Part shown: positions 1 to 35,069 of the stretch, piece after piece
Layout: each line of letters begins with the position of its first letter
How positions within the stretch are numbered: the stretch's first letter is position 1
Assembly: GCA_048941015.1 (NCBI GenBank)
Contig: JBHLNZ010000031.1
Span: 1 to 35,069, forward strand
Origin: Promethearchaeota archaeon
GTDB taxonomy: Archaea; Asgardarchaeota; Lokiarchaeia; Sigyniarchaeales; SOKP01
DNA: 35,069 bases
Reading direction: 5' to 3'
Notes under the pieces: generated by a model
What the model saw: only the letters and a program-made list of their open reading frames with translations
Database searches by the model: none
What the model was told of the DNA's origin: nothing
Made by a program: the position numbers and the translations under genes

Positions 1-669
1 GAATATTTAAAGAGAGAAAGAACATTAAAAGCATTAGAAAAATCTATTAAACACGCTCAAATTGTTCAAAATTGTGTTAAAGAACTTAATGTTGGATTAA
101 ATATCTTGTTAAAAGAGAAAGATCTTCAAAAAGCTCATGATCTTTTGCTTAATGTTGATACATTAGAAGGAGATGCGGACGATTTAAGAAGAGAAATACA
201 AAAAGATATTTCAAGAGGAGAACTAAATCCAACAATTAGACAAAATTTATCTCATCTAATTAAAAGAATGGATGATGTGGCAAATTGTTGTACTGGTGTG
301 GCACGCCGAATTTCTACCATTCCAGTTAAATTTTGGGAACAAAGTAGTGATTTGACAGTAAATTTGATCTTAGAAATGAGTCAAACTACAGTAGAATGTG
401 TCCAATATCTAGATAAAATAGTAATTGATTTACTAGGAGAAAGAAATAGAATTAAAGAATATGCAAAATTAATAAACCAACATGAACATAAAGTTGATCT
501 ACTTAATATAAAACTGAGACAAAGTCTACAAGAAACAGACTATAGTATAAATTATTTTACAGCATTTACTGTTGGGAATGTTTTTGACATTCTAGAAGCA
601 ATATCTGATTCAATTGAAAGTGTTGCTGATTATATTATGGTTCTATTTACAAGTACAGAAGCACTTTAA
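1..669 (+). CDS. DUF47/PhoU-like phosphate transport regulator family protein (5'-truncated by the window edge)
   Basis: Frame 1 is open from base 1 (EYLKRERTLKALEK...). It has two helical repeats with the DUF47-like signatures LEGDADDLRREI and HEHKVDLL, and MDDVAN / EAISDSIE. Confidence 0.8.
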   Translation, partial: EYLKRERTLKALEKSIKHAQIVQNCVKELNVGLNILLKEKDLQKAHDLLLNVDTLEGDADDLRREIQKDISRGELNPTIRQNLSHLIKRMDDVANCCTGVARRISTIPVKFWEQSSDLTVNLILEMSQTTVECVQYLDKIVIDLLGERNRIKEYAKLINQHEHKVDLLNIKLRQSLQETDYSINYFTAFTVGNVFDILEAISDSIESVADYIMVLFTSTEAL

Positions 670-685
670 AATTTTTAATTGTGAT

Positions 686-1432
686 TTAAACAGGTATAGA
701 TTTACTTAACAAGAACCTTATTATTACTTCAAAGACCTTTTCAACATTTTCACCTGTTTTAGTTGAACATTCAATATATCCATTAGTTCCTCTTGATCTT
801 GCCATTCTTTTTCCAACTTCAGGCGAAACTTCTCGCTTATAATTAAGATCTAACTTATTTCCAACAACTATTATAGGGAAATGTTCTCCTTCTTCTTGAA
901 TAGAGCTAATAATTTTCAACCAATCATCTAAATGTGCTAATGTGTCATAATTAGTAATATCAAACAAAAAAACTCCCGCTTCGGCACCTTTAGCATAAGT
1001 TAAGAATTGAACTTTAAAGCGTAATTTATCTTCAAAATGCCATATCTGTAGCTTATATCTCTTCTTATCAACTATTAGATATTTCGCATAAAAATCTACA
1101 CCCAAACTAGGTGCTTTACTCTCTTGACTGAACACGTTTCTCGCATAATTCTGTAGAAATGTAGACTTTCCAACTCCTTTATCTCCGAAAATTATGATCA
1201 TAAAAGCCTCATCAAAGTCCGTTCTAATTTTTCCTTCAGCTTTAGGTGCTGGTTTTGAAATAATTTCATCTTTTTTTTTCATAGGTGATAATAATAAATC
1301 TTGATCTTGATCAACAGGAATATATCGCAACTTTCTCTTTTTTTTCCATTCCTTAATTGTTTTTGGAATTCCCTTTATTTGTTTAAAAAAATCCTTTATT
1401 TGATCAGAAAGTTCCTTTACTTTTTGTTTCAC
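686..1432 (-). CDS. Rab/Ras-like small GTPase with N-terminal extension and degenerate G3
   Basis: Motifs: G1 GDKGVGKST, Rab-like SLGVDF and KLQIW, YAKGA, FLFDIT, G4 NKLD, G5 CSTK. The GTG start is preceded by a GGTGA SD-like site. Confidence 0.9.
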   Translation of the reverse strand: MKQKVKELSDQIKDFFKQIKGIPKTIKEWKKKRKLRYIPVDQDQDLLLSPMKKKDEIISKPAPKAEGKIRTDFDEAFMIIIFGDKGVGKSTFLQNYARNVFSQESKAPSLGVDFYAKYLIVDKKRYKLQIWHFEDKLRFKVQFLTYAKGAEAGVFLFDITNYDTLAHLDDWLKIISSIQEEGEHFPIIVVGNKLDLNYKREVSPEVGKRMARSRGTNGYIECSTKTGENVEKVFEVIIRFLLSKSIPV

Positions 1433-1676
1433 CGTGTTATCACCATTAATCGATGTAACTTAATATAAGAGTTTTAATGAATTTTTCTAAAACAATAAAT
1501 TTCGCTTCAATTAATATTCTAATTAATCAAAAAATGAGGTTCTTATTTAAATCTATTTAAACTCAAGTAAAAAATTAATAATCATTCACTGTCACTTCTT
1601 TTTAATTTTTCTAGGATGATATAACGCTCATTAAGAAATTAAATTTTTATTAAAAATTCTGAAAAGTTGATAGCTA

Positions 1677-1853
1677 ATGATGATTTGTCATTCAAATGAT
1701 CTTCTGGAGAATTGCTTGCTTACTTGTCCATTTTCTCATATATGCAATCTTCCAAAAATGGAAGATATATGTAATTTTCCAGAATATAAAGTTTGTACAG
1801 AATATGAAATTAAATTAAACAGATTAAAATCTACTACAAAAATTTTGTATTAA
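1677..1853 (+). CDS. Small Cys-rich hypothetical protein (58 aa; absent from the ORF track)
   Basis: Manual translation: MMICHSNDLLENCLLTCPFSHICNLPKMEDICNFPEYKVCTEYEIKLNRLKSTTKILY*. It has 6 Cys, fills an otherwise empty gap and is followed by a T-rich tract. Confidence 0.6.
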   Translation: MMICHSNDLLENCLLTCPFSHICNLPKMEDICNFPEYKVCTEYEIKLNRLKSTTKILY

Positions 1854-1980
1854 AAACTCATTTTTTTAGCTTTCTATAAAATATCTGCGTATTTTAATAA
1901 TATACGAAATTAAGGCTCTAAATTAATAATTTTATGTATAAGAGATCGAAATAATTAAAAAAAGAAGACTTAAAAAAAAA

Positions 1981-2262
1981 TTATAAATCATTTTCAACTA
2001 ATAACTCGTCTAGGACGATATCCACTTCCATTTCGGAAGATCTAATCTTTTTCACCAACTTTCGTAAGCCATAATCGTTTAAGAATAGTTCTATTACATT
2101 TTTGTACAGTCCAGATATATTATCTTTACCCGCCTCGAGGTATATTTCATCTTCTATGCCAATATTGAGAATATCGTATAATCCTTTGACGGATTCCTTA
2201 ATATTTTCGAAATTTTTTTCAGCTTTTTCAACCATATCCGAAGTAAAATTTGCTTGAACCAT
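1981..2262 (-). CDS. Acidic helical hypothetical protein (93 aa, MVQANF...)
   Basis: Start moved from 2298 to the ATG at 2262 because a strong SD (AGGAGGTG) lies 8 nt upstream of it. Confidence 0.75.
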   Translation of the reverse strand: MVQANFTSDMVEKAEKNFENIKESVKGLYDILNIGIEDEIYLEAGKDNISGLYKNVIELFLNDYGLRKLVKKIRSSEMEVDIVLDELLVENDL

Positions 2263-2289
2263 ATTTTTTACACCTCCTAAGTAACTCAT

Positions 2290-2692
2290 ATTGATCAAAG
2301 TATTTAAATGTGATCATTTTTCGATCATATCATTAAAAAATCCCATAATCTTCCCTTTCAAAAATGATCATAAAAATTAATAAAAAGAAATAATATCTTA
2401 AAAAAAAATAATTCAATTTACTCATATTATTGAAAATGATAATCGAAATTGATAATAATCAGTTAAATTCCAAACATATTTCCAAAAAGTGATCGAAAAA
2501 AATAACTTTCCCGTGTCAAATGTTGCTTTTCCAACATTAGTAAAATATTCGTAAAAAGTTAAAGAATAAATTTTCTTAATATTACTGAGAATGATAATAA
2601 AATGATCATTTTATACAAAACGAAAAACTTTCATGCAAAGTGTGATTGAAAATAATAAATTTTTGATTGTAAGATCAATCTTTTTGATCACC
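2290..2692. promoter_or_regulatory. Array of GATC-centred palindromic sites (putative operator array) in a divergent intergenic region
   Basis: GATC occurs at 2293, 2312, 2323, 2366, 2491, 2604, 2673 and 2686, five of them as TGATCA. There is a perfect 18-bp palindrome ATAAAATGATCATTTTAT at 2597-2614. Confidence 0.5.
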
Positions 2693-2919
2693 AATAGAAT
2701 AATTTATAGTCGGATAATTAAGTCGTTTTTTTCTAAAAAAAATCTAAAAAAAATTTGGGTATTGGTTTATTTAAAAAGGTAATTAAAGGGTTTTGAAATT
2801 AATTAATAAAAAAATAAGGATTAGTGGAGATATATTCACAAATTATAAAACTATAAAAGCAAAAATATAAATTAATGTAATTAAATTAAAAATGAAATAA
2901 ATTAATATAACTTCAGATA

Positions 2920-3321
2920 ATGAAGAAAATATATTTTATAATTATATCTCTTATAATTATATCCATTCTCGCAGAAGTAATATTGTTCATCATTTCTTTT
3001 TTTTTATCCTCTCCTTGGCAAAGGGAAATGATGTTTGTCATAATGATTGCAATACCTATTGCAATACCTATATTAATAATTATTTCACCTATCTACCTAT
3101 CTTTCTTTAGGGCCAAAGGTTTTGAACCCAAATATCCAGAAATGATAGCACCTTCGGCTACGATGAAACAATTTTTGCAAGCTCAACCCTATATTTGTCA
3201 AGAATGTGAAGAATTTACTACCACCTTTAGAGATATATGTGAAAATTGTGGTGCAAAAAATACTCTCAGAAGTTCCACCAAAATGGATTATAAAAGCTAT
3301 ATTCTTAAAAAAAACTCCTAA
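2920..3321 (+). CDS. Membrane protein with two TM helices and a C-terminal zinc ribbon
   Basis: Two long hydrophobic segments are followed by CQEC-x10-CENCG. Confidence 0.75.
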   Translation: MKKIYFIIISLIIISILAEVILFIISFFLSSPWQREMMFVIMIAIPIAIPILIIISPIYLSFFRAKGFEPKYPEMIAPSATMKQFLQAQPYICQECEEFTTTFRDICENCGAKNTLRSSTKMDYKSYILKKNS

Positions 3322-3418
3322 TTATCTTCTTATTTTAATCAGTTTTTAATTAAACAAAAATAAAAAAAATGTTAATAAAAAATTTGGATTTATTAGATTC
3401 TGCTTACTCTGTTAAGAT

Positions 3419-3739
3419 TCATCCTTTTAACTTATTCAGCTTCCAATGAAACCAGAGATCTCCAAGCAATTGAACTGTTCCGGGGATTAAAGCAAAATAA
3501 GTACCCAGAATGATATATATTATCGATATCACGATAAACCATATTATTGCGCTTCTTAGAAATGGAGTTATCGGATCTCTGCTAGGCAATGGATATAATA
3601 GAATTATGCTAAGAACATTTATTGCAATTACAATATACATAGAGATGGTTGCATCAAATCGAAAGCTCTCGGGAAGGAATATATTCCATATAATTGCTAA
3701 GATTATCGCTAAAATATTAGTTAGAGCGATCCATATCAT
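3419..3739 (-). CDS. Small polytopic membrane protein, hypothetical
   Basis: It has 3-4 hydrophobic helices and a basic C-terminal tail. The true start is uncertain. Confidence 0.6.
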   Translation of the reverse strand: MIWIALTNILAIILAIIWNIFLPESFRFDATISMYIVIAINVLSIILLYPLPSRDPITPFLRSAIIWFIVISIIYIILGTYFALIPGTVQLLGDLWFHWKLNKLKG

Positions 3740-3865
3740 AAAAACTGGTATAAAGCTTTTATTGCCAGTGTCATAGTATCGAAATTTTTTTTCGATATAA
3801 GTGATAATGTTCGATCATCATTGAGCAAATCATTTAAAAGAAATATGCTTATTATGGGTTAGATC

Positions 3866-4255
3866 ATGAATAATAATCAAAAAGTCCCAATAAGATACGG
3901 AGATTGGTATTCCGAAGAACTTTTTGAAATATACCTTAAGGGAATGGTAGAATTAGATGATATTTTAGAAATTTTAGATTATGAACGAATTCAGAATCAA
4001 GCTGAATTATATAATTTTTTAAATTTATTGTTAACAAATAATTTCCCTCATTATTGCTATAACCAAAATTGTAAAAAAAAGCTTTATTTTTCTAACACTT
4101 TTAATTATGCTAAAGAGTCTCAAAAACTATCATTAGAAGAATTTGTAAGGATTTGGATTACTCCACACAATTTACACATATATAAAAAATGGAAGATATC
4201 CATTCCCTTTTTCTGTTGTGATTGCTATAAAAAGAGATTTCCATTAAAAAAGTAA
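3866..4255 (+). CDS. Hypothetical protein with C-x4-C ... W ... FFCCDC putative metal-binding motif
   Basis: Motifs CYNQNCKKKLYF and IPFFCCDCY in a 129-aa ORF. Confidence 0.7.
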   Translation: MNNNQKVPIRYGDWYSEELFEIYLKGMVELDDILEILDYERIQNQAELYNFLNLLLTNNFPHYCYNQNCKKKLYFSNTFNYAKESQKLSLEEFVRIWITPHNLHIYKKWKISIPFFCCDCYKKRFPLKK

Positions 4256-4271
4256 ACTGGAATGTAAGAAA

Positions 4272-5159
4272 TTAATCTGCTAATTTTTCTTTAATTTGTA
4301 CCACTAATTTTTCAGCTTCTTCAGAGTCAGTAATAAATTCAATTTCATCGGGTGAACTTATTCCCACTCCGAGTTCAACAGCTCTTTTGATCTGTGCTTG
4401 CTCAAATATCGGTCCTTTGGATACTTCAGGGGTTGTCCCAAGAATCCGTAAAATCGCAACTCCTACAGCATCAATGGTAACTTTATCTGTCCCTGCAATA
4501 AATATATTTGCTTCTTTTCGAGTTCCTTCCATTGGGCCTCTATCTACAAAGGCAATAATACCGTCCATAATAATTAAATCAGGTTTATATACCGCATTAA
4601 TTTCAGCAATCATTTCCCTTTGGTTTCTAGATGAATGGAGTTCACTCATAAACTTCTTTGGGACTAATGCTACTGCATTTTTTAATGACATTGTAAAGTG
4701 ACCCCCATACATATGGGTTTTTAAACAGCAAGTTTCAACAATACATTCAGCATCATTATATATTTTGGGAAATTGAAAGCCATTTTTCCAATGATTACCT
4801 TCTGGATCTTTAAGGATAAAATCTTCATTAGGCGCATTGGATAGATTTACTATCTTAAAATCTAATTCTTCTGCTAATTTGAATAATCCCTTTTGCTTAA
4901 AAACTTTATCTGTATCAGCAGGACCACTTCTCTCTGCTATAGTAATAGACTTAGCACCCATTTCCTTTAATTTTAATATAATTTGTCTTACCGTTTCCAT
5001 AGAACTTGAAGCTGGTGGAGGATCAGCTGTATTAAAATTCGGTTTAAATATTACATTCTTACCTTTAAATGGATTAATTTTCAATAATTCAAAGGATTTA
5101 ATTACTCCATATACCCGATCAGTGGTAAAAATAACAGCTACTTTCGTCAAAATTATCAC
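4272..5159 (-). CDS. DUF362 domain-containing (Fe-S-related) protein
   Basis: Motifs typical of DUF362: KPNFN, AERSG, LKTH..G.FTMSLKN, PDLIIMDG..GP..G and D.V.IDAVG. Confidence 0.85.
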   Translation of the reverse strand: MIILTKVAVIFTTDRVYGVIKSFELLKINPFKGKNVIFKPNFNTADPPPASSSMETVRQIILKLKEMGAKSITIAERSGPADTDKVFKQKGLFKLAEELDFKIVNLSNAPNEDFILKDPEGNHWKNGFQFPKIYNDAECIVETCCLKTHMYGGHFTMSLKNAVALVPKKFMSELHSSRNQREMIAEINAVYKPDLIIMDGIIAFVDRGPMEGTRKEANIFIAGTDKVTIDAVGVAILRILGTTPEVSKGPIFEQAQIKRAVELGVGISSPDEIEFITDSEEAEKLVVQIKEKLAD

Positions 5160-5238
5160 CTTAAAGTAATTATTATTATCTACTTAAAAAATTAAAATTT
5201 GTTGATTATAGAAAATAATTATTTAGAAAAGAAAATAT

Positions 5239-6426
5239 TCATACATATTCAATAGTAGCGGGAGGTTTTGGAGTAATATCATAATAAATATTTTGAGTAT
5301 CTCGAATTTTTATTAATTCATTCTTAATTCTATCTAATAGTTCAAATGGTAAATTCGTTACACTTGCTGTTCTTGCATCAATACTATTTATTGCTCTAAT
5401 TACTATATCATATTTACCCTCAGAAGAACTATATAGTTCATAAAATAAACGAGCATAACCCTTTATTTTGGAAGCAATATCTGTAAGTTTTTTATAATCC
5501 CATTGTCCCTTTACTATCAATGGATACTCATAAGATCTTTTCCCATCTATCAAACCTGTCACTTTTTTATTTAAGATGTTCTCAGAAATAGCAGCGAAAG
5601 CTTGAAACGGTTCTTGTTCAATATTATAATTGATTATCATAGATTTACCATAATTCTTAATATAATAATCATCAATGAGTGTTTCAACAATATCATGAAC
5701 TTTCTTTTCGAATTCCAGGTTTTTCTTAGTAACAGCCCCAATTATTCTCGCTGAAAGAGCAGGACCAGGAAAAGCTTTTCTATACACTAATTCTTGAGGT
5801 ATTTCAAGATATTCAAGAACAGCGCGAACTTCTGGTTTGGTTAAGCTAGCTACAGGCTGAATTGTTGCTTCTACATCATATTCAATTTCCAGATTATGTT
5901 GACTTTTAACGAATCCTTGTATATGTTTATTTTTAAGCGATAATTCTTCTTCAATTGACATAGTTTCTTTTAAATCTGTAATTCTGACACCAAAACTTTC
6001 TTCAATATCAGGCAAAATAGTTCCATCTGCTAATAAATCGCATTTCTCCTTTTCTATAACTTGACTTATTGTATTTGAATATGCTTTCTTAAATAACTTC
6101 CTTTTTACTTCAGCATCTCCTTCTCCTAAAATTTGAGGCAGAAATTCCTTTCTTATATCAAGTATCACTACATCTGGAAAGAATTTTTTAATATAATCTC
6201 GCTCTTCTATCCCTCTAATAATTCTCATTAATCCATGGTCAATAAAAACTGGAATAACGTCAATATTTGCTTTTTTAAGAAGAATATAGGTTAATGAGCT
6301 ATCTACTCCACCAGAAAGAGCACAAAACACTTTTTTATCTTTGGCGTGTTTCTGTAGAAATCGAAATGCAGAATCAACAAATTTTTCAGGCTCCCTGGGG
6401 GGATCTATTAATCGATGATTTAGCAT
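5239..6426 (-). CDS. guaAB: GMP synthase, ATP pyrophosphatase subunit B (archaeal split type)
   Basis: PP-loop ALSGGVDSS, IDHGLMR, GTILPD, KSQHN, FPGPAL and C-terminal YDITPKPPATIE. There is no glutaminase domain. Confidence 0.9.
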   Translation of the reverse strand: MLNHRLIDPPREPEKFVDSAFRFLQKHAKDKKVFCALSGGVDSSLTYILLKKANIDVIPVFIDHGLMRIIRGIEERDYIKKFFPDVVILDIRKEFLPQILGEGDAEVKRKLFKKAYSNTISQVIEKEKCDLLADGTILPDIEESFGVRITDLKETMSIEEELSLKNKHIQGFVKSQHNLEIEYDVEATIQPVASLTKPEVRAVLEYLEIPQELVYRKAFPGPALSARIIGAVTKKNLEFEKKVHDIVETLIDDYYIKNYGKSMIINYNIEQEPFQAFAAISENILNKKVTGLIDGKRSYEYPLIVKGQWDYKKLTDIASKIKGYARLFYELYSSSEGKYDIVIRAINSIDARTASVTNLPFELLDRIKNELIKIRDTQNIYYDITPKPPATIEYV

Positions 6427-6569
6427 AAAAGGAATTAATCTCTTGATTTAAATAAGATTATTTATTAAGTGGTTATTGTTTGAGATTAAATAACGCTAAG
6501 CATAAGATTTTATACCAAAAATGAATTAAAAAATATTTGAAAAGGGAATACCCTACAGAAAGTTGGTAT

Positions 6570-7043
6570 TTAAAGAGAAAAAATAGATTTTTTATTCTTT
6601 TCGTAATAACGTTGATGATATTCTTCCGCTCTATAAAATTTACCAGCAGGAACAATTTCAGTCACAATAGGTTTTTTATATTTACCAGATTTATCGAGTT
6701 TTTCTTTTAATTTAATTGCTGCTAATCTCTGTTCTTCATTATGATAAAATACAGCTGATCGATATTGAGTTCCAATATCCCAGCCTTGACGGTTCAAAGT
6801 TGTAGGATTATGAAGGTCCCAAAATCTTTCTAATAATTGCTCATATGAAACAATCGAAGGATCATACGTAATTTGAACTACTTCAGCATGTCCAGTTTTA
6901 TCAGTACAAACATCCTTATAGGTTGGATTCTCAGTAATTCCTCCAGTATAACCTACTACTGTATCGATTACTCCCTTAACTTTTTGAAATTTAGATTCAA
7001 CACCCCAAAAACATCCGGCTCCAAATGTCGCTATTTCTGTCAT
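6570..7043 (-). CDS. msrA: Peptide methionine sulfoxide reductase A
   Basis: Motifs GAGCFWG, GYTGG, TGHAEVV, GTQYRS and AEEYHQ. Confidence 0.97.
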
Positions 7044-7249
7044 ACTACTAGTATTATAAAAATGAGAAATGAAAAATATACTGCTAATTGTTTATAAATA
7101 AACTTAATCAAAATCCAATAAAAAAAAATAAGATCATTATAGAGTTTATTTTTTATAAAGACTATCTCTGATTATTTACTATTTAAAAAATGAAATTGAA
7201 CCACTGTTTGAAATGAAATGAAATTTAAGTATTAAAAATAAAAAATGTA

Positions 7250-8893
7250 CTACATTTTCTTTTTTTCTTCTTCTAATTTTCTTAATTCGAGATGATAAAC
7301 CTTTCCTACGGTTGTTTTAGGAATTTCATCTATAAATTCTACAAAACGAGGATATTTTTCGAACCCCATGTTTTTTTTTGCCCAATCTATAACATTTTGT
7401 TCTGAAACCTTTCCTTTATACTCATTTTTTAATGCAATAAATGCTTTTATGTTCTCTTGTCCATCATCATCAATTATACCTATAACACCACATTCTTGAA
7501 TTGCTTCATAATTATAGAGTAAATCTTCGACTTCTGCTGGATATACTGAATGACCTTTATATTTGATGAGATTCTTTTGGCGAGCTTTAATAGTAATATA
7601 ACCTTCTTCATCCATTACAGCTAAATCCCCAGTCCATAACCATCCATCCTTTATAGTATTTTTAGTTTCTTCCTCTCTTTTAAAGTATCCCTTCATCATC
7701 TGAGGACCTTTTACTACCAATTCCCCAACTTTGCCAATATCTAAAATTGACCCATCTGGATTACAAATCTTCACTTCTGTACTTGGAAATGGTATCCCCA
7801 CAGTTCCTGGTTTTGTTTTTCCACTAAAAGGATTAGCTGTGGTTGCAGGAGACATCTCTGTTAAACCGTATGCTTCACGTACTCTAGCGCCACTAATTTC
7901 TTCAAACTTTATCCTAACATCTTCAGGTAAAGGAGCTGCTCCACTCAAACAATATTTAATACTAGATAAGTCATGCTCTTTAATGTGTTCATAATTGTTT
8001 AAATTATTAAATAAAGCAGCAATACCTGGAAAAATACTTGCTTTCGTCCTTTCAATAACTTCTACCACTTCATGAGCTTCACGTGGATTAAATACACAAG
8101 CAATTTTCCATCCCTTATATATTGCGATGTTCATACCTGTTACAAGGTAAATGTGGTAGAATGGTAATGCCCCTAATAAAACTTCATTTCCTTCTTCTGT
8201 ACCTACAAACCAAGCATCAACTTGAACACAATTTGAAATAATATTTCTATGTGTTAACATAGCACCCTTAGGAAATCCTGTTGTTCCTCCGGTATATTGC
8301 AACATCGCAAGGTCGTTGGATTCAACTTTAACTTCAGGAGGATTTGCTTCTGTTTCTCGAATCAAATCTTCAAATGTAGGTTCGCCTCCCATATCAAACT
8401 GAGGAGGTGCCATGGGATCAGGTGATAAAAAAGGGGCAAGATTGGTATAAAATTTATGTTTTACTCCTGTTTCTTCAATAATTGGATCCACCATTCCAGA
8501 AAATCCTTCCCAGCCTAAATATATTTTTGCTTCGCTGTCATTTAATTGGCGCTTAACTTCTAAACTCTTAAATAACGGAGATAAAGAAGTAACAACTCCA
8601 CCTAGCTTTAAAGTTGCATAAAAATAAGCTATAAAAGCAGGATTATTAGTATATTGTATTGCTACACAATCCCCTTTTCTTATACCCAACTCATGTAGCT
8701 TAGTAGCTGCTCGATAAACTATATTTAATAACTGTGAATATGTAAGCTCAAAGCCCATAAAATCAGTAGCGATATTATTAGGATATCTCTTAACTGTACT
8801 TTCTAAAGAATCAATTAAACTAATATTTGGAATTTTAACTTCTTTAGGAACACCTTCAGGCCAAATTTTATAATATCTCTTTTGATCTGACAT
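7250..8893 (-). CDS. Long-chain fatty acid--CoA ligase (AMP-binding, FadD-like)
   Basis: Motifs YTGGTTGFPKG, EAYGLTE, GELVVKGPQMMKGY, TGD and PKTTVGK. Confidence 0.92.
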   Translation of the reverse strand: MSDQKRYYKIWPEGVPKEVKIPNISLIDSLESTVKRYPNNIATDFMGFELTYSQLLNIVYRAATKLHELGIRKGDCVAIQYTNNPAFIAYFYATLKLGGVVTSLSPLFKSLEVKRQLNDSEAKIYLGWEGFSGMVDPIIEETGVKHKFYTNLAPFLSPDPMAPPQFDMGGEPTFEDLIRETEANPPEVKVESNDLAMLQYTGGTTGFPKGAMLTHRNIISNCVQVDAWFVGTEEGNEVLLGALPFYHIYLVTGMNIAIYKGWKIACVFNPREAHEVVEVIERTKASIFPGIAALFNNLNNYEHIKEHDLSSIKYCLSGAAPLPEDVRIKFEEISGARVREAYGLTEMSPATTANPFSGKTKPGTVGIPFPSTEVKICNPDGSILDIGKVGELVVKGPQMMKGYFKREEETKNTIKDGWLWTGDLAVMDEEGYITIKARQKNLIKYKGHSVYPAEVEDLLYNYEAIQECGVIGIIDDDGQENIKAFIALKNEYKGKVSEQNVIDWAKKNMGFEKYPRFVEFIDEIPKTTVGKVYHLELRKLEEEKKKM

Positions 8894-9105
8894 ATATATC
8901 GTAAATATTATTTTTTAAGTTATTATATTATCAATTTTTTCGCTTTTATTTTTTTTATTTTCAATCTAATTTTGACTTCAATGAGAATTTTATCATCAAA
9001 TTCATTTAATTTGATCTGAAGATAATATCATAAAGATAACATTTTTTTTGTTATGCTATTTTAAATTTATAAATCAGAATAAAAATTTCTTAATGGTTTG
9101 CTTTT

Positions 9106-11049
9106 ATGGAAAAAGATTTTCGATTTGCAAGGGCAAAAGGGAAGGTATTAATGTTAGGTAATGAAGCTCTTGTCAGAGGCTGCTTAGAAGCAGGAGTCTC
9201 ATATGTTTCTCAGTATCCTGGAACCCCAACAAGTGATATAGGTGAGTCTTTCCACCAAGTGTTAAATCAGAATCCTGATATGAAAGAATATTTAATACAT
9301 CAATGGGCTGTTAATGAAGCTGTGGCAACATCAGCATGTGCAGGAGCCGCATGGACAGGGTGCAGATCTCTTAATCCCATGAAGCATGTTGGATTAAATG
9401 TGGCAAGTGATGCCCTAAGTGTTATTGCTTTAAATGGACCAAATCCAGGTGGGATGGTTATCTCCGTTGGCTCTGATCCTGGATCACTAGGATCACATCA
9501 AGAACAGAATGAACGATTTTATGCGTGGATGCTTCATATTCCGATAATTGAGCCACATAGTCCACAAGAATGCAAGGATTGGGTAAAAATTGCCTTCGAT
9601 CTCTCAGAACAATATGATTTAATAATGAACCTAAGAACTTCAACAAGAAGTGCTCATTCAAGAGGTTTTGTGGAACTTGAGCCATTAAAAAAAGGTAAAG
9701 TAAAAGGGGAATTTATTAGGAACATCCCTAAATTTAATTCATTGCCCCCTCATGCCATAAACAATCATATAAGATTATATGAGAGAATTGAAAAATTAAG
9801 ATTAGAAATTCCGAAATTAGGATTTAACAAAGAATTTCCAGGAGATAATAAAATAGGGGTAATCACAAGTGGTATGCCATTTGGCTACACTATAGAAGCT
9901 CTTAACCAATTGAATTTAAATAGTGTGCCTATCTTGAAACTTGGAATGATTTATCCACTTAATGATATAGAGATTGTTCAGTTTATCCAAAATTTAGAGA
10001 AAGTAATTATTATCGAAGAGTTAGAACCTTTTTTAGAGACAAAAATTGCTGAAATTGCTCATAATAATAAAATAAACATTGATATAATTGGACAAAAATA
10101 TTTTCCAAAATATAATGAATATTCTACAGGATTGATCACAACCTGTTTAGCTAAAATCTTTAAAAAAGAAACAAATGAAACAATTAATAGAGCAATTCAC
10201 TATTTTAATTCATACAAAGAAATTATTCCTAGTAGGTTTCCAACTTTTTGTGCAGGATGCCCTGAAAGAGCGACACTTTATTCGATTTTAAAAGCAACAA
10301 ATCACTTGGAAAATACTGTGATTTGTGGAGATATAGGGTGTTATGTAATGTCATTTTTTCCTCCTCAACAATGCAGTGATTTAATAATTTGTATGTCAGG
10401 AGGATTAAGCGCAGCTATAGGAATGTCTGAAAAGACTGATCAAAAAGTCCTAGCAATGATTGGAGATTCTACTTTTTTCCATACTGGTATGGCACCATTA
10501 GCAGAAGCGGTAGGATACAATTCGAATATTTTACTCATAATTTTTGAAAATTCATGGACCGCAATGACTGGGCATCAAAATGATGTTCTCCGTTATTTAA
10601 TCAATCAAGGGTTTTCAATCGAAAAAATTTGTAAAGCAATTGGAGTTCCTTGGTTAAAAATTGAAGATTCTTATCACCCAAAACGACTTATAAAAACTAT
10701 TGAAGAAGCTTTAATAACTAAAGGTTTAAAAGTAATAATAATAAAGAGAGAATGTGGATTACAAGCCCACAGATGGCGTACATCCCAAATAAAAGAACTT
10801 AAAGCAAAAGGAGAGAAGATACAAGAAATAATATATCATATTACAGGTTGTCAAGTATGTCATGAATGTAGTCGAATCTTAAGTTGCCCAGCTATTCGAA
10901 GGGTTGAGATTGATGGAGTAGAAACTATGCAAATCGATGATGATAGATGCATAAAATGTGGAGTCTGTTATGAAATTTGTCCTAATAAAGCAATACACAA
11001 ATCTATTATCAATGTATTTGAAACTGAGGTACCATTTCGTGAAATTTAA
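9106..11049 (+). CDS. iorA: Indolepyruvate:ferredoxin oxidoreductase alpha subunit
   Basis: Motifs LGNEA, YPGTP, MKHVGLNVA, FCAGCP, GDIGCY, the TPP motif GDSTFFH...AMTGHQ, and a C-terminal ferredoxin CIKCGVCYEICP. Confidence 0.95.
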   Translation: MEKDFRFARAKGKVLMLGNEALVRGCLEAGVSYVSQYPGTPTSDIGESFHQVLNQNPDMKEYLIHQWAVNEAVATSACAGAAWTGCRSLNPMKHVGLNVASDALSVIALNGPNPGGMVISVGSDPGSLGSHQEQNERFYAWMLHIPIIEPHSPQECKDWVKIAFDLSEQYDLIMNLRTSTRSAHSRGFVELEPLKKGKVKGEFIRNIPKFNSLPPHAINNHIRLYERIEKLRLEIPKLGFNKEFPGDNKIGVITSGMPFGYTIEALNQLNLNSVPILKLGMIYPLNDIEIVQFIQNLEKVIIIEELEPFLETKIAEIAHNNKINIDIIGQKYFPKYNEYSTGLITTCLAKIFKKETNETINRAIHYFNSYKEIIPSRFPTFCAGCPERATLYSILKATNHLENTVICGDIGCYVMSFFPPQQCSDLIICMSGGLSAAIGMSEKTDQKVLAMIGDSTFFHTGMAPLAEAVGYNSNILLIIFENSWTAMTGHQNDVLRYLINQGFSIEKICKAIGVPWLKIEDSYHPKRLIKTIEEALITKGLKVIIIKRECGLQAHRWRTSQIKELKAKGEKIQEIIYHITGCQVCHECSRILSCPAIRRVEIDGVETMQIDDDRCIKCGVCYEICPNKAIHKSIINVFETEVPFREI

Positions 11050-11698
11050 AGATACAGACATAATAAATGTGGTAATTGCCGGAACGGCAGGACAGGGAGT
11101 TATAACCCTTAAGCGATTAATTGAATTTGCTGCTCAACGAGCAGGTGTGGAAAGAATTTTAGGAGCAGAACATCATGGCCTAGCACAGAGGGAGGGTGCA
11201 ATAACAAGTCATACTCGATATCAAAAGAAACTATTTGAAAATGAGCGCAAAAATATTCAATCTCCTCTTATTTCTTACGGTGATGCTGATTTATATATAT
11301 GTATGGAACCTGTAGAAGCATTACGGCAAGGAATCTTTGCTTCGAATAAAACTACATTTACTTTGAATTCACATACTATTCCTGGAGTCATGATTACAGC
11401 AGATTTAGAAGAATATCCTTCTTTGAAAATAATTGAGGAAATTTTAAAAAAGTACACAGAAGAAATTTATTTTTTAAATGCTACGGAATTATCTTTAGAT
11501 GTTTTTAATTCAAATCAATATGTCAATATTATAATGCTTGGATTTGCATTAATTACGGAAAAATTACCATTTATTGAAATCGAATATTATGAAGAAGTTA
11601 TTAAAGAGTGGTTGAGAGATTCTGATAAAAATATAAAAGCACTATACCTTGGTATTGAAAAGGGTAAAAAAATAATTAAAAACAATTCTAATTCTTAA
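11039..11698 (+). CDS. iorB: Indolepyruvate:ferredoxin oxidoreductase beta subunit
   Basis: Motifs GTAGQG, HGLAQREG, EPVEALR and NIIMLG. The start is placed at the GTG at 11039, which has GAGGT upstream and overlaps the iorA stop. Confidence 0.92.
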   Translation: MKFKDTDIINVVIAGTAGQGVITLKRLIEFAAQRAGVERILGAEHHGLAQREGAITSHTRYQKKLFENERKNIQSPLISYGDADLYICMEPVEALRQGIFASNKTTFTLNSHTIPGVMITADLEEYPSLKIIEEILKKYTEEIYFLNATELSLDVFNSNQYVNIIMLGFALITEKLPFIEIEYYEEVIKEWLRDSDKNIKALYLGIEKGKKIIKNNSNS

Positions 11699-11706
11699 TT
11701 ATAGAT

Positions 11707-11847
11707 ATGTCAAATTCAACAAATCAATTATATAATAGGTTAGCTGACTTTCTAATAGAACATCTAAATCGGAACTTTTCAATTATTCTTGAAGCTGGAT
11801 GCGGCCAAGGTCATTTAACTATCCCCTTTACTAAAAATGATTTTTAA
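11707..11847 (+). pseudogene. N-terminal remnant of a class I SAM-dependent methyltransferase (46 aa)
   Basis: MSNSTNQLYNRLADFLIEHLNRNFSIILEAGCGQGHLTIPFTKNDF* contains SAM motif I (ILEAGCGxG) and ends just before the stop of the convergent gene. Confidence 0.65.
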
Positions 11848-11851
11848 ATTT

Positions 11852-12841
11852 TTAAAATTCAATATCTTGACCAACATCATTTTCAATTGCTCGATCATAT
11901 ACCAATTTTGCTACTGCAACGTCTTGAGCACTAATTCCAACAGACTTAAAAACTGTAATTTGAGAATCAGATGAGCGTCCAGGTTTCTTCCCTATGATAA
12001 TATCACCTACTGAGATGATATCATCTTCCTTAATTATTCCCTCGTTAATTGGTATGATATAATCACCCGCTTCTGCTAAACATGCTTCTTTCAGGCCAGC
12101 AACTAATAAATCTGCCCTCTTAATAATCGTTGAATCAAGTTCTCTAGCATCAGGTGCATGGGCTCCAATCGAAGAGATATGTGTACCCTTGATTACTTTC
12201 TCACCAGCAAATACAGGAGTTGTACTAGTTGTAGCAGCTACTATAATATCTACATTCCTAAGTAATTCATCACCAGATTCCATGATCTTAACATCTATAC
12301 CTAATTCTTTTTCAATCTCTAACTTAAAGGATTTAGAAGCAACACTATCCAAATCAAAGACATTACAAATTTCAAGTTTTTGATTCAGTGCCCAATAAGT
12401 TCCTACTACTTGTTTTTTAGCTTGAACTCCTGCACTATATATACTCATAACATTACTATCTTTTCTTGCTAAATATTTAACACCCACTCCGGTTGCAGCT
12501 CCAGTACGCATTGCAGTAATCATGCTTCCATCCATAATTCCAACAATATCTCCAGTATTTATATCCTGGATCATAATTTTAGCCAATACTGTAGGCATAT
12601 TATACATTTCAGGATTTTTTTTATAAACTGATACGATTTTGGTGGCAAGAGCATTCATCTCTCCCCCAATTATACCAGGCATAACTAATGTTAAGCCTGG
12701 TGCGGGATCGGTGATAGAAATCCTTTGAGGAACGAAGGCAGTCCCTAATGATAATTGTTTATAAGCCTCTTCTACATATTTCAGAGCATCTTCCATATTT
12801 AATAATTTTTCAACATTTGATTTTGTTAAAATACGAACCAT
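11852..12841 (-). CDS. Ornithine cyclodeaminase/mu-crystallin family enzyme (archaeal-type alanine dehydrogenase-like)
   Basis: Motifs MPG, KIVSV, TAMRTGAA, HISSIGA..P..RELD and FKSVGISAQD. The ATG at 12841 is preferred because GGAG lies upstream. Confidence 0.9.
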   Translation of the reverse strand: MVRILTKSNVEKLLNMEDALKYVEEAYKQLSLGTAFVPQRISITDPAPGLTLVMPGIIGGEMNALATKIVSVYKKNPEMYNMPTVLAKIMIQDINTGDIVGIMDGSMITAMRTGAATGVGVKYLARKDSNVMSIYSAGVQAKKQVVGTYWALNQKLEICNVFDLDSVASKSFKLEIEKELGIDVKIMESGDELLRNVDIIVAATTSTTPVFAGEKVIKGTHISSIGAHAPDARELDSTIIKRADLLVAGLKEACLAEAGDYIIPINEGIIKEDDIISVGDIIIGKKPGRSSDSQITVFKSVGISAQDVAVAKLVYDRAIENDVGQDIEF

Positions 12842-12950
12842 AATGTCAATTATCTCCAATTATATTTAAAGCTAATAATTAAAAGACTAACAGTTACAAT
12901 CAATACAAAATGGAATATACAATGAGAATATCAATATTATTTAAAAAAAG

Positions 12951-13487
12951 CTAACCTGCTGTTCTTTTTATAACATCTACCAATCCTTTTTTATGAAGTT
13001 TTTCTAGCATTTTCTCTACATCTTCCTCAGATTTCTGTGAGATTTCAGCACATTCTTGTACGGAATTCATACCATCACATACTTTAAGGAGTTTGTACTC
13101 ATCCAAGCTAAGCATTCCTAATTGTACTGCCATAGGGGGAACTTCCTTTATTACAATTGGGATCCTAACTTCTTCCCCTGCAGGTACATTCTTAGCTCCC
13201 ACCTCCGCCATACTTGGAGATGCTCCAAAGAATGATTTTACACCTGTAATGTCATAGTTATCATTAATATAAATATAGATGGTATGATCTTGACCAGAAA
13301 TATCGTCAGGATCATCAGGATCAGGATAAGCATTCGAATGCTTTAATTCTTTAGTATATATGCCCATTTTTAAACCATCCCTGATCTCCTTTTTATCGAG
13401 CCTTAATGCTACCATATCGGAGCAGATATCACACCATGCATATGCCTCAATTAGCGAAAAATATTTTTTTACCTTATTTTCTGGCAT
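12951..13487 (-). CDS. Hypothetical protein with CxxC...H...H N-domain and C-terminal winged-helix-like domain
   Basis: It has CDIC and two distal His. The C-terminus LLKVCDGMNSVQECAEISQKSEEDVEKMLEKLHKKGLV fits a wHTH pattern. Confidence 0.7.
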   Translation of the reverse strand: MPENKVKKYFSLIEAYAWCDICSDMVALRLDKKEIRDGLKMGIYTKELKHSNAYPDPDDPDDISGQDHTIYIYINDNYDITGVKSFFGASPSMAEVGAKNVPAGEEVRIPIVIKEVPPMAVQLGMLSLDEYKLLKVCDGMNSVQECAEISQKSEEDVEKMLEKLHKKGLVDVIKRTAG

Positions 13488-13653
13488 TTTTTTAGATTGA
13501 ATTTTAGATTGTTAATAAGTTAAATATATTGTTTACTAATATAAATTTTAATTACTTAAGCTTTTTGAAGCGTAACTTTCTAAAAACGAAAATAATTAAA
13601 GTCATCAGTTATTCTATTTATCATCTAAATTTGTTATATTTTAGCATTAAAAT

Positions 13654-13830
13654 ATGTCAAGCTATAAAAAGAACATTTGTTTCTCATGTGGTCGCCCAAT
13701 TGCGCCTTACGAAGCAGCAGTTCATTTTCCATGTCCTCAATGTGGGGATGTTACTATATGGAGATGTGAACGCTGCAGAATTCAAGGAAACACTTATCGC
13801 TGTCTTCGTTGCGAATTTGTAGGTCCATAA
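13654..13830 (+). CDS. Small zinc-ribbon protein, DUF1610/HVO_2753 family (58 aa; absent from the ORF track)
   Basis: MSSYKKNICFSCGRPIAPYEAAVHFPCPQCGDVTIWRCERCRIQGNTYRCLRCEFVGP* has four CxxC and the F.GP end. It sits in the conserved archaeal position upstream of aEF-1beta. Confidence 0.92.
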   Translation: MSSYKKNICFSCGRPIAPYEAAVHFPCPQCGDVTIWRCERCRIQGNTYRCLRCEFVGP

Positions 13831-13854
13831 AAATAATAAATTAAAGTGAGATAA

Positions 13855-14124
13855 ATGGGAAAAGAATTTGTTGCTTTAATAGACGTAATTCCTGAAGATC
13901 TTGAAGTTGATTTTGAGCAATTTGTTAATAAAATTAAGAATGTTTTACCTGATCCTTGTACCGTTGAACGGTATGATATTATGCCCGTAGCTTTTGGACT
14001 TAAAAAAATGAGATTACGTATAAGATATCCCGAAGAATGGGGTGGTACTGATAAAGTAGAAGAATTCATTGGACAAGTTGATGGTATTCAAGGTATAGAA
14101 GGAATAGCTTTTTCAAAAGCTTAA
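13855..14124 (+). CDS. ef1b: Archaeal translation elongation factor 1-beta
   Basis: 89 aa with V.PED.EVD, PVAFGLKK and GGTD.VEE. Confidence 0.93.
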   Translation: MGKEFVALIDVIPEDLEVDFEQFVNKIKNVLPDPCTVERYDIMPVAFGLKKMRLRIRYPEEWGGTDKVEEFIGQVDGIQGIEGIAFSKA

Positions 14125-14195
14125 AAAATGATATTTAAATCAACTAATTAAAGTTCAAAAACTGGAGTTTTAATCAATTAAAGAAAAAGTTTTAA

Positions 14196-14711
14196 TCATT
14201 TTTTATCCTTTTCTTTATACTTTTCATTAATGCTTATTTTATATTTTATCCATTCACGTACATCTTTTTTTATTAAATTTTCAATTAAGGGTATTGATTG
14301 TAAATCAAATTTATCTTTATAATGATTTGTAAAGCTTTCTAATATTGTATGTGCTTGATCAATTTTATTTGATTCAATTAAAACGTCGTAAATTTTATTA
14401 ATTTTTGCCCCTGCTTCTTCAATTTCAGATATAAAATATTTCTTTTGTACTCTTTCAGCAATTTTCTCCATAAAATCTTTTTGCTCTTCAATATGATGAT
14501 CTATATTATTTTTTATTGCTAATCTAATTACCTTTTCTGAATAGGAAATAGCTTCATCAAAATTTCCATTTAAAAGGCTATTTTCAGCCTTTATTTTAAA
14601 TTCCATTATCTCCGAAATAGTATCCAATTGCGGATTTTTAATTTGGATATTTCCTTCCTCTTTTTCGAAATTCTTTCTAGATCTTTCTTTTTTTTTTAAT
14701 TTTTTCTTCAT
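14196..14711 (-). CDS. Hypothetical helical (TPR-like) protein
   Basis: Helical hairpin pattern (AENSLLNGNFDEAISYSEKVIRLA). It lies downstream of mutL on the same strand. Confidence 0.6.
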   Translation of the reverse strand: MKKKLKKKERSRKNFEKEEGNIQIKNPQLDTISEIMEFKIKAENSLLNGNFDEAISYSEKVIRLAIKNNIDHHIEEQKDFMEKIAERVQKKYFISEIEEAGAKINKIYDVLIESNKIDQAHTILESFTNHYKDKFDLQSIPLIENLIKKDVREWIKYKISINEKYKEKDKK

Positions 14712-14844
14712 TCGGAATTACTATTTTAATCTTATAAATATATAAATAACTTTAATCCTCTAAAATTACAATCAAAGTTTTCTTATTTAATTGTTAATTT
14801 TTTGAAAAATTAGTTACTTTTTACTAATTAAAAATTCTAATATG

Positions 14845-16716
14845 TTAGACAATCCTTTTGAAAAATTTATCTAATTCCTTAAATGAAATAAATCTTAACG
14901 TAGGTCTTCCATGAGCGCAATGATAAGGATCTTTACATTTAGATAAATCAACTAGTAATTTCCTTATATCTTTAATTGATAAATCATCTCCTCCACGAAT
15001 ACTTTTATGACAAGATAAATAATTTATTATCTCCTCTTTTGCATCTCCAAAACTTTTATCCTTACCGATATTTGTAATATCACTAATGATCTCCTTTATT
15101 ATGTCAATATTAGGAAGTTTTTCAATAATCGTGGGAATTTCTCTTAAAATGAAAGTATTACCTCCAAAATGCTCAAAAATGAATCCTAACTTTCTTATCT
15201 CACCTAAATTTGCTTCAAGAAAAAATTTTACACTTGGAGAAACCTCAATTTTTAAAGGACTTATTAGTCGCTGTCTATTGATTTTCAATTTATTGTAAAG
15301 TTCATAAAAATATTCTTTATTTATTCGTTCTGAAGCTGCGTGTTGATCTAAAATGTAAATTCCTGTCTCATCGTATTCATTAATTCCTTCTAATACTATA
15401 TAAGTTTTATTGCTTAATTGACCAGTATAAGAAATCATTCGTATTTTTGGAAAATGTTCTGCAGAAATGAACTTTTGTCGGATTAATGTTTCTAATTTTG
15501 GCTTTACATCAATCTTTTCTTTCAGAGCATGATCGGCTAAATTAAGTTGTATAGTATTATTAGATAACTCTACTTTCTGAAAAATTGGTTCTTTCTCTTC
15601 TTTTTCTTGATTTACTTCAGTTGTAAAGTTTAATTCTTTTATCTTTTCGATATCTTCTATTTCTACAAAATCTTCTCCTTCATAACTACTGATTTTTAAT
15701 TCAGTATATTTATCTTCTTTCTCTATAAATTTCTCTTGTACAAATCCACGAATAATGTTATAGACTTTATTATAGATAGTTTCTTCATCTTCAAATCTAA
15801 TATGCAATTTCTTCGGATGAACATTAAAATCTACTACGGAGGGGTCAACTTCTAGATATAAAATAAAGAATGGGAATTTCCCTATCATCAAAATACCTTT
15901 GAATGCCTCTTGAACCGCTCTATACAATAGATCACTAATAATATATCTCTTATTAATAAAAATACTTGATATGGATCTATTTTTGCTTGAAATCTCGCTA
16001 TGACCAATTAAACCATATAATTTAAAACCTTTTTCTCTAAACTCAACATATTCCATGAATTTCGCAACTTTTTTTCCATATATATGAAAAACTGTTGTTT
16101 TTAAATCGTTGGAACCAGGACAATTAAGAATATCAAGATCATTATGACGATATATAAAATGGAGATTCGGATTTGCTAAAGCATACCGTTGTATTATATC
16201 AGTAATATGACCAAGTTCAGTGGTATCTTTCTTCAAAAATTTCTGTCTTGCAGGTAAATTATAAAAAATATTTTTTACTTTAATATCAGTACCTATAGGA
16301 ATATAAATCTCATTTTTTTCTTTAATTCTTCCACCTTCTATAATTAATCTGATACCAACTTCATTTTCCTTTGTCCTTGAAATTATTTCAACTTGACTTA
16401 CTGCAGCAATACTCGCTAAAGCTTCTCCTCTAAATCCTAAAGTTGAGAGGGTTTCTAAATCTTCAATACTTTTTATTTTACTGCTTGTATGCCTTTCAAA
16501 AGCAATTTCGATTTCATCCGGAGCAATTCCCTCACCATCATCAATTACTTGAATAAGTTGTTTTCCAGCTTTTTTAGTTAAGATCCTAATCTCTTTTGCT
16601 CCAGCATCAATACTATTTTCTATCAATTCTTTTACTACATTGGAAGGTCTTTCGACTACTTCACCTGCAGCAATTTTTTCTGCATCTCTTATCTTTTGAA
16701 TCTTAGAACGTTTCAA
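14845..16716 (-). CDS. mutL: DNA mismatch repair endonuclease MutL
   Basis: Motifs IAAGEVVERP, KELIENSIDAG, GFRGEAL, DFNVHPKK, the endonuclease motif DQHAASERINKE, and CAHGRP. Confidence 0.97.
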   Translation of the reverse strand: MKRSKIQKIRDAEKIAAGEVVERPSNVVKELIENSIDAGAKEIRILTKKAGKQLIQVIDDGEGIAPDEIEIAFERHTSSKIKSIEDLETLSTLGFRGEALASIAAVSQVEIISRTKENEVGIRLIIEGGRIKEKNEIYIPIGTDIKVKNIFYNLPARQKFLKKDTTELGHITDIIQRYALANPNLHFIYRHNDLDILNCPGSNDLKTTVFHIYGKKVAKFMEYVEFREKGFKLYGLIGHSEISSKNRSISSIFINKRYIISDLLYRAVQEAFKGILMIGKFPFFILYLEVDPSVVDFNVHPKKLHIRFEDEETIYNKVYNIIRGFVQEKFIEKEDKYTELKISSYEGEDFVEIEDIEKIKELNFTTEVNQEKEEKEPIFQKVELSNNTIQLNLADHALKEKIDVKPKLETLIRQKFISAEHFPKIRMISYTGQLSNKTYIVLEGINEYDETGIYILDQHAASERINKEYFYELYNKLKINRQRLISPLKIEVSPSVKFFLEANLGEIRKLGFIFEHFGGNTFILREIPTIIEKLPNIDIIKEIISDITNIGKDKSFGDAKEEIINYLSCHKSIRGGDDLSIKDIRKLLVDLSKCKDPYHCAHGRPTLRFISFKELDKFFKRIV

Positions 16717-16848
16717 TTTAGTACCAATTTCTAATAAATTGTTTCAATAATTAATTAATTTTATTAGGTTAATATATTTCACATAAACACTTAATTTAAA
16801 ATACTACTCTATTAAAGTTTAAATAAATTCTTACTATCATTATTGGAA

Positions 16849-17589
16849 ATGATTCGATTTAATATTTTTGAAACAAAAAAAGAGTTAGGAAAAGCAGCAG
16901 CAGACAAAGCTGCTGAAATTTTACAGAACTCTATAAAAAAGAATAATCAAGCAAGTTTTATAGCAGCAACAGGATCCTCACAGTTTGAATTTCTTGAAGA
17001 ACTTTGCAAACATCAAGAAATTGATTGGAATAAAACAAAAATGTTCCATTTAGATGAATATCTCGGAATATCCGCAAATCATCCCGCAAGTTTTAGAAAT
17101 TATTTAAGAGAAAGAATTGTAGAGAAAGTAAAACCCGGAAAAGTATACTTTATAGAAACAGATGCTCGAGATCCTGTTGAAGAATGTGAGAGACTTAATA
17201 ATTTAATTTCAAAAAAAGTGATTGATATAGCTTTTGTTGGAATAGGAGAAAATGGACATCTAGCATTTAACGACCCTCCAGCAGATTTTATAACAAAAAA
17301 TCCTTTTATTATCGTTGACTTAGATGAGAGATGTCGAAAACAGCAAATAGGGGAAGGTTGGTTTAAGACTCTCGAGGAAGTACCACTAAAAGCTATAACT
17401 ATGTCCATAAATGAGATGTTAAGAGTTAAAACTATTCTCTGTATTTGTCCCGATGAAAGAAAAGCAGAAGCAGTTAAGAATTGTTTATCTGTTAATGCAA
17501 TTATTTCGCCTCAATATCCTGCTTCGATATTAAGGAAACATCCTAGAGTTCATTGCTATTTAGATAAATATTCCGCTTCTTTATTATAA
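16849..17589 (+). CDS. nagB: Glucosamine-6-phosphate deaminase family protein
   Basis: Motifs ATGSSQ, FHLDEY, GIGENGHLAFNDP, VP.KAITMS and PASILR.H. Confidence 0.88.
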   Translation: MIRFNIFETKKELGKAAADKAAEILQNSIKKNNQASFIAATGSSQFEFLEELCKHQEIDWNKTKMFHLDEYLGISANHPASFRNYLRERIVEKVKPGKVYFIETDARDPVEECERLNNLISKKVIDIAFVGIGENGHLAFNDPPADFITKNPFIIVDLDERCRKQQIGEGWFKTLEEVPLKAITMSINEMLRVKTILCICPDERKAEAVKNCLSVNAIISPQYPASILRKHPRVHCYLDKYSASLL

Positions 17590-17595
17590 AAAGAC

Positions 17596-20520
17596 TTAAT
17601 TATTTAATTTTTCTTTTAATTCAATGATTCTTTTCATAGCTTCAACTGGAGTTAAAGAGTCAAGATCTATCCCTTTTAATATATCTACTAATTCTTTAAC
17701 ACTATCATCATATACTTTTTCTTTAATTATCGAAGGTTTGAAAAATGTAGTTTGAACCTGTTTCTTTTTACTTTTTTTAACTTCTTTGTGTACTCTGACG
17801 TCTTGTTCATAAGTTTGTGTAATTTGTGCTTTCAACTTTTCAATTTCAAAAGCTTTTTTTCCAAGTTCTTTTTCTCTTTCAATAATTTCTTCTTCACATC
17901 TATTTAATTCCCGATGTTTGCTTTCTAATTCTAGATTTACCTTTTCTAATTCTCGAATCTTTTCATTAATTATTTTGTCATAAAATTTTCCCGAAGTCTT
18001 CTCTTCTCCATTTTTTTTAACTGTTGCTTTAAAAGGGTCCTTCTCTTCGATTTGCTCTAATATCTCAAAAGCTCTGATGATGACATCATCAGGAATTCCA
18101 GCTAATTTTGCAACATGAATCCCATACGACTTATCAGTACTTCCAGATCGCAATTTTCTAACGAAATTAATAGAGCCATCTTCATTTTCTATTATATCAA
18201 GATGATAATTTTTAACTCTCGGTAAAATGATCTCTGTAAGTTGGTGATAATGAGTACTAAATAGTGTTTTTGCTTTTAAATCATGTAGCTTCTCTAATGT
18301 TGCCATTGCTATACTTTGACCATCACTAGTACTAGTTCCTCTACCAAGCTCATCTATGATTATTAAACTTTTGGGGGTTGCATAATTGAGAATCTTTGCT
18401 GTCTCTGTCATTTCAATCATAAATGTACTTAACCTTCTTGCTAAATCGTCAGATGCACCTATCCGAGTAAAAATGTTATCGATTAATCCAAGTGTGGCTG
18501 CTTTTGCAGGAACAAAACAACCTGTTTGTGCAATGATACAAATTAATGCCACTTGCCTCAAGTAAGTGCTCTTACCAGCCATATTCGGACCCGTTATTAT
18601 TAAAATTTGCTCATTTTCAGTATCCATTTCACAATCGTTAGGTATAAACTTATCAGATAAATTAATTCTTTCTACCACTGGATGACGACCATCTTTAATT
18701 ATTATTTTATTGCCATCATTCATCACTGGTCGGCAATAATTATATAATTCCGAAATCTCGGCGAAATTAGCTAAAACATCTATGTAAGCTAAAAATTTGG
18801 CAGTTTCTAAAATATTTGAAGTTTCTTTTCCTACTTTTTCCCTTACAGCACAAAAAACTTCATATTCTAGATCATTGATGTTCTCTTCTGCTTCAACAAT
18901 TTTTTCTTCCAATCTTTTTAATTCCTTAGTAGTGTATCTTTTAGCATTTTTAAGTGTCTGTCTTTCAATATAATCATCTGGAATATTTGGAATATATTTT
19001 AATGTATTCATGGTGATTTGAATATAATATCCAAGAATGTTGTTATGACCGACTTTTAAACCAGAATTTAATTTCCATCTATTTCTTTGTTCTTTTTCAT
19101 ATTCAAGAACATAAGTTTTACCATTATGAAGGATATCTCTTAATTCATCTATTTTTTCGTTAAACCCATTCTTAATTAAATTACCTTCTCTAATAGTTAT
19201 CGGGGGATCTTCTATAATAGAAGAATCTATTAAACTTCTGATTTCTATAAAATCATAAATTCTTTCTAAGAACTCACATATTTCTGGGATATCAGATTTT
19301 TCAAGAATCAATTTGATTTTAGGTATTTTTTCTAAAGAATTTTTTATATTTATTAAATCGCGGGCATTACAACTTCTTGAATAATTAATACGATTTATGA
19401 ACCTCTCAAGGTCGCCTAAAATTTTTAACTCTTCTCTTAAATCAGATCTAAGAAATACATCATCTTTGAGTTTCTGAACAATGTTCAACCTTTGGTTTAT
19501 TTCATCTAAATCTAATAATGGCTGTAGAATAATTTTCTTTAATAATCTCGCACCCATTGGGGTGTGTGTCTTATTAAAAATTGAATATAGTGTAGCTTCT
19601 TTACCTTTTTCCCAAAGAGAGGATACTAACTCTAAATTTCTCTGAGTAATATAATCCAAATGCAAAATTTTTTCTTCTTGAATAAGATTTATTTTAAAAA
19701 TATTTGGAATTATGTCTCTTTGAGTCTCCTTTAAAAAAGCTAATAAACCACCAGCAGCCTGAACTGCTAATTCAGTATCTTCTAAACCAAAACTTCTTAA
19801 GCTAGAGATACTAAAATGGCGTTTAATAAGATTAGAAGCTTCTTCATAACTAAAACTAGTATCTTCATAAGGCTTGATAAGTGCATCATTTAAGTCAGTA
19901 AGCAATAGGAAAAGGCGTTCCTCTTTCTTAAGTTCTGATGGGATAATTACTTCAACAGGATCATACTGTGAGAACATACTAAGTATACTCTCTAATGGAT
20001 CTCGCTCGCTACTGGAAAATTCAGTTGTTACAAATTCTCCCGTTGATAGATCAGCGAATGAGATACCATAACCTTTTCTTTCCTTAATTATAGAACAAAT
20101 ATAATTATTTTGATTCGATTTGAGCATATCCGATTCGATTATGGTACCTGGAGAGAGAATTCTTACTACTCCCCTTTTAACAATCCTCCCTTTAACTGTT
20201 GATGGATCTTCTAATTGGTCGACTAAAACAACTGTTTGCCCCATATTAACTAGATTTTTTAAATAACTTCCTGCGTGATGCGGTATCCCTGCTAGAGGAT
20301 ATGAATCACTTCCCACTTTTCTTTTAGTTAGAGTTATACCTAAAAGTTTTGATACTCGGACTGCATCATCATAAAAAAATTCATAAAAATCTCCCATCCT
20401 ATAAGCTAATATATGATCAGGGTATTTTTCTTTATATTTTTTCTTGACGCTGAACCAATGTTTCATCATGGGGGTTAGATCTTTTAGATTAAGGTCATCA
20501 ACAGTCATGATATCACTCAC
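17596..20520 (-). CDS. mutS: DNA mismatch repair protein MutS (MutS1)
   Basis: Motifs TPMM, the mismatch-binding GDFYEFF, Walker A TGPNMAGKST, STFMIEM, DELGRGT, SYGIHVA and C-terminal LDSLTPVEA. Confidence 0.97.
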   Translation of the reverse strand: MSDIMTVDDLNLKDLTPMMKHWFSVKKKYKEKYPDHILAYRMGDFYEFFYDDAVRVSKLLGITLTKRKVGSDSYPLAGIPHHAGSYLKNLVNMGQTVVLVDQLEDPSTVKGRIVKRGVVRILSPGTIIESDMLKSNQNNYICSIIKERKGYGISFADLSTGEFVTTEFSSSERDPLESILSMFSQYDPVEVIIPSELKKEERLFLLLTDLNDALIKPYEDTSFSYEEASNLIKRHFSISSLRSFGLEDTELAVQAAGGLLAFLKETQRDIIPNIFKINLIQEEKILHLDYITQRNLELVSSLWEKGKEATLYSIFNKTHTPMGARLLKKIILQPLLDLDEINQRLNIVQKLKDDVFLRSDLREELKILGDLERFINRINYSRSCNARDLINIKNSLEKIPKIKLILEKSDIPEICEFLERIYDFIEIRSLIDSSIIEDPPITIREGNLIKNGFNEKIDELRDILHNGKTYVLEYEKEQRNRWKLNSGLKVGHNNILGYYIQITMNTLKYIPNIPDDYIERQTLKNAKRYTTKELKRLEEKIVEAEENINDLEYEVFCAVREKVGKETSNILETAKFLAYIDVLANFAEISELYNYCRPVMNDGNKIIIKDGRHPVVERINLSDKFIPNDCEMDTENEQILIITGPNMAGKSTYLRQVALICIIAQTGCFVPAKAATLGLIDNIFTRIGASDDLARRLSTFMIEMTETAKILNYATPKSLIIIDELGRGTSTSDGQSIAMATLEKLHDLKAKTLFSTHYHQLTEIILPRVKNYHLDIIENEDGSINFVRKLRSGSTDKSYGIHVAKLAGIPDDVIIRAFEILEQIEEKDPFKATVKKNGEEKTSGKFYDKIINEKIRELEKVNLELESKHRELNRCEEEIIEREKELGKKAFEIEKLKAQITQTYEQDVRVHKEVKKSKKKQVQTTFFKPSIIKEKVYDDSVKELVDILKGIDLDSLTPVEAMKRIIELKEKLNN

Positions 20521-20627
20521 TATTTGTAAAAATTCAACTCTCAGAAATAAATATTACAAGTCTATTAGTTTTCAATAGAAATAAATATGATTTATTATAG
20601 TTTTAATAACAGAAATATCTTTTTTAA

Positions 20628-21470
20628 TTACAAGTGTTTTTCTAGCCATATATATAAATCTTGAAAAACTTGAGCTCTTCCCTTTTCGTTCCACAAATCA
20701 TGAAGGAATCCGTCATACTCTTTATATGTCTTATCTTGACTCTTGACATTATTAAAGAAATTTCTATTTTTCTCTTTATCAACTAGTTTATCATTCCCAG
20801 CTTGTTGAATTAATAAGGGACATGTTAAATTTGAAACATTATCAATAGCCCATTTCATAGCATTGTTGATTTCTGCTAAAGTTTTTACAGTTATAGTATC
20901 CAATTTATTTTTATCTGCAATTTGCTTCCTTAAGATTTTAAGATCGCTTGTTAATTGCTTTTGATCGATGCTGATTTTTATCAATTTGTTCGGAGCTAAT
21001 TTTGCAATTGAAGCCGCTAATTTCTTTGCAACCTTTTTATCTACCATTGATTCCAAGAATAATCCTAACGAAGGAGATGAAACAGCAACACCTGGTAAAC
21101 CAGGATGATCAATTGCGTAAATTATACTAATTAAACCTCCTAATGAATGCCCCATTAAAAAAATTTTTTTATCTTCAGCAATTTTACGTATAAGATCAAT
21201 AAAAAGAATAATATCTTTTTGAATATGGTCCATACTATCTATATTTCCTGGAAATCCTCCAGCATTTCTTCTGTGTCCTCTCAAATCAAAAGAATATACT
21301 GCATATCCATTTTCGGTTAGATATTCTGCAGGCATTTCAAATCTGTCTGAATCTGTAGCTAAATCATGAATCGCAACAATAAATGCCTTCACATTACTGT
21401 CGGGTAACCAACACTGATAAAAAAGATTTTTTAATTCTCTTCCCTCAAAGTTTCCAGATTGGCGTTTCAT
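20628..21470 (-). CDS. Alpha/beta hydrolase (lysophospholipase/monoacylglycerol lipase family)
   Basis: Nucleophile motif GHSLGG, FDLRGH, catalytic D in DKLV and H in YDGFLHD. Confidence 0.9.
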   Translation of the reverse strand: MKRQSGNFEGRELKNLFYQCWLPDSNVKAFIVAIHDLATDSDRFEMPAEYLTENGYAVYSFDLRGHRRNAGGFPGNIDSMDHIQKDIILFIDLIRKIAEDKKIFLMGHSLGGLISIIYAIDHPGLPGVAVSSPSLGLFLESMVDKKVAKKLAASIAKLAPNKLIKISIDQKQLTSDLKILRKQIADKNKLDTITVKTLAEINNAMKWAIDNVSNLTCPLLIQQAGNDKLVDKEKNRNFFNNVKSQDKTYKEYDGFLHDLWNEKGRAQVFQDLYIWLEKHL

Positions 21471-21644
21471 TTATTAATCACTTGAATCTAAAAATAGAAA
21501 ATATACGATTAAATAATATTAATTAGTTAAAATATTAAAATACTGCTTATAAATTATGAAATTAAATAAGTTTTAAATTATTAGATATACTTCTTACTTA
21601 GTAAAAATTATTTTTATCAAAATGCTGTTTTTAAAGGTTTTTAT

Positions 21645-22244
21645 ATGAGTGAACAGAACAAAAATGAGGAAATAATTAATATTGTTATCCATGGACGTGG
21701 TGGCCAGGGTGCTGTAACAGCATGTGAGATTATTGCTGAAGCAGCATATTTAAGTGGTAATTTTATAGACGTACATGCATACCCCTCATTCGGAGCTGAA
21801 AGGAGAGGCGCTCCAATTCAAGCATTTGCCAAATTATCTCGAAAAGAAAAAATCTGGGACCGAGCGCAGATTGAAAATCCAGATATATTAATTATTTTTG
21901 ATGAGACTGTTCTAACTATGGAAATAGCATCTACCCTTAAAGCTAATGGGATTTTTATCATAAATTCTGAAAAAGAACCTGAGTTTTTTGCAAAAGAATA
22001 CAACTTTAACGAAGATATAAAAATTATTGTTGCCGATATTAGTGATTTAGCTTTAAAAAAAGACTTAACTATAGATGGGAATCCGGTTATAAATACTCCG
22101 ATTCTCGGCTTACTTTCAAAAGCTTTGCCTGATTTAAAATTAGACAATTTAGAAAAAGCGGTATTAAATAAAATGGGTGATAAATTAGGCAAACTTAATG
22201 TTGAGCTAATTGATGAAGGATATAATTTAGCAAAGATTTTATAA
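21645..22244 (+). CDS. porC: Pyruvate/2-oxoacid:ferredoxin oxidoreductase gamma subunit
   Basis: Motifs HGRGGQGAVT, FGAERRGAP and INTPILG. Confidence 0.92.
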   Translation: MSEQNKNEEIINIVIHGRGGQGAVTACEIIAEAAYLSGNFIDVHAYPSFGAERRGAPIQAFAKLSRKEKIWDRAQIENPDILIIFDETVLTMEIASTLKANGIFIINSEKEPEFFAKEYNFNEDIKIIVADISDLALKKDLTIDGNPVINTPILGLLSKALPDLKLDNLEKAVLNKMGDKLGKLNVELIDEGYNLAKIL

Positions 22245-22254
22245 ATTAAACCAA

Positions 22255-24498
22255 TTATTCAATTGGTAATTTCACAACAAACTTGCTTCCTTTGTATCTT
22301 CCTTCTGATTCTGCTCTAATTTCTCCCTTATGTAAATCAATGATCTCTTTTGTTATATATAAACCTAAACCAGATCCTTGAATATCTAAAAATTCATAAC
22401 CCTCACCATATCTTTCAATTTTTCCGAATCTGGTAAATAAAACATCCATTTCTTCTTTAGTTAGACCTATTCCGTTGTCAATAACAGAAAATTCTGCCCA
22501 TTTCTTTGTTTTTTTTAAAATAATGTTAATTTCACTCTCCGGGGGAGAATTTTTAATCGCATTGGATAATAAATTAAGAATCACTTGCTCAATTCTAATT
22601 CTATCAATATATATGGTTAAAGCCTCAGGAAGCTCAAGTATAATATTAACTTTTCTTGATTTAACTAAATATATCATCTCTTTTGCACTTTTTCTTATAA
22701 TTTCACTTAAATCCTCCGGTTTTTTATTTAATTGGAGTCTATCATATTCAATTCTCGTAATATCAATTAGATTATCTACTAAATATCTTAGTCTTTTTCC
22801 TCCTTTTTCAATTAATTGTATAATCTCTAGCATTTCTTGATTAAATTTATCTTTAAATAACGTTAAAAGAAGTTCTGCCCCTCCACTTACAGAAACCAGT
22901 GGTGTTTTGAGTTCATGGGATACTCGAGATATAAGATTCTTCCTTATAGTATCTAACTCTTTTAACTTTCTTATCTCTTCAGTAACGAGAAAATCTGCTT
23001 CTTTTCTCTGGGTAATGTCAGTAAATATTGCTTGTACATATACATTATCATCTATTCTAATTAAGGAAGCTTGTAAATTAGTCCAAATCAGACTTTCATT
23101 TTTCTTATATACTTGAACATCCACTCGATGAACTTTTTCTCCCTTTACGAACTTTTTGAATAAATTAAGTATTGTTGGTAAACTATTTGGATGTATAATA
23201 TTAAGATCTCTAAAATTGTTCCCGATCAATTCTTCTCTACTATATCCTATAATATTCTCTGTTGTTGGATTACAATCAATAATAATTCCTTTGGAGTCTA
23301 ATATAACAATTGCAAATGGAGTATTTTCAAACAATCCACGGAATTTTTGTTCCGATTCCTTTAATTTTTTTTCTAAATTTATGTTCTCAGTTACATCTAT
23401 AAATGTTCCATCAATTCTTATTGGCCAACCCTCTTCGTTTCTTATCAAATGTGAATTTAATTCGACGACAACTTTTTCACCCTTTTTGGTAAGAGCATTA
23501 CAGATATAATTTCGTGCTACCCCTTCCTTAACGATAAGATTTAGATATTCATTTCTATCTTCAGGTACTTGCCAAAAATCCGTAACATTTTTTCCTCTCA
23601 AATCTTCCGAAGGATCGTATCCCAGTATTATATTATGAGCAGTATTATGATTTAGCATTTTGCCTTCTAATGTAACTTGATAAAATCCTACATCTAAATT
23701 TTCAATTAAATTTCGATATTTGATTTCAGATTCCTTTAAATTTTCCACTGCTATTTTCCTCTCTGTAATATCTTCTGTATTAACGATTACTAAGTCAGGT
23801 TCAACAGAGACATAATTTACAGAAAGAAATTTCTCTTGATCTGAAATTCTAAATCTATAACACATCTCTCGTGTTATATGGAGTTTTTCATCAATACAAC
23901 GATTAAGATCTTCTAAAATATCAGGTCGATCTCGATATAATTCGGATGCTTTAATTCCTATATAATTTTTTACATTTCCATTAGTTATTTTCTCCGCAGC
24001 ATTATTGAAATCAACTAATATAAAGTTTTTATCAACCTTTTTCCATGTATAGGTAGGTATAGGACCCTCTTTATAAATTACTTTAAACATCTCTCCAGAA
24101 TCTTTAACTTTCTGACCTGCTTTCTTCCTCTCGGTTATATTAACTCCAATTCCTAAAATTGCATAAATTTTTCCTTCTTTTTCTAAAGGAATACCATAGG
24201 TTTCTATATAAATATAATTACCATCTTTTGCCTTGATTTTATATTCACTACGCTTAGATTGTTTACCTTTAGTATAAATCTCTTTTGTAACTTCAAATGC
24301 TTTTTTTAAATTGTCTTCATCAACTAAATCCATAAAGGAAATTTGAGGTATTTCCTCTCTCTCATATCCTAAGGTTAATAATGTTATATCATTAGCGTCC
24401 AAGAAATTCCCTTTTAAGTCATTTACATAAATTAAATCTAAAGAATGTTCGAAAAGATCGTGGAACCTTTCTCGTATCTCTTCTTTATTATACTCCAT
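22255..24498 (-). CDS. Cytoplasmic multi-PAS (about 4 PAS) sensor histidine kinase
   Basis: The protein is read from the minus strand: CAT at 24496-24498 gives ATG GAG TAT, and TTA lies at 22255, so the + label in the track is wrong. It has PAS repeats ending (D/N)IT(E/Q)RK, H-box SHELKTPL, NLLSNAIK, DNGIG and GSGLGL. Confidence 0.95.
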   Translation of the reverse strand: MEYNKEEIRERFHDLFEHSLDLIYVNDLKGNFLDANDITLLTLGYEREEIPQISFMDLVDEDNLKKAFEVTKEIYTKGKQSKRSEYKIKAKDGNYIYIETYGIPLEKEGKIYAILGIGVNITERKKAGQKVKDSGEMFKVIYKEGPIPTYTWKKVDKNFILVDFNNAAEKITNGNVKNYIGIKASELYRDRPDILEDLNRCIDEKLHITREMCYRFRISDQEKFLSVNYVSVEPDLVIVNTEDITERKIAVENLKESEIKYRNLIENLDVGFYQVTLEGKMLNHNTAHNIILGYDPSEDLRGKNVTDFWQVPEDRNEYLNLIVKEGVARNYICNALTKKGEKVVVELNSHLIRNEEGWPIRIDGTFIDVTENINLEKKLKESEQKFRGLFENTPFAIVILDSKGIIIDCNPTTENIIGYSREELIGNNFRDLNIIHPNSLPTILNLFKKFVKGEKVHRVDVQVYKKNESLIWTNLQASLIRIDDNVYVQAIFTDITQRKEADFLVTEEIRKLKELDTIRKNLISRVSHELKTPLVSVSGGAELLLTLFKDKFNQEMLEIIQLIEKGGKRLRYLVDNLIDITRIEYDRLQLNKKPEDLSEIIRKSAKEMIYLVKSRKVNIILELPEALTIYIDRIRIEQVILNLLSNAIKNSPPESEINIILKKTKKWAEFSVIDNGIGLTKEEMDVLFTRFGKIERYGEGYEFLDIQGSGLGLYITKEIIDLHKGEIRAESEGRYKGSKFVVKLPIE

Positions 24499-24772
24499 AA
24501 TATTAACTCCAAATATCCTCTTTAGTCTAAAACTAATACCTTTCTAAAAAAATTATGAAACTCTTCAATATTTATTTCTTTCTTAAAGGAAAATCAAAAA
24601 TTTATGAAAATAAATATAAATATGCAAGATTGGAACATTAAAAAATTCTAAAAGAATTACAACTTTTAATGTCTATTTTCCTTAAATCCTTATGTAAATT
24701 AATAGCAACAGTTTTATGTCAAAGGTTCTTAATTTTTATATTAACTCGTAATCATTGGTTTATGTGAAAACT

Positions 24773-25072
24773 ATGACAGATACTAAAAAAGATTATCAAA
24801 AAATTCTGGGATCAGTCCAAAAACCAGTTAAAGGAGAAGCCGGAAAAACTGGTACATGGAGCTCAAAAAAACCTATAATTGATTTAAGTAAATGTATACC
24901 TGCTAAATCTGGGAAACCTAGTTGTTTTAATTGTTGGCTCTACTGTCCTGAGGCTGTTGTATCACGTACCATACCCCCAGAAATTGATTATGATTATTGT
25001 AAGGGCTGTGGAATTTGTATGGAAGAGTGTCCTGTCAGAGCAATTACTATGGTAGAGGTAAAAACAGAATGA
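24773..25072 (+). CDS. porD: Pyruvate/2-oxoacid:ferredoxin oxidoreductase delta subunit (2x[4Fe-4S])
   Basis: Motifs KTGTW...KP, CWLYCPE and DYDYCKGCGICMEECP. Its stop overlaps the porA start (ATGA). Confidence 0.92.
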   Translation: MTDTKKDYQKILGSVQKPVKGEAGKTGTWSSKKPIIDLSKCIPAKSGKPSCFNCWLYCPEAVVSRTIPPEIDYDYCKGCGICMEECPVRAITMVEVKTE

Positions 25073-26367
25073 CAGTTTCAGAAACTAATCAAGAAAAAGT
25101 AAATAAAAAGACCAAAATTTTAACAGGAAATCATGCTGCTGCATGGGCTTTTAGACATGCCAGAGTTGGAGTTGTATCCGCATATCCTATAACTCCACAG
25201 AGTCCAGTTGTCGAAAAAGTAGCTGAATTTATAGCTAAAGGAAAGTTAAACGCAAGATTTGTAAAAGTTGAGTCCGAACACTCTGCATTAGCTGTTTGTT
25301 GCGCAGCCTCTGCAACAGGATCAAGAGTAGGGACTGCTACTGCCTCTCATGGATTAATGTTAATGTATGAAATGCTCCCTTGGGCTTCAGGAAACAGATT
25401 ACCTATTGTAATTAATTTAGCTACGCGTTCTCTTGGAGCTCCATGGTCTGTTTGGACAGATCATTCCGATTTTATTACAATAAGGGATGTAGGTTGGATT
25501 CAGCTAATGTGTGAAACAAATCAAGAAATTTATGATACAAATATTCAAGCTTTTAAAATTGCTGAGGATGAAAGAGCATTTCTGCCGACAATAGTGGGAT
25601 ATGATGGTTATATTTTATCTCATACTATGATGCCTGTTATATTAGAAAATGAAAAAGAAATTGATGAGTTTTTACCTCCGCTAAAACATCATATAAACCT
25701 TTCTAATGTTTCAGTGGTAAAAGGTGTTGATCCCGTAACAACCCCTCACTTAATAGATAGAGGAAAAGAAGGAATCGTTCCAGGATATTATGAATACAGA
25801 TATTCTTTGCAAAAAGCACTAGAAAATTCAATAAATCTAATTAAAGAAGTTCATGACCAATATGCTGAGAAGTTTGGAAGATCCTATGGTAATGGTATTT
25901 TTAAAGCCATAGAAACTAAAGATGCTGACATAATTATTTATGCTATGGGATCAGTTGCTTCTCAAGCGAGAGTAGCGATCAAAAACCTTAGAAAAGATGG
26001 AATTAAAGTAGGTTTAGTAAGCTTAAAAACATTTCGGCCTTATCCAGCGGCAATATTAAGAGATTTCTTCCAAGATCATCGATTAATTGTAGTTTTTGAT
26101 CGAGAAATTGGTTATGGCTATGAAGGAGTATTATGTTATGAATTAAAATCGGCTCTTTATAGATTAAAAAATTCTCCATTTATTAAAGGATTTATTGTGG
26201 GACTCGGTGGGAGAGATGTTACAAATCAGCATATAATAGATGGAGTTAAGAAAGCTATAGAACAAGAGAAAACTGGTGAGATTTCTCAAAATACGGAATT
26301 CTTAGGTTTGAGATTAAATGAGTTGGAAAATTATGATGAACATAAGTACTTTAAGGAGGATGATTAA
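25069..26367 (+). CDS. porA: Pyruvate/2-oxoacid:ferredoxin oxidoreductase alpha subunit
   Basis: Motifs GNHAAA, YPITPQS, VESEHSA, TATASHGL, DGYILSH and GLGGRDV. The start is at the ATG at 25069, in the ATGA overlap. Confidence 0.93.
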   Translation: MTVSETNQEKVNKKTKILTGNHAAAWAFRHARVGVVSAYPITPQSPVVEKVAEFIAKGKLNARFVKVESEHSALAVCCAASATGSRVGTATASHGLMLMYEMLPWASGNRLPIVINLATRSLGAPWSVWTDHSDFITIRDVGWIQLMCETNQEIYDTNIQAFKIAEDERAFLPTIVGYDGYILSHTMMPVILENEKEIDEFLPPLKHHINLSNVSVVKGVDPVTTPHLIDRGKEGIVPGYYEYRYSLQKALENSINLIKEVHDQYAEKFGRSYGNGIFKAIETKDADIIIYAMGSVASQARVAIKNLRKDGIKVGLVSLKTFRPYPAAILRDFFQDHRLIVVFDREIGYGYEGVLCYELKSALYRLKNSPFIKGFIVGLGGRDVTNQHIIDGVKKAIEQEKTGEISQNTEFLGLRLNELENYDEHKYFKEDD

Positions 26368-26369
26368 GA

Positions 26370-27266
<897 letters not shown>

Positions 27267-27383
27267 TTTCCTCTCAAAAAATCTTAAAAAAATATCCTTA
27301 TCTTATTTTTAACTGTTTAAACACATCTAAAAACAAACAGAAAATATTAAAAATTACTCTAATTTAAAATTAAATGAAGATTA

Positions 27384-28166
27384 ATGATTAGAACTTATAT
27401 TTTTGATGATATAAGGAATAACTGGATAGAGGAAAATGAAAATTTATTACTTTATGACATATGTGCATTTTTAGATGAAGAAAATGAAAAGATTTATTTA
27501 TGGAAAGGATCAAAAACTAGAAAAGATAAATTTCAGAGAAGTTATAAATCAATTTCAAAAATTGTATCAGATACTAATAAGAATTTTCAAATTATAACAT
27601 TAAAAGAAAATCTACCCGATTTTGTTAAAAAAAGAGTAGAAAGCATGCTGGAAAATGCAATCAGAGAAGAGCAGTTCGAGAAGTATAAATTTTCAAAATT
27701 TACTACAATTAGATTATATTTTCTTTTTTTATTAATTGCAATAATACTTCCGCTAATTTCTATCATAAATTTAAGCTCTTTCTTATTTTGGGATATAAAT
27801 GGTGATAATTTCGTTATCGCAGCAAAAAATTATCGAAGTTGGCTTAACATATCTTACATCTTAATGGTAATTACTTTAATATTGTTTATTTTTTGCTTAA
27901 TCATCGGAATTTATGAAAGTGAAGATCAAGTCATTATTTTTTCGATAATTGGATTAATAGTTTGTATTGGTATAGTTATATATTTACAAGAAGGCATTTT
28001 CTTATTCTTATTTCAAGAAGGATTTACATCTTCAATTTATTTGGTTAAAAAAGTAGATCTAATAATATTTCTCATCCTCAATATAATTGGTGTAACCATT
28101 CTTGAAGCGCCTAATTTTTTAAAAATATTGTTTTTCATCAAAACTTATAGGAAATATCTTTTTTAA
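27384..28166 (+). CDS. Membrane protein with an N-terminal gelsolin-like domain and four TM helices
   Basis: The N-terminal ~90 aa carry LL..DICAFLDEENEKIYLWKGSKT followed by a long helix, matching the gelsolin-repeat pattern. The C-terminal half has four hydrophobic segments. Confidence 0.65.
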   Translation: MIRTYIFDDIRNNWIEENENLLLYDICAFLDEENEKIYLWKGSKTRKDKFQRSYKSISKIVSDTNKNFQIITLKENLPDFVKKRVESMLENAIREEQFEKYKFSKFTTIRLYFLFLLIAIILPLISIINLSSFLFWDINGDNFVIAAKNYRSWLNISYILMVITLILFIFCLIIGIYESEDQVIIFSIIGLIVCIGIVIYLQEGIFLFLFQEGFTSSIYLVKKVDLIIFLILNIIGVTILEAPNFLKILFFIKTYRKYLF

Positions 28167-28240
28167 TATATTAAATCTATTAATAATTATATTTCCAATT
28201 CAAAAGTATTAAATTTCATAAATCAATTCGTATTAGGATA

Positions 28241-29116
28241 ATGACAGAAGCCGCTAAAATACTTCCTACATTAGAAAAAGAAGACTTAAGAATTCTGATG
28301 GCAATTGAAGTAGGAATGAAGCGTTCTGAATATGTTAAATTACACGATATCAAATTTTATGCTCGTTATCCGATGGAAGAGACTTTATTTAGATTAAAAA
28401 GAGTTCATAAAAATGACTTAATTATTAGAGAAACATCCTTCGAAGTGGGATATACATTAAATTCAATAGGCTATGATGTATTAGCCCTACACAGCTTAGT
28501 GGAAAGAAGCATAATAAGCCAACTGGGACCCCTTATAGGAAAAGGAAAGGAGTCTGATGTGTATAGTTGTATGGATGATAATCAAAATATCTATGCGTTA
28601 AAAATTTACAGAATTGGTAGAACAAGCTTTAAAAATATTAAACGACTTCGAAGTTTTGTTGGTGAAAGGACCCATTTATCTTGGCTGTACGTTAATAGAC
28701 TTGCTGCTAAAAAGGAATTTAATGCTTTAAAAAGGATATACAAATTAAAATTGAATACTCCCAAACCAATAGCTTTCAATCGGCATGCTATAGTTATGTC
28801 TTATTTAAGAGGTAAAGAATTGGCACATTTTGTAGATATAAAATACCCAGAGAAAATTTTTAATAAAATCATCAAACAAATGAAACAAATCTTTCAAAAA
28901 GCAAAAATGATCCATGGAGACTTAGGTGAATTCAATATAATTTTAGATGAAAAAGGAAACATTTTAATAATTGATTGGTTACAATGGGTACCGTCAAATC
29001 ATCCTAATGCAAGATCCTTATTAGAAAGAGATATCAATAATATTTGTAATTATTTCTATAAAAAATATAATATCGATAGTAAACCAAAAGAAATAATTAA
29101 AAATTTTTATAAATAG
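28241..29116 (+). CDS. rio2: RIO2-family atypical Ser/Thr kinase (ribosome biogenesis)
   Basis: N-terminal wHTH (DLRILMAIEVGMK, GYDVLAL), GKGKESDVY, RIGRTSF, HGDLGEFNI and IDWLQ. Confidence 0.93.
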   Translation: MTEAAKILPTLEKEDLRILMAIEVGMKRSEYVKLHDIKFYARYPMEETLFRLKRVHKNDLIIRETSFEVGYTLNSIGYDVLALHSLVERSIISQLGPLIGKGKESDVYSCMDDNQNIYALKIYRIGRTSFKNIKRLRSFVGERTHLSWLYVNRLAAKKEFNALKRIYKLKLNTPKPIAFNRHAIVMSYLRGKELAHFVDIKYPEKIFNKIIKQMKQIFQKAKMIHGDLGEFNIILDEKGNILIIDWLQWVPSNHPNARSLLERDINNICNYFYKKYNIDSKPKEIIKNFYK

Positions 29117-29121
29117 GATTT

Positions 29122-29733
29122 TTAAACTGATCCCTTTAAAACGGTTCCTTGAATTAAATAATCTTCCATATTTTCAATTGATTTAACTTCCAAATCTTTT
29201 ATATAACTCTTTACAATCTTTATAAACTTCTTTGGATTCAGGTTTTTTTTTAAAATACTAATTTTAAATTGAGTTCCATTCTTCGCTATCCTCATTAATT
29301 CATTCACCCCTACTTTTAGATTTCCTAAATTCTGTAATGATGTAAATGAAACAATAGAATTGAAAACATTAGACCTTAGAGGCATATATTCAAGATCAGA
29401 AAGTATTAAATTTAGGTTCACGTTGATCTGTAATTTTTCTAATTTTTTTTGAAATTCTTTTAACATCATCCAAGAGATGTCCGTACCTATATAAGAAAGC
29501 GTTTTATTTTGTTCTTTTTCGAATAAAATATATTCAAATAATAATCCTGTTCCACAGCCAGCGTCAATCATGGTTTTATATTCATAATTAAAATCTTTTA
29601 AAATTAAATCAAATTTCTGCATTTGAATTTTTTCATATCTTTTATCATAAAAAGAAGATGTAGAGTTATAATCTTCAATTATTTTCTTCTTTTTAGCAGA
29701 GCCTTTTTTAATAAGTGGCAAAAAAATTACCAA
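29122..29733 (-). CDS. Class I SAM-dependent methyltransferase
   Basis: Motifs YDKRY, IDAGCGTG, GTDISWMML and SDLEYMPLR. Confidence 0.85.
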   Translation of the reverse strand: MVIFLPLIKKGSAKKKKIIEDYNSTSSFYDKRYEKIQMQKFDLILKDFNYEYKTMIDAGCGTGLLFEYILFEKEQNKTLSYIGTDISWMMLKEFQKKLEKLQINVNLNLILSDLEYMPLRSNVFNSIVSFTSLQNLGNLKVGVNELMRIAKNGTQFKISILKKNLNPKKFIKIVKSYIKDLEVKSIENMEDYLIQGTVLKGSV

Positions 29734-29854
29734 TAAATTTAAGCTATTATTGGATATGATTATTATCGATAAAAAGGTTTTAATTCAAAAAAGTTTTTCT
29801 TTAAATTATCTTTTTTAAAAATATATTAATTATTTTTCTTGTAAAGGTTAAAAA

Positions 29855-30118
29855 ATGTTAAATAAAAACAATAATATTTCAAAATCAAAAAATCCATTAA
29901 CTATTCTTCAAAACGCCCAAAACTCAATGATCGTATTAAGACTAAAAGATGGAACTGAATATAAAGGTTTATTGAAGGAAATCGATGCTTATATGAATAT
30001 GATTCTAGAAAATGCTATTGAAATCATGGACGGAAGCCCTGTGGCGAAATACAACGAGATTTTCATTCGTGGGAATAATTTACTCTTTATAAAACCTGAT
30101 GCTTCTCAGATTATGTAA
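29855..30118 (+). CDS. Sm-like archaeal protein (SmAP/LSm)
   Basis: Sm1 motif P...L...LKDG.EY.G.L...DAYMNMIL and Sm2 motif IFIRGNNL. Confidence 0.93.
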   Translation: MLNKNNNISKSKNPLTILQNAQNSMIVLRLKDGTEYKGLLKEIDAYMNMILENAIEIMDGSPVAKYNEIFIRGNNLLFIKPDASQIM

Positions 30119-30124
30119 ATAATT

Positions 30125-30586
30125 TTGAAAGAATCTTTCAAATTGAAGATCAAAAATAAATCTTCCTCTAATTATTCAATAGTAGGTTACGGAACGTTTA
30201 TTACACGAGGGTATTGGAAAGATAAAAACAATGTAGAAATTTGTTTAGTTAGAGATTACATTAGAATATTTCCTCCAGGTAATTGGTTCCCATATGTACT
30301 TCCATATAAATCATCTTCATTTTATGCTCTCAAATTTGATGTGAATAAAAAAGAATTAGCAAATCTCGATTTCTATGAAGGAATTGCAGACAAATATTTC
30401 GAACGAAAAACTGTGAAAATATTAGTCAACAATAAATACATGATCAGTGCTTTCATATATGTTCCTTCTAAATCAACCATAAAATCTCAAAAATTAACCC
30501 CTGAAATCGATAAAAATGATCTCTGGAAAGAAGAAATTAAAAAATTTCCAGAAATTGTAAATATCTTTCCAGAATTAACCTTATAA
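30125..30586 (+). CDS. Gamma-glutamylcyclotransferase (AIG2-like) family protein
   Basis: Motifs VGYGT, LDFYEG, FER..V and AFIYV. Confidence 0.75.
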   Translation: MKESFKLKIKNKSSSNYSIVGYGTFITRGYWKDKNNVEICLVRDYIRIFPPGNWFPYVLPYKSSSFYALKFDVNKKELANLDFYEGIADKYFERKTVKILVNNKYMISAFIYVPSKSTIKSQKLTPEIDKNDLWKEEIKKFPEIVNIFPELTL

Positions 30587-31489
30587 TTCTTCTATATTCT
30601 TGGCATAGACCTTATCATTTTTAATAATTGCATAAGAAGCAGGATTAGGAGCAAAATATCCTCGATAATTTGCCGATGAGAAGATAGATAATAATTTATC
30701 ATCAAAAAACCATTTATATCCTTCAGGAAAACATTCGTGAGCTCTAATAAGAAATTTTAAATTATTATTTTCCATAAATCGATCAAAAGCAATCTTTCCA
30801 AAAAATTTAATTCCTGGGCCTCTATAACTATTTGAAAAGTTAAGATTTTCCACTTCTTTTGGATCATTCCATAATATCTGATAAATCCCTTTATAGATTG
30901 ATTTTATCTTATGTTCATCTAATACTGATGGACTTATTCCTTTTAATTTATTTAAAATTTCAATATCTTCCGGAATTCCTCCATGCAAGCATAAAATTGA
31001 ATTATTTATTAGGATACAAATTGGTAGAGTTTGATAAAGTAATAATATCTCTTTAAATTTATCATGATCTTTGAATCTTTCTATGAATTCATAATAAAAG
31101 CCGTAAGCTTGATTCATCTCAAAAGTTTCATGATTGCCTTTTAATAGGTAATATTTAGTAGGATGAAGAATTTTTAAAATTAGTACTAAAATTAAACATT
31201 CTATTTGCTTTATTCCGCGATCAACTATATCACCTAAAAAAATAATATATTTTGGATTATTCTTAGTAATTATTTCAATTATTTTCCTTAATGACCGTAA
31301 ATTTCCATGAATGTCGCCTATAACATATGCTTCTTTTTCAGAATTATCCAAATTAAGATTGATTAATAAGGTTTCATTTTGAAAGATAGTTCTTGCTGTA
31401 TTTACGATATTTGATATATCTGTGAGAGTCATATCCGAAATTTTTTCCGGATAATCAATATAATCGTCAAGCTTTGAATAATTAATCAT
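30581..31489 (-). CDS. PPP-family Ser/Thr protein phosphatase
   Basis: Motifs GDIHG, GDIVDRG, GNHE, HGG, LWNDP, RGPG..FG, IRAHE and FSSANY. Confidence 0.93.
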   Translation of the reverse strand: MINYSKLDDYIDYPEKISDMTLTDISNIVNTARTIFQNETLLINLNLDNSEKEAYVIGDIHGNLRSLRKIIEIITKNNPKYIIFLGDIVDRGIKQIECLILVLILKILHPTKYYLLKGNHETFEMNQAYGFYYEFIERFKDHDKFKEILLLYQTLPICILINNSILCLHGGIPEDIEILNKLKGISPSVLDEHKIKSIYKGIYQILWNDPKEVENLNFSNSYRGPGIKFFGKIAFDRFMENNNLKFLIRAHECFPEGYKWFFDDKLLSIFSSANYRGYFAPNPASYAIIKNDKVYAKNIEEL

Positions 31490-31628
31490 TATTTTATTTC
31501 ACTATGATTATTTTTTTTTTATATATTAATTTTATTTAATTAATACCAATAATTAATACGGAACTTTAAAAATTAAAGTAGAATATAATGAATTAAAATA
31601 ATTCATTGAAATTATTCACTCCTATTAT

Positions 31629-33662
31629 ATGAAGAAATTATCAAAGACTGATTTAAATTCTATTTTTCAAAAAATCATATATGATTTTGAAACTTCTCGA
31701 CTTAAAGAGAGAAACATGAAAAAATCTTATGGAATTGTATATACTCCTCAAAAATTAGTAGATTATATTGTTCAAAATGCATTTGAAACGTACTTTATTG
31801 AATTTTTTCAAAAATTTAAAATAGAGATAAATAATTCTAATCAAATTTTAACTATAATTAGGGATAAAAAACAAAGATTTCAAGATAAAATTGAAAATCT
31901 TAAGATTTTAGATCCAGCATGTGGTTCAGGAAGATTTTTGATAAGCATTGCTAATTATCTTTTTAAATTATATAAATTATTAGATTTAGATAAAACTGAT
32001 TTTGAGCTTAAAATTAATATAATTAAAAATAATTTATATGGAGTCGAAACTGAATCCAACGCGTATATTATCTCTAAAATTAGACTTCTAGATTGGTTAT
32101 ATTCAGATAATGATAAAGATTATAATGTATTCCAGAAATTTAATAGTAGATTTTATTATAACGATAAAGATTTGGTAATTAATGAACTTGGAATAAAATT
32201 TAACGTTTTTAATCTAGATTTTCTATTAGAATTCAATTTATCTTCTTTTAATATCATTTTGGGTAATCCCCCATATATTGAAAATAAAAAAATTAAGAAT
32301 TCAAAATATAAACATCATCTATCAGAAAGATTTAAAACCGCTTACCGATTATATGATTTTTCAATATTATTTATAGAGAAATCCTTAGAATTATTAAAGG
32401 AAAATGAAGGGATATTAACTTTTATTATACCAAATAAAATCTTAGCAGCAAATTATGGAATTAAAATAAGAGAGTTACTTTTAAACATAACTACGCTGAA
32501 AGAATTGATAAATATCTCAGCTTTACCAGTTTTTAAGAATACTGCAACGTATCCAATTATTATAACGGTAAAAAAAGAACGAAATTCTACTAAAGATCGC
32601 TTTTTAATTCGAGATTTGAAAAAAATCGAAGATATTGTCGACCAAGATAAATCTGAGCTAAAAAGTGTATCTCAAGATTTAGTGAAAACATTTCACAATT
32701 ACGTAATACCTACCATATCTAATTTAGAATTAGTTAACAAGTTATTCTCTGAATTTAAACCTCTCGCTGATTTAACTAATGATTTACAGATAATATATAG
32801 ACCCTTTGGATTTATTAATTGGTCTAAATATCTAAAAAATGTTAGTGAAATCAAATCCTCAGATAAAGATATGATTTTATTAGGGACTGGCAACGTTGGT
32901 AAATACTTTATAAATTTTAACAAGCATATAAAAATCGCTAAATATGATATAAAAGCTTCTTATTTCAAATATATTCCTTTCTTTGAGAAGAAGTGGAAAG
33001 TCTTAAATAGCGAAAAATTAATTTTTAGGGAAATCGCAAAAGAGCCTACTTGGGTATACGATCCAGGTATTTTTACTAATTTAACTGGTTTATATTTTTT
33101 AAAAATTCCCTCATTTGACGCAGACAGATTATTTTGTTTATTAGCTCTCATGAATTCAAAAATAATTGATAAAACTTTTAAGGCGTTATATGGATCGCTT
33201 CATATGGCTGGAGGATATTTGAGATTTAATGGAAGTTTTATTAAGTCATTACCCATTCCTGATAGATTACCACAGGTTATTTCTGAAATAAGTAAAATTT
33301 TGCAATTCTTATGCCAATTAAAAAACGATTTGTGTATAAATTTTGGCTCAGAGCATTCAGAAATAGATATAGATCGTATACAAAAATATTTAAAATTTTA
33401 TAATAAGTTATGTAATGCTTTAATAACTCAGCTATATTTGCGAGATCAGGGATTTAAAGAGCTTGATTCTTTATTAAATAATAAAAATTATATTTCCTCT
33501 ATTCAGGTCAAGTATTTTAAACCCTTATATGATTTGCCCAAATATATATGCTATAAAAAGCAAGAAATTTACGCAATCTTAGAAAAAATTAATAATATGT
33601 GGCATAATTCAAATTCAAATTCTACTCTCATAAGGGAAATAGAAGTAAGAATGAGAAACTAA
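31629..33662 (+). CDS. N6-adenine DNA methyltransferase (Eco57I/TaqI-like gamma class) with C-terminal target-recognition domain
   Basis: Motifs YTP, LDPACGSGRFL and GNPPY in gamma order, with a TaqI_C-like tail (KLIFRE, LALMNS, GGYLRF, LPIP). Confidence 0.88.
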   Translation: MKKLSKTDLNSIFQKIIYDFETSRLKERNMKKSYGIVYTPQKLVDYIVQNAFETYFIEFFQKFKIEINNSNQILTIIRDKKQRFQDKIENLKILDPACGSGRFLISIANYLFKLYKLLDLDKTDFELKINIIKNNLYGVETESNAYIISKIRLLDWLYSDNDKDYNVFQKFNSRFYYNDKDLVINELGIKFNVFNLDFLLEFNLSSFNIILGNPPYIENKKIKNSKYKHHLSERFKTAYRLYDFSILFIEKSLELLKENEGILTFIIPNKILAANYGIKIRELLLNITTLKELINISALPVFKNTATYPIIITVKKERNSTKDRFLIRDLKKIEDIVDQDKSELKSVSQDLVKTFHNYVIPTISNLELVNKLFSEFKPLADLTNDLQIIYRPFGFINWSKYLKNVSEIKSSDKDMILLGTGNVGKYFINFNKHIKIAKYDIKASYFKYIPFFEKKWKVLNSEKLIFREIAKEPTWVYDPGIFTNLTGLYFLKIPSFDADRLFCLLALMNSKIIDKTFKALYGSLHMAGGYLRFNGSFIKSLPIPDRLPQVISEISKILQFLCQLKNDLCINFGSEHSEIDIDRIQKYLKFYNKLCNALITQLYLRDQGFKELDSLLNNKNYISSIQVKYFKPLYDLPKYICYKKQEIYAILEKINNMWHNSNSNSTLIREIEVRMRN

Positions 33663-33670
33663 CCAAATAA

Positions 33671-34255
33671 TTATTTTAAAAGAGCATATAATAGATTAGT
33701 CGCTCTGTGAGTATTAAAAATTCCACAAATACAAGGTTTTGCTAAATTCTCTGCGGCTTTTTCTATTGAAATTTGATCCTTCTTTATTAAATTCAGATAA
33801 TGTTCAACAGATTGAGATGAAATGCAATGATGCCCACACATAGTTGTGATCTCAAGAATTTTTTCAGAAGGTAATAATTCCTTTCTTCCAAATGTTCCTA
33901 GTGAAAGATGTACGGTATGCATCTTTAGATTTAATTCACTTAATATTTTTTCAATTTCACTAATTAATCCACTAATGACAATTGAAATACCTAAGTTTTC
34001 TTGTTTTAAAGTTTTAAGCACTCTTTTTACAGCATTAATATCTGAATAGACCGCTTGAATGATTGAAGAGATCTTCCAAGCTTTTTCAGTCAACATGTTT
34101 TTTGGATTACTTTTTTTAAGAATCTCAGCAATTTTTAATAACTTATGACGAGCGTCTGAACTATTATCATTAAGACCAGTAGCAAGCATAGCTAAAATAA
34201 CAAAATCATTTTTTAAACTTTTAATTTTTCCCTTTCTATGTAAAGAGTGTGTCGT
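33671..34255 (-). CDS. Conserved Cys-containing hypothetical protein, partner of the upstream 4Fe-4S protein; probable ACG start
   Basis: Motifs TTMCGHH and PCICGIFN. The frame extends 22 codons upstream of the ATG at 34189 to ACG-ACA-CAC-TCT-TTA-CAT-AGA, which follows a GGTGA SD. Confidence 0.7.
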   Translation of the reverse strand, partial: TTHSLHRKGKIKSLKNDFVILAMLATGLNDNSSDARHKLLKIAEILKKSNPKNMLTEKAWKISSIIQAVYSDINAVKRVLKTLKQENLGISIVISGLISEIEKILSELNLKMHTVHLSLGTFGRKELLPSEKILEITTMCGHHCISSQSVEHYLNLIKKDQISIEKAAENLAKPCICGIFNTHRATNLLYALLK

Positions 34256-34272
34256 TTTTAATCACCTAATAC

Positions 34273-34983
34273 TTATATTCTACCTAGCCCTATATTCACT
34301 TTTGCATTAGGACTTATGCTAAATCCTCTTTTCTCTATAAGATTTTTAATTGGAAATATGTTTCCATCCGAAACGCGATAAATTATCCCAACACTAAATA
34401 CTGTATCAATAACTTTATCAACATCTTCAATTACTTTCAAAACTTCATCAACTTTGTCAATTTTTACTTTAAATTCTATTATTGCTGATAATACTCGTTC
34501 ATCTTTAACTTCTTCATTTATAGAAGTTCGCTTATCATTAAGTAAAGCAGTTACAGGGGACATCTCTTCATAATGGACATCTATTTTAGATAATTTTTTA
34601 ATAAAAAGATTTATATTATTAAGGGCAGTACCAACACCTGGACGTCCGATCTCAATGGAAAAACCAATTTCATTTGATTTGAATCGATTAGTGACATCAT
34701 TTGTTTTCATTTCTTCTGTACCTCTCCCTGGTACTCCGGTAATTTTATGTGTAGAGATGACATCACTAAATGGATTTCTTACTATTCGAGGCCACTTTAA
34801 AAATTTTGGTTTAATTGCATTAACAGGACAATCAGCGTATCTATAACATACAGAACATTCAACACATAAATCTTGATTAATGACGGCTTTATCATCAATG
34901 ATCTTAATAGCATTAACTGTGCATAAAATAACACAATTACCACATCCAATACATAAATCTTCTTTTATTATCATTTCACTCAA
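34273..34983 (-). CDS. 4Fe-4S dicluster domain protein of unknown function
   Basis: Motifs CIGCGNCVILC and CVECSVCYRYADCP, then GVPGRGTEEMKTNDVT, EIGRPGVG and KVNIGLGR. Confidence 0.85.
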   Translation of the reverse strand: MSEMIIKEDLCIGCGNCVILCTVNAIKIIDDKAVINQDLCVECSVCYRYADCPVNAIKPKFLKWPRIVRNPFSDVISTHKITGVPGRGTEEMKTNDVTNRFKSNEIGFSIEIGRPGVGTALNNINLFIKKLSKIDVHYEEMSPVTALLNDKRTSINEEVKDERVLSAIIEFKVKIDKVDEVLKVIEDVDKVIDTVFSVGIIYRVSDGNIFPIKNLIEKRGFSISPNAKVNIGLGRI

Positions 34984-35069
34984 AAAAGAATGTAAACAAA
35001 CTCTATATTTACTTTAAAGAAAATGATAAAATCTAAATTTTATTATGCTAAATTAATTATTATCGAAAT

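Follow-up and report, generated by a model that had tools for sequence, protein, structure and literature searches.

What does the gene at positions 27384..28166 encode, and does its product connect actin with the membrane, as the original prediction proposed? The gene lies on the forward strand of the window (the whole stretch of DNA analysed, 35,069 nucleotides from a Promethearchaeota archaeon), where the ORF list gives it an ATG start and 260 codons before the stop. All of the strings quoted in the original prediction are found in its translation. The evidence argues, with a probability of about 95%, that it specifies an integral membrane protein in which a cytoplasmic gelsolin-homology head is joined to a four-helix transmembrane (TM) module, with the N-terminus inside. 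The name GelTM is coined here for this family of gelsolin-head, 4-TM proteins, and the window gene belongs to its clade A.

The reading frame has not arisen by chance, since full-length homologs of near-constant length are present in 131 of 400 genomes of the phylum; about 70 representatives remain after clustering at 50%. GelTM occurs in 129 of the 153 genomes of the order that includes Ca. Lokiarchaeum ossiferum and in ~0 of 246 elsewhere; its distribution is limited to Lokiarchaeia (NCBI order Promethearchaeales). A search for longer or fused forms found none, and the apparent paralogs of ~490 aa are each two genes with stop codons between them, not fusions. The DNA is ~27% GC, and a promoter/terminator reading of the gene flanks gave nothing informative. 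A literature search turned up no published description of the architecture, in keeping with the original remark that it was not known as characterised. The Nature supplement on L. ossiferum contains an Asgard COG cluster, 'cog.006527 Gelsolin domain', that has no Pfam hit and stands directly before a TFIIB cluster; this cluster might be the GelTM family.

The gelsolin-homology core occupies aa 1-75 (27384..27608, forward strand), as indicated by AF2, VIA, Foldseek, family profiles and column counts. AF2 models of the N-domain (pLDDT 86 and 82) have strands at residues 2-8, 13-16, 26-31 and 36-41, a long helix at 47-63 and a strand at 69-72; the order of four strands, long helix, strand and helix agrees with the gelsolin-homology fold, in which a long helix packs on a central mixed beta-sheet and a shorter helix lies at the C-terminal end. 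Column counts identify W14, E16, H24-D25, D31, Y38, W40-x-G42, P43 and G/A53 as conserved. Used as a single query, the window protein passes no Pfam threshold, and the hints that it gives are below threshold (MPK1_gelsolin_C at 0.07 in Pfam, 1rgi_G at 0.5 in the PDB); thus, the homology emerges only from family profiles or structure. PF00626 is matched by 13 of 27 close members (best E 2.4e-4). At E<=0.01, profile A3 matches 33 PDB chains, every one of them from the gelsolin superfamily, with best E-values of 3.1e-14 for villin, 2.2e-10 for gelsolin, 1.3e-7 for ProGel (7c2f_B) and 4e-7 for CapG; profile A2 has a comparable outcome (7e-12 and 6e-10).

Comparison of folds leads to the same group of proteins. 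The best 50 Foldseek matches are gelsolin family throughout, headed by 7c2f_B (E 1.5e-4, TM-score 0.70). VIA aligns the N-domain alone with 7c2f_D, from a ProGel/actin structure, at Z 11.3 (85 of 88 residues, rmsd 2.6 A); other actin-binding gelsolin domains reach Z 8.4-10.4, Sec23/24 6.2-8.4, ADF/cofilin 4.8-6.5, and unrelated folds at most 4.3. Gelsolins carry a W-x-G ('DWG') motif after the core strand, where cofilins have WP instead (PMC7444086). The motif is present in GelTM, with W40 in 39 of 48 members (Tyr in 8) and G42 in all 48. Membership of the ADF/cofilins is rejected because of the Z values, the W-x-G in place of WP, and the lack of any cofilin sequence match. D25 is likewise found in 48/48 members, and W14, E16, H24, Y38 and P78 are nearly invariant, so that the hallmark residues of the head are kept even though members are only ~20% identical overall. 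These results identify the N-domain as a genuine gelsolin-homology domain whose nearest counterpart is the Ca2+-independent ProGel type of Asgard archaea. The gelsolin-like pattern that had been picked out by eye is therefore borne out by the family profiles and fold comparison, and both Foldseek and VIA favor gelsolin over the Sec23/24 fold that had been named as the alternative.

Among known systems, the head is most like ProGel of Thorarchaeota (7c2f; Akil et al. 2020, PMC7444086), which consists of one gelsolin-homology domain of ~85-90 residues and is its best structural match as well as a significant single-domain sequence match (E 1.3e-7). Both proteins have W-x-G and both are without the canonical type-II Ca2+ Glu. 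However, ProGel is free and soluble, whereas in GelTM the last helix of the domain runs on into a conserved four-helix TM module. Thus, the window protein is not itself a ProGel: its domain alone is ProGel-like, and 160 further residues form four TM helices. The invariant His-Asp pair of GelTM, aligned with the Asp that is a Ca2+ ligand in gelsolin, is absent from the ProGel-like ORF of the same genome. Actin binding has been demonstrated for ProGel and is proposed by homology for GelTM. The position on the long helix that matches Ile103 of gelsolin G1 is polar in GelTM; ProGel binds shifted by one helical turn.

GelTM also resembles 1DGelX and 2DGel (PMC7444086, PMC9433394), Asgard gelsolin-domain proteins in which additions to the core domain alter function. 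Domain X of 1DGelX is a predicted coiled coil within a soluble protein of ~42 kDa (PMC7444086), whereas the C-terminal part of GelTM is a hydrophobic 4-TM bundle, and the TM module was accordingly rejected as a domain X. 2DGels combine two domains with Ca2+ sites and a WH2-like LKDV/LRRV motif, all features that are lacking in the membrane-integral window protein. The linker sequence 'FVKKRV' was considered as a WH2-like motif and rejected, being unconserved across the family. In eukaryotes, gelsolin, villin, CapG and adseverin contain domains homologous to the GelTM head (E down to 3e-14), but these are Ca2+-activated proteins of 3-6 repeats, either soluble or peripheral, while GelTM has a single domain and is integral to the membrane. 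We know of no eukaryotic gelsolin-family protein that is an integral membrane protein.

The type-II Ca2+ site, which we take to comprise an Asp before the core strand and a Glu seven residues after the W-x-G glycine (G+7), was located with the help of HMMER alignments. The Asp is the invariant D25. At G+7, members have Lys (14), Leu (7), Glu (7) or Arg (6), with K49 in the window protein, whereas the 2DGel of the same genome has Glu at this position in both domains; the two ligands are not conserved together in GelTM. Judging from the alignments, the lack of a conserved canonical Glu makes it unlikely that GelTM is regulated by Ca2+ in the manner of 2DGel or gelsolin.

Downstream of the core, aa 76-104 (27609..27695, forward strand, as are all the features that follow) comprise P78 and then the C-terminal gelsolin helix, which is prolonged into a charged stalk (AF2 helix 79-100/102). 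P78, present in 44/48 members, corresponds to the gelsolin 'EP..F' position. The stalk is ~22 residues long and ends with a basic/aromatic juxtamembrane motif, KYKFSKFTTIR; K102 is found in 34/48 members, position 105 is R, K or H in 45/48, and the flank is net positive. TM helix 1 (aa 105-135, 27696..27788; AF2 helix 106-135 at pLDDT above 90, and hydropathy) would cross from inside to outside. It is followed by outer loop 1 (aa 136-146, 27789..27821), a predicted beta-hairpin (AF2 strands 137-139 and 142-146) with W136 in 36/48 members and a low K+R content. TM helix 2 (aa 147-178, 27822..27917; AF2 and hydropathy) ends in a short acidic cytoplasmic turn, Y-E-S-E-D, in which E178 is invariant and E180 nearly so (at least 90%) within the close subfamily. 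TM helix 3 (aa 181-201, 27924..27986) has conserved S187, G190, G196 (42/48) and Y200 (44/48). Outer loop 3 (aa 202-222, 27987..28049), predicted as a short helix plus beta-hairpin with lower AF2 pLDDT (66-74), contains the highly conserved hydrophobic motif G-I-F-L-F-L-F-Q-E-G-(S/F)-T...Y-L-(I/V), with F208 in 46/48 members, F210 in 40/48 and Y219 in 38/48. TM helix 4 and a basic cytoplasmic C-tail complete the protein (aa 223-260, 28050..28163; AF2 helix 223-259), with D225, P243, the sequence KTYRKYLF, and a tail net charge of +3.6.

Kyte-Doolittle hydropathy and AlphaFold thus agree on four TM helices, at about 105-135, 147-178, 181-201 and 223-259, and four TM peaks are seen in 43/48 members. 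The N-terminus of the 260-aa protein, MIRTYIFDDIRNNW..., is not hydrophobic; hence there is no signal peptide. K+R content averages 7.2 on the N-in side vs 2.4 on the opposite side, in agreement with the positive-inside rule in 42 of 43 members, and the soluble gelsolin head, of ~100 aa, is predicted to face the cytoplasm. Consequently, the helices, the missing signal peptide and the N-in, 4-TM topology expected at the outset all stand. The idea of a gelsolin head held in the membrane needs one correction: the four-helix module is there, but it is not a mere anchor, since within the close subfamily conservation is higher in the TM part than in the head. TM3 has 63% mean pairwise identity vs 49% for the gelsolin core, and loop 3 has 62% in A1 and tops the TM-module segments for conservation in A2. 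With conservation highest in TM3 and outer loop 3, the module is not a passive anchor. The head, in turn, evolves fast (44-50% identity vs 71-78% for the neighboring Rio2). Structure searches with aa 100-260 retrieve only generic four-helix bundles, most of them de novo designs with Z 12-15; no Pfam family matches consistently, and Atlas returned only a Promethearchaeota hypothetical cluster (0.85). A claudin- or tetraspanin-like reading of the four helices and outer hairpins was set aside, as no such chain is among the matches and confidence in loop 3 is modest.

The family splits into two clades, with the window gene placed in clade A at support 99/98. Clades A and B are ancient and paralogous; both have kept an architecture that predates the divergence of families within the order. 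Their neighborhoods are distinct. Clade B genes adjoin an archaetidylinositol-phosphate-synthase (AIPS)-like gene in 23 of 25 loci, spanning three families and three orientations, whereas no such gene lies beside clade A genes in any of the 17 rows of the tree. In the window, the upstream neighbor (26370..27266, forward strand; PF02775) encodes the TPP-binding beta subunit of a 2-oxoacid:ferredoxin oxidoreductase, a gene that is kept upstream in the loci of family f1, and the downstream neighbor (28241..29116, forward strand; Pfam RIO1 plus Rio2_N) encodes Rio2 kinase. A conserved link to rio2 had been suggested for survey; the Rio2 gene is adjacent in 13 of 14 f1 loci, but not in the L. ossiferum family (f3) or at the locus of a distant member (P0077). 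Rio2 was therefore rejected as a functional partner, the linkage being collinearity within one family.

If the head has a ligand, is it actin? The homology to ProGel and other Asgard gelsolins gives actin about an even chance. The same genome encodes a Lokiactin-type actin (442 bits) and 3 ARPs, together with soluble 2DGel, 1DGelX-like and ProGel-like genes. Asgard ProGel, 1DGelX and 2DGel regulate actin, to which they bind at the G1/cofilin site (PMC7444086). In L. ossiferum, filaments of Lokiactin are located at the periphery of the cell and run along its protrusions (PMC9834061). Several observations were counted against actin: ProGel itself has a weak affinity for rabbit actin, with a Kd of about 337 uM (PMC7444086); Sec23/24 shares the gelsolin fold and is not known to bind actin; the Ile103 equivalent is polar, no WH2-like motif is present and the head evolves fast; and the pairing of clade B with a lipid-synthase gene fits a non-actin role equally well.

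If the head does bind actin, GelTM would keep actin, as filaments, their ends or monomers, on the cytoplasmic side of the membrane, e.g. at the cortex and in protrusions. Because a lone gelsolin domain has a low affinity for actin, avidity is proposed to come from confinement to the membrane and possibly from oligomerization of the TM bundle. Conservation of the outer loop points to a further contact of the TM module, with some other component of the membrane or surface, through which the protein may couple the outside of the cell to actin inside. Since the sister clade B is encoded beside an AIPS-like gene, the family may also work with inositol phospholipids, as phosphoinositides control eukaryotic gelsolin. 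Eukaryotic gelsolins relate functionally to the plasma membrane through phosphoinositides (PMC6080781), a relation paralleled by the linkage of clade B to an inositol-lipid synthase-like gene. Joined together, these elements would make GelTM a direct transmembrane attachment for Lokiactin, in which the head would cap, nucleate or side-bind filaments, the loop would bind a partner outside the cell or at its surface, and inositol phospholipids made by the AIPS-like enzyme would tune activity. As a whole, this combined reading is tentative and somewhat improbable.

The strongest rival, which we regard as unlikely, does without actin. The head would regulate or scaffold, on the cytoplasmic side, a membrane complex for the synthesis or organization of polar lipids (inositol phospholipids). 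GelTM proteins would serve CDP-alcohol phosphatidyltransferases as accessory subunits or as partners that bind lipid, and clade A would be a diverged copy with another membrane partner. The adjacency of clade B to the AIPS-like gene speaks for such a complex, and the greater conservation of TM3 and loop 3 than of the head is what an intramembrane protein-protein interface would be expected to produce. In addition, conserved basic residues in the juxtamembrane region and the first half of the long helix could bind anionic headgroups, and Sec23/24 provides a precedent for a gelsolin fold used without actin. However, the clade that contains the window gene never adjoins the AIPS-like gene, and the nearest relatives of the head in sequence and structure are actin-binding gelsolins, not any accessory domain of a lipid enzyme. 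Moreover, coupling to lipid and binding to actin are compatible; eukaryotic gelsolin does both.

It is highly improbable that GelTM is a fast-evolving, lineage-specific membrane protein whose head is a relic without ligand binding, a mere folded cytoplasmic cap: the gene does evolve faster than its neighbors, but at ~20% overall identity D25 and G42 are invariant and W14, E16, H24, Y38, W40 and P78 nearly so, and the architecture has been held in both paralogous clades since before the families of the order split. Asgard archaea encode trafficking-related eukaryotic signature proteins, and the gelsolin-like domains of Sec23a, Sec24b and Sec24c share a fold class with the GelTM head (Z 6.2-8.4). 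A Sec23/24-type role in the trafficking of vesicles or membrane, by recruiting cargo or coats, in place of a role in actin regulation is nevertheless extremely unlikely, because at E<=0.01 the family profiles retrieve 31-33 gelsolin-superfamily chains but no Sec23/24 chain, none is among the Foldseek matches listed (to rank 50), the Z values are below those of gelsolins (8.4-11.3), and the zinc-finger, trunk, beta-barrel and helical domains of Sec23/24 are absent from this 260-aa protein, which has no soluble domain besides the head.

The ortholog in the culturable Ca. L. ossiferum, UYP46179.1, makes the idea of a membrane-bound actin partner directly testable. It is annotated as hypothetical and is not among the gelsolins of the L. 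ossiferum culture study. Its probable identifier, GNAMCCOK_02484 (from id offsets and the 54.8-kDa RtcB neighbor), is not among the listed rows of the L. ossiferum proteomics and Co-IP tables, in which, according to their authors, membrane proteins are under-represented.

To our knowledge, the Asgard actin regulators characterized so far (profilins, ProGel, 1DGelX and 2DGel) are all soluble. GelTM, a putative actin binder, is a testable candidate for a link between archaeal actin and the cell membrane. Should its head not bind actin, a gelsolin fold would have been recruited to a membrane or lipid role, which bears on the diversification of this fold (compare Sec23/24). The pairing of clade B with an inositol-lipid-synthase-like gene suggests that the relationship between gelsolins and phosphoinositides is possibly older than eukaryotes. 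If the combined reading of actin attachment and lipid tuning is true, GelTM would represent a pre-eukaryotic actin-membrane-phosphoinositide module that has no integral-membrane counterpart among eukaryotic gelsolins.

The evidence shows GelTM, the family to which the window gene belongs, to consist of a ProGel-like gelsolin-homology head, predicted to face the cytoplasm, on a conserved four-helix membrane module; the family is restricted to one order and comprises two old clades. The window ORF (27384-28166, + strand) lies in AT-rich DNA (window GC 25-33%), begins with ATG and encodes 260 aa, and its translation carries the strings quoted in the original prediction. Because the N-terminus is polar on inspection, a signal peptide is absent, and hydropathy gives four strong hydrophobic segments; thus, translation and hydropathy confirm the ORF as originally described. 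A word-indexed search yields 28 GelTM proteins from Asgard MAGs, all of 258-262 aa except one 225-aa fragment, and HMMER, run exhaustively over 1.84 billion representatives, recovers 70, among them a remote tier of 270-320 aa and 20-28% identity that is still alignable over both halves. Two alignments were drawn from these searches, A1 with 27 sequences and A2, the wider one, with 48; a third profile, A3, covers only the N-domain of 23 sequences from fetched loci. The conservation survey that had been proposed, an A2 scan of 400 genomes of the phylum, finds matches in 131, essentially limited to the window's own order: 111/134 genomes in the window's family (f1), 1/1 in f2, 13/14 in f3 and 4/4 in f4, with one partial match in the ~246 genomes of all other families. 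The closed genome of Ca. Lokiarchaeum ossiferum B-35 (f3), assigned to Promethearchaeales by NCBI and placed in the same order as the window's genome by the genome-taxonomy scan, encodes a 283-aa ortholog annotated as hypothetical (NEF87_002464/UYP46179.1). Near-identical members appear in MAG records under conflicting NCBI labels (Thorarchaeota, Hodarchaeota or Promethearchaeota).

The gelsolin-like fold proposed for the N-domain is borne out by profile and structure comparisons. By itself, the window protein gives only sub-threshold hints in sequence searches, and it is the family profiles that are decisive. Against the PDB, A1 matches gelsolin/villin at ~1e-4 and ProGel, the soluble single-domain Asgard gelsolin (7c2f_B), at 8e-4; A2 matches villin at 7e-12, gelsolin at 6e-10 and ProGel at 4e-6; and A3 matches villin at 3.1e-14, gelsolin at 2.2e-10, CapG at 4e-7 and, as one stretch, ProGel at 1.3e-7. 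All 33 chains at E<=0.01 with A3 belong to the gelsolin superfamily, and neither Sec23/24 nor cofilin is among them. PF00626 is matched by 13 of 27 close members. The AlphaFold2 model on A1 is confident (mean pLDDT 86.3), with head strands at 3-8, 13-16, 26-31, 36-41 and then 69-71, a long helix at 47-63, a helix at 79-100, and a membrane part of four long helices with two small hairpins in same-side loops. Among the best 50 Foldseek matches listed against the PDB, only gelsolin-family chains appear, the best being 7c2f_B from the Thorarchaeota ProGel/rabbit-actin complex (E 1.5e-4; target-normalised TM-score 0.70). When the head is modelled alone (pLDDT 82.2), exhaustive alignment to 48,161 PDB representatives gives a clean hierarchy: ProGel (Z 11.3, rmsd 2.6 A, 85/88 residues), further actin-binding gelsolin domains, those of Loki and Heimdall 2DGels among them (Z 8.4-10.4), Sec23/24 gelsolin-like domains (Z 6.2-8.4), ADF/cofilin/twinfilin (Z 4.8-6.5) and unrelated folds (Z <=4.3).

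Across the 48 diverged members of A2, G42 is present in every sequence, and other head positions are conserved to varying degrees: G/A53 (46), E16 and P78 (44 each), Y38 (42), W14 (40), W40 (39, with Y in 8), D31 (37) and P43 (31). The His-Asp pair H24-D25, called invariant in the family, is present as H24 in 42/48 and D25 in 48/48. W40-x-G42 is the gelsolin motif, a W-x-G type that Akil et al. (PMC7444086) contrasted with the WP motif of cofilin. The head resembles ProGel also in lacking a conserved Glu of the type-II Ca2+ site. By a mapping that combines the known gelsolin Ca2+ sites with the HMMER alignments, D25 occupies the position of the Asp which serves gelsolin domains as a type-II Ca2+ ligand, its partner being a Glu seven residues past the motif glycine. 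That partner position is variable in GelTM (K in 14, L in 7, E in 7, R in 6; K49 in the window protein); the window's own genome has Glu there in both domains of its 2DGel and Lys in its ProGel-like ORF. On these residues the head is therefore of ProGel type, and regulation by Ca2+ as in 2DGel or gelsolin is improbable.

The cytoplasmic, N-in, four-TM topology of the original prediction holds across the family. Exactly four TM peaks are found in 43/48 A2 members, and K+R is higher on the head-bearing side in 42 of these 43 (mean 7.2 vs 2.4); in A1, mean K+R is 4.0 immediately ahead of TM1 and 3.6 behind TM4, vs 0.5 in loop 1 and 1.0 in loop 3. Because of this bias and the absence of a signal peptide, the head is predicted to be cytoplasmic (N-in/C-in). 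By its conservation the membrane module is no inert tether. Mean pairwise identity within the close subfamily peaks in TM3 (63%) and in outer loop 3 (62%), which carries GIFLFLFQEG(S/F)T..Y.I...D, against 49% for the gelsolin core; across the broad family, loop 3 is on a par with the head (33% and 32%). Structural matches to the module are generic four-helix bundles only, a cluster of Asgard hypothetical proteins is all that the ESM Atlas yields, and Pfam searches of family members find no recurring family for it. The f4 members retain the head-plus-4-TM layout despite very different composition. Longer fused forms were looked for and none was found; apparent 490-aa ORFs are not fusions and were rejected.

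In the window, GelTM follows the delta, alpha and beta subunits of 2-oxoacid:ferredoxin oxidoreductase (POR) and precedes genes for Rio2 kinase, a class-I methyltransferase (opposite strand), an LSm protein, a GGACT-like protein and a metallophosphatase. The order PORbeta, GelTM, Rio2, methyltransferase recurs in 13/14 informative f1 loci, where GelTM homologs are just 44-50% identical. GelTM of L. ossiferum and a relative is instead flanked by TFIIB and an Eco57I-type methylase, and Rio2 does not adjoin a member at 21% identity. Since the order is kept in f1 and missing in these, the proposed linkage to rio2 is lineage collinearity and not meaningful. GelTM changes much faster than its syntenic neighbours (26370-27266 and 28241-29116): 44-50% identity vs 71-78% for Rio2, with PORbeta at 77-84% and LSm at ~80% in the same loci. 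A 747-aa multi-PAS histidine kinase (22255-24498, - strand) lies between the POR gamma and POR delta/alpha/beta genes, an insertion kept in two related loci (L010, L011). At the locus of a distant clade-A member, P0077 (L013:2719-5371), a gene for a UbiE-like methyltransferase on the GelTM strand runs 20 nt into the start of GelTM, and a 518-aa ORF with no Pfam match lies 3' of GelTM.

The window's genome encodes a second GelTM (267 aa) on contig C38, and a CDP-alcohol phosphatidyltransferase gene begins 9 nt after it (pair at G000:C38:5207-6636; L027:5207-6007 and L027:6019-6636). The best NCBIfam match of this enzyme is archaetidylinositol phosphate synthase (AIPS; NF040950) at 140 bits, below the equivalog cut-off of 180 bits; serine, glycerol and cardiolipin classes score far behind, and the best PDB matches are phosphatidylinositol-phosphate synthases. 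An AIPS-like gene adjoins GelTM in 23 of 25 fetched loci carrying a second-tier member (including L031-L034, L042 and L046-L060): 16/16 in five f1 genera, in tandem; 5/5 in f3, divergent and ~300 nt apart; 2/3 in f4, within 0.5-1.3 kb; and 0/1 in f2, whose match is clade A. In a maximum-likelihood tree built from 33 full-length members, clade A (f1, f2 and f3, with the window gene and L. ossiferum) and clade B (f1, f3, f4) are separated with support 99/98; the adjacency occurs in 0/17 tree rows of clade A and 15/16 of clade B. Each genome has 2-4 AIPS-like genes, and in the window's genome the linked copy is not the top-scoring one. The adjacency suggests that clade-B GelTM and the AIPS-like gene are a conserved functional pair through which a membrane gelsolin is tied to the synthesis of inositol lipids. 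The clade-B copy of L. ossiferum has shrunk to a gelsolin-domain ORF of ~85 aa that stands alone and has no TM helices (L043:about 1471-1746, - strand), still divergent beside an AIPS-like gene (L043:2187-2822, + strand), and in the closed genome G135 (L041) the equivalent carries several in-frame stops, suggesting either decay or a switch between a membrane-bound form and a soluble one like ProGel. In one genus (G149), a Ras/Arf-family small GTPase gene (L032:4693-5229) lies directly 3' of the clade-B pair, with a TBP gene on the upstream side.

Three Asgard gelsolin architectures, ProGel, 1DGelX (X being a predicted coiled coil) and 2DGel, have been described (Akil et al. 2020, PMC7444086); all are soluble, whereas GelTM is membrane-integral. 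Literature searches for a membrane-anchored or transmembrane gelsolin, the NEF87_002464 locus tag, or gelsolin with archaetidylinositol found nothing relevant, in keeping with the original view that the architecture had not been characterised. The Nature paper on L. ossiferum (PMC9834061) gives the number of gelsolin-like proteins as eight, and its supplement contains an Asgard COG cluster labelled "Gelsolin domain" that has no Pfam match and may or may not be GelTM. A motility preprint on this organism lists five gelsolin-homology proteins by accession, UYP46179.1 not among them; its authors caution that membrane proteins are under-represented in Co-IP. The window's genome encodes the partners to be expected, a Lokiactin-type actin, three ARPs, one 2DGel, three single-domain-plus-extension gelsolins and one ProGel-like ORF; the two GelTM proteins are its only membrane proteins with gelsolin domains. 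In the 2DGel (338 aa; G000:C15:45140-46180, - strand; L001:721-1737), the Asgard WH2-like LKDV motif sits between the two domains; the protein also has an acidic linker and ends in a zinc-ribbon-like CxxC...CxxC tail.

By homology with ProGel and other Asgard gelsolins, the GelTM head may bind actin (probability roughly 0.5). It would engage Lokiactin at the gelsolin/cofilin site and thereby bring actin to the membrane; conservation of the outer loop would imply a further partner, and the clade-B pairing a relationship with inositol lipids. Under the main rival, GelTM acts independently of actin in association with lipids or an enzyme, a doubtful but serious candidate given the AIPS-like neighbours of clade B, set against a head that matches ProGel best. 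Trafficking of the Sec23/24 kind, originally offered as an alternative because the fold is shared, is highly improbable, with those domains ranking below the actin-binding gelsolins. GelTM gives gelsolin-domain proteins a novel architecture, and since L. ossiferum is in culture the proposed positioning of actin by GelTM is open to direct test.
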